64,000 nucleotides of DNA from Candidatus Multivoradales bacterium. Lineage in GTDB: Bacteria > Acidobacteriota > Thermoanaerobaculia > Multivoradales > JAHEKO01. The stretch is taken from the NCBI GenBank assembly GCA_965248055.1, contig CBDFIJ010000004.1:2336001-2400000 (forward strand), written 5' to 3'. Made by a program: the position numbers and the translations under genes. Each line of letters opens with the position of its first letter. Within the stretch, counting starts at the first letter, position 1. Below are positions 1 to 64,000 of the stretch, in pieces. The notes below the pieces were generated by a model. That model saw nothing but the letters and a program-made list of their open reading frames with translations. It did not search any database and was not told the origin of the DNA.

Positions 1-96
1 GCGAGTAATGGTTTGCGCAATGGTGGCTCCCATGACCAAAAAAACTGGCCCCGGCTTCGCAGCCATTCGTTGTTATGTGGCGAACCGTCGATGCAG

Positions 97-804
97 CTAG
101 TTCACTTCCTCGCATGACGGCAAACGAACATTCGCCGAGTCCAGCGAGATTCCGGTGGTGTGAGTAATTGTACCCTTGTACTCCGACCAATCCACTCTTA
201 CGTTCTTGGCTTCGTACAGCCATAACAGTGAGCCTTTTTCCCCGAAACATTGCTTGAGGTCACATACGTCCACGCAATCTGGATCTCCAACTGGTTGACG
301 AGCCTCAATGTAGTCTTCCCCGAGAAGAGCCACGACATGCTTTGGCAAGAACTTTGAGGCCTCATCTGGGCTCGCCATTATGTGATTAGCCACGCCGGGT
401 GTTTGAGTCGTATGTGGAGTTTCTGAAGTGCTTTTGCCCCGAAGACTGAAGAAGATGTCGAGCCACATTAAAGGACAGTCAGAGCATCCTCCTGTAACGT
501 GTCCCCTATAGGATTTGTATTGGAGTTGCAGGGTGTCGTGTTCTTGATAGGTCTCCTCGCCATGATGGCGATCTGTGTCCATCCTAAAGACATAGGCCGC
601 GTCGGGATCTCCTAACGACCTAAGTGTTCCCGCGAGACTCGCACCAAGACGCGTACCAAAGATGAACTCTGTTCCCTGAGAGTTGGATGGCAAATCGGTT
701 TCAAACGTTTCTGTAGATAGGGCCCCACCGCAACTCCCAGCAGCTACAATGAAACCGCAAAGACAATAACGCGTTAGCCAAATCTTCCGATAACGAGAGG
801 TCAA
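97..804 (-). CDS. Putative lipoprotein, paralog of 857-1513 (candidate immunity family B); start uncertain, ORF track extends to 948
   Basis: Lipobox-like AGSC; shares FGTxLGAxL, SLGxPDAA, DTLQLxYxSYxGH, DPDCVDxCDLxQCFG, WSEYxG and NVRLPxCE with the neighbouring gene. Confidence 0.7.
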   Translation of the reverse strand: MTSRYRKIWLTRYCLCGFIVAAGSCGGALSTETFETDLPSNSQGTEFIFGTRLGASLAGTLRSLGDPDAAYVFRMDTDRHHGEETYQEHDTLQLQYKSYRGHVTGGCSDCPLMWLDIFFSLRGKSTSETPHTTQTPGVANHIMASPDEASKFLPKHVVALLGEDYIEARQPVGDPDCVDVCDLKQCFGEKGSLLWLYEAKNVRVDWSEYKGTITHTTGISLDSANVRLPSCEEVN

Positions 805-856
805 TCGATTTCTCAAAACGGCCCTGGCACCAAGCAAACGACACCATGTTTCTAGT

Positions 857-1513
857 TTATTGCTCACACGGCGGCAATCGCACGTTGCTCCAGTCAACGG
901 TGATCGCGCTGGCGCGTACGATTGAACCGTTGTACTCGGACCAGCCAACGGCTAGATGACGGTCTTCATACAACCAGGACAAGAATCCGCTATCTCCAAA
1001 ACATTGTTCGAGGTCACACGTATCGACACAGTCGGGATCCTCAACGTCCTGGCGAACCTCGATGTAGTTGTTACCCAGAAGCATCAAAACGTTTTCTTGC
1101 ACCAATCCTGGAGGTTCCAACGGATAAACGCGTATCCCGCTTACCACTCCTAATGGATGATTGCCGCCTAACGCGTGTGGAGCAACCTTGGCCCGAAGAT
1201 CAAAGAAAACATCCAAACGCATTGGCGGGCATTGCGGGCACTTCTCGAAATGCCCTTCATAAGACTCGTATGTGAGTTGCAGGGTGTCGGGATTCTCATA
1301 TGCCTCTAAGCTCGTTCCCTCCGTAGTAACCCCGCTAAACAAGAATGCCGCATCTGGACTGCCCAAAGAACCAAGAACTTCGACTAGGGTCGCACCGAGA
1401 TCCGTGCCGAAGACGGTCTCTGCTCCATGCGTGTCGGAGGTGGGGGTTAATTCGATTTCTCCAGTCGTCAAGACCTCATCGCAGCTCAGGGCGACAAGAA
1501 TAAAAAGAAGCAC
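857..1513 (-). CDS. Putative lipoprotein (candidate immunity family B); ORF track start 1567
   Basis: GTG at 1513 gives MLLFILVALSC (lipobox); clear paralogy to 97-804; lies in the Rhs downstream array. Confidence 0.7.
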   Translation of the reverse strand: MLLFILVALSCDEVLTTGEIELTPTSDTHGAETVFGTDLGATLVEVLGSLGSPDAAFLFSGVTTEGTSLEAYENPDTLQLTYESYEGHFEKCPQCPPMRLDVFFDLRAKVAPHALGGNHPLGVVSGIRVYPLEPPGLVQENVLMLLGNNYIEVRQDVEDPDCVDTCDLEQCFGDSGFLSWLYEDRHLAVGWSEYNGSIVRASAITVDWSNVRLPPCEQ

Positions 1514-1605
1514 CTCACACCGCGTTCTGGAAACTTTTCTTTCGTGAATGACCGGTTGATGATTCAAAATGGCCCCGCCCGATTCGGAATTTGATTCGTC
1601 CCTTG

Positions 1606-2064
1606 TTAGTGTGCTGGCTGGCCCAAACCACGGTAGTTAGGAAAAGCTTCGTTAAAAGCAGTTTCCACAGCTGCCAAGAATTTTTCGCCACAACTCGCCG
1701 ATCCTGCTCTTGGAAGAGTGCTCTTGGCAACTCCGTGATACTCCACGCTGACAATGTCATTCCCCATTTCAGCTACGCAATCAAGTGAATGAACTTGACC
1801 TATTTCGTCGAACACAGCTTCAAAGAGATTAGTATCTGACTCGCGGCATACAGCCCTGACTCCGGTGGATGCCGGCATCACCATACATAGACGCCCATCT
1901 GTCCTAAAGCTTTCGGAGTTTACGATTCCACCTCGATCATAAACAATGACAAGTTTTTCGCTTTGAGAAAACAGCGCCAATTCGTGAACATGCCCCGACG
2001 CGCATCCCGCCATAAGCGCTGCCCAAAGAAGCTGCGAACTACTGCGCCGCATCGAGTCGTTCAT
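1606..2064 (-). CDS. Lipoprotein, orphan immunity protein (family A, copy 3)
   Basis: Lipobox MAGC; DCVxxMGNDI...CGExFL...YRGLG shared with 2275-2742 and 3184-3618; ATGA overlap with a toxin-tail remnant. Confidence 0.75.
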   Translation of the reverse strand: MNDSMRRSSSQLLWAALMAGCASGHVHELALFSQSEKLVIVYDRGGIVNSESFRTDGRLCMVMPASTGVRAVCRESDTNLFEAVFDEIGQVHSLDCVAEMGNDIVSVEYHGVAKSTLPRAGSASCGEKFLAAVETAFNEAFPNYRGLGQPAH

Positions 2065-2130
2065 GGCCGGTCTCGCTTAACCTTGTATTCTTTGGTTGGT
2101 CTTTCTGGGTTTACTTGTGTAAAGGTCTGG
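2061..2130 (-). pseudogene. Remnant of the Rhs toxin C-terminal tail
   Basis: Reads ...TFTQVNPERPTKEYKVKRDRP*, matching the Rhs end NVNPERPKKQYKLRRSNP. Confidence 0.75.
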
Positions 2131-2160
2131 CTCACCTATTGTTGAGGGTGCGGTCCACAG

Positions 2161-2262
2161 CACTGAAAAATCCGGTGCTCTGGAACACAGATCGACGCAG
2201 CCGTGTGAACCAAAACTAGCGCCCCCATGAATGGTAAAGCCGGAACTACAACTGGTCTCATC
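2161..2262 (-). pseudogene. Remnant of a Tlde1/DUF2778-like (L,D-transpeptidase fold) toxin domain
   Basis: A frame absent from the ORF track reads SSGFTIHGGASFGSHGCVDL. Confidence 0.6.
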
Positions 2263-2274
2263 GAAACCGTGAAT

Positions 2275-2742
2275 TCAAAAACCCCATTGTCCCAAACCTT
2301 CGTAATCTGGGAATACCGCACCAAAGCCTCGCTCGACCGCATCGAGAACGTCCTGCCCACAATTCGCTTCGCCGAAAGATGGATTTCCGCCAAACTCTGT
2401 GCCCAAAAAGCTGCTGCCCGTAATATCGTTGCCCATTCCCTCTACACAGTCTTTGCTGTGCACAGCTTCAGCCTGGTGAAGAATCTCGATGAAATGCTTC
2501 GGGTCGGCCGTTTTACAACGCGTTTTTATGTAGTGGGGCCGACGAGCCACAGTTACGAGGCAGAACTGACCATCGTAAGTGAGTACTTCGCCGACCAGAA
2601 ATGCTCCATGGTCGTAGCTGATGTCGAACAATTTGCGCTCTTGGAATGGCTCGTAACCTACGACAGAACCAGTTGTACACCCAACCAGGGCAAACAAAGT
2701 CATCGCAAAAAGCATTCGGTTTGTCCCTCTGGCGGGTCTCAT
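2275..2742 (-). CDS. Lipoprotein, orphan immunity protein (family A, copy 2)
   Basis: Lipobox LVGC; family A motifs; ATGA overlap with the orphan toxin stop. Confidence 0.75.
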   Translation of the reverse strand: MRPARGTNRMLFAMTLFALVGCTTGSVVGYEPFQERKLFDISYDHGAFLVGEVLTYDGQFCLVTVARRPHYIKTRCKTADPKHFIEILHQAEAVHSKDCVEGMGNDITGSSFLGTEFGGNPSFGEANCGQDVLDAVERGFGAVFPDYEGLGQWGF

Positions 2743-3068
2743 GGTTTATCCCTCATCAGTTTGAATTTTTTGTTGGGTCTTTCGGGATTGACTTGATCGA
2801 ACAAGTGAATTCTCCTCCCGCGTACTTCGTCGACAGCGTAGTTGACCCGTTGGGGCAGTCCTCTTTCAGACCGAATCTGGTTGACAAAATTAACGATTGG
2901 GCCTGTATATCCTTTCTCACCTGCCGGGCGCCCGATTCCGTCGGGTGCATCCGTTAGGTTGGTGATAGCGTGCCGGAGTTCGTGGATAAGGAAGCTTCCC
3001 AGGTTAAGAGTTGTCAAATTGACGCGCTTGGATTGTGCAGTTTTGGCTTGAGCGAAGTTGAGATGCAC
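2739..3068 (-). pseudogene. Orphan Rhs C-terminal toxin fragment (HExxH metallopeptidase-like)
   Basis: NLGSFLIHELRH...GPIVNFVNQIRSERGLPQRVNY...VNPERP is homologous to the main Rhs C-terminus; no Rhs core. Confidence 0.8.
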
Positions 3069-3183
3069 ATCATTTGTTCCGGGGGTTCTTCTGTTATGGC
3101 CTTCTGTACAGCTGTGCTATTGCTCAGCACCTCTTTTTCGGGCGCTCTGGGTTGACTCGGAAAGTTGAGCCTGGTCCCACCCC

Positions 3184-3618
3184 TTACCAATCACCAAGGC
3201 CCCTGTAGCTCACGAAGGCGCTACTGAATGTAGCCTCAAACTCTCGAAGGAAATCTTCACCACATTTGGAGGAGCCTGGTTTGGGGCTCGTACTTATAGC
3301 GCGCCCTAGATACCCCACAGTTGCAATATTGCGCCCCATCACATCGACACAGTCAGAGTCGTAGGCTTCCTCGGCCCCTTGAAGAATCTCTCGAATCCTA
3401 GTTGGGTCGCCTTGCTTGCAAGATACCCATTCTTTGCTTGGACTCTTCGGTCTGGATAGGCACAAGCGATTGTCATGGGTTATAAACTCTGAACTGACGA
3501 GTGAATCATGGTCAAGAATAATGACCAGGATCTGATCCTGGTCGTACGTCCCGTACGATCGCGAATGCAGGCAACCGGCCAGTAGCAAAAGAATGGTAGA
3601 TGCAAGAATTGGTTTCAC
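3184..3618 (-). CDS. Lipoprotein, cognate immunity protein of the Rhs toxin (family A, copy 1)
   Basis: MKPILASTILLLLAGC lipobox; GTGA overlap with the Rhs stop. Confidence 0.8.
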   Translation of the reverse strand: MKPILASTILLLLAGCLHSRSYGTYDQDQILVIILDHDSLVSSEFITHDNRLCLSRPKSPSKEWVSCKQGDPTRIREILQGAEEAYDSDCVDVMGRNIATVGYLGRAISTSPKPGSSKCGEDFLREFEATFSSAFVSYRGLGDW

Positions 3619-6600
3619 GGGTTACTCCGCCTTAGTTTGTACTGTTTTTTCGGACGCTCAGGATTTACGTTCCTGAAATAGTGTGTCTGCCGATCTCGGG
3701 TAGACCGAAAAGCAACGTAATTAACTCTCGTAGGAAGACCTCGCTCTTGGCGAATGGAGTTAACGAAATCAACGACTGGTCCGGTCAATCCAGGCTGCGT
3801 GATTAGCGGCGTCTGAAGCGTCCCGTCCCGAGTGTCCCGCAAACCGGTGCTTGTGTGATAAAGCTCGTGAGTCAATGTCGAACCCAAGTTAAACGTCGTT
3901 AAGTCAACGCGCTTCGATTCTGCCGACGTAACTTGCCCAAAATTGATCCCAATGGCCCCGGTTTCAGGGTTTCCATTGCTAGATCGACCTTCGATCGCTG
4001 TCACCTCAAAAACGCGGTCCATACCAATCGCGTCGTTGAAAAAATCAGTGGCCGTAGACGACGCGTCAGCCCCGACATCCACGAGCACCAGCTCTAGGTT
4101 CTTGTTGACATCGTAGGTATTGCCGGTGAAGTCGTTGAGAGCCTGGACGAGCTCGCCCCGCTGCTCTTTGGTCAGTTTGGAAAGGCTGATGGTCTCACCA
4201 GTCGGGTCGACATACTTCAAGGGATTGCCCGCGGCATAAGCGTAGAGATTCCAGGTCTGCGGTTGGCCCGGGTATCCCCAAGCCGGGTCGGTGGTCAAAA
4301 ACCTCCCCAGATACGGGCTGCAATAACGGGCATGCATGTAATCCAAATCCTGCCGATCGGATATCACGTTGCCGTCGATCTCAGCCACAAATACCGCTCC
4401 ATCGGCGACTACAAAGTTGTTTCCCAGCTCGATCGTCTCCCCAGCGATAAACCGCACTTCATCGGTTGAAGTGACGGTGGTGTTTTGTGAGGTGACGGCA
4501 TCACAGCCGATAAACTGCTGACCAGTGGAGATGGTTTGATTATCGACCACTGTGGTCCCTGATCCGCAGTTCCCAGAGGTGTGCTCATCCCTTTCATGGC
4601 CGGTGAATTGGAGTTGTTCCAGATCCACGCCCTCCGCCACTTCTTCGCCGAACGGCAGATAGTTGTGGCGGGCCGCGGGGCCTTTGGCGGAGTTGGTCCA
4701 GTAGCGGGGGGTGCCGAGATGGTCCAGGTGGGCGTGGGTAGTGCCTCCCGGCGTCACTTTGGCGAGCGTCTGGCCTTCTCGGCGGACGTAGTCTTTCTCC
4801 CAGGTCCAGGTGTTCGGATCGGCGTTGAAACCGCCTTCCACATAAGTACGAATGACTTGCCCGTCGAGGTCGCGGGTCATCCAGCGAGCCGAGGTTTGGG
4901 TGTTGCCGGCGTTGGCTTCGATGATCGCGATCCTCTCGTCGTCGCCGGTGTAGACGTAGGACTCGTTCTCGGCGCCATCTTTGAGCCTCACAGCCATGTG
5001 CAGTTCGTCGTAGGTATAGGTCGCCGTTCCCCAGGCCGTGACGCTGCCTGCGGTGTTGTAGGCAATCGGGCGGCTAGCGGTACCAAGCAGGCGGTTGGTG
5101 GTGGGGTCGGTGGGGTTGTTACGGTTTACATCTATCCCAGGGCCAATGACTCTGGCCCTAACACGGTTGCCAAAAGCATCGTAGGCGTTGTGCTCTGAAA
5201 ACTGCGCGCCTTGGGCGTTTCCCGCGGTGATTCTGGAGAGCGAGTCGTACTTAAAGTTGTCCGCGCCCATGGCGGTGATGTTTCCCGAACCATCGTAAGA
5301 ATAGGTACCAGTGTCGAAGTTCGTGGCGGTGGAGCCGGTGGTGCGGATTCTTGAAGGGCGGAGAATCCGGCTGGGGTCACTATCCCAAACGTCCGACACT
5401 CCGTTGCTGTGGACCACGGTGTTGAGCAGCAGGTTGCGGCGGTAGCTGATCGAAGTGGCGTAGCCCGGAACCGAAGTTAGGAATCCACGGGTGTAGTTGT
5501 AGGAGATCTCGGTTCCACCACCAGCGCAAACTTCCGGATAACAGATCTTGCTCGGCAGCCCCAGCCCGTTCCATTCAAACCCAGTGGTGTATAGGCTGAC
5601 GTTGCCGGTGCGGAAGGTCTCCCGTTCGCTCACCTGACCACCGAGACCTCGATAAGCGTACACCTCCTGAATGACCACCGTGGGTGAGCCACTTACGCCC
5701 GGCAGGCGGTTGTTACGCTTGGCTTTCTGGAGCTTGCCGCGCAGCCGGTTAGTGCCGACGTTGCTCTCCCAGTAGACGAACTCTTTGAGGATAATGCCGC
5801 CGGTTTCCTGGACTTTGGTTACACGCTCGGCTCGATCGTAGGTCAAGGTAAGGTCGGAAGGTCCGTCCTGTTTCCTGGTCGCGTGACCACGGGCATCATA
5901 GCTTGAGTAAGTCACTGCGCCGGTTTTCTCGGGATGGGTTTCCGACAATAGGAAGCCTCTGCCATCGTAGTTAAACGTGCGGGTCTGGGTGGTGGTGCCG
6001 TCGCTCATCGCAACCGAGATCAGGCGGTCAGCGGGATCGTAGCCATAAGTGGTCACTGTCCCGTTAGGTTCGGTGACTTGGTACAGACGACCCTGGCCAT
6101 CGTATTCCTCAGTGGTCGTTTGTGGGGTCTCGACGCCAACGTCGGTGCCAACATTGACGGTGCGATGGACCCGCCTAATGCCATCGTAGGCGAGCACCAC
6201 CGCGTTGCCGTCCGGAGCGGTGATCGCTGTCGGCCGACCCAACTGATCGTAAGTGTTGTTAGTCCAGGTGGTCGGCGCACCGTTCCAAGTGGTCGAAACT
6301 CGATCGACAATTCCACGCGCCGTGTACTCGGTGTCCCGCCGATTCCAAACCCCATCGGGCATTCTCCGTTCCTCGCGAATAACACGGCCGAACCCGTCAA
6401 ACTTGACGCGGTTTTCGGTTAAAGCGGTACCGCCGGTGTTGGGTCGCTCAACAGCATCCACCTGCGCGGGAGTTGTTCCTGAAGCAGCGGTATACGTGTA
6501 CTCGGTGCGCGCGCCGCCGTGGTCGGTATCCGGTTGCAACAGGGTTGGACGACCTAGAAGATCGTAGGTGTAGTCGATTCGTAGGCCGGAATCGGCGATG

Positions 6601-8837
6601 GTTTCGTCCGGAAGTCCGGTGTTGGGATCAATGTCTCGATGCACCGGTGCCACTCCGATCCAGGCGCCGCCGGTCGTGTCATAACGGACCCAGCGGACAG
6701 TGCCATAGCCATTGGTTGGGCTGCGCTGGATCTGGTAGGTCTCTGCTCCCGGAAGGGTCAGAGCACATAGATTCGATGAAGTGCTGACCGCTTGTGTGTC
6801 ACCTCCATAGTAACGCTCATATCGAACCATCCCGCCGGGGTTACCCGCTACCGCGTCAGGTTCGTACTCGACGATGAGATCTTTGGCCTGGCGCCCGGTG
6901 CCTGAGAGCGTGCCCGCCTGGGTGCGCTTGCGCTCCAAGAAGCCAGTCGAAGACTCGAAGCAGAACTGCTCCTTGTAGGTCGTTGCACCTTGGGTCACCG
7001 AGCGGTCGGTGAAGGTGCTGAGAATCCAAGGGTCGGTGGTCGCCGGAGGGGTGTAACCTGCGCTGGGATAACTTCCGTTGCCGGGGTTGTAGTTGGCGAA
7101 CGTCGAACGAACGTTGCCGGATGAGAAATTTCCGTGGGTGACAGCGTTGCGATAGTGGCCGAGTCCGTCGAAGTCCGAAAACACGCTCCCTGAATAGCGG
7201 TTGCCATCGTCCACAAACACCGTCCGCTGAGCACGCAGACGACGGTTGGTGTCATGCCAGATTTGGTAAGCGTTGGCGTTCCAGGTGGCATAGATCAAGT
7301 CTGGTAGGTCATCGTGCTCGTAGTCGACGTAACTGCGTCGCAGCGCAGTCCCAGAGCATGCAAAGCGGTTATTAAACGGGCGGCTGACGGCTGACGTAGA
7401 ATTCCACTCTTCCACCGACAGGTAATAGCCACCGCTCTTGGTGCTCTCTTCCGAAAACGGCAAGCCGTAAGCCCAGCCCGGATCGGTCTGTACCGCACCG
7501 ACGAGAAAACCGGGGTTGGCGTCGTGATAGTGGGTGGTGCAGCTTCCGTCCGGTTTCTTGACGTAGGTTCTAGTTTCCCTTGGTTTATCCTCGGGATCGT
7601 CATCAAAGAAAGGCCATAGCTCGTTTTCGTACTCCCAGGTGCCGATGAGCGTTCCGTTGGCGGTGAGTGTTCGTCGCTCGGTGACGCCGAGGGTAAGGGT
7701 TTGTGCCGGAGGGGGATTGTCTCCCCAAGTGGTCTCGTTGTTCTGGGTCATGTCCCAGACGCCGTAGTCCCATTCGATCTGTCCACGGGTGGGTAGTCGG
7801 ATGCCCTGCAAAGCCCCCGATTCTCCGTCAGTAGCGCAGTCCAAGCTGTAACGGGGAGAACCATCAGGGTTGGTCATCTGGTAGGGACCGTCCGCAGGTT
7901 GCGAAACTTGGGTCAACAGGGAGACATCGTAGAAGGTAGACAACACATCCGACTGACAGCCCTCACCGATCGATCTGGTGGCGTAGCTGAAGTTGTAGAC
8001 CGCACGCTGATTCTGGGCTGCGGCAAGGTCGACCGAACTGACCATGTACCCTCCCGATTCCCCGTACGGCTCCATATGGGCGTGGTAGGTGAAGTTGATG
8101 GTGTGCGAGCGACCGGTGCTGTCAGTGATCGTCCACTCCGTGTTGGTGTAGCTGATATCTACCGAGTTGCCGAATGGATCCTCCATCTTGGTCACTCGCC
8201 AGATGTCTCCGACAGGGCTGAACTCATGGACCTGACCGTTGGGAAACTCGACGGTGTAGAGCGAGGCCGACACTTGCTTGAGCCTCAAGTAATTATTGCT
8301 GCGCGTATACCACGTTGTAGAGCTTCCGTCCGTTTCACCGTCGTGCAGTTCGTCCCAAAAAAAATGCTGTCCTGAATCTGGCCCGATGTACCGCCAGTGG
8401 GTTCGGTCCCAAGGGTTGGTTCTGGTAAAGGGGGCGGTCGGGTCAGGAGCTATAAGCACTCCCCAGCTAAGCTGCCATCCAAATCCACTATTGAAGAGTC
8501 CGTCCGGTTCACCGACCGACAACATTTCTTGTTCTTGGCAGGGCGGATCTTCGCAATCGGCGAAAAGCTCCTTGTGGTACTTCCAGTTTTTTCCTGCGAA
8601 AGACAAAGTCAATCCGTACGACAAAGATTCACTGACAACATATTGTTGCCCAATCTGAACAGCGACAGTAAGTCCTCCATTAAAAAGACTTACCGAGTCG
8701 ACGTCGCCTACTTGGTAGGTCTTTTCCGGCGTAAATCCTCGCTGCTCTCCCTGGTTTTGTTGGGCCTGGACAACAGATGAGGCAGAAGCCGCAACCAACA
8801 GGACCAAACAACAAGTAACGTGCTTTTTTGTCTTCAA
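3615..8837 (-). CDS. Rhs/YD-repeat polymorphic toxin with signal peptide and C-terminal HExxH domain (ORF track start 8927)
   Basis: YD repeats, HLDHLGTPR, FTGHERD...DYMHARY...GRFLTTDP, NPLKYVDPTG cleavage motif, HELYH; GGAGG upstream of TTG 8837. Confidence 0.93.
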   Translation of the reverse strand: MKTKKHVTCCLVLLVAASASSVVQAQQNQGEQRGFTPEKTYQVGDVDSVSLFNGGLTVAVQIGQQYVVSESLSYGLTLSFAGKNWKYHKELFADCEDPPCQEQEMLSVGEPDGLFNSGFGWQLSWGVLIAPDPTAPFTRTNPWDRTHWRYIGPDSGQHFFWDELHDGETDGSSTTWYTRSNNYLRLKQVSASLYTVEFPNGQVHEFSPVGDIWRVTKMEDPFGNSVDISYTNTEWTITDSTGRSHTINFTYHAHMEPYGESGGYMVSSVDLAAAQNQRAVYNFSYATRSIGEGCQSDVLSTFYDVSLLTQVSQPADGPYQMTNPDGSPRYSLDCATDGESGALQGIRLPTRGQIEWDYGVWDMTQNNETTWGDNPPPAQTLTLGVTERRTLTANGTLIGTWEYENELWPFFDDDPEDKPRETRTYVKKPDGSCTTHYHDANPGFLVGAVQTDPGWAYGLPFSEESTKSGGYYLSVEEWNSTSAVSRPFNNRFACSGTALRRSYVDYEHDDLPDLIYATWNANAYQIWHDTNRRLRAQRTVFVDDGNRYSGSVFSDFDGLGHYRNAVTHGNFSSGNVRSTFANYNPGNGSYPSAGYTPPATTDPWILSTFTDRSVTQGATTYKEQFCFESSTGFLERKRTQAGTLSGTGRQAKDLIVEYEPDAVAGNPGGMVRYERYYGGDTQAVSTSSNLCALTLPGAETYQIQRSPTNGYGTVRWVRYDTTGGAWIGVAPVHRDIDPNTGLPDETIADSGLRIDYTYDLLGRPTLLQPDTDHGGARTEYTYTAASGTTPAQVDAVERPNTGGTALTENRVKFDGFGRVIREERRMPDGVWNRRDTEYTARGIVDRVSTTWNGAPTTWTNNTYDQLGRPTAITAPDGNAVVLAYDGIRRVHRTVNVGTDVGVETPQTTTEEYDGQGRLYQVTEPNGTVTTYGYDPADRLISVAMSDGTTTQTRTFNYDGRGFLLSETHPEKTGAVTYSSYDARGHATRKQDGPSDLTLTYDRAERVTKVQETGGIILKEFVYWESNVGTNRLRGKLQKAKRNNRLPGVSGSPTVVIQEVYAYRGLGGQVSERETFRTGNVSLYTTGFEWNGLGLPSKICYPEVCAGGGTEISYNYTRGFLTSVPGYATSISYRRNLLLNTVVHSNGVSDVWDSDPSRILRPSRIRTTGSTATNFDTGTYSYDGSGNITAMGADNFKYDSLSRITAGNAQGAQFSEHNAYDAFGNRVRARVIGPGIDVNRNNPTDPTTNRLLGTASRPIAYNTAGSVTAWGTATYTYDELHMAVRLKDGAENESYVYTGDDERIAIIEANAGNTQTSARWMTRDLDGQVIRTYVEGGFNADPNTWTWEKDYVRREGQTLAKVTPGGTTHAHLDHLGTPRYWTNSAKGPAARHNYLPFGEEVAEGVDLEQLQFTGHERDEHTSGNCGSGTTVVDNQTISTGQQFIGCDAVTSQNTTVTSTDEVRFIAGETIELGNNFVVADGAVFVAEIDGNVISDRQDLDYMHARYCSPYLGRFLTTDPAWGYPGQPQTWNLYAYAAGNPLKYVDPTGETISLSKLTKEQRGELVQALNDFTGNTYDVNKNLELVLVDVGADASSTATDFFNDAIGMDRVFEVTAIEGRSSNGNPETGAIGINFGQVTSAESKRVDLTTFNLGSTLTHELYHTSTGLRDTRDGTLQTPLITQPGLTGPVVDFVNSIRQERGLPTRVNYVAFRSTRDRQTHYFRNVNPERPKKQYKLRRSNP

Positions 8838-9051
8838 TTTCCCAATCCTCCAAACACGAAACGTTGGCCCTCGGTTGGCCCCGCAGTAGCCCACAGGAAA
8901 ACTAACCGATCTCGATTCGCGACCCACCTAGGTTAGTCGAACGACGGGCTGAAGGACAAGTGACAGTCACACTTGCCCGATTTGCACGCTCGCTATCGGG
9001 TAATCGCAAAGTATGATGCCCTCGTTCAGTTGTTAAAGAAGGAGGTTTTTC

Positions 9052-9729
9052 ATGTCCGTGAACAATGCTATTTCGAGTTGGCATACCTTGATTGATGATT
9101 TTTCCGCTTCTGGCAAGGACTTCTTCTCCTCAGTCGAAGACGCGGTCAAGGCTCGTGAAGTTCCCGACATCGAGTTCTCGCGATTGCTGTTTAAGGAGGG
9201 CGGACTTGCTTCAGCCAAGCGCGAGTACCTTCGGATCGAACGAGGAAAGGTCGCATTCGACCTGACGGCGTTTCCGTACGGCACAGGGATGTACTTCGGT
9301 TGGTGGTTGCGCAGGATCGGACCCAAACATCCATGGTTGTGGTTGCTGGGCTTTTTCGCCGCAATCTTAATCTGGGCATTCATGCTGTTTGGATCGATGT
9401 TCGGTGCAGCATTGGGGAGTGACTCTGGTGGCTGCATGGTCTTCATCATGCTTTTCGGCATTCCCGCAGGACTCATTGCCCTCGGCTGGACAATCCAGGA
9501 GAACAAGGTCCCAATTGAGGAGGAGGCTGTCCTGGCACTTCCAGTCATCGGTTGGTTGTACGACAAGCTCTTCAGTCCAAACACGATGCATGCTCACGAT
9601 TCGGCACTCGCAATGCAGGAATCGGTGCGAAGAGCCGTGAACGATGTCCTCGACGATCTCTTGACCGGTCAGGGACTGCGAGCACTCACCGACGAAGCCA
9701 AAAAGCCATCGATCCGCTCCCTAGCTTGA
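9052..9729 (+). CDS. Hypothetical membrane protein, co-oriented with the VirD4-like ATPase
   Basis: 225 aa ORF with GGAGG RBS and two hydrophobic segments; 10 bp from the next gene. Confidence 0.75.
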   Translation: MSVNNAISSWHTLIDDFSASGKDFFSSVEDAVKAREVPDIEFSRLLFKEGGLASAKREYLRIERGKVAFDLTAFPYGTGMYFGWWLRRIGPKHPWLWLLGFFAAILIWAFMLFGSMFGAALGSDSGGCMVFIMLFGIPAGLIALGWTIQENKVPIEEEAVLALPVIGWLYDKLFSPNTMHAHDSALAMQESVRRAVNDVLDDLLTGQGLRALTDEAKKPSIRSLA

Positions 9730-9739
9730 TCTTGACCGC

Positions 9740-12700
9740 GTGAGCGTTCCGAGGGCGGTTGAACTCACCGCCAGTTTCTACGAATGGGAACGGAGAGGTA
9801 GGGGGTGGGAGCGATACCCGTATCCTGTCTCGATTGAACCGCCTCTTGTTTGGCCCAACTTTCACCGCAGTACAGCACAAGCAGTCGACGACACATACCA
9901 AGAGACGTGGCGGTCGAGGCTGTTTGGAAAGCCTTCGTCGCAGGTTCCGGAAGTCGAAGAGGAAGTCGAGGCAGACCCACCGGACGCAGTTGATCCCGTG
10001 GACTATGAAAGTGTTTCAGTCATAGCACCCGAGAGACTTGAAGTACCAGCACGAGCGGCTACCGCGTGGCTTGCGAGCTTAGAGACGTGTCAGTACCCAG
10101 TAGCGTGGGAGATTGTCGGCATACGCGACCGCGTCGTGCAGCATGTCGCATGCGCACAAGCTGACCTCGATCTTGCGACCGGATCCCTGAAAGCACTGTT
10201 TCCAGATGTCGTCGTTCGTAAAGACGAGGAAACGCTTGAAGATCGGTGGATTGAGAATGAGGAACAATTCATCACCGGAGTTGAGTTTGGGCTGGGGAGC
10301 GAGTTCATGCTGCCATTGGCACAGGCTGCTTTCTTCAACACCGATCCCCTTGCCCCCATCGTTGCAGCACTTGGAAGCGTCGACGGCATTGCCGCCCTGC
10401 AGGTTCTCTTTAGCCATGTCGAGAATAACTGGCGAGATGCGACGCTGCGGGCGGTGACCACACCCAATGGTCAGCCGTTCTTTGCCGACGCGCCACACAT
10501 CACCACCCAAGCTCTGGAGAAGATCTCTACGCCACTGGTTGCGGCGACACTGCGACTATCGGTCAGTGCGAGTACAGAAACGCTGGCTTGGGATGTGGTG
10601 CGCGGTGTTGCCGGCGGACTTGCGCAACTCACGTCAGCGCGTGGCAATGACTTGATACCCGTCGGCATCGAATCTCCGAGTGCGTTGCGTGAGGATGTGT
10701 TGATGAGACAGACGCACCGCCACGGGATGATCCTCTCCATTGAGGAGCTTGCGGGACTCGTTCATCTTCCGAATCCTTCAGTTCGTGTCCCAGCACTTGT
10801 GCGGCTTGCGGAGGCAACCAAGGCGGCTCCGGAATCCGTCAAACGAGACGGGGTGTTGCTGGGGATCAACGAGCACCAAGGTCAAGAGTCTGAGGTGCAT
10901 CTGAGTACCAGTGATCGTCTACGCCACATACACGTAGTGGGAGCTTCCGGTACTGGCAAGTCAACGCTCTTGGTCAGCATGATGCTCGACGACATCGAAA
11001 AGGGACACGGGGTTGCGGTACTCGATCCCCACGGAGATCTGGTTGATGAGCTGTTGACGAGACTGCCCGAGTCACGGCTGGACGACGTAATCCTCTTTGA
11101 CCCTGCAGACACCGAGTTTGTCGTCGGGTGGAACATCCTGGGAGCCAATACCGAGCTTGAGAAAGAGTTGCTGGCATCTGACTTAACTGCGACGTTTGCT
11201 AGGCTCTCAACGTCCTGGGGTGACCAGATGTCGACCGTGCTCTCAAACGCGGTGCTTGCTTTCTTGAACTCAACTCGTGGTGGCACGATCCAAGATCTGC
11301 GGCAGTTTCTCGTCAATCCGCCGTTCCGCTCTGAGTTCTTGGAAACGGTCACCGACGACTACATCGTTGATTATTGGAACCAAGACTTCAAGCTGATTGA
11401 GAAGCGCAACCCGCAGGCATCGATTTTGACGAGGTTGAACAACTTCCTGCGCAACAAGCTGGTTCGTGCGGTTGTGACGCTCAAAGACCATCACGTTGAC
11501 TTTCGTAAAGTGTTGGACGAGAAGCGGATCTTCCTAGCCAGGCTCTCACAGGGAGCAATTGGAGAAGAAAACGCCAGTTTGCTGGGCAACTTGCTTGTCT
11601 CCAAGATTCATCAGGTGACGCTTTCTCGGCAAGACGTGGCTTCTGGAGAGCGGAGCCCGTACTTTCTATACTTGGACGAATTTCACGAAATGGCCACGGC
11701 ATCCATGGCGACGATGTTTTCTGGTGTAAGAAAATACGGTCTTTCTTTAACCGTCGCCCATCAGGATCTGTACCAATTGCGCCAGACCTTGCCGCAGGTG
11801 GAGCGGGCAGTGCTCTCAAACGCCCACACCAGAATTTGTTTTCGGGTTGGTGACGACGATGCCAAGAAGCTCTCCGATGGGTATTCAGAGTTTGACGCCA
11901 AGTCCTTGACCGATCTGGGGATCGGTCAAGCGATTGCCAGAGTTGGAAGGAGAACGGACGATTTCAACCTCAAGACCTTCGATCTCCACAAGATCGACCG
12001 CGAGGAAGCCGCAGAGACGCTGAGAGAGCGCAGGAAGGCTGTTCTTGAGCGCTGGGGTGTACCACGTGAAAAGCAAGAGAAAAAGGCCTCAGAGGACGAG
12101 CAGGAAAGAAAAATTGACGACGCAGGTGCCGAAATTAATCCTGCGAGCGAACCAAGCGAGTCTGATCCTAAAAAACACCCGGAGGGACCGGTTCCAGATG
12201 AGACAGCTACCCAAACAGAGGGAATCGCCGCCAAACCCAAGATCGACAAAGTTACTCTCGACTACCTCGAGCACGTAGCGCGCGAGCCGTTCCTTCCAGT
12301 CAGTGAGCGAAACGAATCTCTCGGCCTTTCAGCCTGGAAAGGGCAGGCGATCAAGACCGATATTGTTGAGAGTGGTTGCGCCAAGGAAGTCTCGATCAAT
12401 CCCGGTGGTCGAGGGAAGCAATTCAAGCTCTTGGAACTCACCACAGAAGGGAGAGCGTTGCTTGATGAGTTCGGAATCCCTGCGCCAGTGGGTCACGGTC
12501 GAGGCGGCATCGAGCATCAGTGGTGGGTGAACGAGATCTCGGAGTGGCTGAAATCTCAGGGAATCGATTCGAGGATTGAAGATGAATCAAGTGGAGCGAG
12601 AGTTGATCTTGTTTTTGAATCCGAGAGTAAGAAGATTGCTGTTGAAGTAGAGACGAGTTCTGGATACGAAATCGAGAATATTTCGAAAGATTTGGCGACT

Positions 12701-13171
12701 ACGAGTTTCGAGTATGTGGTGTCGTTACTCTCCCTGGAGTCTTCGATTCCGAAGCTCCAACAACGAATTGGCGGGGAACTTCCGGACGCGCGAAGCATCC
12801 GTCTAGTTCCCCTATCTGAATACAAAGAAGGCCTCGCACATCATATTAGTCCTCGGCCTTCTGCCTTAGGACCCCAGAATCAAAAGGAAGAAACAAAACG
12901 TACGCGGCGTAGACGCTCTCCGATATCTCGCTCGACCGAAGCTCCAGTTCCGAGCGAAGTGTTCTTCCCCGAACACGGCGTGATGACAACACCAGTTGCA
13001 GCGCAGTACCTTGGCCTGAGTCCAGCAACCCTTGAAACGAAGCGCGTTCGGGGTGGCGGCCCGGTCTTTGTGAAGCTCGGAAGACGAGTTGTCTATAGGA
13101 AGGAAGATCTTGATTCTTGGATCGAGGAGCACCGCCGTCATTCGACAAGCGATCCTGGGAAGGGCGCGTGA
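9740..13171 (+). CDS. VirD4/TrwB/HerA-like ATPase with C-terminal wHTH, PD-(D/E)xK-like and excisionase-like HTH domains
   Basis: Walker A GASGTGKS, Walker B LYLDEFH, RKYGLSLTVAHQ; VDL...IAVEVET; C-terminal AAQYLGLSPATLETKRVRGGGPVFVKLGRRVVYRKEDLDSW. Confidence 0.85.
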   Translation: MSVPRAVELTASFYEWERRGRGWERYPYPVSIEPPLVWPNFHRSTAQAVDDTYQETWRSRLFGKPSSQVPEVEEEVEADPPDAVDPVDYESVSVIAPERLEVPARAATAWLASLETCQYPVAWEIVGIRDRVVQHVACAQADLDLATGSLKALFPDVVVRKDEETLEDRWIENEEQFITGVEFGLGSEFMLPLAQAAFFNTDPLAPIVAALGSVDGIAALQVLFSHVENNWRDATLRAVTTPNGQPFFADAPHITTQALEKISTPLVAATLRLSVSASTETLAWDVVRGVAGGLAQLTSARGNDLIPVGIESPSALREDVLMRQTHRHGMILSIEELAGLVHLPNPSVRVPALVRLAEATKAAPESVKRDGVLLGINEHQGQESEVHLSTSDRLRHIHVVGASGTGKSTLLVSMMLDDIEKGHGVAVLDPHGDLVDELLTRLPESRLDDVILFDPADTEFVVGWNILGANTELEKELLASDLTATFARLSTSWGDQMSTVLSNAVLAFLNSTRGGTIQDLRQFLVNPPFRSEFLETVTDDYIVDYWNQDFKLIEKRNPQASILTRLNNFLRNKLVRAVVTLKDHHVDFRKVLDEKRIFLARLSQGAIGEENASLLGNLLVSKIHQVTLSRQDVASGERSPYFLYLDEFHEMATASMATMFSGVRKYGLSLTVAHQDLYQLRQTLPQVERAVLSNAHTRICFRVGDDDAKKLSDGYSEFDAKSLTDLGIGQAIARVGRRTDDFNLKTFDLHKIDREEAAETLRERRKAVLERWGVPREKQEKKASEDEQERKIDDAGAEINPASEPSESDPKKHPEGPVPDETATQTEGIAAKPKIDKVTLDYLEHVAREPFLPVSERNESLGLSAWKGQAIKTDIVESGCAKEVSINPGGRGKQFKLLELTTEGRALLDEFGIPAPVGHGRGGIEHQWWVNEISEWLKSQGIDSRIEDESSGARVDLVFESESKKIAVEVETSSGYEIENISKDLATTSFEYVVSLLSLESSIPKLQQRIGGELPDARSIRLVPLSEYKEGLAHHISPRPSALGPQNQKEETKRTRRRRSPISRSTEAPVPSEVFFPEHGVMTTPVAAQYLGLSPATLETKRVRGGGPVFVKLGRRVVYRKEDLDSWIEEHRRHSTSDPGKGA

Positions 13172-13182
13172 AACGGTATGTC

Positions 13183-13250
13183 GTGATTACTATGTGATTA
13201 CCAGCCGAGACGCTTACGGGCCAGGAACTCTCGTAAGTTGTTGAAAAGAA
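13183..13250. other. Putative att arm region of a tRNA-integrated island
   Basis: GTGATTAC direct repeat at 13183 and 13194; CGTAAGTTGTTGAAAAGAA abuts the tRNA CCA end. Confidence 0.5.
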
Positions 13251-13327
13251 TGGTGCACCGAGGAGAATTCGAATCCCCAACCTCCTGATCCGTAGTCAGG
13301 TGCTCTATCCAATTGAGCTATCGGTGC
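13251..13327 (-). tRNA. tRNA-Arg (anticodon ACG)
   Basis: Reverse complement GCACCGATAGCTCAATTGGATAGAGCACCTGACTACGGATCAGGAGGTTGGGGATTCGAATTCTCCTCGGTGCACCA forms a cloverleaf with CCA end. Confidence 0.97.
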
Positions 13328-13353
13328 ACGTTCCAAGAACGGCAGGGAGGCGA

Positions 13354-13382
13354 ATTTTAGGCGAAGAATGGGTCATCAGCAA
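13354..13382 (-). promoter_or_regulatory. Sigma70-like promoter of tRNA-Arg
   Basis: TTGCTG-N17-TAAAAT on the minus strand, 26 bp upstream of the tRNA. Confidence 0.6.
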
Positions 13383-14431
13383 GCTCGTGTATGCGTCCAT
13401 GACATATGGCACTGATCGGTATGTTCAGCTACGTATTGTAGCGGTGGTCTTTGTCCGTGGCTCCAGTGGGGCCTTTCGGCGTTAAACCAGAGCATCCAGT
13501 CGAAGAGTTTTTGGTTGAAAGCTTGGAGGTCAGTGAAGAGCAAGTCTTCGTTGTAGTCAACGAATTTCTCTTGGATGGTTCGATTGAATCTCTCGGCTTG
13601 GGCGTTCATCTTCGGGCACCTGGGGTAGGTGTATCAGCGTTTGATTCCAGCCTCAGCAGCTTTCTTGTCGAAGGCTCCTTGAAACTCACTACCGTTGTCT
13701 GAGAGCACGGTAGTAACAGCAAATGGCAAGACATCGAGGCTCAGGTCCAGAAAGTGGGCTGCCGTGCTCGAGGTGTGGGAGTTGGTAGCTATTGCCAGAC
13801 TCATGCTGCTGGCGGCATCGCTCAGAGTGATCAAGTACCGGCGTTGGCCATCACAGAATCGCTCGATGGTATCTACTGCCACCCACTGGCCAGGCGAGCA
13901 TGCCTTGGTTCCTTTGGGCTTGCGAGGCTTACGCTTTCGTTTTGCTTTCACTCGACCCAGGCGATCAATCCTTTGGGGCACCAAGCGCATCTTGTCGGGA
14001 GCGTCGGCAATGATACGGCCAATCGTGCTCACAGACGGGCAGTCAATCCCTAGCGCCTCGCACCAGGGTTTCAAGAGTGGGTAGATCTTGTCCTTGCCAA
14101 AGTTAGGCTCTTTGACCCGCAGTCGACGGATCTCGGCCACTACATCAGGAGGCCAAGCACGACGTCTTCTCTTCTTCGGAGCTGTTGATTGAGGGTTTAG
14201 AGAGGTTAGCTTTCCTTTGCACCTACGAAGACGAGACTTCCAGCGATACAGAGTCCTCCGGTTCACCGAAAATGCATCGATCGCTGCATCGATCCCATGC
14301 TCCTGCCAGAATCTCAATGCTCGGATACGTTTCTCAGCGCTATCTTGGGTCATGACCCAAGATACCCCTAGATGACGAAGATGTCCCAGGCCTTGGAAAC
14401 GCCCTCTGATCAACCTCATGCTCATCGACAC
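13376..14431 (-). pseudogene. IS481-family DDE transposase interrupted by an in-frame TGA at 13634-13636
   Basis: VAVDT, SDNGSEF, then GIKR*YTYPRCPKMNAQAERFNRTIQE in one frame; RPHWS motif. Confidence 0.85.
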
Positions 14432-14471
14432 TCCTCATTGAACGAGTGCCATTTGTTTCTGAACTTATGCA
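13388..14471 (-). mobile_element. IS481-family insertion sequence
   Basis: Imperfect terminal IRs TGTATGCGTCCATGACATATGGCACT / TGCATAAGTTCAGAAACAAATGGCACT; no target duplication seen. Confidence 0.75.
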
Positions 14472-14526
14472 GCCTTGGGCCTGTGAAAGAAGGGGTTGTG
14501 ATGTTTGGTCGATCGTCGCGACTGAT

Positions 14527-14557
14527 AAAAAAGGGGCGGCTGAAGCCGCCCCTTTTT
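14527..14557. terminator. Bidirectional intrinsic terminator downstream of the TonB receptor
   Basis: AAAAAAGGGGCGGC-TGAA-GCCGCCCCTTTTT. Confidence 0.85.
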
Positions 14558-14582
14558 GGTTCGGTTGAGTCTCTGCGACTGG

Positions 14583-17489
14583 CTAGAACCTGAAACCAAC
14601 TGCAAAACGGTATTCGCGGGGTGTGACGAAGTCTGCGTTACCACGCGCAGATCCAAACGATGGTGACTGTACGAACTGCGTCGGTCGACCGAGTGAATCC
14701 AAGGGGCTCCCCGTAGCGGGTGCAACGTCGACGTCCCAAAAGACCTGCCTGTCCTCGTTGGTGAGGTTGAACAGTTCCGCCTTGAGATAGGCATCTAAAC
14801 GTCCAAACGTTGGGATACTGTAGTTGAGAGACAGATCAAAGGTGTTCCAGCTGGCGAAATCACCGATGCCGCGATCGCCAAACCACAGCGTTGGGGTTGC
14901 TGGAAGGGACGCGTAGCCAGGATCCAGCGCTATCTGTTGTGCGGTAAGACCCTGGCGATCAGCGAAGCTAAACACACCGCCGGACTCATAGTTCATCAAC
15001 AGACTGGTGGCAAGACTGCCTGCCCGACCAAAAGAGAAGTTGTAACGAGCCCAGACCCGGATCTTGTCCTCGACAAACTCATCGAGACGACCTAGAGGGG
15101 CGTTACGTCGATCCAGAAGCTCTGGATAATCGCCAAAGTTCGATGCTCCGAAGCTCTGTCCTGATTCACCCTCATAGTCGCCATCGTTTTTGAACTGATG
15201 GGTGACATGCCCTTCGATGGTCAGCTTGTCGGTAATACTGTACCTACCTTGGATGATTGCTGCCTGATACTCCCGCGTTGGCACATCTGTGTTGTCATAA
15301 ACAACGTTGTTGAGGTTGAGTGGGGCCAGCCCAAGGTCAGGACGGCTGACGATTGTGCTGCCGTTGGCAAACTGAACCAGGTCTTCTACGAAATTGCTGG
15401 TATCGCGATTGACCAGTGTGGCCTCAAGGTAGCCACCTTTTGGTAGTTCAAAACCACCCTGCAGTGTGAATTCTTGAACTGTTGGTGAGCTAACGTTGTT
15501 TCTAAAAAACACATTCGCCGACGGGAAGGATCCGGCTACCAACACGTAGTTGTTGGGATCAAAACCGGCCACCGGATCACCCGACGGACCGACATAGAAC
15601 CCGTAGGCATAGCTTGGGTTGCCGACGTTGGTTACCGATCCAAAGTTGTTGCCACCGAAGCCGTAACCTCCCGCGTACTCACCGAATGTAGCGGTAACTC
15701 GGTACTTGCCATCTCCTTTAACGTCATAGGTCGCAGCTAGGCGAGGAACGATCGCGTCGGTAGAGACCGGGTCGGCACCAGCGTTGGTGGAGCTGCTGAT
15801 ATCTTCATAACGGACGCCAATATTGAACGACCAATGGTCATCTAGCTGCCAACGGTCGTTGACATAGAACGATTGAGTCTGCAGCTGAAGCTCCGCACCA
15901 CGAAACGCCTCAAAGAAGACCCCTAAGCTTGAGAAAAATTGTGGATCGGGAATCAAATCCCCGTCAGAACCGATGACCACATTGCCAGCGGCATCCTTCA
16001 AAGGATCAATGAAAAACACCCAGTCGGTTGCTGATTGCGAATTTCCACCGACATTGACATTGGTGAAGTCTTCGAAACCAATCCGTAGGTCGTGTGTGCC
16101 TTTGTTGGTATCAGCGAAGTACGAGACACTCGCTGTCAGTTGCTCATTGTTGCGATCTTCGGGATCGGTCGGGTCGAAGTAAACGCCGTTGTAGTGGCAG
16201 TCCGACGCATCATTCCAGCAGCGAACCGGCGAGGCAGTGATGTCTGTGTTGATGCCACCCTGTAGTGGAATATGGCGAAAACCGAAGTTCTTCTCGGAAA
16301 ACTGAGCTTCGCCAAAGACAGACGGGGACCATACGCCGCTATAGCCGAGTTTGGTCAGTTCTTGGGGAAATTCAATGGTTTCGATGGTTTGCAAGGTTGA
16401 GCCAACGTTAGTGGACGGACGCAAGTTGGATTGTTCGCGCTCGGTATAGCCGAAAGTTGCCGTATGCTTTTCAGCAAATGTCGCAGTTAGCTTTCCTTCC
16501 AGGCGTTCGTCGTTGTTTTGCTGGTTAAAGGGGACCGCGGTACGGGCCAAAGTGATCTGCGTGGTTGCAGCAGTGTCTCGACCGGCGGCAAAAAACCATA
16601 GTTGGTCTTCGATGATCTTGCCGCCAAGGGTGGCCGTGAAAACTTCGTTTCGAGTATTGACCCGAGTAATACCCGAGGTTTCCTCGAAAGGCGTTTCATC
16701 TCGCCATGATGGGTTGGTTAAATCGACCCGGGCGCTTCCAGAGAACTGGTTACCTCCGCTCTTGGTGATTGCGTTCACCACGCCGCCGGAGAACCTGCCG
16801 TATTCGGCGGAGATTCCGGAAGTGAGTATCTGGGTTTCCTCGATCGCTTCCTCGATGAAGAGGTCGGTCGCGGTGGCAAAGACCGGGTCGGTAATGTCGA
16901 CGCCATCCAAAAGCCATACCGAATCGAACTGGAAACCGCCGCTGATCGAAACCTGACCGGGCACATTCGAGGTGCTACCTTGAGTTAGCCCGGGAGAAAG
17001 GTCGGCAATTGCTGCCATTCCTCGCCCTCCAAGTGGCAATGTGTCAACTTCTTCGGCGGTCAAGTTGATGCCCACAGTCGGTGTCTCCAGTGCGCTGACT
17101 GACTCCCCGGAGACCACGATAGTTTCCTCAAAGTTGGCTTGAAGCTGCGCGGAAACGTTGGCGCTTTGACCGAGGTCGAGCGTCTGTGTCACCTCGACGG
17201 TCGACATTCCATCTATGGTGAAAGTGACCGAATAGGCGCCCCGCGGAAGCCCACGAAGAACGTAGGCGCCGTTAGCTCCGGTTACGGTTTCACGTGCCCC
17301 CTGAAGAGTGCTTGCCGTTGCCGTTACCAACACACCCGGGAGTGCGTCACCTTTTTCGTCGGTTACCGTGCCTCGCACTGTCCCGGATTGGGTGCCCTGG
17401 GCAAGCATGGGTGCAACGAGCAGGAAGGTTGTCGCAAGCGCAAGTGCTACGACAATTCCCGTTTGCTTTCGGATCATCATTCTGTTCAT
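14583..17489 (-). CDS. TonB-dependent receptor, Oar-like, with carboxypeptidase regulatory-like N-domain
   Basis: Signal peptide; GTVTDEKGDALPGV; ISAEYGRFSGGVVNAITKSGGNQFSG; C-terminal GFRF. Confidence 0.92.
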   Translation of the reverse strand: MNRMMIRKQTGIVVALALATTFLLVAPMLAQGTQSGTVRGTVTDEKGDALPGVLVTATASTLQGARETVTGANGAYVLRGLPRGAYSVTFTIDGMSTVEVTQTLDLGQSANVSAQLQANFEETIVVSGESVSALETPTVGINLTAEEVDTLPLGGRGMAAIADLSPGLTQGSTSNVPGQVSISGGFQFDSVWLLDGVDITDPVFATATDLFIEEAIEETQILTSGISAEYGRFSGGVVNAITKSGGNQFSGSARVDLTNPSWRDETPFEETSGITRVNTRNEVFTATLGGKIIEDQLWFFAAGRDTAATTQITLARTAVPFNQQNNDERLEGKLTATFAEKHTATFGYTEREQSNLRPSTNVGSTLQTIETIEFPQELTKLGYSGVWSPSVFGEAQFSEKNFGFRHIPLQGGINTDITASPVRCWNDASDCHYNGVYFDPTDPEDRNNEQLTASVSYFADTNKGTHDLRIGFEDFTNVNVGGNSQSATDWVFFIDPLKDAAGNVVIGSDGDLIPDPQFFSSLGVFFEAFRGAELQLQTQSFYVNDRWQLDDHWSFNIGVRYEDISSSTNAGADPVSTDAIVPRLAATYDVKGDGKYRVTATFGEYAGGYGFGGNNFGSVTNVGNPSYAYGFYVGPSGDPVAGFDPNNYVLVAGSFPSANVFFRNNVSSPTVQEFTLQGGFELPKGGYLEATLVNRDTSNFVEDLVQFANGSTIVSRPDLGLAPLNLNNVVYDNTDVPTREYQAAIIQGRYSITDKLTIEGHVTHQFKNDGDYEGESGQSFGASNFGDYPELLDRRNAPLGRLDEFVEDKIRVWARYNFSFGRAGSLATSLLMNYESGGVFSFADRQGLTAQQIALDPGYASLPATPTLWFGDRGIGDFASWNTFDLSLNYSIPTFGRLDAYLKAELFNLTNEDRQVFWDVDVAPATGSPLDSLGRPTQFVQSPSFGSARGNADFVTPREYRFAVGFRF

Positions 17490-17877
17490 TCGAACTCCTT
17501 CTTGGTTCCGTTAGATAAATATCTGCGGCCACGGTGGCTGCCGATGTGTTGCCCAGATTGAGCAAGAGCAGTTCCCAACCCTTGGCCGAGAGCGTTTAGT
17601 GCGGCTATTTGTTGCGGAGGAGAGCCAAAAGAAACATCTGCATCGGCAATTCATCGGGGTCCTCAGGGATACCTCTGAACTAGTTCTTGAAAATTGGCCA
17701 ACCAGGAGTCCCTTTGCGCCGAATAAATGCAGATTCCCGGATTTGTGGTCAAAAAAATGGATCACGCGCAATCGAGCCGACTAGAAACGGGCTACGGGCT
17801 CGCTTCGATTCCCTATCTGCCAACGTAGCTGAGACACTTGGCCCCCTGATAATTAGAGGGCGGAAGGAGGTTTCAGT

Positions 17878-18399
17878 ATGTTTCAGAATCAGCCCATATT
17901 GCCCGTCTCGCCGAAGGCGACCGAGGAGCGTAGCGACGAGGGATCCGGAGGGGAGACGGCGCAGTTGTCCTCGACCCCCGAATCGGTACCCGACCCTGAG
18001 ATCGAGGCTCGACCCGCCAGACGGCGGTTTACGGCAAAGTACAAACTGGCGATCTTGGAGCAGGCCGACGCTTGCTCCAGCCGAGAGGAGGTCGGGTCCC
18101 TGTTGCGCCGGGAGGGTCTCTACTCATCTCATCTATCTAACTGGCGCCTAGCTCGGCGACGGGGATCGCTTGCCGCGCTCGGCAAGAGGCGCGGACGCAA
18201 ACCCAAAAGGCACCCGTTGGAAAGCAAGGTTGCTCGACTAGAGCGGGAGAAGACTCGACTAGAGCGGGAGAAGACTCGACTAGAGCGGGAGAAGACTCGG
18301 CTTGAGAACGAATTGCACAGGGCACAGCTGATCATCGATGTGCAAAGAAAAGTAGCCGGGCTGCTGGGTATCCCCTCAGAGGGCGAGAAGAACTCGTGA
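17878..18399 (+). CDS. IS3-family transposase OrfA
   Basis: RRRFTAKYKLAIL...LLRREGLYSSHLSNWR HTH followed by a leucine zipper. Confidence 0.88.
   Translation: MFQNQPILPVSPKATEERSDEGSGGETAQLSSTPESVPDPEIEARPARRRFTAKYKLAILEQADACSSREEVGSLLRREGLYSSHLSNWRLARRRGSLAALGKRRGRKPKRHPLESKVARLEREKTRLEREKTRLEREKTRLENELHRAQLIIDVQRKVAGLLGIPSEGEKNS
18233..18295 (+). repeat. Three exact 21-bp tandem repeats encoding RLEREKT
   Basis: CTCGACTAGAGCGGGAGAAGA x3. Confidence 0.95.
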
Positions 18400-19409
18400 A
18401 AGCGGCCAGGACGCTGGCTCCGTGGGTCGGTATCGCACCGGCCTGCCGGAGCCTGAGCGTCAGTCGTGCAACGTTCTATCGTCGGCTTCGGCCGAGATCA
18501 ACCGAGCCTCAGCAGCCTCGACCGACTCCAGCTCGGGCACTGACAGTCAGCGAAAAACAACAGGTCCTTGACCTACTCAACGGGCCGCGCTTTGTCGACG
18601 CTGCACCGGCGGCCGTGGTGGCCACCCTTCTCGACGAAGAACGCTATCTGTGCTCGGAGCGCACCATGTACCGACTCCTGGCAGCTGAGAAGACGTTGCA
18701 GGAGAGACGGCGCCAACGCCGCCATCCGGTCTATACCAAGCCAGAGCTACTCGCCACAGCGGCAAACCAAGTCTGGAGCTGGGATATCACCCGGCTGCGA
18801 GGTCCGCAGCCGGGATGGTGGTTCTATCTCTACGTTGTCCTCGATATCTTCAGCCGCTATGTGGTCGGCTGGATGCTCGCCGAGCACGAACGCGAGGCCT
18901 TAGCCCAAAGGCTTCTCGAGGAGACCTCAACCAAGCAAGGCATTCCCAAGAATCAGCTAACCCTACACAGTGATCGGGGCTCGCCGATGACCGCCAAGGA
19001 CACCGGACGACTCCTCGTAAGGCTTGGTATCTCTCAGTCGTTCTCGCGGCCTCGCATCTCCAACGATAATCCCTTCTCCGAAGCACAATTCAAGACCCTC
19101 AAGTATCACCCGAGCTTTCCCGATCGGTTCGGCTCGATCGAGGACGCTATCGCCTTCTGCAGGTCGTTCTTTATCTGGTACAACACCCAGCACCGTCACG
19201 CCGGCATCGCCATGCTGACACCCGAAGATGTCCACTACGGCAAGGCCGACCACAAGCTCAAAATCCGTCAACTGGCCCTCGATGAAGCCTGGCGAAACAA
19301 CCCGCAGCGCTTTGTCCGAGGAAGACCGACCATTCAGCTACTACCCAGAGCCGTATGGATCAATCCACCCGAACGTCAACATGCCAAGGAGGTCGTCCCG
19401 ATACACTAA
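18396..19409 (+). CDS. IS3-family transposase OrfB (DDE)
   Basis: WSWDIT, LDIFSRYVVGW, HSDRGS, DNPFSEAQFKTLKY. Confidence 0.92.
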   Translation: MKAARTLAPWVGIAPACRSLSVSRATFYRRLRPRSTEPQQPRPTPARALTVSEKQQVLDLLNGPRFVDAAPAAVVATLLDEERYLCSERTMYRLLAAEKTLQERRRQRRHPVYTKPELLATAANQVWSWDITRLRGPQPGWWFYLYVVLDIFSRYVVGWMLAEHEREALAQRLLEETSTKQGIPKNQLTLHSDRGSPMTAKDTGRLLVRLGISQSFSRPRISNDNPFSEAQFKTLKYHPSFPDRFGSIEDAIAFCRSFFIWYNTQHRHAGIAMLTPEDVHYGKADHKLKIRQLALDEAWRNNPQRFVRGRPTIQLLPRAVWINPPERQHAKEVVPIH

Positions 19410-19489
19410 TTAATTCTGCCAACTGTCTCAAAGTTGTTGACAGGTTCCGATTGCCGATTTTCTGGTACTCATGTCGCCAAGTCCCGTGT

Positions 19490-20920
19490 GAGTCAATCCC
19501 ATTCCTAGTTGAAACAATTCACGGCTCCGGTTGATTTAGGCCGCTCTTGCGGCCACTTCCTTGTTTTCGATCTTCAGTTTCCTCATCAAGGCTTCTCGTA
19601 GTTGCGGCAAGTGACGGTAGCCCATCACTCGTCTCAGCCGCGGTTCGATATCCAGCAGTGCGGTGACCAGCCAGCGTTGCCGTTGGTTGGAATTTTTCCA
19701 GTAGTCGATCTTGGCGCAGCGGGCCTCGACAGCTGCATTGATCGACTCAAGACAATTGGTAGTTTTAAACGAGCGACCCAGGACCCCGTAGAGTCCTAGT
19801 TGATGCAGCGTCAAGGTCTCTTCCAGCCCTTCTCGCAGGCTGGCCGCCGCTGACTGGTTGCGATCTTCCAGCTCGTGGCGGAGCTCCTCAAGCGCAGTCT
19901 TAGCCTCCTCGTATTCTGGTCGGTTGTAAGCTCGCTGCAACCTCTGGCGCCACAGCGCCTGTTCTCCCTTGGGTAAATAGCTGACCACGTTCTCACGCTT
20001 GTGCCACTGGCAGCGTTGCACCAGGGCTCGACCCTTAAACGCCTTGGCAACGGCCGAGCGTAATCCCTTGCCACCATCAATGATCACCAGCAAGCCCTGG
20101 GAAATGTCGAGACCTCGCTCGATGAGTGAGCGCAGAAAGGGCGTCAACACCTTCTCGTTCTCGGTACCCGTCTCGACAAAGCCCAGGAAGCGTTTATCTC
20201 CGCTGGCCGTGATGCCCAAAGCCACTACCATCGTGGTGTCAGCAAACGTCTTACCGTCCAAGAACAGAGCAACCACATCCTCTCCACCGAGGTCGCGTTG
20301 CTGAAACTCTTTGAGCTTGGCTGCGCTGGCCTCAATAAAGCCACGCGAGACCGTCGAGCTAGACAGCCCGATGGCACCTGGAATCGACTCCGCTGCCGCT
20401 TCGTAGTCACGGCATGAGATTCCGTAGAGCACCCGCCTTAGGAGTAGATCGTTGGCCTCCCGGTCGTTGCCCAGGGCTTCGTAGCTCGAGAGTGGAATCT
20501 CTCCCCCTGAAACACTGCGGACCCGAGGCACTTGGATCGGCACTCGTTGGCCAGCAAGGCCCACCGTGCCGGGGTTACTCCCGTGACGCCGACCTTGTGT
20601 TGATGACTCTTTGCGCGCGTATCGCTCCCCTGCTAGAGACGTCACTTCCTGGTTCAGCAACTCATGGATGTGCATCAAACCTATTGGCACCAAAGAGCGA
20701 ATTAGATCCACTTTGGTGTCCAGTTCAAGAGCAGCGTAGTGGCTGTGGCTCACGACTTCGACCTCACCCAGCTTGCGATTCTTCTTGCGTTTCTTGACTC
20801 TATGTAAAACACTCATCTATCGGCTCCTTTTCTCGTTGTGGCTTGATGGCCTCTTGGAAATTCCATCAAATCACGGGTTGAGGAGCCGTTTCAAATTTCA
20901 ACTAACTTTAGGACACACTC
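19490..20920 (-). mobile_element. IS256-family element with 8-bp target duplication TCCCGTGT
   Basis: IRs GAGTCAATCCCATTCCTAGTTGAAA / GAGTGTGTCCTAAAGTTAGTTGAAA; TCCCGTGT at 19482-19489 and 20921-20928. Confidence 0.9.
19536..20816 (-). CDS. IS256-family transposase
   Basis: LFLDG, IIDGGKGL, QRCQWHKRENV, TTNCLESIN. Confidence 0.92.
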   Translation of the reverse strand: MSVLHRVKKRKKNRKLGEVEVVSHSHYAALELDTKVDLIRSLVPIGLMHIHELLNQEVTSLAGERYARKESSTQGRRHGSNPGTVGLAGQRVPIQVPRVRSVSGGEIPLSSYEALGNDREANDLLLRRVLYGISCRDYEAAAESIPGAIGLSSSTVSRGFIEASAAKLKEFQQRDLGGEDVVALFLDGKTFADTTMVVALGITASGDKRFLGFVETGTENEKVLTPFLRSLIERGLDISQGLLVIIDGGKGLRSAVAKAFKGRALVQRCQWHKRENVVSYLPKGEQALWRQRLQRAYNRPEYEEAKTALEELRHELEDRNQSAAASLREGLEETLTLHQLGLYGVLGRSFKTTNCLESINAAVEARCAKIDYWKNSNQRQRWLVTALLDIEPRLRRVMGYRHLPQLREALMRKLKIENKEVAARAA

Positions 20921-21192
20921 TCCCGTGTCTCTGAAACTTCTCAATGACTGTTCCTACTTTGCTCAGATCTCTGGAGACGCCTCACGTGCGGTGATTGCAT
21001 TGTAACTGGCCGCAAGATTTGGGTTGCTGATGGTTCGGGCTGTTGCGGTTCCAGTTCATTTGAGCCCAAAAGCAACCAGGCTCGACTTAGGTAGAAGAAG
21101 ATCGGCGAGAGTTCGGCGAAACATCAGGACACGCTAGTCAACAGTTGAGACTGTTCTGTATGGAGGACAGTGCAGCGCAACAAGGAGACGCA

Positions 21193-21615
21193 ATGCAGTC
21201 AATCAGGACACTGAGCCCAGTAGTTTCCCAATACCCCGAGGAGCCCAAACAAGTTGTCTATCGGTTCGCCGAGTTCGAGTTGTCTTCCTTGCCGATACGT
21301 CTGAGGTTGAATGGCGCGGAAGTTAAGGTCAGGCCGCAGGCTCTTCGCGTGCTTGAAATGCTACTCCGACATACCGGAAATACGGTCACCGCAGGTCAAC
21401 TAAAAGGCCAAATTTGGCCTGGCAGAGACCACGGAAGCTTCAAGTCAGCTGTACGAATTGCCGTTGTACACCTCAGAAAGGCCCTTGGAGACCAAGCACA
21501 AATGCCACTGTATGTAGAGACGGTACCGAGAATTGGATACCGGTTTGTCCATCCAGTGATGGTGACCGAGTCACTGTTGGTGCGTCGGAAGCAGTTGGAC
21601 AGAACCAGCTTCTAG
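21193..21615 (+). CDS. Stand-alone OmpR/CadC-type winged-helix DNA-binding protein
   Basis: YRFAEFEL...LRKALGD...YVETVPRIGYRF; AGGAG RBS before ATG 21193. Confidence 0.85.
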   Translation: MQSIRTLSPVVSQYPEEPKQVVYRFAEFELSSLPIRLRLNGAEVKVRPQALRVLEMLLRHTGNTVTAGQLKGQIWPGRDHGSFKSAVRIAVVHLRKALGDQAQMPLYVETVPRIGYRFVHPVMVTESLLVRRKQLDRTSF

Positions 21616-21651
21616 TGAGTTGGTTACGTTCTTGCTACTCAGAGTCTCCGA

Positions 21652-23589
21652 GTGAGACCTGAGGCGACACAAGTCAACACGGATAATAGCGCTGAGTACT
21701 TAGGAGATCTTCCAACGGGAGATCTATTGGTCGGCACCAAGGTGGTGCGCCCGCTGGCGTTGGAGATCGCTGACGACATTGGAGTCGAACGCATCGAAGC
21801 GAAGACGATGCGGGTTCTCATGTGCTTGGCCCGCAAGGAAGGTGAACCGGTCACCCGCGAGGAGCTTCACAGTGCGGTGTGGTCTGACGTTGTCGTCACG
21901 GACGATGTCATTCATCGTGCGATATCGATTCTTCGCAAGGTATTTGGAGACAGCGCCACCGAGCAGCGGGTGATCGAGACGATCCCGCGGGTTGGCTATC
22001 GTCTTGGAGTTCCGGTTGAGTGGATTGCCGAGGATTCTGTATCGCCGCCAGGCCCACAATCGAAGAAAAAACGAAGCCAACTTGTCACCAGTTTTCTTGC
22101 AGTGCTGACCCTAGGAGCGGGAGTTGCTTTTTTGGATGGACGTGGCATGCGAAATGAACCACTGGTCGCTTCTGATCAGGTGGTGGGACCGATTGAACGC
22201 GCAGACGCTCTGGTCAAAAAGGGAGACTTACTGGCTGCTGAGAAAGAACTGCAGCGACTCTTAGATAGCGAGCCGGGTCAGTTAGCAAGTCGCACACGAT
22301 TGGCGACCATGCAGATTCGTCGAAAAGATAGTGCTGCAGCACTCAGGACCCTAGCGCAACGCCCTCAAGGACAACAAGACGATATCGACTTACTGACCTT
22401 GAAGTCTTACGCGTTGAATTTGGATGGAAAAAACGACGCAGCTAGGGAAATAGTGCAAAGTGTGCTCAGTCGATCCAATCGCAACATTGCTGCCCAACGC
22501 CTCTACGTCAACCTGATCAGGGATGTCGGCTGGCTAGTGCCGGAGCCATTGCAATTTCTGACGCCACCTGCTGCGGTCGAACAAGATATCGCGCTGATTT
22601 ACGCGCACTCGGCCGAGTGGGACGGGCGCCCAGACGTGGCGAATGAAGCTCTTGAGAGATTGCGTGAGAGCCTACCTGCTGGCAGCGACCGACAACGAGA
22701 AGCGACTTTGTTGTTGTCTAGATTCTATTTGCGTCACCGATCTTGGGGCAAGTTGATCGCCTTGGCTGAGCCTCAATTCCGGCAGCCCAGTTTGCCGACT
22801 CATATCGAGCTGCTTCGCCACTATTCCGAAGCGCTCTTTCAAGAACGCGGGTTGGCTGCTGCTGTGGCGTTGTTGGAGGGGGTTGCTAACTCGGGTCCGG
22901 CGGCCGCCAAACCCACCATGCTGCGTAAGGCAGAACTCCAATTCCGTGCGGGTCGGGTAGAGAACGGCGAGGCATCGCTTTCGCGATTGCGCGAACGGGC
23001 AGATGCGGATGGCCTCATTGCGGTCGCGCGGGTGTACGAACGCGTCGGTCGTTCGGAACAGGCCGTTTCGACCTCTTTTGAGGCTTTGGCCTTGAACCCA
23101 AGATCGGATCGCGGCCAGCTCTCATTGGCCTCGATCCTTCAGGATAACGGTCGCGAAGCGGAAGCTGAGGGCATCTATCGCACTGTTCTCGAACGTTCGC
23201 CGAGCTCCGCGTTCGCGCTCAACAACCTTGCATTTTTACTTGCTCGCAGCGGGCGGAAACTAGACGAGGCGCTCGAATTCGCGAATCGCGCAGTGGCATT
23301 GGCGGGCAATGACTTCGCCTTCTTGGACACTTTGGGTTGGGTTCACTTTCAGCTGGGCGATGGTCAGGCTGCGATCGAACTCCTGCAGCGCGCGATTCGC
23401 CAGAACCCATTCGATCCAGAGATTCTTCACCATGCTGGAGACATTGCTCGGAGCACCGGCGATAGCGAGCTTGCCCACGAGTACTATCAGCACTCTCTTG
23501 CACTTCCTGGAGCGCGCAAGGCTGACATTGAACGCAAACTGAGTGAGCTACCTCCTGCGCCTGCTGAGACAAAGAAGGAGCGCCAGTAG
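21652..23589 (+). CDS. CadC/ToxR-like regulator: wHTH, transmembrane helix and periplasmic TPR region
   Basis: [11 protein letters not shown]; TM LVTSFLAVLTLGAGVAFL; ALNNLAFLL...FLDTLGWVHFQLG TPRs. Confidence 0.88.
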   Translation: MRPEATQVNTDNSAEYLGDLPTGDLLVGTKVVRPLALEIADDIGVERIEAKTMRVLMCLARKEGEPVTREELHSAVWSDVVVTDDVIHRAISILRKVFGDSATEQRVIETIPRVGYRLGVPVEWIAEDSVSPPGPQSKKKRSQLVTSFLAVLTLGAGVAFLDGRGMRNEPLVASDQVVGPIERADALVKKGDLLAAEKELQRLLDSEPGQLASRTRLATMQIRRKDSAAALRTLAQRPQGQQDDIDLLTLKSYALNLDGKNDAAREIVQSVLSRSNRNIAAQRLYVNLIRDVGWLVPEPLQFLTPPAAVEQDIALIYAHSAEWDGRPDVANEALERLRESLPAGSDRQREATLLLSRFYLRHRSWGKLIALAEPQFRQPSLPTHIELLRHYSEALFQERGLAAAVALLEGVANSGPAAAKPTMLRKAELQFRAGRVENGEASLSRLRERADADGLIAVARVYERVGRSEQAVSTSFEALALNPRSDRGQLSLASILQDNGREAEAEGIYRTVLERSPSSAFALNNLAFLLARSGRKLDEALEFANRAVALAGNDFAFLDTLGWVHFQLGDGQAAIELLQRAIRQNPFDPEILHHAGDIARSTGDSELAHEYYQHSLALPGARKADIERKLSELPPAPAETKKERQ

Positions 23590-23980
23590 ACGCGCCATTG
23601 GCGGTGTATTTTCCGAGGTACACGGGCGGCCGCTGCCCTCGATCAGTACCGATTGTCTTCGGACCGAGACGGAAGACGGACATATCGGAGTTGCGCCTTG
23701 TGGCAGAAAATCAGGAATTTTGATCCCAAACCGCCTCTGGGGCGAAACCTAAGGAAATCCTAATGAACCTAAACGGTTGGTCATGCGTTGTTGTTTTATA
23801 GAAGAGGACAAATGCGAACTGACAGACAAAGTAATGACTTCGAAAGATTGAACCGAGATTCCATTGAATTGGACTAAGGGGATGAAGTTGATCGTCAACA
23901 ACCAATTGCAGCGCCACAACAACCTTCATTCGCTCCCCACGTACAAAGGGTAATGAGTGATGACAGACGAGGAGAACGAT

Positions 23981-24379
23981 ATGGGAACGATTGCCAACAT
24001 GAGAGACAGCGGAGAACAGTTTCGCCCCACGTCTGACAGACCCGTTCGTCGGGTCTACCGTTTCGGTGGTTACGATTTGACCACCTCGCCGCTACGCCTC
24101 GACCGCAATGGACAGCGAGTTGAGGTACGCCCGCAATCGCTGCGATTACTTGAGCGCTTGTTGAGTGAAATCGGCTCGGTGGTCGCCACCGATGATTTGT
24201 TTCCAGCGAGTCAGGACGCGAGAAGCCAAGCTCGAGTGGCGGTGGTTCACCTGCGTCGGGTGCTAGGAGATAGAAGTGGATCGCCACGTTTCGTCGAGAC
24301 GGTGCGCGGGCAGGGCTACCGGTTCGTCCATCCGGTCGAGGTTGTAGAAGAGCCGATGGTTCGTTGGCAAGTCCGTTAA
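23981..24379 (+). CDS. Stand-alone OmpR/CadC-type wHTH protein, paralog of 21193-21615
   Basis: VYRFGG...VEVRPQSLRLLE...RVAVVHLRRVLGD...FVETVRGQGYRFVHPV. Confidence 0.85.
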   Translation: MGTIANMRDSGEQFRPTSDRPVRRVYRFGGYDLTTSPLRLDRNGQRVEVRPQSLRLLERLLSEIGSVVATDDLFPASQDARSQARVAVVHLRRVLGDRSGSPRFVETVRGQGYRFVHPVEVVEEPMVRWQVR

Positions 24380-24411
24380 TCGCGGCACAGCTAAGAGTCG
24401 CGGCAAGTTGA

Positions 24412-24945
24412 TTGCAAGAATCTGACGAAATGGAGCCGTCTCTGCAAGTTCAATCACCTGAAACGGTGGTCAAGGAGTTGTTGTCACCGCCCCGCGAGCT
24501 AAGGCTTCCTGCGGGTAGATTTCGGGTTGGTGACTTTGAGGTCGAGCCTCGACGGCTTGAAATCGCCGGTCAGGATCGAGTGATCCAGGTGGAACCCAAG
24601 GTGATGGGTGTGTTCGTCGATCTGATTCAGTCAGCCGGGACACCCAGAACCAAGCGGGAAATCCTGCAAGCGGTTTGGCCCGATGTGATCGTTGGCGACG
24701 CGGTGTTGAGTCGAGCGATCTCCATACTGCGTCACTCACTCGGCGAGGATGCCAAGAACCCGCAATTTATTGAGACTATTCCTCGGGTCGGATACCGGTT
24801 CGTTGGCGAGGTTTCCCACTATACGGAAGAGATTATCGAAACCGTCAAGGCCGCAGAAGAGAAGTCGTTCAATTGGTGGATTGCTGCCCTGATTGGGATC
24901 TTGTTGATGGCGGCGTTTGTATTGGGTTTGCTAGTTAGCAGCTAA
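24412..24945 (+). CDS. wHTH protein with C-terminal membrane anchor and no sensor domain
   Basis: VEPKVMGV...[20 protein letters not shown]...[11 protein letters not shown]; ends in a hydrophobic helix. Confidence 0.85.
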
Positions 24946-25766
24946 CCGATTAATCCGTCCCATGGACTCGACGCGGAAGCGTAGAGTTTCTTGCCTATCC
25001 GGCCAGCATTAGCCGCTAACCAACCAGCCTCTACCGCGTGTTTCATGGCTGCGGCCATGCGTACCGCGTCTTTCGCTCCAGCGATCGCGGTGTTCATAAG
25101 CACCGCATCACATCCGAGTTCCATTGCCAGGGCTGCGTCCGAGGCGGTACCGACACCGGCGTCGACAATTACTGGCACAGGGTTCTCACGGGCGTGGGCT
25201 TGTTCGACAATGATGCGGATATTGGCCGGGTTGCGAATGCCCAAGCCCGAGCCAATTGGTGCCCCTAGTGGCATTACCGCCGCAGCACCTAAGTCTTGAA
25301 GCTTGCGGCAGACGACGGGGTCGTCAGTGGTATAGGGAAGGACGATGAAGCCTTCGTCCACCAACACCCTGGTTGCTTGCAGCAGCTCTTCATTGTCGGG
25401 AAACAGGGTTTCCTTATCGCCAATCACCTCAAGCTTGACCCAGTTCCATCCACCAACTTCGCGCCCCAGACGAGCGGTGCGAATGGCTTCTTCCGCGGTA
25501 AAGCAAGCGGCGGTGTTCGGCAGCAGTAGGTACTTCTTGGGATCGATGTAATCGATCAACGACCCCTTACCGATGTTGTCCAGAGACACCCGCCTGAGCG
25601 CGACCGTGATCATTTCGGTTCCAGAAGCCTCGAACGAGGCCACCATGGTTTCGTGGTCGCTGTACTTGCCGGTGCCCAGGATCAATCTGGAGTGGAAGGT
25701 GTGGTCGGCAATGGTCAGGGAATCTATTTGGGTCGAGGGGTGTGCGGAGGTTGAGGAGTTATTCAT
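24942..25766 (-). CDS. thiG: Thiazole synthase
   Basis: [44 protein letters not shown]. Confidence 0.97.
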
Positions 25767-25935
25767 GGGTTGGTGGATGTTACTACCGGAGTGTCTTCCC
25801 GGAGGGTGTTCGGCAGCGGGGCAGCTTCAGTTTGTCGTATTGAGGAAAGCCCCTGGCCCCCAAGCCTCCCCGCAGGGATGACGGTTTTTGGAAGGCCATT
25901 CTGAGGGCATGGAGTGTCGGCATTCCAGCGGTGAT

Positions 25936-26790
25936 TCAGGCCTTTGGCGATTCAACCAGTATGTTGTCGATCAATCGGGTGCTGCCGATGATGCCAGCGA
26001 TGGGCAATAGGACCGGTCCAGAGATCTCTCGAACCGGTGAGAACGAGCCAGGGTCAACCACCTCGGCATACTCAAGCGTCGCGAAGGGCTCTTGTCCGAC
26101 TACTTGCTTCATCACAGCGCGTACGCTGTCAGCGTCTGTGCTCCCTTTGGCGATCAATTCGGCTGCTCGGGTTAGTGCTCGGTGAAAAACCGCGGCTGCC
26201 TGCCGTTCAGCGGGCGACAAGAGAGCATTGCGCGACGACATCGCCAACCCATTGTCCTCACGAACAGTCGGATGGCCCAGGATCTCGACTCCGAGTTCCA
26301 GATCGGTGGTTAGGCGGCGAATGATCGCCAGTTGCTGAGCGTCTTTCTCTCCAAAAATGGCGACTTCTGGAGAGGCTATTAGCAGCAGACGGGTGACCAC
26401 GGTGGCGACGCCACGGAAATGCCCGGGTCGGAAGGCGCCTTCCAGCCGATCGGAAAGGCCATCAACGTTGATGTAGGTCGAGTAACCAGCAGGGTAGATC
26501 TCTTCACCGCTGGGCAGAAACAGCAGGTCACAGCCGTTGGCTTGCAGCAAATCGGCGTCAGTAGCGATATCCCGCGGGTAGTGATCGTAGTCCTTCGGGT
26601 CGTTGAACTGGGCGGGGTTGACGAAGATCGAAACCACTACCTTGTCAGCGACCCGGCCAGCCTCCCGGACCAGTGCGAGGTGGCCTTCATGCAACGACCC
26701 CATGGTCGGAACCAGTGCCACCCGCAGTTGCTGTGATTGCCAATCGCGCACCATCGCTCGCAGTTCATCAGCGGATTGACAGGAGCGCAC
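25936..26790 (-). CDS. panC: Pantoate--beta-alanine ligase
   Basis: VPTMGSLHEGH, FVNPAQF, RPGHFRGV, FGEKDAQQ, MSSRN, RLIDN. Confidence 0.97.
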   Translation of the reverse strand: MRSCQSADELRAMVRDWQSQQLRVALVPTMGSLHEGHLALVREAGRVADKVVVSIFVNPAQFNDPKDYDHYPRDIATDADLLQANGCDLLFLPSGEEIYPAGYSTYINVDGLSDRLEGAFRPGHFRGVATVVTRLLLIASPEVAIFGEKDAQQLAIIRRLTTDLELGVEILGHPTVREDNGLAMSSRNALLSPAERQAAAVFHRALTRAAELIAKGSTDADSVRAVMKQVVGQEPFATLEYAEVVDPGSFSPVREISGPVLLPIAGIIGSTRLIDNILVESPKA

Positions 26791-27659
26791 TAACCGTAAA
26801 CCTTGCGCAGCTTGGTCTCTTGGGCGAGCTCGGGTTTTGGGTTGTCGTAGCTCTCTTGATCGTTGGGAAAACGGCCGTTGTGGACGTCATCGACGTACTG
26901 AGAGATCGCTTCGGTGGCTTGGGCACCGAGATCGGCGTAGCGTCGGACGAACTTAGGAGACAGGCGGTCCTCAATGCCAAGTACGTCGTGGTAGACCAAA
27001 ACCTGTCCGTTACAGCTCGGTCCAGCGCCGATGCCAATGGTTGGGATCGAAAGTTCCGTGGTGACCCTGGCGGCGAGCTCGGCGGGCACGCATTCCAAGA
27101 CCAATGCGAAGGCACCAGCTGCCTCCAAATCCCGCGCGGCCTCGATCAGAGCACTGGCAGCGTCCTTGCCCCGACCTTGGACCCGATAACCACCCAGTTT
27201 GTGGACCGACTGGGGGGTCAGGCCGAGATGTACCATCACTGGAATCTCAGCATCGGTCAGGGCTTTGACGACGTCGGGTCGAGCGCCTTCGATCTTGACC
27301 GCCTGAGCGCCCCCTTCTTTGACGAAGCGCAGTGCGTTGTCGACGGTCTTAGTGAGTTCGCGATGAAATGAGCCATAGGGCATGTCTGCCACCAGCAGCG
27401 CCCGTTTGAGCCCACGGCGCACCGCTTTGACGTGATGCAGCATCTCGTCAACTGTCACCGACAGGGTGTCGTCGTGGCCGAGTACCACCATCGCCAAAGA
27501 ATCACCGACCAAGACCATGTCGACCCCGGCCTGATCGACAATCTTGGCTTGCGGATAGTCGTAGGCAGTAATCATGGTTAGCTTTTGGTCGCCAACCCCA
27601 GCCGCGGCAATCTTCGGTACCGTCATCGGTCGCCGGGTTGCCTTTTTTGGTTCGTTCAT
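26790..27659 (-). CDS. panB: 3-methyl-2-oxobutanoate hydroxymethyltransferase
   Basis: TAYDY, LVGDSL, ADMPYGS, HLGLTPQS, IPTIGIGAG; GAGGAG RBS before ATG 27659. Confidence 0.97.
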   Translation of the reverse strand: MNEPKKATRRPMTVPKIAAAGVGDQKLTMITAYDYPQAKIVDQAGVDMVLVGDSLAMVVLGHDDTLSVTVDEMLHHVKAVRRGLKRALLVADMPYGSFHRELTKTVDNALRFVKEGGAQAVKIEGARPDVVKALTDAEIPVMVHLGLTPQSVHKLGGYRVQGRGKDAASALIEAARDLEAAGAFALVLECVPAELAARVTTELSIPTIGIGAGPSCNGQVLVYHDVLGIEDRLSPKFVRRYADLGAQATEAISQYVDDVHNGRFPNDQESYDNPKPELAQETKLRKVYG

Positions 27660-27678
27660 GGTGTCTCCTCGGAAAGCG

Positions 27679-27710
27679 AAAAACCCTTCCGCCTGAAAGA
27701 CGGAAGGGTC
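27679..27710 (-). terminator. Intrinsic terminator/attenuator in the panB leader
   Basis: GACCCTTCCGTCTTTCAGGCGGAAGGGTTTTT on the minus strand. Confidence 0.7.
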
Positions 27711-27717
27711 ACAATTC

Positions 27718-27796
27718 GTGTCCCAGGGTTCTAAGCCGATCACATCACAGCGGCTTCAAACATGTTCCGTCTCGGTCCGTGATCGGATCCAAGCGG
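27718..27796 (-). ncRNA. pan RNA motif (putative cis-regulator)
   Basis: Bulged hairpin CCGCTTGGATCC-GATCAC-GGACCGAGACGG plus a second stem TGTGATCGGCTTAGAACCCTGGGACAC directly upstream of panBC. Confidence 0.7.
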
Positions 27797-28022
27797 TGCC
27801 CCGAAGGGCTCACTCATTATAACGGCGCTGTTGAACGAACTATTCCAGAAGGACTGTGTACGGTCAGTTGGGGTCAAGTGTGTCGCAGGCGGTTCTCCTT
27901 GGACCGCAGTAACAGTTAGCGTTTCGGAGTCAGTCGATTGGCGCCGCCCGCACAGTGACCGATCCGTTGGTCGTCTCAGCGTGGATAGACGGTCCGCCGG
28001 AACCCAGCGTTGTGCGCAAGTT

Positions 28023-28736
28023 TTACCGATTTCCGTATTTTTCGGTCCGCTTTGGAGTTCCAACATCGCTCCGCAAACGACCGTTGGTGGTGGAAACGTT
28101 CAGTTCACCGTTGAAGTCTTCCGGAACCGTAAGCGATACTCCGCCATTGGTGGTTTCGACGAAGACCGGAGAGTTGCCGGTGTCTGAGTTGTCGAGGGAA
28201 ACGGAAACCCCGCCGTTGGTGGTGCGAGCGTTAATCGGTCCGCCGATGTGAGCCAACGAAAGACCTCCGTTGACGGCCCGAGCAGTGATCGCCCCAGATA
28301 CCCAGTCGACGCTGATACCACCGTTGTGGGTCTCCAGTTGGAAATCCGTAGAGTGCGGCCCTTGAAGTTGATAGCTGACCCCCCAGCTCTCGTGTCTGCC
28401 GGTGGCGGGGCCGGTGGCTCGAATCGTTGATCCGGTGCCGATGGAAATTCCCTGCATCAGTTCTTGGGCCCGAGCGTCGGTATCAGCTCACGCAGAAACC
28501 GCAGCCAGCAGAACAATGCGATCTTGATCCCACCCTTCGACCGAAACTCCACCGTTTTGCCCAGCATCCAAGTCCACTTCGTCTCGCATCGAGATTTCGA
28601 TCTCTCGAATCTCGCCAGACCAACCTCGCTTGTGATTCGACCCATCCTTACACATGTCTTTCTCATCGAAACTGCCAGCGGCGAGGGTTGAGGCACAAAG
28701 TGTTAGCAGTGCTAGGTTACTTACGAGTTTTCGCAT
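28023..28736 (-). pseudogene. DUF4097/adhesin-like beta-repeat protein with an in-frame TGA at 28488-28490
   Basis: Repeated T(T/H)NGG(V/I)S motifs; AAVSA*ADTDARAQELMQG continues in frame. Confidence 0.8.
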
Positions 28737-28973
28737 ACCAATCTCCCGGTTGTCTATCAGTGGTTCGTTGGACAGCATTCTCCGCTTGAGAAGTCTCTGT
28801 TGGGACTATCGGAGTAAGGAAAAGGTTAAGTTGCTTGAGCCCACGCGGGCTAGATCGAAAAAGGGTGGATTGAAAAGGTCCTGGACCGAAGGATAAGGAT
28901 AAAGAGATCTGATCACCTTCGGTTCTAAACCGGACCGTGAGAAACGAGGATGAAGGCCATGAAGGCAGCCAGC

Positions 28974-29621
28974 CTAGCTGCGACCGCGGGGCACGTAGTA
29001 CTGAGTACCGCGGATCGGATGCGCCAAACGCTGAACCAAGTCTTCTAGATCCTCTTCCCGCGAGGTGAAGTCCAGATGACGGGTGTCGACCACCAAGAGC
29101 GGCGACTTGTTGTAGTAGTGGTAGTAGTGATTGTAGGCGTCGATCAGCTCCGCCAGGTAGTCCTCAGAGATGTTCTTCTCAAACTTCCAGCCTCGGTGTC
29201 GAATGCGCTCTTTACAGGTGGCCAAATCGGCGACCAGATAGACCACCAAGTCCGGCGTCGGCACTTGAGGTTCGAGCAAGCCATAGAGCTTGTCGAACAG
29301 CATTAATTCATCGTCAGAGAGGTTGAGATAGGCAAAAACACGGTTCTTAGGAAAGGTGTAGTCAGCGACCACCAACTCCTCGAACAGGCTCTGCTGGGCA
29401 ATCTCTTGCTGCTGTTTGTAGCGCGAGAGCAAGAAGTAAAGCTCGGTCTGAAACGCCGAACCCGGTCGATCGGAGTAGAAGTCCGACAGAAAGGGGTTCT
29501 CGATATCTTCCAGGATTTTTACCCCGTCGAAACGATCGGTGAGTAACTCCACCAAGGTGGTCTTGCCGACCCCGATCGGGCCGTCCACCGCTAGATTGCG
29601 AAATGGTAGCTGGTCTGCCAT
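28974..29621 (-). CDS. Deoxynucleoside kinase family protein
   Basis: GPIGVGKTT, ENPFLSDFY, FQTELYFLLSRYKQQ. Confidence 0.92.
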   Translation of the reverse strand: MADQLPFRNLAVDGPIGVGKTTLVELLTDRFDGVKILEDIENPFLSDFYSDRPGSAFQTELYFLLSRYKQQQEIAQQSLFEELVVADYTFPKNRVFAYLNLSDDELMLFDKLYGLLEPQVPTPDLVVYLVADLATCKERIRHRGWKFEKNISEDYLAELIDAYNHYYHYYNKSPLLVVDTRHLDFTSREEDLEDLVQRLAHPIRGTQYYVPRGRS

Positions 29622-30794
29622 CTAGGCCACCGCCTGACAAACCGGTTGATACAAAGTATCTCGCTCGACCGGCTCGAACCCAGCCTCGCGTACCACCCGT
29701 TCGAGTTCGCGTCGTGACAATGCTTGGCCCGAGTCAGCTCCCGCCATCTGGTAGATGTGCTCTTCCACCACCGTACCGTCGATATCGTCTGCGCCGAAAC
29801 TGAGAGCTACCTGCGCCAACTTGGGACCGATCATCACCCAATAAGCTTTGATGTGCGGGAAGTTATCCAGCACCAGTCGAGACACTGCGATATGGCGCAG
29901 GTCGTCAATCCCAGTGGTGTGGAACTGCAAGCCCATGTAGTTGTTTTCCGGATGGTAGGCGAGCGGAATGAAGGCGTTGAAGCCAGGCGCCTGGTCTTCC
30001 AGATCGCGCAGCTGCATCAAGTGATCGACCTTGTGCTCAATTCCCTCAACGTGGCCATAGAGCATGGTGGCGTTGGTGCGGATACCCATGTTGTGGGCGA
30101 CCCGATGCACCTCGATCCACTCCTCGGCGTCCAGCTTACCGTTGCAGATCTCAGCCCGTACGTCAGGATGGAAGATCTCGGCACCGCCACCCGGCAGCGA
30201 GCCTAAACCGGCGTCGCGAAGTTGCTCCAGAACCTGCTCGATCGACAGGTTGGCGATCTTGGCGAACCAACCGATTTCGATCGCGGTGAACGCTTTCAAA
30301 TGCACCGAAGGAAACCGCTGTTTCAAGCCGCGTATCATTTCCAGATACCACTCGAAGGAAAGATCGGGGTGCAGCCCACCGACGATGTGAAATTCGGTAA
30401 CCTGCTCGCCACCTTGCTTGGCGGCGTGCTCATAGACCTGATCGTGGGTCATTGCCCAGGCGTGGTCTTCGTCGTTGAGCGCTGCAAAACTGCAGAACTT
30501 ACAGTCGTAGGTGTAGACACAGACGTTGGTTGGGTTGATGTGCCGATTGATATTGAAATAGGCGTTGTTGCCGTGTCTCTGGCGGCGCACCGCGTCGGCG
30601 ATTCGCCCCAAAGCGAGCACGTTGGGTGTGGTCAGAGCCAGTGTAGCGTCCGCGGAATCGAGGCGCTCACCCGCCACAACCTTGGCAGCAATCGTTTGCA
30701 GATCCCTGGGGAAGTCTTGGGGTTTGATCTTGGGCTGCACGGTAGATTGAGCGGCGGTTGGCAATGGTCCAAATGGGGAGCCAGAGTATAGCAA
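29622..30794 (-). CDS. mqnE: Aminofutalosine synthase (radical SAM); true start probably downstream of 30794
   Basis: HINPTNVC, EFHIVGGLHP, LPGGGAEIF, NATMLYGH, HIKAYWVM, FGADDIDGT. Confidence 0.88.
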   Translation of the reverse strand: MLYSGSPFGPLPTAAQSTVQPKIKPQDFPRDLQTIAAKVVAGERLDSADATLALTTPNVLALGRIADAVRRQRHGNNAYFNINRHINPTNVCVYTYDCKFCSFAALNDEDHAWAMTHDQVYEHAAKQGGEQVTEFHIVGGLHPDLSFEWYLEMIRGLKQRFPSVHLKAFTAIEIGWFAKIANLSIEQVLEQLRDAGLGSLPGGGAEIFHPDVRAEICNGKLDAEEWIEVHRVAHNMGIRTNATMLYGHVEGIEHKVDHLMQLRDLEDQAPGFNAFIPLAYHPENNYMGLQFHTTGIDDLRHIAVSRLVLDNFPHIKAYWVMIGPKLAQVALSFGADDIDGTVVEEHIYQMAGADSGQALSRRELERVVREAGFEPVERDTLYQPVCQAVA

Positions 30795-30865
30795 CGGTAA
30801 AGAGGCCGATTGTTTTTGAGATCTACTCTATGTCACGCTGTCGGCATTTGAAGCTAGGAGGTTAT

Positions 30866-31288
30866 GTGACGTCAACAATCCTGATGGCTACAAGTGCTGG
30901 GATCATTCTTACTCTCGGTCTTGTCCATCTGATCTACACTTTCTGGGGACCGAAACTTCGACCTCGCGACTCTGATCTTCAGCTCAAGATGAGCCAGGTC
31001 TCGCCTGTTATCACCCAGGAAACAACCATGTGGCGAGCCTGGGTTGGCTTCAATGCCAGTCATAGCATGGGTGCGATCTTGTTCGGGCTGGTTTACGGCG
31101 TTCTCGCTATTGGGCATGCTGACTTGCTATTCGGGTCTTCCTATTTACTTGTCGTTGGCTTGATCATGCTGATTGGCTATTGGGCGCTTGCCAAACGCTA
31201 TTGGTTTAGTGCGCCGTTTGTGGGAATTAGCATTGGGTTGGTCTGCTACGTGGCAAGCACTGTCTTTGCGACCCAAGGTAGATCTTGA
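30866..31288 (+). CDS. Hypothetical membrane protein
   Basis: GGAGG RBS; four hydrophobic segments; WRAWVGFNASHSMGA. Confidence 0.75.
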   Translation: MTSTILMATSAGIILTLGLVHLIYTFWGPKLRPRDSDLQLKMSQVSPVITQETTMWRAWVGFNASHSMGAILFGLVYGVLAIGHADLLFGSSYLLVVGLIMLIGYWALAKRYWFSAPFVGISIGLVCYVASTVFATQGRS

Positions 31289-31294
31289 GTTGAA

Positions 31295-31834
31295 ATGGCG
31301 ACGGCTTTCTCACATCCAGCTATTGCCTTGGCCTTGCGTTTGGTCGGCGGATCAAGGGTTGTTTCGCGGCGATTGTTGATCGCTGCTGCGATCTGTACCG
31401 TGTTGCCGGACGTTGATGCGATCGGATATTGGTTGGGCGTGCCCTACCAGCACCTGTTCGGTCACCGAGGGTTGACGCACTCTGTGTTTTTTGCGGTCGC
31501 AGTCGGTTGGGCGGCTTCTCGTTACTCGGCTTTTCTCGGGGTGACGCGCAAGGCGGCTTTTTGGGTGATCATGGTGGCTACCGCATCTCACGGTTTGCTC
31601 GATGCCTTCACCAATGGGGGGCTGGGAGTCGCGTTCTTGAGCCCGTTTTCCAACCAGCGATGGTTCTTTCCTTGGAAGCCGATTGTCGTGTCGCCGATCA
31701 GCATCAGTGGCTTTTTCGAACCGCGGTCCTGGTCGGTTTTGGCGTCGGAGTTGGCGTGGATATGGTTGCCCGCAGTTTCGATTGGATTGCTGCTGGGGGC
31801 GTTACGCTCTACGGGTTACCCGAGTTCGCGCTAG
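31295..31834 (+). CDS. YdjM/YbcI-like inner-membrane metal-dependent hydrolase
   Basis: LPDVD, GHRGLTHS, SHGLLDAFTNGGLGV. Confidence 0.9.
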   Translation: MATAFSHPAIALALRLVGGSRVVSRRLLIAAAICTVLPDVDAIGYWLGVPYQHLFGHRGLTHSVFFAVAVGWAASRYSAFLGVTRKAAFWVIMVATASHGLLDAFTNGGLGVAFLSPFSNQRWFFPWKPIVVSPISISGFFEPRSWSVLASELAWIWLPAVSIGLLLGALRSTGYPSSR

Positions 31835-31866
31835 CTCAAGAAGTGTGGTGTTGGGAGTTGGGGTAG

Positions 31867-32346
31867 CTACCAAACACTTTCGTAGCCGTCCGCGAGGAGG
31901 TCGAATCTTGAATTGAAGACGTGAACGCGCCTCGATTTCTCGCCATTCTTGTCGACAAAGGAACCCCCTGCGTGCGACCAAGAAAGAACAGAACCGGGCA
32001 TGTTGTGAGCGTCAATACCGCGCGCACGTAGTGCAGCTGTTTGCTGTCCGCTACGTCCACCGATGGTGCAATAACAAACGATCGTTGCGTCTGGGTTGTC
32101 GTTGGTGTTGGCCTTGAGCTGGTCCAAGGTGACGGCATCAGGGATCATAGAAACTTGCCGTTCTTTCGGAGCACGTACGTCGATCAATAGAAACTCCTCG
32201 CCGGCATTTTGGCGATCAATGACCTCTTCAGCGGTGATCTCGGGTACCCCGGCAAATGCGCGATCCCTGGTACTGCGATACATGGCGTCGATCTGCGCGC
32301 GTTTCTGTTCATTGGTCATCTGCGAGTATTTTTTGCGAAACAACAT
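31867..32346 (-). CDS. Rhodanese-like domain protein (ORF track start 32685 overlaps the next gene)
   Basis: LLIDVR...ERQVSMIP...YCTIGGRS. Confidence 0.85.
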   Translation of the reverse strand: MLFRKKYSQMTNEQKRAQIDAMYRSTRDRAFAGVPEITAEEVIDRQNAGEEFLLIDVRAPKERQVSMIPDAVTLDQLKANTNDNPDATIVCYCTIGGRSGQQTAALRARGIDAHNMPGSVLSWSHAGGSFVDKNGEKSRRVHVFNSRFDLLADGYESVW

Positions 32347-32452
32347 AAGATCTCCCAGGGTCACGGCTTGGCGTCGAATGCGGCCTAAGGTGAAGAAAGT
32401 ATATGGTGAGTTCGCTAGGTTGTTGTGAAGGAAGTCGATCAAGTTGAGGACT

Positions 32453-33592
32453 ATGATGGCGGACAAGAGAGAAATGGTTCTGGTGGGAGGTGGGCATGCC
32501 CATGTGCAGGTGCTCAAAGAGTTTGCCGACGCCCCGCCCGTTAATTGCAACATCACGGTGGTGGTCGACGACCCGGTAGCCATGTATTCCGGTATGGCTC
32601 CGGGCTTTGTGGCGGGGCAGTATTCCCGCGAGGAGCTGGAAATCGACGTCCGCCCCCTGGCTCGTCTGGCGAAAGCCGAAGTCATCGTGGCCCGTTGTGA
32701 AAGCGTTGACCCAGAACGGCAATTACTGCACCTGGCGGTTCGAAAACCGCTTCGCTACGACATAGCGTCGTTCAATATCGGTTCGACGGTGTTGGGCTTG
32801 GAGTTACCGGGTGTTCGGCAACACGCTCTGGCGACGCGCCCGTTGAGTGGACTGGTGGGCGGAATCGCGCAGCTTATCGAACGTGCGCACGCCCACCAGG
32901 GCGATCAGCCCTTTCATATTGTTGTTGTCGGTGGTGGTGTCGGAGGTGTCGAGTTGGCGTTTGCCGTCGAGGCCCGACTTGAGAATGAAATCGGTCGTGC
33001 AGTGCAGGTCACGCTTCTCGACAGCGGCGAGCGCATCCTTCCGCGTTACCCGGATGCACTGGTCCACCGCATTCAGCGTATGGCTGATAAGCGGGGGATA
33101 ACCCTGCGCATGGGCGAACGAGTGACCGCCGTCCATCAAAACCACGTTGCACTCAAGAGTGGCGAGCAACTGAATTCGAATGCCATTCTTTGGGTTACCG
33201 GGCCGACCAGCCATCCGGTGTTCACCCGATCACCTGGGATCGAAACCGACGATCGTGGTTTCGCGTTGATGCGGTCAACGCTGCAGCTCGACGGCTACGA
33301 CAATCTCTTCGCGGTTGGCGACTGCGGCACCTTGATCGACTATCCCAAGACCCCAAAGGCCGGAGTCTACGCGGTGCGCGAAGGGCCGTTTATCACCCAC
33401 AACCTAAAAGCGTTGGTAGCAGGTGAACCGCTGCGCGAGTACCTGCCGCAGGGAGACTTCTTGACCTTGCTCAACCTCGGCCATGGTTATGCGGTGGGAG
33501 CCAAGTGGGGAGTCACCTTCGGCGGCAAATGGGTGATGCGCTGGAAGGACAGCATCGACCGCAAGTTCATGACTCGGTTTCAAGTGCTGTAG
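32453..33592 (+). CDS. FAD-dependent pyridine nucleotide-disulfide oxidoreductase, resembling the N-terminal domain of fused SelD
   Basis: LVGGGHAHVQV, YSGMAPG, FAVGDC, PKAGVYAVR, WKDSIDRKFM. Confidence 0.87.
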   Translation: MMADKREMVLVGGGHAHVQVLKEFADAPPVNCNITVVVDDPVAMYSGMAPGFVAGQYSREELEIDVRPLARLAKAEVIVARCESVDPERQLLHLAVRKPLRYDIASFNIGSTVLGLELPGVRQHALATRPLSGLVGGIAQLIERAHAHQGDQPFHIVVVGGGVGGVELAFAVEARLENEIGRAVQVTLLDSGERILPRYPDALVHRIQRMADKRGITLRMGERVTAVHQNHVALKSGEQLNSNAILWVTGPTSHPVFTRSPGIETDDRGFALMRSTLQLDGYDNLFAVGDCGTLIDYPKTPKAGVYAVREGPFITHNLKALVAGEPLREYLPQGDFLTLLNLGHGYAVGAKWGVTFGGKWVMRWKDSIDRKFMTRFQVL

Positions 33593-33697
33593 ATGGCGCG
33601 GACCCTCAGTTCAGTCTGATGGCCACAGGATACTTATTTGGCAAGCAACCGAGAAGCAGAGCTGTGTACCCTGTCGCCGATTTAGAGGCATGAACTC

Positions 33698-34345
33698 ATG
33701 ATACATCTGCAAGAGAGTAGAAGGACCCAGCTTCTGATCGCGGCTGCGGTTGGCTGTGTTCTCGCTGTGGTGCTACCTCTTTCGAGCATGCAGAAGGGCG
33801 TTCTTATCCTCATCGGTGGCGCGGCGGGCGTTAGCCTAGGTGTCTACTATTGGCGTCGGCTGGAAGAGCGTATCGACACTCGAAATACGCTCATCACTTA
33901 CTTCGCTGATTCCCCGTTTTACCTGCTTGTGGTTTTTCTTGGCGTGGGCATGCTCCTCCCACGAAGCCTGTTCCAGTTCGGCGAGTTATTGGTTTTGTTT
34001 CCCCAGGCTTTTGAAGCTGCACTTCTTCTGGTGGTGGCTTGCTGGGTTGCCTATGAGGCGGTGCTATTTCGCTCGGTGAAGCGTTACGAAGAGAATCATG
34101 GAGCAATCAAAACTAAGGCGTTCTACGCTCGAAGCTCGACGGGACTCGAGGGAATGCATGGTCGAGAGGCGACGGTTGTGCGCAGATGTGCGCCGATCGG
34201 CAAGGTGAGCCTTGGGCCGGAGCTTTGGGATGCGGAGTCGATCGATGGGCGACCGCTAGAGGAAGGACAGCGAACAGAGATTCGCGACATCGAAGGCCTG
34301 CGCCTAGTCGTTGAAGCGTCCAGCGCCGCTGACCGACTCTCTTAG
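33698..34345 (+). CDS. Membrane protein with C-terminal NfeD-like OB domain
   Basis: Hydrophobic N-half; TGLEGMHG...GKVSLGPELWDA...IEGLRLVV. Confidence 0.75.
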   Translation: MIHLQESRRTQLLIAAAVGCVLAVVLPLSSMQKGVLILIGGAAGVSLGVYYWRRLEERIDTRNTLITYFADSPFYLLVVFLGVGMLLPRSLFQFGELLVLFPQAFEAALLLVVACWVAYEAVLFRSVKRYEENHGAIKTKAFYARSSTGLEGMHGREATVVRRCAPIGKVSLGPELWDAESIDGRPLEEGQRTEIRDIEGLRLVVEASSAADRLS

Positions 34346-34450
34346 ACCAGCCTCTCTAGAGGGTCTCCTAAACAAAACCACACACTGCGGAGCTAATCAT
34401 AGGAGCAGCGCAGGATTTTTCTGCGGTTGCAGATTCCGAAGGAGAAGATC

Positions 34451-34723
34451 ATGAATCTCATCTATGCAGCTGTTTCTTTGCTTGTTGGTTGGTGTGGAAC
34501 GCCATGGCCTATTCGATGGCCGATTCCGATCCCACCCCGACCTGAACCAGATCCACCATGTCCAGTTTGCGGAAACGTGGTTAGTGCTCTGGGCGGTTTA
34601 ATCGGTGGATTCCTGGTTACCCAACTAGTTCCGAACGAGGTCTCGCTGGTGAGCGTCGCGATCGGTTCCTTTGTTGTGGCGCGGATCGCTGGCGACCTAT
34701 ACAGCCTCGTTTCAAGGAAATAG
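34451..34723 (+). CDS. Small Pro/Cys-rich membrane protein
   Basis: GGAG RBS; GWCGTPWPIRWPIPIPP...CPVCG; two glycine-rich TM helices. Confidence 0.7.
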   Translation: MNLIYAAVSLLVGWCGTPWPIRWPIPIPPRPEPDPPCPVCGNVVSALGGLIGGFLVTQLVPNEVSLVSVAIGSFVVARIAGDLYSLVSRK

Positions 34724-34847
34724 CCAAATAGGGGAAGAAGACTGGGCGCACGTGCGGGTGCGACATGAGTCCGATACAGGTCTCCACCATCTGTGAGGCT
34801 CAGGCATCGGATCTTTGAGTACGAAGAAAAGCGGCAGGCAAAGCCCG

Positions 34848-36216
34848 GAGATATAACCGAAAGTTGTGTATGAGAGTTTGAAGGCGGCGTATCCTGAGCC
34901 CGGTTTTCAAAGCTGGGTTCAATCATCCCAAAAGGAGGATACGCCGTTGAGCAAGAGTAACGTAGTTTCAATCGATCACGTAGAACGTCCTGAGGACGCT
35001 CTGAGTGAGGTCTTGCGCCGAGGTTCACGGTTGCTTCTTTGCGAAGCAATCGAGGCAGAGGTGGAGAGTTTTTTGGTTGAGTACCAAGATCACCGTACGG
35101 CGGTCGGTCACCGGCGGTTGGTGAGAAACGGCTACATGCCAGAGCGGGAGATCCAGACCGGAATCGGCGGCATTTCGGTCAAAGTGCCACGGGTGCGGGA
35201 TCGCCAGGGTGAGCTTCATTTTCGCTCCAATCTAGTACCACCGTATCTGCGCCGGTCCAAGAGCATCGCGGATCTCTTGCCCTGGCTATACTTACGGGGG
35301 ATTTCTACCGGGGACTTCTCACGAGCTCTGGAAGCTTTGGTGGGCCCTGAAGCGCCAGGTCTTTCGTCTTCGACGGTGAGCCGCCTCAAACGCGTCTGGG
35401 GCCAGGAGTACAGCGAATGGCGGCAGCGCGATCTTTCGTCCAAGCGCTACGTCTATGTATGGGCTGACGGCATTTACTGCAAGGCTCGCCTGGATAACGC
35501 CAAGCTCTGCTTGCTGGTGTTAATTGGTGCCACTGCGGACGGCAACAAAGAACTGATCGCTGTTGAAGACGGTTACCGGGAGAGTGAGGCGTCATGGCTG
35601 GAGCTGTTGCGAGGCCTGGAAGCAAGAGGCCTTACATTCGAGCCTAAGATCGCAATCGGTGACGGCAATCTGGGTTTCTGGAAGGCTCTGGCTCAGGTGT
35701 GGGGAAATACCAAGACCCAGCGCTGCTGGGTCCACAAGACGGCCAACGTCTTGAATAAGCTCCCCAAGGCGATCCAGCCCAAGGCCAAGCAGGCAATCCA
35801 CCAAATCTGGATGGCGCAGACACGTCACGATGCCGAGAGGGCTTTTGATGCATTCCAGGCAATCTACCAAGCTAAATATCCGAAAGCAGTCCAGTGCTTG
35901 GTCAAAGATCGCGTCCAGCTACTCGCTTTCTACGATTTCCCGGCTGAGCACTGGGTGCATTTGAGGACCACCAACCCAATCGAATCAACTTTTGCTACCG
36001 TACGCTTGAGAACCTCCAAAACCCGGGGCTGTCTGTCGCGAGAAACCATGCTCTCGATGGTCTTCAAGCTGTGCCAAAGCGCAGAAAAACGATGGCGGAG
36101 GCTACAGGGCTACAGGCGCATTGCCGAAGTCGTTGAAGGTCTCCAGTTCGTGGACGGAGAAAAACAAAAACAGATCGCCGCCTGATGGCTCAATACACAA
36201 CTTTTGACAATAACTC
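34848..36216 (+). mobile_element. IS256-family element with 9-bp target duplication CAAAGCCCG
   Basis: IRs GAGATATAACCGAAAGTTGTGTA / GAGTTATTGTCAAAAGTTGTGTA; duplication at 34839-34847 and 36217-36225. Confidence 0.9.
34947..36185 (+). CDS. IS256-family transposase
   Basis: YVWADG, IGDGNLGFW, QRCWVHK, RTTNPIESTF; AGGAGG before TTG 34947. Confidence 0.93.
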   Translation: MSKSNVVSIDHVERPEDALSEVLRRGSRLLLCEAIEAEVESFLVEYQDHRTAVGHRRLVRNGYMPEREIQTGIGGISVKVPRVRDRQGELHFRSNLVPPYLRRSKSIADLLPWLYLRGISTGDFSRALEALVGPEAPGLSSSTVSRLKRVWGQEYSEWRQRDLSSKRYVYVWADGIYCKARLDNAKLCLLVLIGATADGNKELIAVEDGYRESEASWLELLRGLEARGLTFEPKIAIGDGNLGFWKALAQVWGNTKTQRCWVHKTANVLNKLPKAIQPKAKQAIHQIWMAQTRHDAERAFDAFQAIYQAKYPKAVQCLVKDRVQLLAFYDFPAEHWVHLRTTNPIESTFATVRLRTSKTRGCLSRETMLSMVFKLCQSAEKRWRRLQGYRRIAEVVEGLQFVDGEKQKQIAA

Positions 36217-36256
36217 CAAAGCCCGCCGCTTTGAACGAACGAACTTGCCTACTTGT

Positions 36257-36711
36257 CTACTCTTCTGAGGGTGGACTTGGGTGACGTTGCGTCGCCGCCA
36301 TGTAGACCCGCGAAGAGTCACAATCCATCACGCCTCCAAATAGCTCACCTGCCTTCTCATAGCTACCGGCAGCGTGCTGATCCCAGTCCGTGCCCTGTGT
36401 CTTAAAGTTGGCGTGGGTGGAGACGTACTTGAAGTCGAACTCCTCACCGCCACCACCGTAGGCCGGCATGAAGGCCCAAATGCCTCCTGTGGAACCGTTC
36501 TCGCCCTTGTACTCAGCCCAGGATGCCATTGCGGGTGCGACATCGTTAAAGCTCTTACCTTCGGCGATGGTGCAGTCGGAAAACGACATCACGAAGTTGT
36601 CCGGTGGCGGACCGACTGGATCCTTGAACGGGATCGCCGCAAAATTGCTGTGGTTAGAGCAGGTGGAAAGTTCATTCCACTCTGCCGCGCTCTCGGAGCC
36701 GTTTGCTGCAG
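36257..36711 (-). pseudogene. 5'-truncated hypothetical gene cut by the RAYT array
   Basis: Frame stays open upstream of the ORF-track start (AANGSESAAEWNELSTCSNH...) until it meets the repeat at 36712. Confidence 0.6.
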
Positions 36712-37127
36712 CAGTTGTTAGGTTCAGTTGTTAGGTTCCAGGCGAATATTGGGAGTTGTTTATCCCTCCGGAATCGGCTTTGTATTTCGCCGCCCTGGGA
36801 CGTCAGTTCAGGGTATATGTCTTTGTCGCCCAGTTTTCCCGGAAGTTTGCCACCCACTGGGTAGTGGCTGTTGCCTGTTATTGCTGCAGTAGCTCTGGCT
36901 AGTTAGGTCCAGGCGAATTTTGAGAGTCGCTATTCCTACAGAATCGACTTGTTTTTCGCCGCCCTGGGGCATCAGTTTGGAGTGACTGTCTTTGTTGCCA
37001 GGTTTTTTTGGAGGTTTGCCACCAACTGGGTAGTGGCTGTTGCCTGTTATTGCGACCTACCGACGCAGTCGTGCCCCACTAGGCGAGACTAGTGTCGTGT
37101 GGGAAGAAGTTGTTCCAGAGATAGCGC

Positions 37128-37874
37128 CTAGGTTGGGACAAAGGGTCTCGGCGGTGGGAACGATCCTTCCGGGAACGCGACGAGCAGATTCCCAGCTTTG
37201 AGTTGCCTGGAAGCCTCACGGTAGGCAGTGACGAACCAGCAGTAAGCCTCGTAGAGGAGCTTTCTGGCGACTTTGGTTGTGCAATGGAACAGCGGGGCTG
37301 GAGAGCGTTTGAGTTTTGCTGGACGTTGAGTAGGAGAGGGATTTGGGAGGTTCCCGACGCTTATGTCTGTGCATTCTTGCTGCACAAGTTCGATGAGCTC
37401 TTGCACCCGTTTGCTAATCCAACCAGCACTCCTGTCGGCCCAGCACGGAAGGGGTGTTAGATGGATCCGTTCTACTGAGCGAAAGACAAGTCCTTTCTGG
37501 TTTGACGCCAGGGCGTGAAACTCGCGGGTGCGGTTGCGCCAGTGCCCGGTCAGAACCGTTTGTTTCTTGAGAAGAGTTTGAGTGGACTGGGTTCCTGGCC
37601 ACCTCGCGGGGTGAGAAACCAATCCCTCTTTGACACCCTGGCTGAGGATGTATTTCATCCGGCTCTCGTGTGCTGGTTCCTCATCACTGACAATGATTGC
37701 CTGGTACCTTTTGGACCAGAACCTGTCGGTCCAGTCGTGCATCCTGCCCAGTTCCCGGGCCACGTTGCTATTGAGATAGCCGACGAAATTGGCCATGCGT
37801 TGGGCGTCAGGGATTGACATAAGGAGGTGGTAGTGATTCGACATGAACACGAATGCATGGATTTCGACAGGATA
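37128..37874 (-). pseudogene. 5'-truncated RAYT-like transposase, near-identical to 38106-38996 from YPVEIH onward
   Basis: Direct comparison; homology stops at GGATAC/CTAG, 37875. Confidence 0.88.
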
Positions 37875-38105
37875 CTAGTTGTTAGGTCCAGGCGAATTTT
37901 GAGAGTCGTTATTCCTACGGAATTGACTTGTGTTTCGCCGCCCTGGGACATCAGTTTGGACTGACTGTTTTTGTTGCCAGATTTTTTGGAGGTTTGCCAC
38001 CCACTGGGCAGTGGTTGTTGCCTGTTTTGACGACCTACAGACGCAGTCGTACTCCACTAGGTGAGACTAGTGTGGTGTGGGAAGAAGTTGTTCCAAAGAT
38101 AGCGC

Positions 38106-38996
38106 TTAGGTTGGGACAAAGGGTCTCGGCGGTGGGAACGATCCTTCCGGGAACGCGACGAGCAGATTCCCAGCTTTGAGTTGCCGAGAAGCCTCACGGT
38201 AGGCAGTAACGAACCAGCAGTAAGCCTCGTAGAGGAGCTTCCTGGCGACTTTGGTTGTGCAATGAAACAGCGGCGCTGGAGAGCGTTTGAGTCTTGCTGG
38301 ACGTTGAGTAGGAGAGGGATTTGGGAGGTTCCCGACGCTTATGTCGGCGCATTCTTGCTGCACAAGTTCGATGAGCTCTTGCACACGTTTGCTAATCCAA
38401 CCAGCACTCCTGTTGGCCCAGCACGGAAGGGGTGTTAGATGGATCCGTTCTATCGAGCGAAAGACAAGTCCTTTCTGGATTGACCCCAGGGCGTGGAATT
38501 CGCGGGTGCGGTTGCGCCAGTGCCCGGTCAGAACCGTTTGTTTCTTGAGAAAAGTTTGAGTGGACTGGGCTCCTGGCCACATCGCGGGGTGAGAAACTAA
38601 TCCCTCTTTGACACCCTGGCTGAGGATGTATTTCATCCGGCTCTCGTGTGCGGGCTCCTCATCACTGACAATGATTGCCTGGTACCTCCTGGACCAAAAC
38701 CTGTCGGTCCAATCGTGCATCCTGCCCAGTTCTCGGGCCACGTTGCTATTGAGATAGCCGACGAAATTGGCCATGCGTTGGGCGTCAGGGACCGATATAA
38801 GGAGGTGGTAGTGATTCGACATGAACACGAATGCATGGATTTCGACAGGATACAATCTCTGTGCACGACCCAGGACTCCCTGAATCAGGTCATTAGTGGC
38901 TGGCGATGGTTTTAGAAGATAGCGACCTTGGATGGTGCGGCAGGTGACTTCAACCAAAGCCCCGCCATGCGGAATGAATCGAAGACGACGGCTCAT
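38106..38996 (-). CDS. RAYT-like Y1 HUH transposase
   Basis: VEVTCRT, HUH motif MSNHYH, FWSRRY, catalytic-Tyr region KYILSQGVKEGLV...WPG. Confidence 0.88.
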   Translation of the reverse strand: MSRRLRFIPHGGALVEVTCRTIQGRYLLKPSPATNDLIQGVLGRAQRLYPVEIHAFVFMSNHYHLLISVPDAQRMANFVGYLNSNVARELGRMHDWTDRFWSRRYQAIIVSDEEPAHESRMKYILSQGVKEGLVSHPAMWPGAQSTQTFLKKQTVLTGHWRNRTREFHALGSIQKGLVFRSIERIHLTPLPCWANRSAGWISKRVQELIELVQQECADISVGNLPNPSPTQRPARLKRSPAPLFHCTTKVARKLLYEAYCWFVTAYREASRQLKAGNLLVAFPEGSFPPPRPFVPT

Positions 38997-39044
38997 GGAA
39001 ACAAGAGACGCAAACCGAGTTTTCTAACTTGCAATAATTCGGGT

Positions 39045-39112
39045 GGTACCTAATCTGCTGGTACCTAATCTGTACCTAATCTGTAGAGGTTCAAGGTACT
39101 TGGTACTGGTAC
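39045..39112 (+). repeat. Short direct repeats at the upstream end of the RAYT element
   Basis: GTACCTAATCTG x3 (39046, 39061, 39072) followed by three more GGTAC units. Confidence 0.85.
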
Positions 39113-39221
39113 CAAAATTGGCTCGATCGGGTTCTAGAGTTGTGTGCGAGCGACGGTGATCGCTATCGCGAGCGACCCACAAACCCATAGAAGCTTGTGG
39201 TATGGAATAGAGTCAGAGTCC

Positions 39222-40058
39222 ATGGGGGTTCCAAAATACGATGAACTGTTTAACCCGTTGATTGAAGCTATTCGAAACGTGGGTGGTTCTGCTTCTATCC
39301 AGGAACAGACAGATGAGGTTGCGGACATCTTGAATCTGTCCGAAAAAGATGTGGACGCGATTCATCGTGGAAACCGCACAAAGCTTAACTACCGACTTGC
39401 GTGGGCTCGAAACTACTTAAAACGCTATGGCACCTTGGAAAACTCATCACGCGGCGTGTGGGCATTAACTCCAGTCGGTCACAAGACACCGCAGGTTGAC
39501 AAAGAGGAAGTCAAGAAGTTCGTTGTAGCGTTGGATCGGAAGGAGAAGCCAGAAACTCGGACCGGTACGAAAATCAGCGGCAAAGGGTCTTCGACATGGG
39601 AAGAGGAACTACTTGTATGCGTGCGGAACATGTCTCCAGATGGTTTCGAGCGGTTGAGCCAGCGTCTGCTTAGAGAGTCTGGTTTTATTCAGGTCGAGGT
39701 GACAGGTCGGTCTAACGATGGTGGCATTGATGGAAAGGGTGTTGTTCGACTGGGGGGACTCATGTCTTTCCATATGATCTTCCAATGTAAGAGATTTAAG
39801 GGAAGTGTTGGTTCTTCGATTGTTCGAGACTTTCGCGGGGCAATGGTGGGGCGCGCCGACAAGGGACTGGTGATTACAACTGGATCATTCACATCTGAAG
39901 CTAGGAAAGAGGCCCAGAGGGATGGAGCTCCGCCCATTGACCTAATAGACGGCGATACTTTAGTGCAGAAGTTGAAAGAATTGCGCCTAGGTGTGGAAGT
40001 GCGCGAAAGAACAATAGAGGAGGTTTCCGTTGTTCCGGAGTATTTTGCCACCGTGTGA
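39222..40058 (+). CDS. mrr: Mrr-family type IV restriction endonuclease
   Basis: N-terminal wHTH (RLAWARNYLK...SSRGVWALT); DGGIDG...FQCKR...VRDFRGA...LIDG. Confidence 0.9.
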   Translation: MGVPKYDELFNPLIEAIRNVGGSASIQEQTDEVADILNLSEKDVDAIHRGNRTKLNYRLAWARNYLKRYGTLENSSRGVWALTPVGHKTPQVDKEEVKKFVVALDRKEKPETRTGTKISGKGSSTWEEELLVCVRNMSPDGFERLSQRLLRESGFIQVEVTGRSNDGGIDGKGVVRLGGLMSFHMIFQCKRFKGSVGSSIVRDFRGAMVGRADKGLVITTGSFTSEARKEAQRDGAPPIDLIDGDTLVQKLKELRLGVEVRERTIEEVSVVPEYFATV

Positions 40059-40126
40059 ATGCCGCGCAAATGTATTGATCAAGTGTCTCTGACGAAGTTT
40101 CCAAGAATTCTTTCATCGAAATCAGC

Positions 40127-42265
40127 TTGTTAGAGCCCATAACCCTGCCAACTCTCACGACCCATTGTCCCCTCGATTGCCCGGACACCTGCGCCTTAGA
40201 CATCGAGGTCAGTGACGGACAAGTCACCAAAGTCGGCCCTGCGGAGGGGAACCCAGTTACACAAGGGTACATCTGCTCCAAAGTAGCTGGCTTCGACGGG
40301 CGGCAGAATCATACGCAGCGGATTCTGCATCCAGCTAAGAGGATCGGCGCTAAGAGTTCGAAGGAGGGGGGCTCGGGCGGGTTCGAGCGGATTTCTTGGG
40401 ATGAGGCTCTGGATGAAATCAGCGACCGATTCAAACGATTGATCGCAGAAAAGGGTGGAGAGTCGATTCTACCGCTGCATTACGGTGGCTCGAACGGCAT
40501 CATCACCGAAGATTTCTTGGATGAGTTGTTCTTCGCCCGGCTGGGAGCTTCGCGGCTGGACAAGAACATCTGTGCGGTGCCAGCGACGCTGATCGCCACC
40601 GGGATGTACGGCAAGATGCCGGGAGTGGCGTTTGAGGATTATGTACACGCCAAGCTGATCGTGATCTGGGGTGCCAATCCCAAGCGTTCGAATATTCACT
40701 TGGTGCCGTATTTGCGAGAGGCGCGCAAGCGCGGAGCCAAGGTGGTGGTGATCGACCCTCGCCGCAATTTCTCGCACCAGGAGATCGATCTGCACTTTCC
40801 GGTTCTACCGGGCCAAGACTTGCCGTTGGCGTTGGCTTTGATCGGTCACTGGAATGAGCGGGGCTTGTTGAACCAAGAGTTTCTCGATCAGCACGCCGAT
40901 GGTTTGGAGCCGCTGCTGGCTGCCGCCGCAAATTGGTCCTTGGAGAAGGCTGCTGAAGTTTCAGGCGTGGAACTAGAGACGATTCAGACCTTTGCCGATC
41001 TTTACGCCGAAGCCGAGCCCGCGGTGACCCGCTGCGGCTGGGGGGTGGAGCGCAATCGCAATGGCGCGCGGGCGATCGCCGCGATCTTGGCGATGCCAGC
41101 CTTGATGGGGAAGTTCGGGGTGCGGGGCGGTGGCTACACCATGTCGAACAACGGCGCGATGCGCTTCGATTTCTCGCAGGTTTTTGGCTCGCTGGATTGG
41201 ACCACGCGGGAGATCAATATGACCCGTCTGGCGCACGAGCTGGAGACCCGGTCGGACCCGCGCATTGAGGCGATGCTGGTCTATAACGCCAACCCTGCGG
41301 TGACCGTTCCTCATCAGGCGCAACTCCTGGAGCAACTGCAACGAGAAGATCTGTTCACCGTGGTCCACGATCAGGTGTGGACCGACACCGCGATGTTGGC
41401 GGACATCGTTCTTCCAGCGACTACATTTCTAGAGCATCATGATCTGCGGGTTGGCTATGGCGCCTACCACGTGGGTGAGGTACGTCCGGTGGTGGAAGCG
41501 GTGGGTGAGGCGCGGTCGAATGTTTGGCTGTTCGGTCAATTGGGCCAGCGGATGGGTTTCTCCGACCCGGCTTTTGGCTGGAGCGAAGAGGAACTTGCTC
41601 AGCGAGCAAGACAAGCGTTGGCACCGATCGACGCCGCTACGGAAGTGGCGGTTGGCAACGGCGCAGTGCCTAACCGAGCAGTGCCCAGCGGCACAGTACC
41701 CAGCGGCTCAGTGCCCAACGAAACAGTGCCCGAGGCTGATATCCAGAGCCGCAAAGCCAGAGCGTGGGCGGTTCGCTTCGAGGGCAAAAATCAAGAGACC
41801 GATAATCCGATTCCTTTCGTCAACTCGATGCCCCTGACTGCGGACGGCAAGGTGCATCTGACCCCAGAGGTACTGGGAGAGCAACCGTTTCACTGGCAAG
41901 CGCCAAAGGCTGATTTCCCCTTGGCCCTGATCACCCCAGCCGGTGGCAAGCGCATCAACTCGACGCTGGGAGAGTTAGTGGAGCAGCCATTGACCGTGAC
42001 TCTGAACCCAAAAGACGCAGCGGATCGGTCTATCTCCAGTGGTGATCGAGTTGAGGTGTTCAATCAATTGGCGCGCATCCGGTGCCGCGCCGAAATATCC
42101 GAACAGATACGGCCCAATGTGGTGTCGATGCCCAAGGGTGTGTGGCGCAAGAACTCAGAGGACGGGCTCACCCCCACCGCGCTATGTCCAGACCATGTGC
42201 AGGATGTCGGTGATGCTGCTTGTTTCAACGATGCCAGGGTCGAGATCCGGGCTGCAAGGCGGTAA
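40127..42265 (+). CDS. Molybdopterin-dependent oxidoreductase of unknown substrate
   Basis: CPLDCPDTC Fe-S motif, GYICSK, ISWDEALD, TDTAMLADIVLPATTFLE. Confidence 0.9.
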   Translation: MLEPITLPTLTTHCPLDCPDTCALDIEVSDGQVTKVGPAEGNPVTQGYICSKVAGFDGRQNHTQRILHPAKRIGAKSSKEGGSGGFERISWDEALDEISDRFKRLIAEKGGESILPLHYGGSNGIITEDFLDELFFARLGASRLDKNICAVPATLIATGMYGKMPGVAFEDYVHAKLIVIWGANPKRSNIHLVPYLREARKRGAKVVVIDPRRNFSHQEIDLHFPVLPGQDLPLALALIGHWNERGLLNQEFLDQHADGLEPLLAAAANWSLEKAAEVSGVELETIQTFADLYAEAEPAVTRCGWGVERNRNGARAIAAILAMPALMGKFGVRGGGYTMSNNGAMRFDFSQVFGSLDWTTREINMTRLAHELETRSDPRIEAMLVYNANPAVTVPHQAQLLEQLQREDLFTVVHDQVWTDTAMLADIVLPATTFLEHHDLRVGYGAYHVGEVRPVVEAVGEARSNVWLFGQLGQRMGFSDPAFGWSEEELAQRARQALAPIDAATEVAVGNGAVPNRAVPSGTVPSGSVPNETVPEADIQSRKARAWAVRFEGKNQETDNPIPFVNSMPLTADGKVHLTPEVLGEQPFHWQAPKADFPLALITPAGGKRINSTLGELVEQPLTVTLNPKDAADRSISSGDRVEVFNQLARIRCRAEISEQIRPNVVSMPKGVWRKNSEDGLTPTALCPDHVQDVGDAACFNDARVEIRAARR
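41662..41733 (+). repeat. Degenerate 15-bp in-frame repeat encoding AVPNR-AVPSG-TVPSG-SVPNE-TVPE
   Basis: CAGT(G/A)CC recurs every 15 bp. Confidence 0.8.
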
Positions 42266-42273
42266 AATGGCTT

Positions 42274-42531
42274 GTGACCAAGACAGGCAAAGAGACTGAT
42301 CAGAAAACGCAAGAGCTAGCGGATTTGTATCGACGCCGAGCGGCCAACTGGGACCGCTTTGAAGAGTGGCAGCGGTCAAACCCCAATGATTTAACTCCCC
42401 AAGTGGCATTGGCTGGGGTCGGTTTTCTCTTCGACCTCTTGCCCCTAGAAAGCCGTACGAGACCGGTTGACACGGCAGGGATTCAGAGCATGCGGGAAGC
42501 GATATCGGTTCTGGGTCGCTCGGCCCCGTGA
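42274..42531 (+). CDS. Small hypothetical protein, partner of the nucleotidyltransferase
   Basis: In-frame GTG at 42274; GTGA overlap with the next gene. Confidence 0.6.
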   Translation: MTKTGKETDQKTQELADLYRRRAANWDRFEEWQRSNPNDLTPQVALAGVGFLFDLLPLESRTRPVDTAGIQSMREAISVLGRSAP

Positions 42532-43100
42532 GTGGGCAAGAGCGTACGCTCGCTCAGTTAGCGCTACGATTTGCCGACGCCCAACTGCCGTACATGGTGA
42601 TTGGTGGCCATGCGAATGCCGTATGGGGTGAACCACGGGCCACTTTGGATATCGATGTCTTGATTTGGCAGCCCAAACCAAAAGCAGAAGAGGTTCTAAA
42701 GCACCTGAAACCCCAGTTCAGCTCCCGGGTCAGGAATCCTCAGCCCTTTGTCGAGGAAACCCGAGTGCTACCAGTGGTGTCTGAAGACGGCCTAGCGGTT
42801 GATGTAATTTTCGGTCAACTACCTTTCGAGGAGCAGGCTATCGACCGTGCGTCAACGGTGGTTGTAGGTGGTGTTTCGATTCGCTTCGCGACCGCGGAAG
42901 ATCTCATTTTGTTGAAGATCATATCCACCCGAGAGAGGGATTTAGAAGATATTCGTGGTGTCGCGAGAAGTCAGAAGGGCAAACTGGATCTTGTCTATTT
43001 GGAACCTCGAGTGGAGGAGCTAGCGGTGCTACTGGATCGGCCCGAGATTCGGGAGTTCTGGGCATCGGTGCGTGATGCCGAGATGCTATCCGAGTCCTAG
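42528..43100 (+). CDS. Nucleotidyltransferase, DUF6036/AbiEii-like
   Basis: YMVIGGHA...GEPRATLDIDV, ATAEDLILLK, RERDLED. Confidence 0.85.
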   Translation: MSGQERTLAQLALRFADAQLPYMVIGGHANAVWGEPRATLDIDVLIWQPKPKAEEVLKHLKPQFSSRVRNPQPFVEETRVLPVVSEDGLAVDVIFGQLPFEEQAIDRASTVVVGGVSIRFATAEDLILLKIISTRERDLEDIRGVARSQKGKLDLVYLEPRVEELAVLLDRPEIREFWASVRDAEMLSES

Positions 43101-43325
43101 TTCGCCTGCCAACGCAACCCCCGCCCCTCGGTTTCCAGCTCCCAACGATCGATCGTCCCTACCGCTGTGCCTGGACCATGTGCAGGATGTTGGCGTTGGT
43201 GCCTGTTTTGAAGAAACTGGGGTGCAGGGGACGGCATCCACCATCGAGCAATTCTGTTAGGTATCCCCGAAGAAAACGAGCGGCCCGTGGACCGCTCGCT
43301 CAAAAGGTCAACTTGATTGTTGAGA

Positions 43326-44237
43326 CTAGTTGTTCGGCCAGGACCCCCAATTGGAGCAGTGACCACCGCGGTCGGTGCCAGTCAGCGACTGCTGCACACC
43401 CGAGTAGGCAGCGTTCATGACCGCACGTGGTGAGAAATGGATCTTGCCGTTGGCGTCAGTGCGAGAAATCTTGCCGAAGTGACCCTGCGACAGAGCGTGA
43501 CCGTTTTCATGGAGAGCTACAGTTTCCACGTCGATATTGCCATCGATTGCCCAAAAGAAGTTGTCGTTGTAATACACCTCGCGAAGCGCGGCATCCGCGA
43601 CTCCGTTGTTGTCGATGTCAGTACTTGAGTTGTCGGGGTTGATGAACCGAAAGGTAAAGGTTACTCCGATAATCGAGTTGCTGGCACCGGGGCCCCCAAT
43701 TGCATCAAAAAAACCGGCAGCCAGCCAGCCAGCTTGGGTGATGTCAGCGAAGACGAAAGGAGAACCAGATGCTCCTCCAGAAACGATGTTCTGAACCACA
43801 CCAAAATCGAACGCAAAGTCGCCAAAACCGATCAATGGAATATTGGAGCAACTCTCATCCTGCCAGGTCTGCATTGCTCGAGAAATTGCAGGGCTGGTAT
43901 CGGCCAGCACCAAGCCACTGGCGGTAGAGGCTTCACTCGCGTCGTTGATCCACGTGATACCGGTTCCCACGGTGTCGCCCCAAACCCGTCGCGGGTCACC
44001 GGGAACAAAATCAAAGGTTAACTGTTTATTGCCGCGGTTGTTGGCGAAAATGGTCTGACCCATCATGCCGCTATCGGCCGCCGTGAGGTATTCAGCGGAC
44101 ACCACGCGGTGACTTGCGCCCATCATTTCCAGGGCGACGTTCATATCATCGAGAGCGTTGGGCTGGGGATCCGCGTTCAGGGCTGGAACTCCCGTAATCA
44201 ACAGCGCCAGCGCGGCGATCTTGCAGATTCGTTTCAT
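43326..44237 (-). CDS. Secreted metzincin (matrixin-like) metalloprotease
   Basis: Signal peptide; ETVALHENGHALSQGH and Met-turn AVMNAAY. Confidence 0.8.
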   Translation of the reverse strand: MKRICKIAALALLITGVPALNADPQPNALDDMNVALEMMGASHRVVSAEYLTAADSGMMGQTIFANNRGNKQLTFDFVPGDPRRVWGDTVGTGITWINDASEASTASGLVLADTSPAISRAMQTWQDESCSNIPLIGFGDFAFDFGVVQNIVSGGASGSPFVFADITQAGWLAAGFFDAIGGPGASNSIIGVTFTFRFINPDNSSTDIDNNGVADAALREVYYNDNFFWAIDGNIDVETVALHENGHALSQGHFGKISRTDANGKIHFSPRAVMNAAYSGVQQSLTGTDRGGHCSNWGSWPNN

Positions 44238-44332
44238 TATATAAAACTCCTTTTGTGACCATTCATGGCACAACCAGATACAGATGTCCAGCAAGTGTAG
44301 CCCCTTCTGATTAGCAGAGCCTGTGACCAGCG

Positions 44333-45013
44333 TTACTGGTGCCAGCGTAGACCCCGACCCTCGGTCTCCAGCCCCAACCGATCCATCACCCGCATTGCAT
44401 AGTGGTCGAGGGGGGTCTGCATTTGGCCGCCCTTCTTGGAGGGGTCGCCGAGGTAGAAGGCCGGGATCGGCGGTTGGATCACCGCTCCAGCCAAAGCCAG
44501 CTTGCGCAGGTTGTCGGTTTGGATGGCTGAGATTGGGGTTTCGCGGTAGCCAAGAATCAAGGGCCAGCCTTCTTTGAGGGCGACGGCGCCGGCCCGATGG
44601 ATCAAGGTTTTTCCAGTTCCGGTTGCCAAGGTTCCGGCGGTGGCTGCGCTGCAGGGCAGAATGACGGTTCCCGACAGCCGGTAAGAGCCAGAGGCGATCG
44701 GAGCGTCGAGTTGGCTGTCTTTGTGGATGGTGACTTTGCTGGCGACCTAGTCGGCAGCGATCTGGTGGTGGAAGGTAGCCGCCTCAACCAAGGCGTTCGC
44801 ACCTCCAGAACCCCCGGAACCCCCGGAACCCCCGGAACCCTCGGAACCCTCGGAACCATTACCCAGCTCGTGTCCCATGGCCTGCGCCGCGGCGCTGGAG
44901 GTCACTAGATGCACCGGTTCGATGTCTGGATGATCCACCAACGCTGCGAGCAGGGTGCGCGGCAGGGCCATCCCTGAGGCACCGGAAACCAACAGGGCAA
45001 CCGAACCAGTCAT
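44333..45013 (-). pseudogene. ubiX: Flavin prenyltransferase with an in-frame TAG at 44747-44749
   Basis: SGASG; AAD*VASK...APIASGS...LPCS...LIHRA...RETP...PPIPAFY in one frame. Confidence 0.85.
44802..44857 (-). repeat. Six 9-bp tandem units encoding a GSE/GSG linker inside ubiX
   Basis: CCTCCAGAA, CCCCCGGAA x3, CCCTCGGAA x2. Confidence 0.9.
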
Positions 45014-45018
45014 CAATC

Positions 45019-46476
45019 TTAATTGTCGGCTAAGTGAGCCAGCGTGCCACTGAGAAGACGCCAGAAGCGCTCCACTGAGGCGACATGAACCCGTTCAGCA
45101 GGCGAATGCGGATGCTCGATTTGCGGGCCAATGGAAATCATGTCCATGCCCGGCTGCATCTCGCCGATCAGGCCGCATTCCAATCCAGCGTGCACCGCGT
45201 AGACCTCTGGATCGACGCCCAGTTCGCTTTGGTGGACGCCCTGGACGATCTCCAGCATCTTGGAGCTCATGTCCGGCTGCCACCCGGGGTAGCCATCGTC
45301 CTCATGAACCCCAGCGCCGCCGAGTTCGCCTGTGGCGCGGATCTGGCGTCGGAGAGCGGTGAGAGCCGAGGCAACCGAACTGCGACTGGACATCTCAATG
45401 TGCAGCCCAGCATCCTTTTCTTTGACCGTGGCGAGATTGGTGCTGGTCTCGACCAAGTCTGGGATGTCATAGCTCATAGCAACCACGCCGTGTGGCAGGG
45501 AATTGAGCAGGTTGAGGACCTTCGCTGTGGTCTCTGCGTCCCAAGCTGTGGCGGCGGGCTCGGTCGCCTCCAGCGACAGCGTCATGCTGGGCTCGGCGGA
45601 CTTCGACTCGGCATCCGCTAGGGCATACTCTGCCGAGATCGCGTCTTGTAGCGCCTGCGCTTGGTCTGCGCTCACCACGATCGTGGCGCGGGCTTCGCGC
45701 GGGATGGCGTTGTGCGCGTTACCTCCCTTGAAGCTGACGATGCGCATTACGGTGGCGTCTGAGCCAGCGGTAAGAATACGAGCCAGAACCCGAACCGCGT
45801 TGCCCCGCTGTAAGTGGATATCGATTCCGGAATGGCCGCCGTGGAGGCCGCCAATACCAACGGTAAACGCCGCGGAATTTTCGGCCACGGTTTGGCGCGC
45901 CAGGGGAACCGACAAATGGGTGTCGGCGCCGCCGGCACAGCCGACACAGAGTTTGTTCTCATCTTCAGAGTCGAGGTTGATCAAGCGCCGAGCACTGAGC
46001 AGCGATGGGTCCAGTTGCGCCGCTCCGGTCAGTCCGGTCTCTTCGTCGATGGTAAAGAGCAGTTCCAGGGGAGGGTGGACTAGATCGTCGGCTTCCAATA
46101 CCGCGAGCATGGTGGCGACGCCGATACCGTTGTCTGAACCTAGGGTGGTGCCGGTGGCGGTCAGGTATTCGCCGTCCATCTGCGGCTGGATTGCGTCGCT
46201 GTCAAAATTAAAATCGACGTCCGAGTTCTTCTCTTGGACCATGTCCAAATGGGACTGCAGAATAACCACCGGAGCGTCTTCTTTGCCAACGGAGCCAGGC
46301 TTAGTGACGACTACGTTGCCAGCGCTGTCCACTTGGTGGGACATGCCGTTGCGTTCGGCGACTTCGATCACATAGGCGCGCGCTCGGCCTTCATCTTTGG
46401 AAGCCCGAGGGATGGTCAAAATCTGGTCGAAGTGGGCCCAAATGGACTTGGGTTCAAGATCGGAAACGAAGGTCAT
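45019..46476 (-). CDS. pepD: Aminoacyl-histidine dipeptidase (M20C)
   Basis: LQSHLDMV, TTLGSDNGIG, DEETGL, GGHSG, HAGLECG, HSPAER. Confidence 0.93.
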   Translation of the reverse strand: MTFVSDLEPKSIWAHFDQILTIPRASKDEGRARAYVIEVAERNGMSHQVDSAGNVVVTKPGSVGKEDAPVVILQSHLDMVQEKNSDVDFNFDSDAIQPQMDGEYLTATGTTLGSDNGIGVATMLAVLEADDLVHPPLELLFTIDEETGLTGAAQLDPSLLSARRLINLDSEDENKLCVGCAGGADTHLSVPLARQTVAENSAAFTVGIGGLHGGHSGIDIHLQRGNAVRVLARILTAGSDATVMRIVSFKGGNAHNAIPREARATIVVSADQAQALQDAISAEYALADAESKSAEPSMTLSLEATEPAATAWDAETTAKVLNLLNSLPHGVVAMSYDIPDLVETSTNLATVKEKDAGLHIEMSSRSSVASALTALRRQIRATGELGGAGVHEDDGYPGWQPDMSSKMLEIVQGVHQSELGVDPEVYAVHAGLECGLIGEMQPGMDMISIGPQIEHPHSPAERVHVASVERFWRLLSGTLAHLADN

Positions 46477-46696
46477 GATGGGTTCTCTCCTGTTCAGCGT
46501 GCTTGCTTGAGGTGTTTGTCGGTGTCTGAATGCTGCAACAGTGACACCGCAAATCAAATTGTAACTGGGTAGAGCTGGAAGCGGAGTGGTAGTTTGCTTG
46601 GTGGGTGCTGTTTGACCCGGTTCTAGGCCGATAGCTACAATGCCGCAGGCCCTTGGGGCCTGTCCCGACAAACTTCATACGGCACCTGGAGGCTTC

Positions 46697-48694
46697 ATGT
46701 CCGAAAAACCGTTCAAACCTTTTATTCCTGCTTCGCAGGAAATGGCCGAGCTGACCGTCAAGGCGGTAGTGCTTGGAGCAATCATGGCGATTGTCCTGGG
46801 TGCCGCCAATGCCTACCTGGGCATGAAGGTGGGCTTGACCGTTGCCGCGACCTTCCCGGCGGCGGTGGTGGCGATGGCTGCGTTGCGGCCGTTCAAGGGC
46901 ACCATCTTGGAAGAGAACATCACTCGGACATCGGCGAGTGTTGGTGAAGCGCTGGTCGCTGGCGCAATCTTCACCATCCCAGCTTTTGTTATCAGTGGGG
47001 TTTGGGAAGAGATTCACATCTTCGAAAGCATGATGATCATGCTGGTCGGCGGTGTGCTCGGCGTATTGTTTGTCATCATGCTGCGCAAGACTTTGGTCGA
47101 AGAGGCAGGCCTACCGTTTCCTGAAAGCATGGCGGCGGCAGAGATTGTCAAAGCGGGACAGGGCGGACAAACCGGAGCCAAGTTCGTCTTTGGTTCGATG
47201 GGCTTGGCGGCACTGTGGGAGATCTTTACCAATCCCCGCGGGCTGACCCTGGTGCGGGATTCGGCGGCTAAGTTCTTTGAGTTCCCCAAGGCACAGATCG
47301 AGCTCCTGGGAGCCAAGCGCGATTTCGCTGGAGGTTTTCGCCTGGAATCTCCCGGAGCGCTACCAGCTCTGCTGGGAGTTGGTTTTATTGTTGGCTTCAA
47401 GGTCTCGGCAGTGCTCTTTGCTGGTGCTGTCTTGGGCCACTTATTTCTGGGTCCGCTGGCTTTGTTTCTGCAACCAAGCCTGACCGAAGCAGTAGCTTCG
47501 GGGTCGGCGAATTGGATGACCTTGGCGGGTGAGGTTTATAGCCAACAAGTGAAACCGTTGGCTGTGGGCACGATGATCGTGGCCGCTTTCTATACCCTTT
47601 ACTCCTTGCGTAAACAGTTGGCCTCAGGAATTGCTGCGGGTATCGCAGAAGTCCGCTCCGGTGGCGGCTCAGGGGCTCGCAATCGGCTGGAGATCGACAT
47701 AAGCCTCAAGCGAGTCGGGCTGGGAGTTATCGTTTCCTCGATCGCTCTGTTTTTCCTTTATCAGTACTTCACTAAGAGTGTCGGCGGATCGTTGGTGTTG
47801 ACCGTGGTGATGGTGATCCTCGGCTTCTTGTTCGCTGCGGTGGCTGGTTACTTGGTCGGTCTGATCGGCAGCTCGAATAACCCGATCTCAGGTCTTACGC
47901 TTTCGACTTTGATCATTGCCGCGTTGTTGATGTTGATGCTCAACGTAACTGGCGGCGCGGGCATTGCCGGTGTACTCGCGGTTTCGGGAGTGGTTTGCTG
48001 TGCTTGCGGGGTCTCGGGAGACATGATTCAAGACTTGAAAGTGGGACACGTACTGGGTGGCACACCGTGGAAGATGGAAGTCGGCGAGATCATCGCCGTG
48101 GTCCCTGCAGCCTTGGCCCTGCCGGCCGTTTTGCTGGCCCTAGACCAGACCTACAAGATCGGCTCCGAGCAGCTTTCAGCGCCGCAGGCGGGCTTGATGT
48201 CGCTGATGGCTACGGGAATCGTCAACCAGGAAATGCCGTGGTTATTGGTGGTCGCTGGAATGTTCTTGGCTGGCGGTCTGATCTTGATCAAGGCTCCGTC
48301 ACCGATGTTGATCGCGGTGGGCATGTACCTCCCGTTTGCTGCCACTGCTGGAATCTTCGTCGGTGGTCTGATGAAGGCGATGCTCGACAAGATGCTCGAT
48401 AAGGAGAATGCCACCGACGAAGATCGCCAGAAGGCAGAAAACACTGGGGTCCTAATCTCCAGTGGCTTGATTGCCGGTGGTGCACTCACCGCTGTGGTGA
48501 TCGCGTTTATGGTCCTTGGCTACAACCTGCTGGGAACGCCAGCTCCAGGTGCCGAGGGCGTGCCGACCTTTTTGGACAGCGCGCGCAACGCCCTTGGCGC
48601 AACACCGAATGCTTGGCTGGGCTTGATTTGTTTCGCAGGGGTTGCCTACATGTTGACCAAGGTGCCGATGAAGTCGATTCGCGGCGGTTCCTAG
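46697..48694 (+). CDS. OPT-family oligopeptide transporter
   Basis: AANAYLGMKVG, ILEENI, LPFPE, GSSNNPISG, QDLKVG, APQAGLM. Confidence 0.93.
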   Translation: MSEKPFKPFIPASQEMAELTVKAVVLGAIMAIVLGAANAYLGMKVGLTVAATFPAAVVAMAALRPFKGTILEENITRTSASVGEALVAGAIFTIPAFVISGVWEEIHIFESMMIMLVGGVLGVLFVIMLRKTLVEEAGLPFPESMAAAEIVKAGQGGQTGAKFVFGSMGLAALWEIFTNPRGLTLVRDSAAKFFEFPKAQIELLGAKRDFAGGFRLESPGALPALLGVGFIVGFKVSAVLFAGAVLGHLFLGPLALFLQPSLTEAVASGSANWMTLAGEVYSQQVKPLAVGTMIVAAFYTLYSLRKQLASGIAAGIAEVRSGGGSGARNRLEIDISLKRVGLGVIVSSIALFFLYQYFTKSVGGSLVLTVVMVILGFLFAAVAGYLVGLIGSSNNPISGLTLSTLIIAALLMLMLNVTGGAGIAGVLAVSGVVCCACGVSGDMIQDLKVGHVLGGTPWKMEVGEIIAVVPAALALPAVLLALDQTYKIGSEQLSAPQAGLMSLMATGIVNQEMPWLLVVAGMFLAGGLILIKAPSPMLIAVGMYLPFAATAGIFVGGLMKAMLDKMLDKENATDEDRQKAENTGVLISSGLIAGGALTAVVIAFMVLGYNLLGTPAPGAEGVPTFLDSARNALGATPNAWLGLICFAGVAYMLTKVPMKSIRGGS

Positions 48695-48728
48695 GCCTGA
48701 ACCCGGCATCTCCGGGCTCGGCCTCGAG

Positions 48729-49157
48729 ATGTCGGTTGCCTCAATGGCGACACAACAATCAGCACTGGATGGCGTCAATCTGCTGGACCTGACGCCAGTC
48801 CGGACTACCGAGTGGTCGGAGCAAGGGGGCTTTGTGGTGTTGCACCTGCCCGATCCACCGAGTTGGTGGCGAGCCCCAATGAAGTGGATATCCGCGTTCA
48901 TTACTTCCAAACGTCTGCGCCTGGACGAGGTCGGCAGCACCGCGTGGACCGAAATGGATGGCGAAAAAACCGTGGCAGAGGTCGCCGAGAAGCTACGGCT
49001 GGCGTTTGGCGAGCGGGTCGAACCGGCAGAAGAGCGCCTGGGAACGCTAATCAAGACCCTACGGCGTGAAGAATTGATCGACTATTTGGCTATCGACAAT
49101 GTGGTTTCTGAACCAGTGGCACCGACTCAGGAGACCGGGTATTCACAGCCCAGGTGA
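48729..49157 (+). CDS. PqqD-family (RRE-like) protein
   Basis: NLLDLTP...LRLDEVGSTAWTEMDGEKTVAEV...FGERVEP...RL. Confidence 0.8.
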   Translation: MSVASMATQQSALDGVNLLDLTPVRTTEWSEQGGFVVLHLPDPPSWWRAPMKWISAFITSKRLRLDEVGSTAWTEMDGEKTVAEVAEKLRLAFGERVEPAEERLGTLIKTLRREELIDYLAIDNVVSEPVAPTQETGYSQPR

Positions 49158-49344
49158 TACAATCAACCACAGGGAAGAAAACAAACTCATCTTAAACCGC
49201 CCTCAAGGCTTCCCATCCTGTCGACCCAATTTCAAAAATCAAGACACAACCATGACGATCGGTTACGGCCGACGGTGATTTGCCGAATGAGCGCGAATCC
49301 ACTGCATAGGTCATGGACAATCAGAAAAAAAGGAAAACGAAGAA

Positions 49345-50112
49345 GTGAATGACGAAAGGAAGATCGCAGTATTTTGCGACTTTGAAAACATCGCTCTGGG
49401 AGTACGAGATTCCCAAATTGATAAATTTGACATCAAGTTGGTCCTCGAGCGGTTGCTAGAAAAAGGCAAGATCATCGTTAAGAAAGCCTATTGTGACTGG
49501 GGCGCTTACACTGCGTACAAAAAGGCGGTACACGAAGCGGCCATGGAGATGATCGAAATCCCTCAGAAGTACTATTCCGGGAAAAACAGTGCCGACATTA
49601 AGATGGTGGTGGACGCAATGGACTTATGCTCTTCCAAAGAGCATCTCGACACCTTCGTGATCATGTCCGGGGATAGTGATTTCTCGCCGTTGGTCTCCAA
49701 ACTCAAGGAGAACAACAAGTACGTGATCGGCGTTGGGGTCAAGGACGCGTCGTCGAAACTGCTGGTCGACAACTGCGACGAGTTCATTTTTTACGAAGAT
49801 ATTTGGCGTCAAACGCAGACCAAGAAGAAGACTCGCAGCCGCAAAAAGACCGGCAAGACCAAAGAGAGCGCAGAGGCGTTCGACATGATGCTGGACTCAA
49901 TCCAAGCGTTGCTACGGGAGAACAAGGATGTGCTGTGGGGGTCGATGATCAAGCAGACCATGCAGCGCAAGCATCCTTCCTTCAACGAGGGTTACTACGG
50001 GTATTCAACATTCTCCGAAATGCTGGAGGACGCGCAGAAACAGGGTTTGATTCAACTCAAAAAAGATCAACGGTCTGGAACTTACGTAGTGACAGAGTTC
50101 GCCGGGGAGTAG
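49345..50112 (+). CDS. NYN-domain (LabA/DUF88) protein with OST-HTH
   Basis: DFENI, GKNSADIKMVVDAMD, SGDSDFSPL, PSFNEGYYGYSTF. Confidence 0.92.
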   Translation: MNDERKIAVFCDFENIALGVRDSQIDKFDIKLVLERLLEKGKIIVKKAYCDWGAYTAYKKAVHEAAMEMIEIPQKYYSGKNSADIKMVVDAMDLCSSKEHLDTFVIMSGDSDFSPLVSKLKENNKYVIGVGVKDASSKLLVDNCDEFIFYEDIWRQTQTKKKTRSRKKTGKTKESAEAFDMMLDSIQALLRENKDVLWGSMIKQTMQRKHPSFNEGYYGYSTFSEMLEDAQKQGLIQLKKDQRSGTYVVTEFAGE

Positions 50113-50205
50113 CCTGGGGCCTTGTGATACGGTCCGCCGACTGGGAATCGGTGGCGGCTGGGCTTTTCCAGCCCACTTGGAGCAATTGGACCTTTTGATT
50201 TCTGG

Positions 50206-50889
50206 ATGGGAGCGAGAATGGCGAAGCGCTGGAAACGAGAAGATATTACCTACTTGAAGCGCTATGCGGCGCAGCGCACCCTGGGTGAGCTGTCGATTCG
50301 GTTCAAAACTGACGAAGAAACGGTCGAGGCCCAGTTGGTGAACTTGGGGGTAGCCGCGCGGGGCAGTGACCGCGCCCGCTACGTGGAAGACCCGGCGGTC
50401 GCTGAACTCGAAAAAGCGGTGCGGGCGCTGCACGCTGGAAAACTGGAACAAGCTAAGAAGAGCCTGGATATTGCTCTCAACTGTGAGTTATCCGAGGTCG
50501 CGGGTAAAGCCAAGCTTTATCTACGGCGCCTGGAAATGATGTCGAAAGCGGTACAGGTCGGCGATCCTTATTTGCAGGCGGTTTACGAAAAGAATAATGG
50601 CGAATTTGCCAATGCCTTGAGCGCGGCTAAGCGCGGAGGTCGTTGGGACAAAGAAGGTCGGTTTGCCTATTTGGGAGCGGCCGCCTTGATGGGACTGGGA
50701 GAGATCGAAGAAGCTGAACAGCGACTCCAGACCGCGGTCGATTTGGCGCCGGAGTTTGGCATCCAAGCCAAAGTGGACCCCGACTTCGCCGAGTTGTTCC
50801 CTGACGAGCCCGATGAAGATGAGGTTCCAGAAGACCAGGAAGACCCAGAAACCGTGGAGATCGTCGACGAGCCTTCGTCGGAGGACTAA
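50206..50889 (+). CDS. Hypothetical protein: HTH-like N-terminus, TPR-like helices and acidic tail
   Basis: KRWKREDITYLKRY; A...DPDF motif. Confidence 0.7.
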   Translation: MGARMAKRWKREDITYLKRYAAQRTLGELSIRFKTDEETVEAQLVNLGVAARGSDRARYVEDPAVAELEKAVRALHAGKLEQAKKSLDIALNCELSEVAGKAKLYLRRLEMMSKAVQVGDPYLQAVYEKNNGEFANALSAAKRGGRWDKEGRFAYLGAAALMGLGEIEEAEQRLQTAVDLAPEFGIQAKVDPDFAELFPDEPDEDEVPEDQEDPETVEIVDEPSSED

Positions 50890-50919
50890 CGAAAGGGTTG
50901 ACCGAGTTGCCCAGCGAGG

Positions 50920-51957
50920 GTGTCTCGCGGACCTGAGAGATCGGTCATGACCGCTGATCACGGCGGAATCCAGCAGAAATCAACCAGCCAAAGGGCACCA
51001 CAGTCGATCCGAGTGGTGGTGATCGGCGGTGGCAGTGGCTTGTCGGTGGTCTTGCGTGGGCTCAAACACCATGTCGGCGAGCAGGTCGCAGACCTGACCG
51101 CGGTGGTCACGGTCTCCGATGACGGAGGGTCTTCAGGTCGCCTGCGCCGTGACCTTGGCGTTCTGCCGCCAGGGGATATACGTAACTGCATCGTCGCTCT
51201 GGCAGACGACGAAGCCCTACTCTCTCGATTATTTCAATATCGATTTCCCGGCGACGGTGGACTAGGTGGCCATTCGTTTGGCAACCTGCTCTTGACCGCG
51301 CTGGCTGGGGTCACCGGAGACTTCGCCCACGCGATTGCCACTGCTGAATCGATTCTTTCGGTACGCGGACATATCTTGCCGGCGACGCTGGAACAGGTGC
51401 ATCTGCGAGGTCTGGGCCGCTCGGGCAAGTCGTACGTTGGCGAATCCGCGGTGGGCGCTTCCGCAGAGCCCTTGGTCGAGGTCACCTTGGAGCCGGCAAA
51501 CACCGCTGCCTATCGACCGGCTGTTGAAGCGATCCTGGCCGCCGACCTGGTGGTTTTGGGGCCCGGGTCGCTCTACACCTCAGTGCTCGCCAATCTACTG
51601 ATTCCGGGGATCTGCGCTGCGGTCAACGCCACTGCGGCGAAGGTGGTGTTGCCGCTTAACTTGATGACCCAACCCGGCGAGACTGATGGTTTAGACGGCG
51701 ACCACCACCTCCGGGCAGTTGCTGAGACCCTCGCTCCGGGTGTTTTGGATGCTGTCTTGGTTGCCGATCATCAGCCAACAGAGGAGCAATTGCAGGCATA
51801 TACTGCCCTGGGTGCAATGCCGGTGACCGTCGATCAAGCAGTTGCAACCCATTTTGGTGCCTCGGTTTTGCCACGCGATCTCCTCGATGATGGCGTCCTG
51901 ATTCGCCACCATCCGGACAAGCTGGGTCGCGCCCTGATCGAATTAGCGAGTTTGTGA
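50920..51957 (+). CDS. yvcK: YvcK/GlmR (CofD-like) UDP-GlcNAc-binding protein
   Basis: IGGGSGL, SDDGGSSGRLR, PPGDIRN, GHSFGNL, GPGSLYTS, RHHPDKL. Confidence 0.92.
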   Translation: MSRGPERSVMTADHGGIQQKSTSQRAPQSIRVVVIGGGSGLSVVLRGLKHHVGEQVADLTAVVTVSDDGGSSGRLRRDLGVLPPGDIRNCIVALADDEALLSRLFQYRFPGDGGLGGHSFGNLLLTALAGVTGDFAHAIATAESILSVRGHILPATLEQVHLRGLGRSGKSYVGESAVGASAEPLVEVTLEPANTAAYRPAVEAILAADLVVLGPGSLYTSVLANLLIPGICAAVNATAAKVVLPLNLMTQPGETDGLDGDHHLRAVAETLAPGVLDAVLVADHQPTEEQLQAYTALGAMPVTVDQAVATHFGASVLPRDLLDDGVLIRHHPDKLGRALIELASL

Positions 51958-53432
51958 AGTCGACAGCAGAGGAGCTTTTGAGTCAGACCACCTTCCAAGA
52001 CCGAGCCGTAGGAGTGATCCTGGCGGCGGGCAAGGGAACGCGGATGCGTTCTTCGTTGCCCAAGGTGTTGCACCAAGTTGCCGGGGTGCCGATCTTGGCG
52101 CATGTTGCCGAGCGCGCGGTTGAAGCTGGGTGCATACGGTTGCTGATCATTGTCGGCCACGGTGGAGAAGCTGTACGGGAAGCAGCTCAGGGACTCTTGC
52201 CCGAGGGCATCGAGGCCGACTGGGTTGAGCAGAAAGAGCAGTTGGGAACCGGCCATGCGGTGCAGCAAATTGCCGGTCACGTGGATGATCGAGACCATCT
52301 GTTGATTCTCTCGGGGGATGCTCCTTTGATCGAGGTCGAAAGTCTGCAGTCTCTGCTTGGAGCTGAGACCGCAGCCATGGCGGCAGCCGAAGTAAACCCG
52401 CCTGGCAGTCTGGGTAGAGTGGTTCAAAGAGCCGATGGGCGGTTGAATCGTATCGTCGAGGCCGCGGATGCCGATGCCGACGAGTTGGCCATCTCTACGG
52501 TCAACGCTGGTTTCTACGCCCTACCAGCGGGGCCGCTGCTGGCAGCCCTGGCGACCTTGGGAACCGACAACCAACAGGGTGAGATCTACCTGACCGACGC
52601 TGTCGGCGTGCTTGCAGATGACCTGGGAGTTGAAGTTCATACGCTGGCCGACAGCAGCGAAGCATGGGGGATCAACGACCGGCGTGATTTGGCGTCGGTC
52701 GACCGGCGCTGGATCGAGCGCCGGCTGGACGCCTTGATGCAAGCTGGAGTTACTGTCTATGACCCGCCTTCAGTGCGGATCGAGGCGCGGGTCGAAGTTG
52801 GTGCCGACAGTGTGTTGCATCGCGGCGTGGTGCTCACAGGTAACACCACGATCGGTCAAAACTGCGAGGTCGGCGTGGGCTGCGTGGTACATAACACCGA
52901 GCTGGCTGACGGGGCTTCGCTGGGTCCCTACACGGTGACCGATGGCGCTGTGTTGCTGGCTGGTGCTCATGCAGGTCCGTTTGCCCGTTTGCGTCCAGGT
53001 GCGGTGTTGGGCGATGGGGCAAAAGTGGGCAACTTTGTCGAGGTCAAGAACTCGAAGTTGGGCGTAGGGGTAAAGGCGGGTCACTTGGCTTATCTCGGTG
53101 ACGCTGAGATCGGTGCCAACGCCAATATCGGGGCGGGCACCGTGACTTGCAACTACGACGGGGTGAAGAAATCCAAGACCACCATAGGCGAGGGCGCCTT
53201 TATTGGCAGCGACACCATGTTGGTGGCCCCGGTTGAGGTGGGACCGGGGGCGATTACCGGCGCTGGATCGACCATCACTCACGACGTGCCCGAGGACGCC
53301 TTGGCGGTCGAGCGATCGGATCAGAGGACGATCGACGGTTGGGCGCGGCGTCGTCGAAGCCAGGACCGTCAAAGCAAGGGTAGTCGAGACCACGGCCATG
53401 GAATCAAAGACGACAAAAGGAAAAACGACTGA
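51954..53432 (+). CDS. glmU: Bifunctional UDP-GlcNAc pyrophosphorylase/acetyltransferase
   Basis: LAAGKGTRMRS, QLGTGHAV, GEIYLTD, GNFVEVK, TCNYDG. Confidence 0.97.
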   Translation: MKSTAEELLSQTTFQDRAVGVILAAGKGTRMRSSLPKVLHQVAGVPILAHVAERAVEAGCIRLLIIVGHGGEAVREAAQGLLPEGIEADWVEQKEQLGTGHAVQQIAGHVDDRDHLLILSGDAPLIEVESLQSLLGAETAAMAAAEVNPPGSLGRVVQRADGRLNRIVEAADADADELAISTVNAGFYALPAGPLLAALATLGTDNQQGEIYLTDAVGVLADDLGVEVHTLADSSEAWGINDRRDLASVDRRWIERRLDALMQAGVTVYDPPSVRIEARVEVGADSVLHRGVVLTGNTTIGQNCEVGVGCVVHNTELADGASLGPYTVTDGAVLLAGAHAGPFARLRPGAVLGDGAKVGNFVEVKNSKLGVGVKAGHLAYLGDAEIGANANIGAGTVTCNYDGVKKSKTTIGEGAFIGSDTMLVAPVEVGPGAITGAGSTITHDVPEDALAVERSDQRTIDGWARRRRSQDRQSKGSRDHGHGIKDDKRKND

Positions 53433-55249
53433 TGTGTGGAATTGTTGGATATCTGGGCGATCGCGAGGTAGTGCCGTTGTTGGTCGATGGCCTGTCGAAG
53501 CTTGAATATCGTGGCTACGACTCAGCAGGCGTGGTGGTCGCTAGCAATGGAGATCTACGCACCGCCAAGGCTGAAGGAAAATTGGCCAACCTTCGAACCA
53601 AGCTCGAGAGTGCCACCTTTGAGGGCAGCTACGGTCTGGGCCACACTCGCTGGGCGACCCACGGAGCGCCGTCAGAGCGTAACGCCCATCCGGTCACCGA
53701 CTCCAAGCGTCGGGTGGCGTTGATCCACAATGGCATTATTGAAAACTTTGTCGAGCTCAAGAATCGACTGAGTGGTGACGGTTGGGGATTTAGTACCGAT
53801 ACCGACACTGAGGTGGTCGCCAACCTGATTTCTTCCTATCTAGAGGAGGACCTTCTGGCCGCCGTGCGCCGCGCCGTTGCCGACTTGGAAGGGATGTACG
53901 CCTTCGCCGTGATCGCCACTGGCAGCGAAGAAATTGTCGCTGCCCGCAGCGGTCCGCCGTTGGTACTTGGCTTGGGCGAAGGCGAGCAGTTCTTGGCTTC
54001 CGATCCTGCGGCTTTGCTCGCCCACACCCGAGACGTGATTTTTCTTGAGGATGGCGAGATCGCCCGCCTGACCCGAGAAGCGATCTCGATCAGCGATCGC
54101 GACGGGCAGCCGGTTGAGCGCCAGCCGCAACGACTGCTGTGGGATCCGGTGCAGATCGAGAAGGGTGGCTATCGCCACTTCATGCTCAAAGAGATCCACG
54201 AGCAACCACAAGCAGTGCAAGACACGTTGGGCGGACGATTGGACTTTGAAACCGGCGAAGTCACCCTGGACGATGTGGAACTGACCGCTGCCGATATCGC
54301 GGCTATCGAGCGAGTACAAATCGTCGCCTGCGGAACCTCTTGGCACGCCGGGCAGGTGGGTAAATTCTTAGTCGAAGGCCTAGCTGGAATCCCCACCGCT
54401 GTCGACTACGGTTCGGAATACCGCTACCGAGACCCGATTACCGGGCCTAACACGCTGACGGTGGGCATCTCGCAGTCCGGAGAAACCGCGGACACCCTGT
54501 CGGCGATGTCTGCCGGACGCGACAAAGGCTCCAGACTCTTGGCGATCTGCAACGTATTGGGCAGTCAAGCGACACGGATCTCCGACGGGGTCATTTACAC
54601 CCACGCAGGGCCAGAAATCGGTGTTGCTTCGACCAAGGCGTTTACCACCCAACTGATCGCTCTCTATCTCTTGGCTTTGAAGTTGGCGCAACTGCGCGAC
54701 CGCGAACTTCCCAGCGCCTGGCTCGATGCCACCGCGCACTTACCCCAGGCACTGCAAGAAGTGATGGAGTTGAAAGGCGAGATCGAGATTTTGGCGCACA
54801 AATACTCCCGCGCCGAGAACTTTCTCTACCTGGGCCGGGGCATCAACTACCCGATCGCGCTGGAAGGGGCGCTCAAGCTCAAAGAGATCTCTTATATTCA
54901 TGCCGAGGGCTACCCGGCTGGAGAAATGAAGCACGGGCCGATTGCTCTAATCGACGAAGAACTGCCGGTGGTCGCCGTCGCCACTGGCGATCGGGTGTTC
55001 GACAAAGTGATGTCCAACGTCCAAGAAGTCAAAGCTCGCGGCGGCATTGCCATCGTCTTGACCGACCGCCGAGCGGAAGAGGTCCAATCGATCGCCGATG
55101 AGGTGGTCCTGGTGCCCAAGGTCGATGAATGGCTGCAGCCAATCGTCAACGTCATACCGCTGCAGCTTCTGGCCTACTTCATTGGTGTGCGTCGAGGCGC
55201 TGACGTGGATCAACCCAGGAACCTCGCCAAGAGCGTGACCGTGGAGTGA
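53432..55249 (+). CDS. glmS: Glutamine--fructose-6-phosphate aminotransferase
   Basis: MCGIVG, GHTRWATHG, PRNLAKSVTVE. Confidence 0.98.
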   Translation: MCGIVGYLGDREVVPLLVDGLSKLEYRGYDSAGVVVASNGDLRTAKAEGKLANLRTKLESATFEGSYGLGHTRWATHGAPSERNAHPVTDSKRRVALIHNGIIENFVELKNRLSGDGWGFSTDTDTEVVANLISSYLEEDLLAAVRRAVADLEGMYAFAVIATGSEEIVAARSGPPLVLGLGEGEQFLASDPAALLAHTRDVIFLEDGEIARLTREAISISDRDGQPVERQPQRLLWDPVQIEKGGYRHFMLKEIHEQPQAVQDTLGGRLDFETGEVTLDDVELTAADIAAIERVQIVACGTSWHAGQVGKFLVEGLAGIPTAVDYGSEYRYRDPITGPNTLTVGISQSGETADTLSAMSAGRDKGSRLLAICNVLGSQATRISDGVIYTHAGPEIGVASTKAFTTQLIALYLLALKLAQLRDRELPSAWLDATAHLPQALQEVMELKGEIEILAHKYSRAENFLYLGRGINYPIALEGALKLKEISYIHAEGYPAGEMKHGPIALIDEELPVVAVATGDRVFDKVMSNVQEVKARGGIAIVLTDRRAEEVQSIADEVVLVPKVDEWLQPIVNVIPLQLLAYFIGVRRGADVDQPRNLAKSVTVE

Positions 55250-55315
55250 CATCAGCCGACTGTCTAGACGTGCGGGCCAAGACTTGGTCAATGCGCCTGT
55301 CCTTACGACAGGTCC

Positions 55316-56053
55316 TCAGTACGGACTCGGTGCCAAAGCAGGATCGATCAGCGATAGATAGCGCTCAGCGCAATGGCCGCAGCAACCCTCGGTGGCAAGC
55401 CATCCAGGAAAATCGCGTCTAATCGAGGGAGTGATTTCAGCTACGAGGTCGTGAGCGGCCCAGTCGGTGGTAGGGAAGCGGCACAACGGGCAACGAGTAT
55501 TGGTCTTGGCTTCGTCGACTTGACGATCAGCGGAAGCTCCAAGGTTGGCGACATTTGGTGAGCGCACCCGGTCAGCCGCTTGTTGCAAACTGGCGAGTAA
55601 CCGTTTGCCGAGCTCCACAGGAAGGCTAAGGTCACATGGCCGCGCAGCGATCACCAGATAAGCTGGGATGCCTTGGCCTTGCCGTTCACGGTTCTCCCAT
55701 AGCTCGGCGCCTTCATCCTCCCGATTGCCTACGGATCGAACCAGAATGTACTCCAGGTCGGTCGATAGGCAGGGAAAGGCGTCGAGCCACGCCGCCAGCA
55801 CCTGATCGAGTTCGAGCGCGCGGAAGAGTTGCCAATAGTGTTCGCGGAAGGCGGACTCTCGATCCTCGCCGTGCGGTAGTAGGTAGAGGTCGTCCAGACG
55901 ATTCCGGTTCTGGTGGCGCAGCCGAAGCAGTCGCGCGCCGGGTAAAGTGGAGGGACCGTTGTCCAAGGCGAAGCGAACGGCCTCCTCGACCAACGGAGGT
56001 TCGTATTCTACGGTCGCTCGAGCGGCTGGCGCGGGAAGGGTATCTTGGGTCAT
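55316..56053 (-). CDS. Hypothetical protein with C-terminal Cys cluster, last gene of the NXR-like operon
   Basis: CPLCRFPT...CCGHC; ATGA overlap with the chaperone gene. Confidence 0.75.
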   Translation of the reverse strand: MTQDTLPAPAARATVEYEPPLVEEAVRFALDNGPSTLPGARLLRLRHQNRNRLDDLYLLPHGEDRESAFREHYWQLFRALELDQVLAAWLDAFPCLSTDLEYILVRSVGNREDEGAELWENRERQGQGIPAYLVIAARPCDLSLPVELGKRLLASLQQAADRVRSPNVANLGASADRQVDEAKTNTRCPLCRFPTTDWAAHDLVAEITPSIRRDFPGWLATEGCCGHCAERYLSLIDPALAPSPY

Positions 56054-56853
56054 CGGCAGACGGGGAAGACGCTTTCGTGTGGTGCCACAGGTTCACCGTC
56101 TCCGCCAACCCCACACGAAAAACAAGCCCCCTCGGGTTCCGCCCCACTGACCTGGGGGGAGGGGAGCTCGGTGAAAGGGGCAATCTCCATGACCGCGCGC
56201 TCGGCGGCGACGAAGGCGCGCGCGAAAGCTGCCAGAGTGCGGTAGAAACTGGCATCGGTACGGGCTTCAAGTTGCACACCAAAAGACGGTAGCCACCAGC
56301 CCAGATGATCAATAAAGAAGCGCCGTTGCGCTTGCCTGCAGACGCCAACCTGTTCCTTTCCCAAGCCTTGCTCGGCGGCGTAGAGTTGCCGTGCGATAAC
56401 GATCTCCATGAATTCCGCCTCCAAGGAGAGGAAATCAATGCGCTCGCGGGCATTGGCACGGCGGTCGAGACCGAAGCCACGGTAGAAGCCGGCGACGTCG
56501 GCGAGTCTTTGCGAACGGAAGGTAATGTCGCTGTTAGTGTAGTACTCGTTCTCGTACGGTGGACAATCCTTGCTGATGGTATGGCCGAAGACCTGCAAGT
56601 AGTCTTCGGCAAGGTCATCGTCATTTGGAAATAAGTGATCAGCCGATAGCAGCGAAGGGTGCAGCTCCCCAGGTCCCAGGAGCTCCGGGTGAAAGCGTGG
56701 ATCGTCTCGCAGCCAGTTGACGGCAGCGTTGATCACAGCACGAAAATCGGGATCAGAGAGCGCTGCGAATCGCTGGTCCGAGGGCGGCAGTGGCGCCAAG
56801 CTGAGGTATCGGTAGAGGTTGGCCCGAGCCAGATCAAGAGTCGTATCGTTCAA
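56050..56853 (-). CDS. TorD/DmsD-family molybdoenzyme chaperone
   Basis: CPPYENEY, LADVAGFYRGFG, ERIDFLSLEAEFM, FFIDHLGWW. Confidence 0.88.
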   Translation of the reverse strand: MNDTTLDLARANLYRYLSLAPLPPSDQRFAALSDPDFRAVINAAVNWLRDDPRFHPELLGPGELHPSLLSADHLFPNDDDLAEDYLQVFGHTISKDCPPYENEYYTNSDITFRSQRLADVAGFYRGFGLDRRANARERIDFLSLEAEFMEIVIARQLYAAEQGLGKEQVGVCRQAQRRFFIDHLGWWLPSFGVQLEARTDASFYRTLAAFARAFVAAERAVMEIAPFTELPSPQVSGAEPEGACFSCGVGGDGEPVAPHESVFPVCR

Positions 56854-56867
56854 TCCATGGCTCCTGC

Positions 56868-58157
56868 TTAGATCGAATTGGGGTGCTGTCCGGGGCGCTC
56901 GAAAGTGGGTTCCTCAACGGTGGTCCGCACCACCTCTTTGCCCGAGCGGCCGTATCCGATGACGGTGTCGTTGAAGATCTCCAGGGTCTTCTTGCTCCCT
57001 GAAGGGAGCGTGACCTCCCGCTCGTGAATCTTCGGTCCTTCGACGATCTGGTAGCGGAAAATAATCGGTCGTGTGGCGCGGAATAGTTGCAGCACTGCCA
57101 GCAGCTTGCGCGACGGGCACACGTAACGCTCGATGGCCTGTTCGACTCCGGGGCCGAACATCTGTTCCAGATAAGGGCGCGGGACCCAGCGGGGAGGAAT
57201 GTAGAAGCCGTTGGGTTCGGTGCCAAATTGAGGATACAAAGGTAGAGCCACCTCCTCCTCGCGGATCAGCAAGTGAAGGGGGTTTGCAGTGTCCTCGACC
57301 CATGCCCCCTCTTTGCTGGTCTTGACCATCCCTTGCAGGCGAATCTTGCCGACGCAAGAACTCATGCAACGGGTCTCGATCGGCTCGCCATCGGGAGTGA
57401 TTTCGGCATCACGACCCTCAAGGCGGGGGTAGCAGGCGATACATTTTTCACTGGTGCGTGTGGTCGGCCGATACAGCGATTTCTTGTAAGGACAGGCTTC
57501 CACACACTTGCGATAACCGCGGCAACGCTTTTGGTCGATCAGTACCACGCCGTCTTCGGGGCGCTTGTAAATGGCGCCGCGCGGGCATGCCGCCAAGCAT
57601 CCAGGGTAGGTGCAGTGGTTACAGATACGCTGTAGGTAGAAGAACCAAAGGTCATGCTGCGGCAGGCTAGCGGTTTTGCCGTATTCGCCCGGCTTCCAGT
57701 CGGGGCCGGTGGCTGTGTCTTCGCCTCTATTGGGGGCACTCCACTCGTCGTCGCTTGGCAAGTACCCGAGGACACGGCTTTGAGGGCTAGATTCAATAGG
57801 GTGCTTGGCTTCGAATATGGTTTTACCGGAGAACACTCCGTAGGGTGCCTCATGGTCGTCTTCGGACGATCCGGACTGCCAGCTTTGCCCGCCAGGGTTG
57901 GCTTGTTCGAGCAGCCCCAGAGTCTTGACGTCCCAGGCTCGCGGATAGCTACCGTAAGGTTTGGTCTCGACGTTGTTCCACCACATCTGCTCCTGGCCTT
58001 GCGAGAAGGTCCAGGTCGACTTGCAAGCCATGGTGCAGGTCTGGCAACCGATGCAGCGGTTGATATTGAAAACAAAAGCGAACTGCCACTCCGGGTGTGA
58101 CTCGTCGTATGGATACTCCATTTCCCGACCGAGCTGCCAGTTGTAGACATTGCTCAT
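56868..58157 (-). CDS. nxrB: Nitrite oxidoreductase/nitrate reductase beta (Fe-S) subunit
   Basis: VYNWQLGR...FVFNINRCIGCQTCTMACKSTW...WWNNVETKPYG; RICNHCTYPGCLAACP; CRGYRKCVEACPY; YPQFGTEPN. Confidence 0.9.
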   Translation of the reverse strand: MSNVYNWQLGREMEYPYDESHPEWQFAFVFNINRCIGCQTCTMACKSTWTFSQGQEQMWWNNVETKPYGSYPRAWDVKTLGLLEQANPGGQSWQSGSSEDDHEAPYGVFSGKTIFEAKHPIESSPQSRVLGYLPSDDEWSAPNRGEDTATGPDWKPGEYGKTASLPQHDLWFFYLQRICNHCTYPGCLAACPRGAIYKRPEDGVVLIDQKRCRGYRKCVEACPYKKSLYRPTTRTSEKCIACYPRLEGRDAEITPDGEPIETRCMSSCVGKIRLQGMVKTSKEGAWVEDTANPLHLLIREEEVALPLYPQFGTEPNGFYIPPRWVPRPYLEQMFGPGVEQAIERYVCPSRKLLAVLQLFRATRPIIFRYQIVEGPKIHEREVTLPSGSKKTLEIFNDTVIGYGRSGKEVVRTTVEEPTFERPGQHPNSI

Positions 58158-58537
58158 GGCTGTTGATCCTCTCTGAGGCTCCGAGATTGTCCGATTTGCA
58201 CCAGATTCGATCGCTCGTGGGTGGACTCGGTGTCGTGTTCCACGACGCGAAACACGCCGCATTCGCCGATCACGGCGGCGATCGTGGCTCGTACGGCTTG
58301 CTCGCCTAGGTGCAAGTAGGTGGGGTGGATTGCCGCGTATCGGGGCTGACGAAAGAGCTCCAAGATCTGCTCGGGGCCGTAGCCCACGGCGGCATATTCC
58401 TCAATGAAGCAGCGCATAAGTTGGTTGACATCGGCTCCGGGCACCTTGCTACCGACCAGAGTCATCGGGTCGCTCGACTCGGTCTGCTTGTTGGAGCCGT
58501 GGGGGGCCACTAGCGCTGGGATTGGTTTCTTATCCAT
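58154..58537 (-). CDS. Hypothetical protein between the alpha and beta subunits
   Basis: 127 aa ORF; ATGA overlap with nxrB; starts 5 bp after the alpha stop. Confidence 0.75.
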   Translation of the reverse strand: MDKKPIPALVAPHGSNKQTESSDPMTLVGSKVPGADVNQLMRCFIEEYAAVGYGPEQILELFRQPRYAAIHPTYLHLGEQAVRATIAAVIGECGVFRVVEHDTESTHERSNLVQIGQSRSLREDQQP

Positions 58538-58542
58538 TGCCC

Positions 58543-61500
58543 TCAGCCCCTCTCGACGCGGGTCAGCTCGCCGCCGAGGTAGGCGAGAAAAGTCGAATTC
58601 TCGCCCGCTGGTGTGCAGCCTTCCTTCGCGGGTGCCCAGACGCCCATGCCGCCGATACCCCCGGACTCGGCTTTGGTGATCTTGACCAGCGTCTCTTTGG
58701 GCACTGTATTAACGGCGTGGTTATCGATATCGAATCCGAAGACGAAGCCCATTCCGCCCACTTTCTTGTGGAACAGGCTGTCGGTTTGGTGCATCGGCAT
58801 AAGCCAGTTGCGGGTGATCGATTGGTGAGAGCCGTAACGGTAGGACGCCTGGTATCCAGTCTCTGCGGCCAGCGCCCGCCCGTCGGCGCGGCTTTCGTGC
58901 GCGCGCACAGTCCTCGGTGTGGCGATCCAGCCAGTGTGCTTGAGGATGGTGAAACCGTAGGGAAGGCCTGGGTTGTACTTAACCCGCACCATGCAGCGGT
59001 AGGCGTGGTAGGCGTCATCGCCAGGTTTCCAGCCGATGTAGGGTCGGTCAGCACTATTGGCGTCAACATACACGTAGTCACCGTTTTCCAGACCCTGGTC
59101 TCGGGCTGCCTGGGGATTCATTTGGATTTGACGATCCGAGACCCCCGGAGCGCGCTTGTCGGTGCGTAGCGGATCGCCGAAGTTGGTCGACCAAATCCAG
59201 TGCCAGTCAACTACCGACCACGATGAGTGCGTGGAATGCCGGCTCTTGGGTGTTGAACAGTAGAACTGGTAACCGCGTTGCCACAGCGGGTTGACGGTCT
59301 GCTTGGCCTGTTGCCAGGACATCATGACGTTACGCACCTGGCGCTCGCCGGCTCCCATGGCGTCGAGTGGGATGCCGTAGTCACGCGGGCGGATGTAGGG
59401 GCTGGTTGAGACGATTACGTTGGGCAGGTACGGAGTCGCCTCGACACCTTCACGGTGGACAATCAGATTCTCGCCATAATCGATGGCCTCGGGCAGGTCG
59501 CAATAGGCGGCAAGACGTCCACAGTCGGTGTAGAAGGGCACGGAATCTTGAATCTGCTCCCAGAACGGCACCCGTGGGTAAGTGCGGAACAAAAAGAGCG
59601 CCGCCCCTGGCTCGCCGCCGTAATCGCCGTTCATCAGCTTGTCGATCGAGTAGGGTCCATCTTCGCCGCGGGTGGTCGAGCAGTTGTCAAACACCCGCTG
59701 GATGTAAACCTTGGCCTTCTTCTCGCCGATGAAGCGGAAATAGTCTGAGAAGCGCACATCACCGGTTTCCTCCGCCAAAGCGTCGGCAACTGCTGCAAAG
59801 ATGGCGGCGTCATCCAAGGAATCGTAGATCGGCTCAATGCCGTCTCCGCCCCAGGCCTGGAGAAAAGGATTGGAACACGAGCCACCAACCTCCACATCCT
59901 GGAACTCTGCCCACGAGTTGGCTGGCAGCACGACATCCGAGAACTCAGCCGACCCGGTCCACTCCATTTGCTGGTCAACGATCATGTCGACTTTCGGGTT
60001 GACGTTTTGTACCAGTTCATAGACCCACTTGGCCTGGTTGATCAGGTTGGCGTTGTTGTACCAGATGAGCTTGGTTGGCGTCGGCAGGTGAGTGCGACCG
60101 GTGAACAACTTGCGGCCTTCTTGTGGGGTGTCGACGATCAGCGGCTGGTCGCCGTAGGCCCAGTAGGAAACCTCCTCTCCTTTAGTGGTGTTGCGCAGGT
60201 TCTCCTTGGTGATGCGAGCGTTCTCGTCGAGCACTGGATTGAACGGATCCTCGTGGGTGTAGGTCCCAGCTCCTGGCCCACTCCACGGCGAGGCCTGGAA
60301 CAGGGCCCCTTTGTAGTTCCCTGCCCAGGTGTAGGCTCCAGCACCGTTCTTGCCGATGTTGCCAGTCAACATCATCAGCAAGAAAGCCGCTCGATTGTGC
60401 AGCGTGGCGTGAAAGTAGTGGTTGATGCCTTCGCCGAAATGAATTGCTGCAGGCTTAAGCGTCGCCAGGTCCTCAGCCAACTGGCGGACCTTGGCTGCTG
60501 GGGCTCCAGATATCTCCTCGACCGTTTGCAGGTCGTAGTCGCGCAAATGAACCCGGTACATCTCCATCACCGGCATCACCTCGACGGTCTTGCCGTCGAT
60601 CGTCTTGACCTCGAACCGACCGTCAAGTGCCGGGTCGACACCGGTCTTATCGCCAAGTTGCTCGCGGCTGAGGGAGGCAAAGTCACCGATGTGGTCGTCA
60701 AAGACGACAAAATCACCGATCCTCTGGCGCTGTTCCAAAGTCAGTCCGTGGTCCTGGTGGGAAACCGAGAGTTCCTTGAGCTGGTAGTCAGGGAAAATCT
60801 CTTCGGGGCGGAGTCGCTCAAGGGTGTCGGTTCGCACCAGCAAAGGTAGATCGGTGAACCGTTTGACAAAATCGTGGTCGAAGAGGTCTTCGTCGATGAG
60901 AATCTTGGCGACCCCCAGGAGAACTGCTAGGTCACTCAGCCCAGGGCGTACACTCAACCACTCGTCGGCTTTGGTGCCGGGTGCGTTGTACTCTGGGGCG
61001 ATCGACCAGATCTTCATCCCCCGTTCCATGCCCTCGATGAACCAATGAGCCTCGGGCATCTTGTTCTCGACCAAGTTTTTGCCGATTTGAATGTGCAGTC
61101 GCGAGTTGCGCAAATCGTTGAGGTCCATGTCCGAGGTTTGCAGGCCGGTTACGAAAGGAGTTCCTGGAGCCTGATCGCCACGCCAGGTGTATTCGCTCCA
61201 ATCGCGAGCACCCTTAGCCTCATCGGGACCAACCCCTCGCACGTGATGGTCAATAAGCCCGGTCAGATTGGCGAAGCGAAAGATCCCAAATTTTCCGACC
61301 AAACCGTGGAGTGGCAAACAGGATCCGATCTTCATCGTCCGGGTTCCAGCACCCTCCCAGTGGGTCAGTGTTTCCTCGACGTAGCCGTCAGCCTCTAGCC
61401 GTCGTTTGCCAGCATCGCCACTGTAGGTATCCGCGATCGCCAGCATCGCACGTGCGACGTATCGGCTGGCGTCCTGCCAGGGAACCGAGACAAATGTGTC

Positions 61501-62034
61501 GTTGCCCCGGTCGTCGAAACCAAAGCGGGTGCGCAGTGAGGGGTCGTCGCTGAGGCTGGGAAAGCCGGCGTCGGCCCACTCCTTCCAGCCGCGCCGCAGT
61601 ACTGGGCCCTTGAGTCGGTAAGGACCGTAGATGCGACGGTGGAAGGTGTAGCCCTTGGGGCAACCGCGTGGGTTCCAGTGCACGGTGGAGCGATTGCCGT
61701 AAAGGTCGCCGTACTTGTCGACGTCATAGTTTTGCTCGGTGCGAACGATGACCCCGTTGCGTACGAATGCGCGCAGCCGGCACATATGGGTGTCATTGGG
61801 AGCGCAAATCCAGGTGAAGGAACGATCGACCCGGTATTGATCACGATAGACAGACTCCCAGTCACGGTCAGGGTAGCCGGCCAGTGGGTTGTCTATGGAC
61901 ACGGTACTGGCGAGTCCACCGCCGCCTTCAAACAGGCCACAGCCCAACTGCACACCGACCGCTCCAGCTCCTGCAAGGGCAGCGAGAAAGGTCCGTCGGT
62001 TTAGTCCTGATTGATCGTTGTGCTTGGAGTCCAT
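58543..62034 (-). CDS. nxrA: Periplasmic (Tat) nitrite oxidoreductase/nitrate reductase alpha subunit, type II DMSO reductase family
   Basis: Tat motif LNRRTFL; CAPNDTHMC...NPRGCPKG; YTWRGDQ; GKNLVENKMPEAHW; YRYGSHQSITRNW. Confidence 0.88.
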   Translation of the reverse strand: MDSKHNDQSGLNRRTFLAALAGAGAVGVQLGCGLFEGGGGLASTVSIDNPLAGYPDRDWESVYRDQYRVDRSFTWICAPNDTHMCRLRAFVRNGVIVRTEQNYDVDKYGDLYGNRSTVHWNPRGCPKGYTFHRRIYGPYRLKGPVLRRGWKEWADAGFPSLSDDPSLRTRFGFDDRGNDTFVSVPWQDASRYVARAMLAIADTYSGDAGKRRLEADGYVEETLTHWEGAGTRTMKIGSCLPLHGLVGKFGIFRFANLTGLIDHHVRGVGPDEAKGARDWSEYTWRGDQAPGTPFVTGLQTSDMDLNDLRNSRLHIQIGKNLVENKMPEAHWFIEGMERGMKIWSIAPEYNAPGTKADEWLSVRPGLSDLAVLLGVAKILIDEDLFDHDFVKRFTDLPLLVRTDTLERLRPEEIFPDYQLKELSVSHQDHGLTLEQRQRIGDFVVFDDHIGDFASLSREQLGDKTGVDPALDGRFEVKTIDGKTVEVMPVMEMYRVHLRDYDLQTVEEISGAPAAKVRQLAEDLATLKPAAIHFGEGINHYFHATLHNRAAFLLMMLTGNIGKNGAGAYTWAGNYKGALFQASPWSGPGAGTYTHEDPFNPVLDENARITKENLRNTTKGEEVSYWAYGDQPLIVDTPQEGRKLFTGRTHLPTPTKLIWYNNANLINQAKWVYELVQNVNPKVDMIVDQQMEWTGSAEFSDVVLPANSWAEFQDVEVGGSCSNPFLQAWGGDGIEPIYDSLDDAAIFAAVADALAEETGDVRFSDYFRFIGEKKAKVYIQRVFDNCSTTRGEDGPYSIDKLMNGDYGGEPGAALFLFRTYPRVPFWEQIQDSVPFYTDCGRLAAYCDLPEAIDYGENLIVHREGVEATPYLPNVIVSTSPYIRPRDYGIPLDAMGAGERQVRNVMMSWQQAKQTVNPLWQRGYQFYCSTPKSRHSTHSSWSVVDWHWIWSTNFGDPLRTDKRAPGVSDRQIQMNPQAARDQGLENGDYVYVDANSADRPYIGWKPGDDAYHAYRCMVRVKYNPGLPYGFTILKHTGWIATPRTVRAHESRADGRALAAETGYQASYRYGSHQSITRNWLMPMHQTDSLFHKKVGGMGFVFGFDIDNHAVNTVPKETLVKITKAESGGIGGMGVWAPAKEGCTPAGENSTFLAYLGGELTRVERG

Positions 62035-62037
62035 TGT

Positions 62038-63705
62038 TTACTCCTTGGGAGTTTCTTGCGCCGAGAGAGGGGGCGGTGAGTCATCAAGGGCCTCTAGACG
62101 CTGCCACTGAGACACCAGCTTGGTGCCATTGCGATCGCCCGCGGACCCATTCCAAATCGCCACTGCCATGGGGACTGGGCCAGCGGCAAAGTCGACTTCG
62201 AATGCGCTGTTGCTGGGACCCATTGGCGCGACGAAAAGCACTCGATAGGTGCCGTCTTGCCAACCGCCACCACCTGAACTAGTCATCACGTCAGCCGAGC
62301 GGGCGGTCAAGGTTCCGAAGCCTGCGGCGGCCAAGGCGTGGACCGGGCGTTTCGACAGTTCAGGGTCGGCCGTCGGATTGCCTAGGTCGCGAGCCGGGGC
62401 GAACGGCGCATGATCGTCGCCAGGTAGATCACCCGATTCATAGGGCTCTGCGCCAGGCGCGGCATCGCTGGCGTGCTGATAACGGTCAACGGTTATGCGC
62501 GGATATGCCGCTGCAAGCGTCTTTGGGGCGCCATCGTCGCCGGCGACCTGGCGGTCGGCGCGCCAGTACCAGATCTCGACTTCGCCGCCGGAACCGGCTT
62601 GCCCCATGCCGATGAAGGGAGGTGGATCGGTGAGTGCAAATTGCACCGCGACGCCGTCGGCGAAGTCCTCGGTTCGAAGCGTCGACTCGTCACGGCTAGC
62701 GTCTTGCCACTCCAACAGTAGGGCGAGCTCATCGCCGACGCGTGCGGCTCGGAGGTTGACGAACGGGGGGTAGTCATTGCGGTACCAAAGTGGTTGCAAA
62801 GCAACTCGGTGCGGAGCGATGGTGTCCCAAACAGGCGACCAGGGGTCCTCAGTACCATGGTTTCCGGTGACAGCGGTTACGGGCACAGGGCCAGGGTCGC
62901 TTTGTGCCGTTTGAGCCCGACCGCCGGGCGCCAAGGACAGAATGTAATAGACCAAACCCCATACTTGATCGTCACTGCCAAATGCTCCAGCGAAGGAAGG
63001 CATCGGCGTACCCTCCATGCCGGTAAGAAAGGTGCTGTAAAGAGCTTCAGGGCTGCCGCCGCTCTTGTAGATACCATAGGTGAAATCCGCTGCTGGGAAC
63101 GGGTCACCTTCGCTGTCTTTCAGAGTCGCCGCTGACGGGCCATCTCCACGCCCGTCCGGGCCGTGGCATTGACCACAACGAAAGTCCACGTAGACCTGCT
63201 CGCCGATCGCAACCAACTCTGGTGTTGGTGATGGCGGCGCGGGGATCTGCAACAGTTGGTCGGTAGCCAACGGAACCTGCTCGCCGAATCGCGGGCTGAA
63301 GGACTTGACGTGGTCAACCAACTCAGCGATCTGGTCTTCGTTGAGCAACTCGCCGAAGCTCAACATCGAAGATCCGGGGATACCTTGTTGGATGGTGCGG
63401 GCTAGGTCGGCGTCGGTAGGAAGTATGCCGGGTGGAGTGGAGCGCAACTTGAATTGAGCACGCTGGAAGTTTCGTGGCTTGGGGAACAACAGATAGGCGG
63501 CAGGGCCGTGCCCGTCGCCATCGGGTCCATGGCACGAAGTGCAATTGGCGTGATACAGCGTTTGGCCATCGGTCAGTCCTCCAGCTTGGGATTGGTTGCC
63601 TTGACGGCAGCCGGCGACCACCATCAAGACCGCTGCAGCCACTGTTGCGATGAAGACAACCCGATACAGCTCCCCAGAACGCAAGCGGAAAGATGGATGG
63701 ATCAT
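62038..63705 (-). CDS. Lipoprotein dihaem cytochrome c fused to an EbdC-like haem b domain (candidate gamma subunit)
   Basis: VVAGC lipobox; CTSCH and CGQCH; DGVAVQF...FIGMG...EIWYWRAD...IWNGSAGDRNGTK. Confidence 0.85.
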   Translation of the reverse strand: MIHPSFRLRSGELYRVVFIATVAAAVLMVVAGCRQGNQSQAGGLTDGQTLYHANCTSCHGPDGDGHGPAAYLLFPKPRNFQRAQFKLRSTPPGILPTDADLARTIQQGIPGSSMLSFGELLNEDQIAELVDHVKSFSPRFGEQVPLATDQLLQIPAPPSPTPELVAIGEQVYVDFRCGQCHGPDGRGDGPSAATLKDSEGDPFPAADFTYGIYKSGGSPEALYSTFLTGMEGTPMPSFAGAFGSDDQVWGLVYYILSLAPGGRAQTAQSDPGPVPVTAVTGNHGTEDPWSPVWDTIAPHRVALQPLWYRNDYPPFVNLRAARVGDELALLLEWQDASRDESTLRTEDFADGVAVQFALTDPPPFIGMGQAGSGGEVEIWYWRADRQVAGDDGAPKTLAAAYPRITVDRYQHASDAAPGAEPYESGDLPGDDHAPFAPARDLGNPTADPELSKRPVHALAAAGFGTLTARSADVMTSSGGGGWQDGTYRVLFVAPMGPSNSAFEVDFAAGPVPMAVAIWNGSAGDRNGTKLVSQWQRLEALDDSPPPLSAQETPKE

Positions 63706-64000
63706 CGGTGCTGACTCCTCGCGGTCATTGGATCGTCGCGGTTCGATTATGGATATTCACCTCTGATTAGCGTATTTATACTCCTCAGCCTCTGGTGTCA
63801 AGTCGTTGCTGGCGGTACTCGCCTAACAAGAGACCGTTGCCACTGGCTGAAAGCGTCACAAGAAACCCCGAACTCCCACCAAGCTCGACTTCGCCCAGCG
63901 CAGCTAGATAGGCCGAGAGCCTTGGTCTGGGCACCATCTTTCGCGCGTCGACCTTGTGCTCCGATTTGGCCCAATGGCCTTTGCCTTAGCTATTCTCGCG

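Follow-up and report, generated by a model that had tools for sequence, protein, structure and literature searches.

A multi-domain ATPase-nuclease fusion beside the attR site of an island integrated in tRNA-Arg

What can a single protein that joins an ATPase, a nuclease and an excisionase-like helix-turn-helix do at the end of a genomic island? The question is raised by an open reading frame in a 64,000-nt stretch of DNA (the window, by which the whole stretch is meant), where it is the last gene of a 40-kb island. The original prediction had read the protein as a coupling ATPase, a relaxase-like nuclease and an excisionase in one polypeptide, with the gene upstream as membrane anchor and a HerA-like defence ATPase-nuclease as the alternative. 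Our analysis resolves the protein, in order, into a DUF8128 N-domain, a P-loop ATPase, a charged linker, a MarR-like winged helix-turn-helix (wHTH), a PD-(D/E)xK nuclease and an HTH_17 domain (Table 1).

Table 1. Features of the fusion gene, its partner gene and the adjoining att site, in window positions
Feature	Position	Strand	Remarks
2-TM membrane protein P0002, 225 aa, candidate VirB3-like anchor or partner	9052..9729	+	two hydrophobic segments
Fusion protein (P0001, 'BIG'), 1143 aa	9740..13171	+	GTG start; internal stops absent
N-domain, aa 1-365, DUF8128/PF26449	9740..10834	+	core aa 84-356 has VirB4 N-terminal-domain fold
P-loop ATPase, aa 366-756, TrwB/VirD4/HerA-like	10835..12007	+	Pfam, PADLOC, PHROG, PDB profile, motifs
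Walker A	10940-10963	+	ATPase motif, intact
Walker B	11663-11680	+	ATPase motif, intact
Charged linker, aa 757-835	12008..12244	+	43% D/E/K/R; low confidence
MarR-like wHTH, aa 836-915	12245..12484	+	structure match to MarR
PD-(D/E)xK nuclease, aa 916-1040	12485..12859	+	modelled fold, Can2 match, conserved residues
HTH_17/excisionase-like domain, aa 1078-1139	12971..13156	+	Pfam, RdfS similarity
Tandem GATTACY-N4-GATTACY, candidate arm-type recombinase or RDF binding site	13185..13202	+	repeat on both island arms
attR, 58-nt exact direct repeat	13241..13298	.	twin attL at G000:C4:2309127-2309184, outside window
tRNA-Arg(acg), integration target	13251-13327	-	also target of two tandem sister elements in G314

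Domain architecture of the fusion protein

The multi-domain fusion at the attR end of this tRNA-integrated island is real. Its frame is read through without an internal stop, as first described, and the predicted 79-nt distance to the tRNA 3' end corresponds to positions 13172-13250, since tRNA-Arg(acg) lies on the minus strand just beyond them. The same architecture recurs in two related loci (L007 and L008) and twice in a genome of the same genus (G314), and an HTH_17 domain is present at about full coverage in 51 of the 120 best database rows, the window protein included. An assembly artefact or a decaying pseudogene is thus virtually out of the question: nothing speaks for it, the intact frame and the recurring architecture refute it, and the catalytic-type residues of the nuclease are kept. 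Positions 9000-13270 are also identical in contigs from four runs of one sample, an agreement that is not independent because this is probably the source sample.

The N-domain, which carries the atlas name DUF8128, was modelled at a pLDDT of 91.3. TrwK/VirB4 structures account for nine of its ten top Foldseek matches (best E 4.4e-5), and in a wide VIA search TrwK (Z 15.1) was the sole entry at Z >= 8, the next match reaching 7.2; a repeat comparison gave Z 15.7 and rmsd 3.4 over 240 aligned positions, within TrwK residues 34-401. Neither of the VirB4 families PF03135 and TIGR00929 matches the fusion protein above threshold, so 'VirB4-like' refers here to fold and architecture only. The ATPase that follows matches the Pfam families T4SS-DNA_transf (8.8e-12), TrwB_AAD_bind (1.8e-11), TraG-D_C and DUF87 at aa 380-720, phrog_5156 in PHROG (6.9e-51), mad8 as its best PADLOC profile (9.4e-22) and, by profile, TrwB (5e-6) and DotL (1e-4) in the PDB.

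The proposed VirD4-like coupling ATPase therefore holds for the P-loop domain, which shares its Pfam families, Walker motifs and location on mobile elements with the coupling proteins TrwB, TraD, VirD4 and DotL (T4CPs), but not for the N-terminal 365 residues, where these have a TM segment that is lacking here and the fusion protein has the VirB4-like domain instead. NCBIfam T4CP models stay far below their cut-offs (53 bits vs 250 and lower), and no T4SS is seen in the genome. Judging from the modelled fold, 'VirD4-type coupling protein' does not fully describe the ATPase, and a separate 422-aa small TrwB-like ATPase of the island is a better candidate for that role.

The two-TM protein noticed upstream is confirmed and proves to be a conserved partner. 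Its hydrophobic segments span aa 93-123 and 124-149, and its stop codon lies 10 nt before the fusion gene. Its homologues form one cluster of 64 ORFs, found in 62 of the 80 related loci plus the window, and gene maps place them mostly directly upstream of the large gene; no family in Pfam, PADLOC, PHROG or NCBIfam matches P0002 at its cut-off. In the virB3-virB4 arrangement, as described in PMC12857230, a 2-TM gene likewise lies directly upstream of the ATPase gene. Because of the VirB4-fold N-domain and the 2-TM gene just before it, the pair looks like VirB3-VirB4 (TrwM/TrwK of plasmid R388; PDB 7o42, 7o43, 8rtb), with which it shares the N-terminal fold followed by a RecA-type ATPase, the small upstream gene and a location on mobile elements. 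The likeness is limited by an ATPase sequence nearer to TrwB/DotL, by the size of the partner (225 aa; 10-15 kDa is quoted for VirB3), and by the fact that VirB6, VirB8 or other pore genes are not recognised in the island. To our knowledge, no VirB4 carries C-terminal nuclease and DNA-binding domains.

The charged linker was correctly predicted. Its model covers aa 801-835 only, with block pLDDT values of 54-56 and secondary structure absent. The segment that follows, originally described as wHTH-like with GRGG, VDL and VEVE motifs, is modelled as a winged helix and then a genuine PD-(D/E)xK fold, so that the C-terminal region does contain a nuclease fold. The winged helix matches MarR in VIA comparisons (Z 12.3-12.8, rmsd 1.6-1.7, 77 aligned) and occurs only in the window, L007 and L008 among the 80 related loci. 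Behind it, the confident alpha-beta-beta-beta-alpha-beta fold of the nuclease holds all three motifs (GRGG, aa 920-923; RVDL, 954-957; VEVE, 968-971), and among its conserved residues D956 and E969 are invariant and H926, E947, N980 and K983 nearly so. Its best structural match is the nuclease domain of Can2 (VIA Z 10.4, rmsd 2.7, 119 aligned), a likeness to Can2/Card1-type domains at fold level only (10% identity), without their CARF sensor; Bax1, VC1899 and Cdn1 are further Foldseek matches.

The relaxase-like label survives in part. The order of a winged helix followed by PD-(D/E)xK is shared with MOBC relaxases of Pfam Replic_Relax (TraX of pAD1, MobC of CloDF13), as are the association with a T4CP-like ATPase and the occurrence on mobile elements, but no sequence or profile similarity supports membership: Replic_Relax does not match the C-terminal region in Pfam at E values up to 10, hhalign gives a probability of 2% or less, and BLASTP shows no similarity (E 1). 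An assignment to Replic_Relax/MOBC is therefore not supported. Nor is the nuclease a captured relaxase: it is ancestral within the whole family, occurring with the N-domain and the ATPase in all 68 full-length relatives examined, and predates the wHTH. Because separate, bona fide Replic_Relax genes co-occur in nine loci, the nuclease need not be the nickase.

The integrative element and its excision-factor-like domain

The suggested 'island end' is borne out by a 58-nt exact repeat with an integrase at the other end. The attR copy (G000:C4:2349241-2349298) consists of 10 nt past the tRNA and 48 nt of its 3' part, and the two copies, one of them the tRNA 3' end, lie 40,114 bp apart, which gives an island of about 40 kb whose tyrosine integrase gene adjoins attL at the far end. 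Comparison of three sister elements, one in this genome and two in tandem in G314, shows that they share the integrase (71-73% identity), the small ATPase (45%), RadC, the TM protein (72-80%) and the fusion protein (73-74%) and differ in cargo. As the fusion gene is kept while cargo is swapped, it belongs to the backbone and not to the cargo of the 40-kb integrative element in tRNA-Arg(ACG). It is the last gene before the att site here and in one G314 element; in the other, two further ORFs lie between it and the tRNA. No other mating-pore genes were recognised in the island, the three related elements offering little room for them, and no separate relaxase was recognised in it. A second element of the same genome encodes an ATPase and then a Replic_Relax protein, as two genes.

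The terminal Xis/HTH_17-like domain was also rightly foreseen. It matches Pfam HTH_17 (2.8e-9, aa 1081-1132), and its best PDB match is the excisionase RdfS of ICEMlSym(R7A) (8dgl; phmmer 2.7e-7; Foldseek 43% identity, rmsd 0.8 over 53 aligned columns). The HTH_17 fold as such serves DNA binding in general. In common with RdfS and other HTH_17/MerR-type excisionases, the domain stands at the att end of a tyrosine-integrase element, and no other HTH_17-like region was found in the three sister elements. RdfS is a protein of about 90 aa, whereas here the domain forms the C-terminus of a 1143-aa motor protein. Added in this lineage, the RdfS-like domain is most likely the recombination directionality factor (RDF) of the element. 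Forms with both wHTH and HTH_17 (window, L007, L008) have their stop codon 65-113 nt from a tRNA.

The fusion gene ends 14 nt from the conserved tandem GATTACY repeat of the attR arm; the twin of this repeat, 107 nt inside attL, immediately precedes the integrase gene. The genome of 3.4 Mb contains four copies of the tandem, of which one stands on each arm of the island, and one G314 sister element is flanked by the same arrangement. Tandem repeats on both arms are compatible both with arm sites of the integrase and with RDF sites.

Relatives and their genomic neighbourhoods

The expected linkage of homologues to islands and recombinases is strong across phyla. In the survey of 80 related loci, a large serine recombinase is present in 30, in 12 of which it is the very next ORF, followed by a split comM; tyrosine integrases (9 loci), small paralogous ATPases (25), Replic_Relax (9), primase (11), ArdC (9), RadC (10), RuvC (7) and ParB (3) also recur. 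Two genomes of the phylum contain the parts in other combinations: in G398 a stand-alone linker-wHTH-nuclease-HTH_17 ORF (E 4e-20) is directly followed by a tyrosine integrase and tRNA-Arg, and in G046 a 711-aa ATPase-wHTH-nuclease lies in a tRNA-Arg element in which a separate HTH_17 gene adjoins the integrase. To judge from these combinations, domains have been shuffled within the phylum, which ties the parts of the fusion to one another.

No full-length family member was found among 72,556 plasmids, and viral contigs seldom carry the family: 2.9 million of them yielded 3 near-full-length relatives. PF03135 and TIGR00929 detect no VirB4 in the genome itself (97.7% complete), and five other carrier genomes have none above cut-off, so that a canonical VirB4 was found in none of 6 carriers. 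A widespread family of integrative elements, not described before, is characterised by the core of the fusion protein and the accompanying 2-TM protein.

Proposed function and alternatives

We give a probability of about 0.5 to the reading that the protein is a VirB4-like motor-nuclease, tethered to the membrane and processing the DNA of its own element, fused here to DNA-recognition and excision-factor domains. The scarcity of the family in viral contigs speaks for this reading; the lack of other recognised mating-pore genes, the mad8 match of the ATPase, the separate Replic_Relax genes of nine loci and the want of full-length members on plasmids speak against it. From the domain folds, conservation, synteny, backbone status and att sites we infer the activities and the order of steps as follows. 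The VirB4-like N-domain, TrwB-like ATPase and nuclease, with the 2-TM protein, would form, tethered to the membrane, a DNA motor equipped with a nuclease of its own. The tyrosine integrase would first excise the element; the C-terminal head, on its 80-residue flexible linker, may recognise element DNA through the wHTH, and the nuclease would then cut or nick it. Threading of the DNA at the membrane would be the task of the hexameric motor, probably with the island's small TrwB-like ATPase as a helper, and the RdfS-like domain may couple excision to DNA processing.

The pair could instead be a TM-tethered HerA/T4CP-like ATPase-nuclease that degrades incoming phage or rival-element DNA as a defence or exclusion system, its wHTH and HTH_17 domains serving DNA sensing or autoregulation. 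An ATPase joined to a nuclease is a common defence logic, which counts in favour of this idea, and conflict cargo lies nearby in the island and related loci (AAA_13 ATPase, RHS toxin, GmrSD, DpnII-type REases, a ThiF/DUF6791 cluster). There is also a precedent in MAD7-MAD8, a pair of ATPase and nuclease that MADS defence needs according to PMC13662399. As in HerA-nuclease pairs, an ATPase of the same superfamily works there with a nuclease, and the mad8 profile match still speaks for the alternative that was originally named. Only the ATPase matches, however: the methyltransferase and other MADS genes are absent here, and PADLOC matches for the nuclease and the TM protein were not found. The three sister elements exchange their cargo yet retain the fusion gene, its TM partner and the small ATPase, and the fusion gene keeps a fixed place next to a recombinase or att site in many loci, beside ArdC and RadC (typical conjugative leading-region genes), primase and relaxase genes. 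With the VirB4 fold of the N-domain and the 2-TM gene upstream, this weakens the defence reading, which we consider unlikely.

Clearly improbable, in our view, is the original prediction taken literally, an integrative mobilizable element whose fusion protein combines coupling protein, MOBC-type relaxase and excisionase and docks nicked DNA onto a helper T4SS. The T4CP Pfam matches and the RdfS-like domain fit such an element, as does the lack of a recognised separate relaxase in the island; an ATPase gene followed by a Replic_Relax gene occurs in the second element of this genome and in nine related loci, and wHTH followed by PD-(D/E)xK is the MOBC architecture given in PMC12857230. Against it, a resident helper pore is not visible, because VirB4 was not found in this or the five other carrier genomes, and the C-terminal region is dissimilar to Replic_Relax. 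The nuclease is moreover present even beside a separate Replic_Relax gene, and the N-domain is VirB4-like rather than a T4CP transmembrane domain. We hold it to be very improbable that the protein is an FtsK-like translocase-nuclease acting, without cell-to-cell transfer, as an accessory of recombination or segregation (directionality, multimer or tandem-array resolution). The frequent adjacency to a recombinase gene or att site, the C-terminal DNA-binding domains, the RDF-like domain fused or adjacent to an integrase in G398, the tandem arrays in G314 and the nearby RuvC-like and ParB genes would all agree with such a role, but the VirB4 fold and the membrane partner indicate an envelope machine, and neighbours such as ArdC, RadC, primase and Replic_Relax typically accompany DNA that is transferred.

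The fusion gene and the island it closes

The fusion gene, referred to here as BIG, starts with GTG and encodes an uninterrupted ORF of 1143 aa, while the 225-aa ORF upstream stops 10 nt before it and contains two hydrophobic segments by hydropathy (residues 93-123 and 124-149). The position of the tRNA-Arg(acg) gene (see table) places the BIG stop codon 79 nt from the tRNA 3' end. The open frame, the preceding two-transmembrane (2-TM) protein and the 79-bp spacing are therefore as the original prediction described them. The proposed island end is also borne out by a 58-nt exact repeat, consisting of 48 nt of the tRNA 3' part and 10 nt beyond the tRNA, whose two copies are spaced 40,114 bp apart; BIG is the last gene before the right-hand copy (attR), and the window, G000:C4:2336001-2400000, holds no further copy.

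A tyrosine integrase with an Arm-DNA-bind_3 domain adjoins attL, and a 422-aa TrwB/DUF87-like ATPase (the small ATPase) lies between the repeats, together with a metabolic cargo cluster, a split UvrD, a large serine recombinase, two RadC genes, an AAA_13 ATPase and an RHS toxin. The 3.4-Mb genome has four copies of the tandem motif GATTACY-N4-GATTACY, and each island arm carries one of them, 14 nt past the BIG stop codon and just ahead of the integrase start, respectively. Among 14 unassigned island ORFs there were no PHROGs matches, and a scan of positions 8800-13400 for promoters and terminators gave the same counts as in shuffles. Contigs assembled from one sample (four runs) include one of 40,116 nt that corresponds to the island between its repeats, and a loose contig end at 13241 belongs to the chromosomal flank of attL; because de Bruijn assembly interrupts contigs at a 58-nt repeat, they neither show nor exclude attB and attP.

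Features of the island, its surroundings and related elements (window positions unless a contig is named)
Feature	Position	Strand	Remarks
BIG, fusion gene	9740-13171	+	
2-TM gene	9052-9729	+	
tRNA-Arg(acg)	13251-13327	-	sole tRNA of the window
58-nt repeat, attR	13241-13298 (C4:2349241-2349298)		
58-nt repeat, attL	C4:2309127-2309184		outside the window
RHS-repeat protein	3615-8927	-	1770 aa; RHS_repeat, Rhs_assc_core, GCX_COOH; divergent from the 2-TM/BIG pair
Small ORFs downstream of RHS	3184-3618 and 1606-2064		cluster with each other
Metabolic cargo	G000:C4:2311162-2320653		cupin, class-V aminotransferase, two AlaX-like editing-domain proteins, second pheS/pheT pair (loci L001, L003)
UvrD-like helicase	G000:C4:2323075-2324994 (L002:3075-4994)		inside the island; two ORFs, 366 and 264 aa
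Housekeeping pheS	C4:2763335		
IS481-family transposase, truncated	13634-14431	-	rve, HTH_32; just beyond attR
21-nt unit CTCGACTAGAGCGGGAGAAGA	18233-18306		three tandem copies, within an ORF region
Second element, at tRNA-SeC	G000:C4:2576758-2588794		locus L122
Two tandem sister elements	G314:C2:1316569-1387747		loci L110-L113

The two small ORFs downstream of the RHS gene could be immunity genes. RHS homologues also adjoin the 2-TM/BIG pair in L007, a locus at a tRNA-Arg, and in one element of G314, a genome of the same genus (53% identity). The metabolic cargo could be a self-resistance or biosynthetic set, and the housekeeping pheS scores 327 bits versus 241 for the island pheS. The IS481-family region shows several-fold higher depth and variant letters in the run contigs, which fits a multi-copy insertion sequence.

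Domain architecture of the fusion protein

BIG consists, in order, of a VirB4-like N-terminal domain, an ATPase, an 80-residue charged linker, a winged helix (wHTH), a nuclease and an HTH_17 domain. For the model of residues 1-375 (121 alignment rows; pLDDT 91.3, pTM 0.88), nine of the ten best Foldseek matches are TrwK/VirB4 of plasmid R388, and a fold search of 48,161 chains returned TrwK as the sole entry at Z of at least 8 (Z 15.1; next 7.2). A closer alignment pairs model residues 84-355 with residues 34-401 of TrwK, the VirB4 N-terminal domain (Z 15.7, rmsd 3.4, 240 aligned). BIG thus shares the fold of the VirB4 N-terminal domain but matches no VirB4 sequence family above cut-off: PF03135 is absent at E <=0.01 and TIGR00929 reaches 15.9 bits versus a cut-off of 643. 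Precomputed labels and the Atlas assign the N-terminal domain to Pfam DUF8128; the local Pfam copy gave no family on the first 387 residues at E up to 10, and no paper naming DUF8128 was found in the full-text literature outside subscription journals.

Within residues 380-720, Pfam identifies T4SS-DNA_transf (8.8e-12), TrwB_AAD_bind (1.8e-11), TraG-D_C and DUF87, and by sequence the ATPase is nearer to TrwB and DotL; NCBIfam coupling-protein models match far under their cut-offs only. The nucleotide-binding domain, with Walker A at residues 401-408 and Walker B at 642-647, therefore combines the Walker motifs and the Pfam families of type IV coupling proteins (T4CPs). To this extent the coupling ATPase of the original prediction stands, but its N-terminal domain is VirB4-like and an N-terminal transmembrane anchor is absent: the sole hydropathy segment above threshold (residues 204-225, score 1.77) lies within the confidently folded N-terminal domain and is therefore not taken as a transmembrane helix. 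In a review (PMC12857230), VirB3 is described as a small two-TM protein, encoded beside virB4 and contacted by the VirB4 N-terminal domain. The small 2-TM gene directly upstream of BIG resembles this arrangement, and VirB3-VirB4 matches the pair better than a T4CP does. A complex prediction of the N-terminal domain with the 2-TM protein scored 0.01, a value that is uninformative on binding.

The model of the C-terminal region (residues 801-1143; 43-row alignment, mean pLDDT 83) contains three folded units, among which are both the wHTH and the PD-(D/E)xK fold anticipated for this region. The winged helix (residues 837-910) matches MarR (Z 12.3-12.8, rmsd 1.6-1.7, 77 aligned), and a repeat fold search with the C-terminal model was filled with MarR matches, adding nothing for the nuclease. 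In the nuclease (residues 923-1036) the secondary structure of the model follows the alpha-beta-beta-beta-alpha-beta order of the PD-(D/E)xK fold. Its closest fold is the nuclease domain of Can2 (Z 10.4, rmsd 2.7, 119 aligned), and further Foldseek matches include Bax1 (2.4e-4), VC1899 and Cdn1. Asp956 and Glu969 are invariant and His926, Glu947, Asn980 and Lys983 are conserved at >=90% (in sets of 30 and 121 aligned relatives), so that the domain has the core fold and the conserved acidic residues on strands 2 and 3 that define the superfamily; its third motif reads E-V-E instead of E-x-K. The terminal domain (residues 1081-1132) belongs to HTH_17 (Pfam PF12728; 2.8e-9, 37.5 bits versus a cut-off of 27) and superimposes on the excisionase RdfS with 43% identity and an rmsd of 0.8 (phmmer 2.7e-7), which agrees in both fold and sequence with the excisionase-like helix-turn-helix expected there.

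The relaxase assignment fared differently. The same review (PMC12857230) places MOBC relaxases (TraX of pAD1; Pfam Replic_Relax) among the PD-(D/E)xK enzymes, and BIG, in its model and fold searches, likewise places a wHTH ahead of a PD-(D/E)xK catalytic domain. Its C-terminal region has no match to Replic_Relax (PF13814) at E up to 10, hhalign against nine neighbouring Replic_Relax proteins gives probabilities of 2.3% or less, and the Replic_Relax protein of its own genome gives an hhalign probability of 0.1% and a BLASTP E of 1. Nine loci also encode a separate Replic_Relax protein in addition to the BIG nuclease. MOBC membership is unsupported, and the likeness is architectural. The initial observation is thus confirmed as a whole, and its interpretation is partly supported.

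The BIG family as a backbone of integrative elements

The G314 genome contains two copies of the full fusion, in two elements that stand one behind the other at tRNA-Arg(acg), where att is present three times. Both run in the order integrase, cargo, small ATPase, RadC, cargo, 2-TM gene and BIG; in the first element BIG comes last, ahead of att, and in the second, ORFs of 453 and 213 aa without a Pfam family lie between BIG and the tRNA. Compared with the island of the window, the integrases are 71-73% identical, the small ATPases 45%, the 2-TM proteins 72-80% and the BIG proteins 73-74%, and the cargo is unrelated save for the RHS gene in one element. BIG is therefore part of the element backbone and not cargo. 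One G314 element also has tandem GATTAC repeats on both arms. Forms with both wHTH and HTH_17 end 65 nt from the tRNA 3' end in L007 (tRNA-Arg) and 113 nt from it in L008 (tRNA-Thr).

In the three elements with a tyrosine integrase, a six-frame search found no HTH_17-like region beyond that of BIG. In another genome of the phylum (G398), a stand-alone 446-aa ORF is collinear with BIG residues 776-1130, from the linker through the wHTH and nuclease to HTH_17 (26% identity, E 4e-20), and is directly followed by a tyrosine integrase and then tRNA-Arg(ccg). On this context only, that is, its being the sole HTH_17 of three elements and having the G398 homologue beside an integrase, a role as recombination directionality factor is predicted for the BIG HTH_17 domain. 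A third arrangement occurs in G046, also of this phylum, where an element at tRNA-Arg(acg) encodes a 711-aa DUF87-type ATPase with a C-terminal wHTH and nuclease (E 2e-20), a separate 106-aa HTH_17 gene beside the integrase, and ParB. In a library of 1.84 billion representatives, 959 sequences are related to the wHTH-nuclease cassette at E <=0.001. Among the best 150 of these, six are of 1000 aa or more and have the N-terminal domain, ATPase, wHTH and nuclease (four of them also HTH_17), 58 are of 600-999 aa with the cassette at the C-terminus and Walker A in 50, and 86 are shorter than 600 aa, some of them surely fragments. The two longer classes indicate that the cassette has repeatedly been paired with P-loop ATPases of the superfamily to which the BIG ATPase belongs.

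Database relatives of BIG itself number more than 2,500 at E <=0.001 among 8,000 candidates scored, and at least 582 places in 185,579 species genomes (one genome per species) encode one. In the 80 best loci, ORFs were called, clustered and scanned with domain HMMs, and neighbours were identified by running Pfam on one or more representatives; by title, these loci come from Acidobacteriota, Verrucomicrobiota, Planctomycetota, Gemmatimonadota, Bacteroidota and others. The N-terminal domain, ATPase and nuclease occur together in all 68 ORFs of at least 900 aa (67 loci and the window). Across the 80 loci and the window, the wHTH is limited to L007, L008 and the window, and HTH_17 to these three and L006, L055 and L083. 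A homologue of the 2-TM protein, which falls in unnamed Atlas clusters only, is found in 62 of the 80 loci and, in the gene maps, mostly lies directly upstream of BIG; several of the 80 loci are cut upstream. No pair of BIG copies above 90% identity, as a sign of recent transfer across phyla, was found outside one MAG. Plasmid and phage collections contributed 280 and 41 records, respectively, none covering 80% of BIG, with identities of at most 23% among the 15 phage matches listed. A virus-packaging role for the ATPase was considered and dropped, because the family is rare in viral contigs (three near-full-length relatives in 2.9 million) and no capsid or terminase genes were seen in the three sister elements.

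The island linkage of homologues, on which the original prediction had placed weight, is strong in this survey. A large serine recombinase is present at 30 loci, as the very next ORF in 12 and with one small ORF between in five more, and is often followed by a split comM. A small paralogous ATPase (284-512 aa) is present at 25 loci, directly before the 2-TM gene in eight, and has Replic_Relax as its immediate or next-but-one neighbour in six. Other recurrent neighbours are DnaG-type primase (11 loci), RadC (10), tyrosine integrase, Replic_Relax and ArdC (nine each), RuvC-like proteins (seven) and ParB (three). Such genes belong to elements that integrate, replicate and are transferred.

Split halves of comM (Mg-chelatase) flank the elements of L005, L013, L014, L019, L031, L037, L039, L047, L052, L053, L057, L071, L079 and L082, which makes comM a frequent target of the BIG-family serine recombinases. 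The Bacteroidetes MAG MKUN01 has three BIG copies of 75-90% identity (L066, L069, L075), so that several elements of this family can share one genome. L031 and L058, whose MAG titles are Bacteroidetes and Candidatus Paceibacterota, have in common a five-gene cluster between BIG and the element end that includes a ThiF/DUF6791 E1-like protein of the ubiquitin-like conjugation type.

A proposed DNA motor, or possibly a defence system

Integrative elements leave their mark on genomes in soil and freshwater phyla, among them Acidobacteriota, Verrucomicrobiota, Planctomycetota, Gemmatimonadota and Bacteroidota, and even on those of candidate-phyla-radiation bacteria. In the BIG family, a constant core combines secretion-type ATPases with a nuclease of their own, and it is found in genomes where no conjugation pore can be recognised. 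We suggest, with a probability of roughly 0.5, that BIG is the element's own membrane-tethered motor-nuclease, which would process and move element DNA. In the lineage of the window, this putative motor-nuclease has most likely been extended by DNA-recognition and recombination-directionality domains. As evolution has fused motor, DNA recognition, nuclease and excision factor in one chain, the variant in the window shows functions that belong together, and it provides a single protein in which point mutation can knock out each step. The added wHTH and RdfS-like domains, the tRNA-Arg/tyrosine-integrase context with conserved arm repeats, the tandem sister elements and the domain-shuffling series are new here. 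Among the papers listed by a literature search outside subscription journals, none describes such a VirB4-nuclease fusion in its title or abstract opening.

A rival reading is that BIG and the 2-TM protein form a defence system. The best PADLOC profile match of the BIG ATPase is mad8 (9.4e-22), and MAD7-MAD8 is presented as an ATPase-nuclease module needed for MADS defence (PMC13662399); conflict cargo is also nearby in several BIG loci. However, PADLOC gives nothing but mad8 on the ATPase: neither the 2-TM protein nor the RHS protein has a match, nor does either of the two genes to the right of the tRNA. No other mad gene was seen, and the island ORFs include no methyltransferase. BIG also behaves as backbone, at a fixed position by the recombinase, and its N-terminal domain is VirB4-like and has a membrane partner. 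We regard a defence role as less likely; if it were correct, mobile elements would be keeping a new kind of membrane-tethered ATPase-nuclease defence as part of their backbone.

If, on the other hand, the core moves DNA as we favour, horizontal transfer would have a new, very compact route. By Pfam and PHROGs, no further mating-pore gene, such as VirB6 or VirB8, is recognisable among the island ORFs, where divergent forms are possible. Canonical VirB4 was not found in the own genome (97.7% complete) by TIGR00929 or by PF03135, the latter with a control that was positive in only one of 14 genomes, and five other carrier genomes gave none above cut-off and two sub-threshold matches (one of them BIG); no resident helper pore is therefore to be seen. 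A bolder and rather improbable extension is that the VirB4-like motor-nuclease, together with the 2-TM protein and the small TrwB-like ATPase, suffices as a minimal apparatus for DNA transfer that needs no canonical type IV secretion system, in phyla for which there is essentially no description of conjugation. One polypeptide would then add origin recognition, cutting and recombination directionality in the lineage of the window, so that excision, cutting and export would be physically coupled.

The second element of this genome, at tRNA-SeC, has no BIG-type gene. It encodes a tyrosine integrase, a 569-aa TrwB-like ATPase directly followed by Replic_Relax, and a 484-aa TrwB-like ATPase on the other strand.
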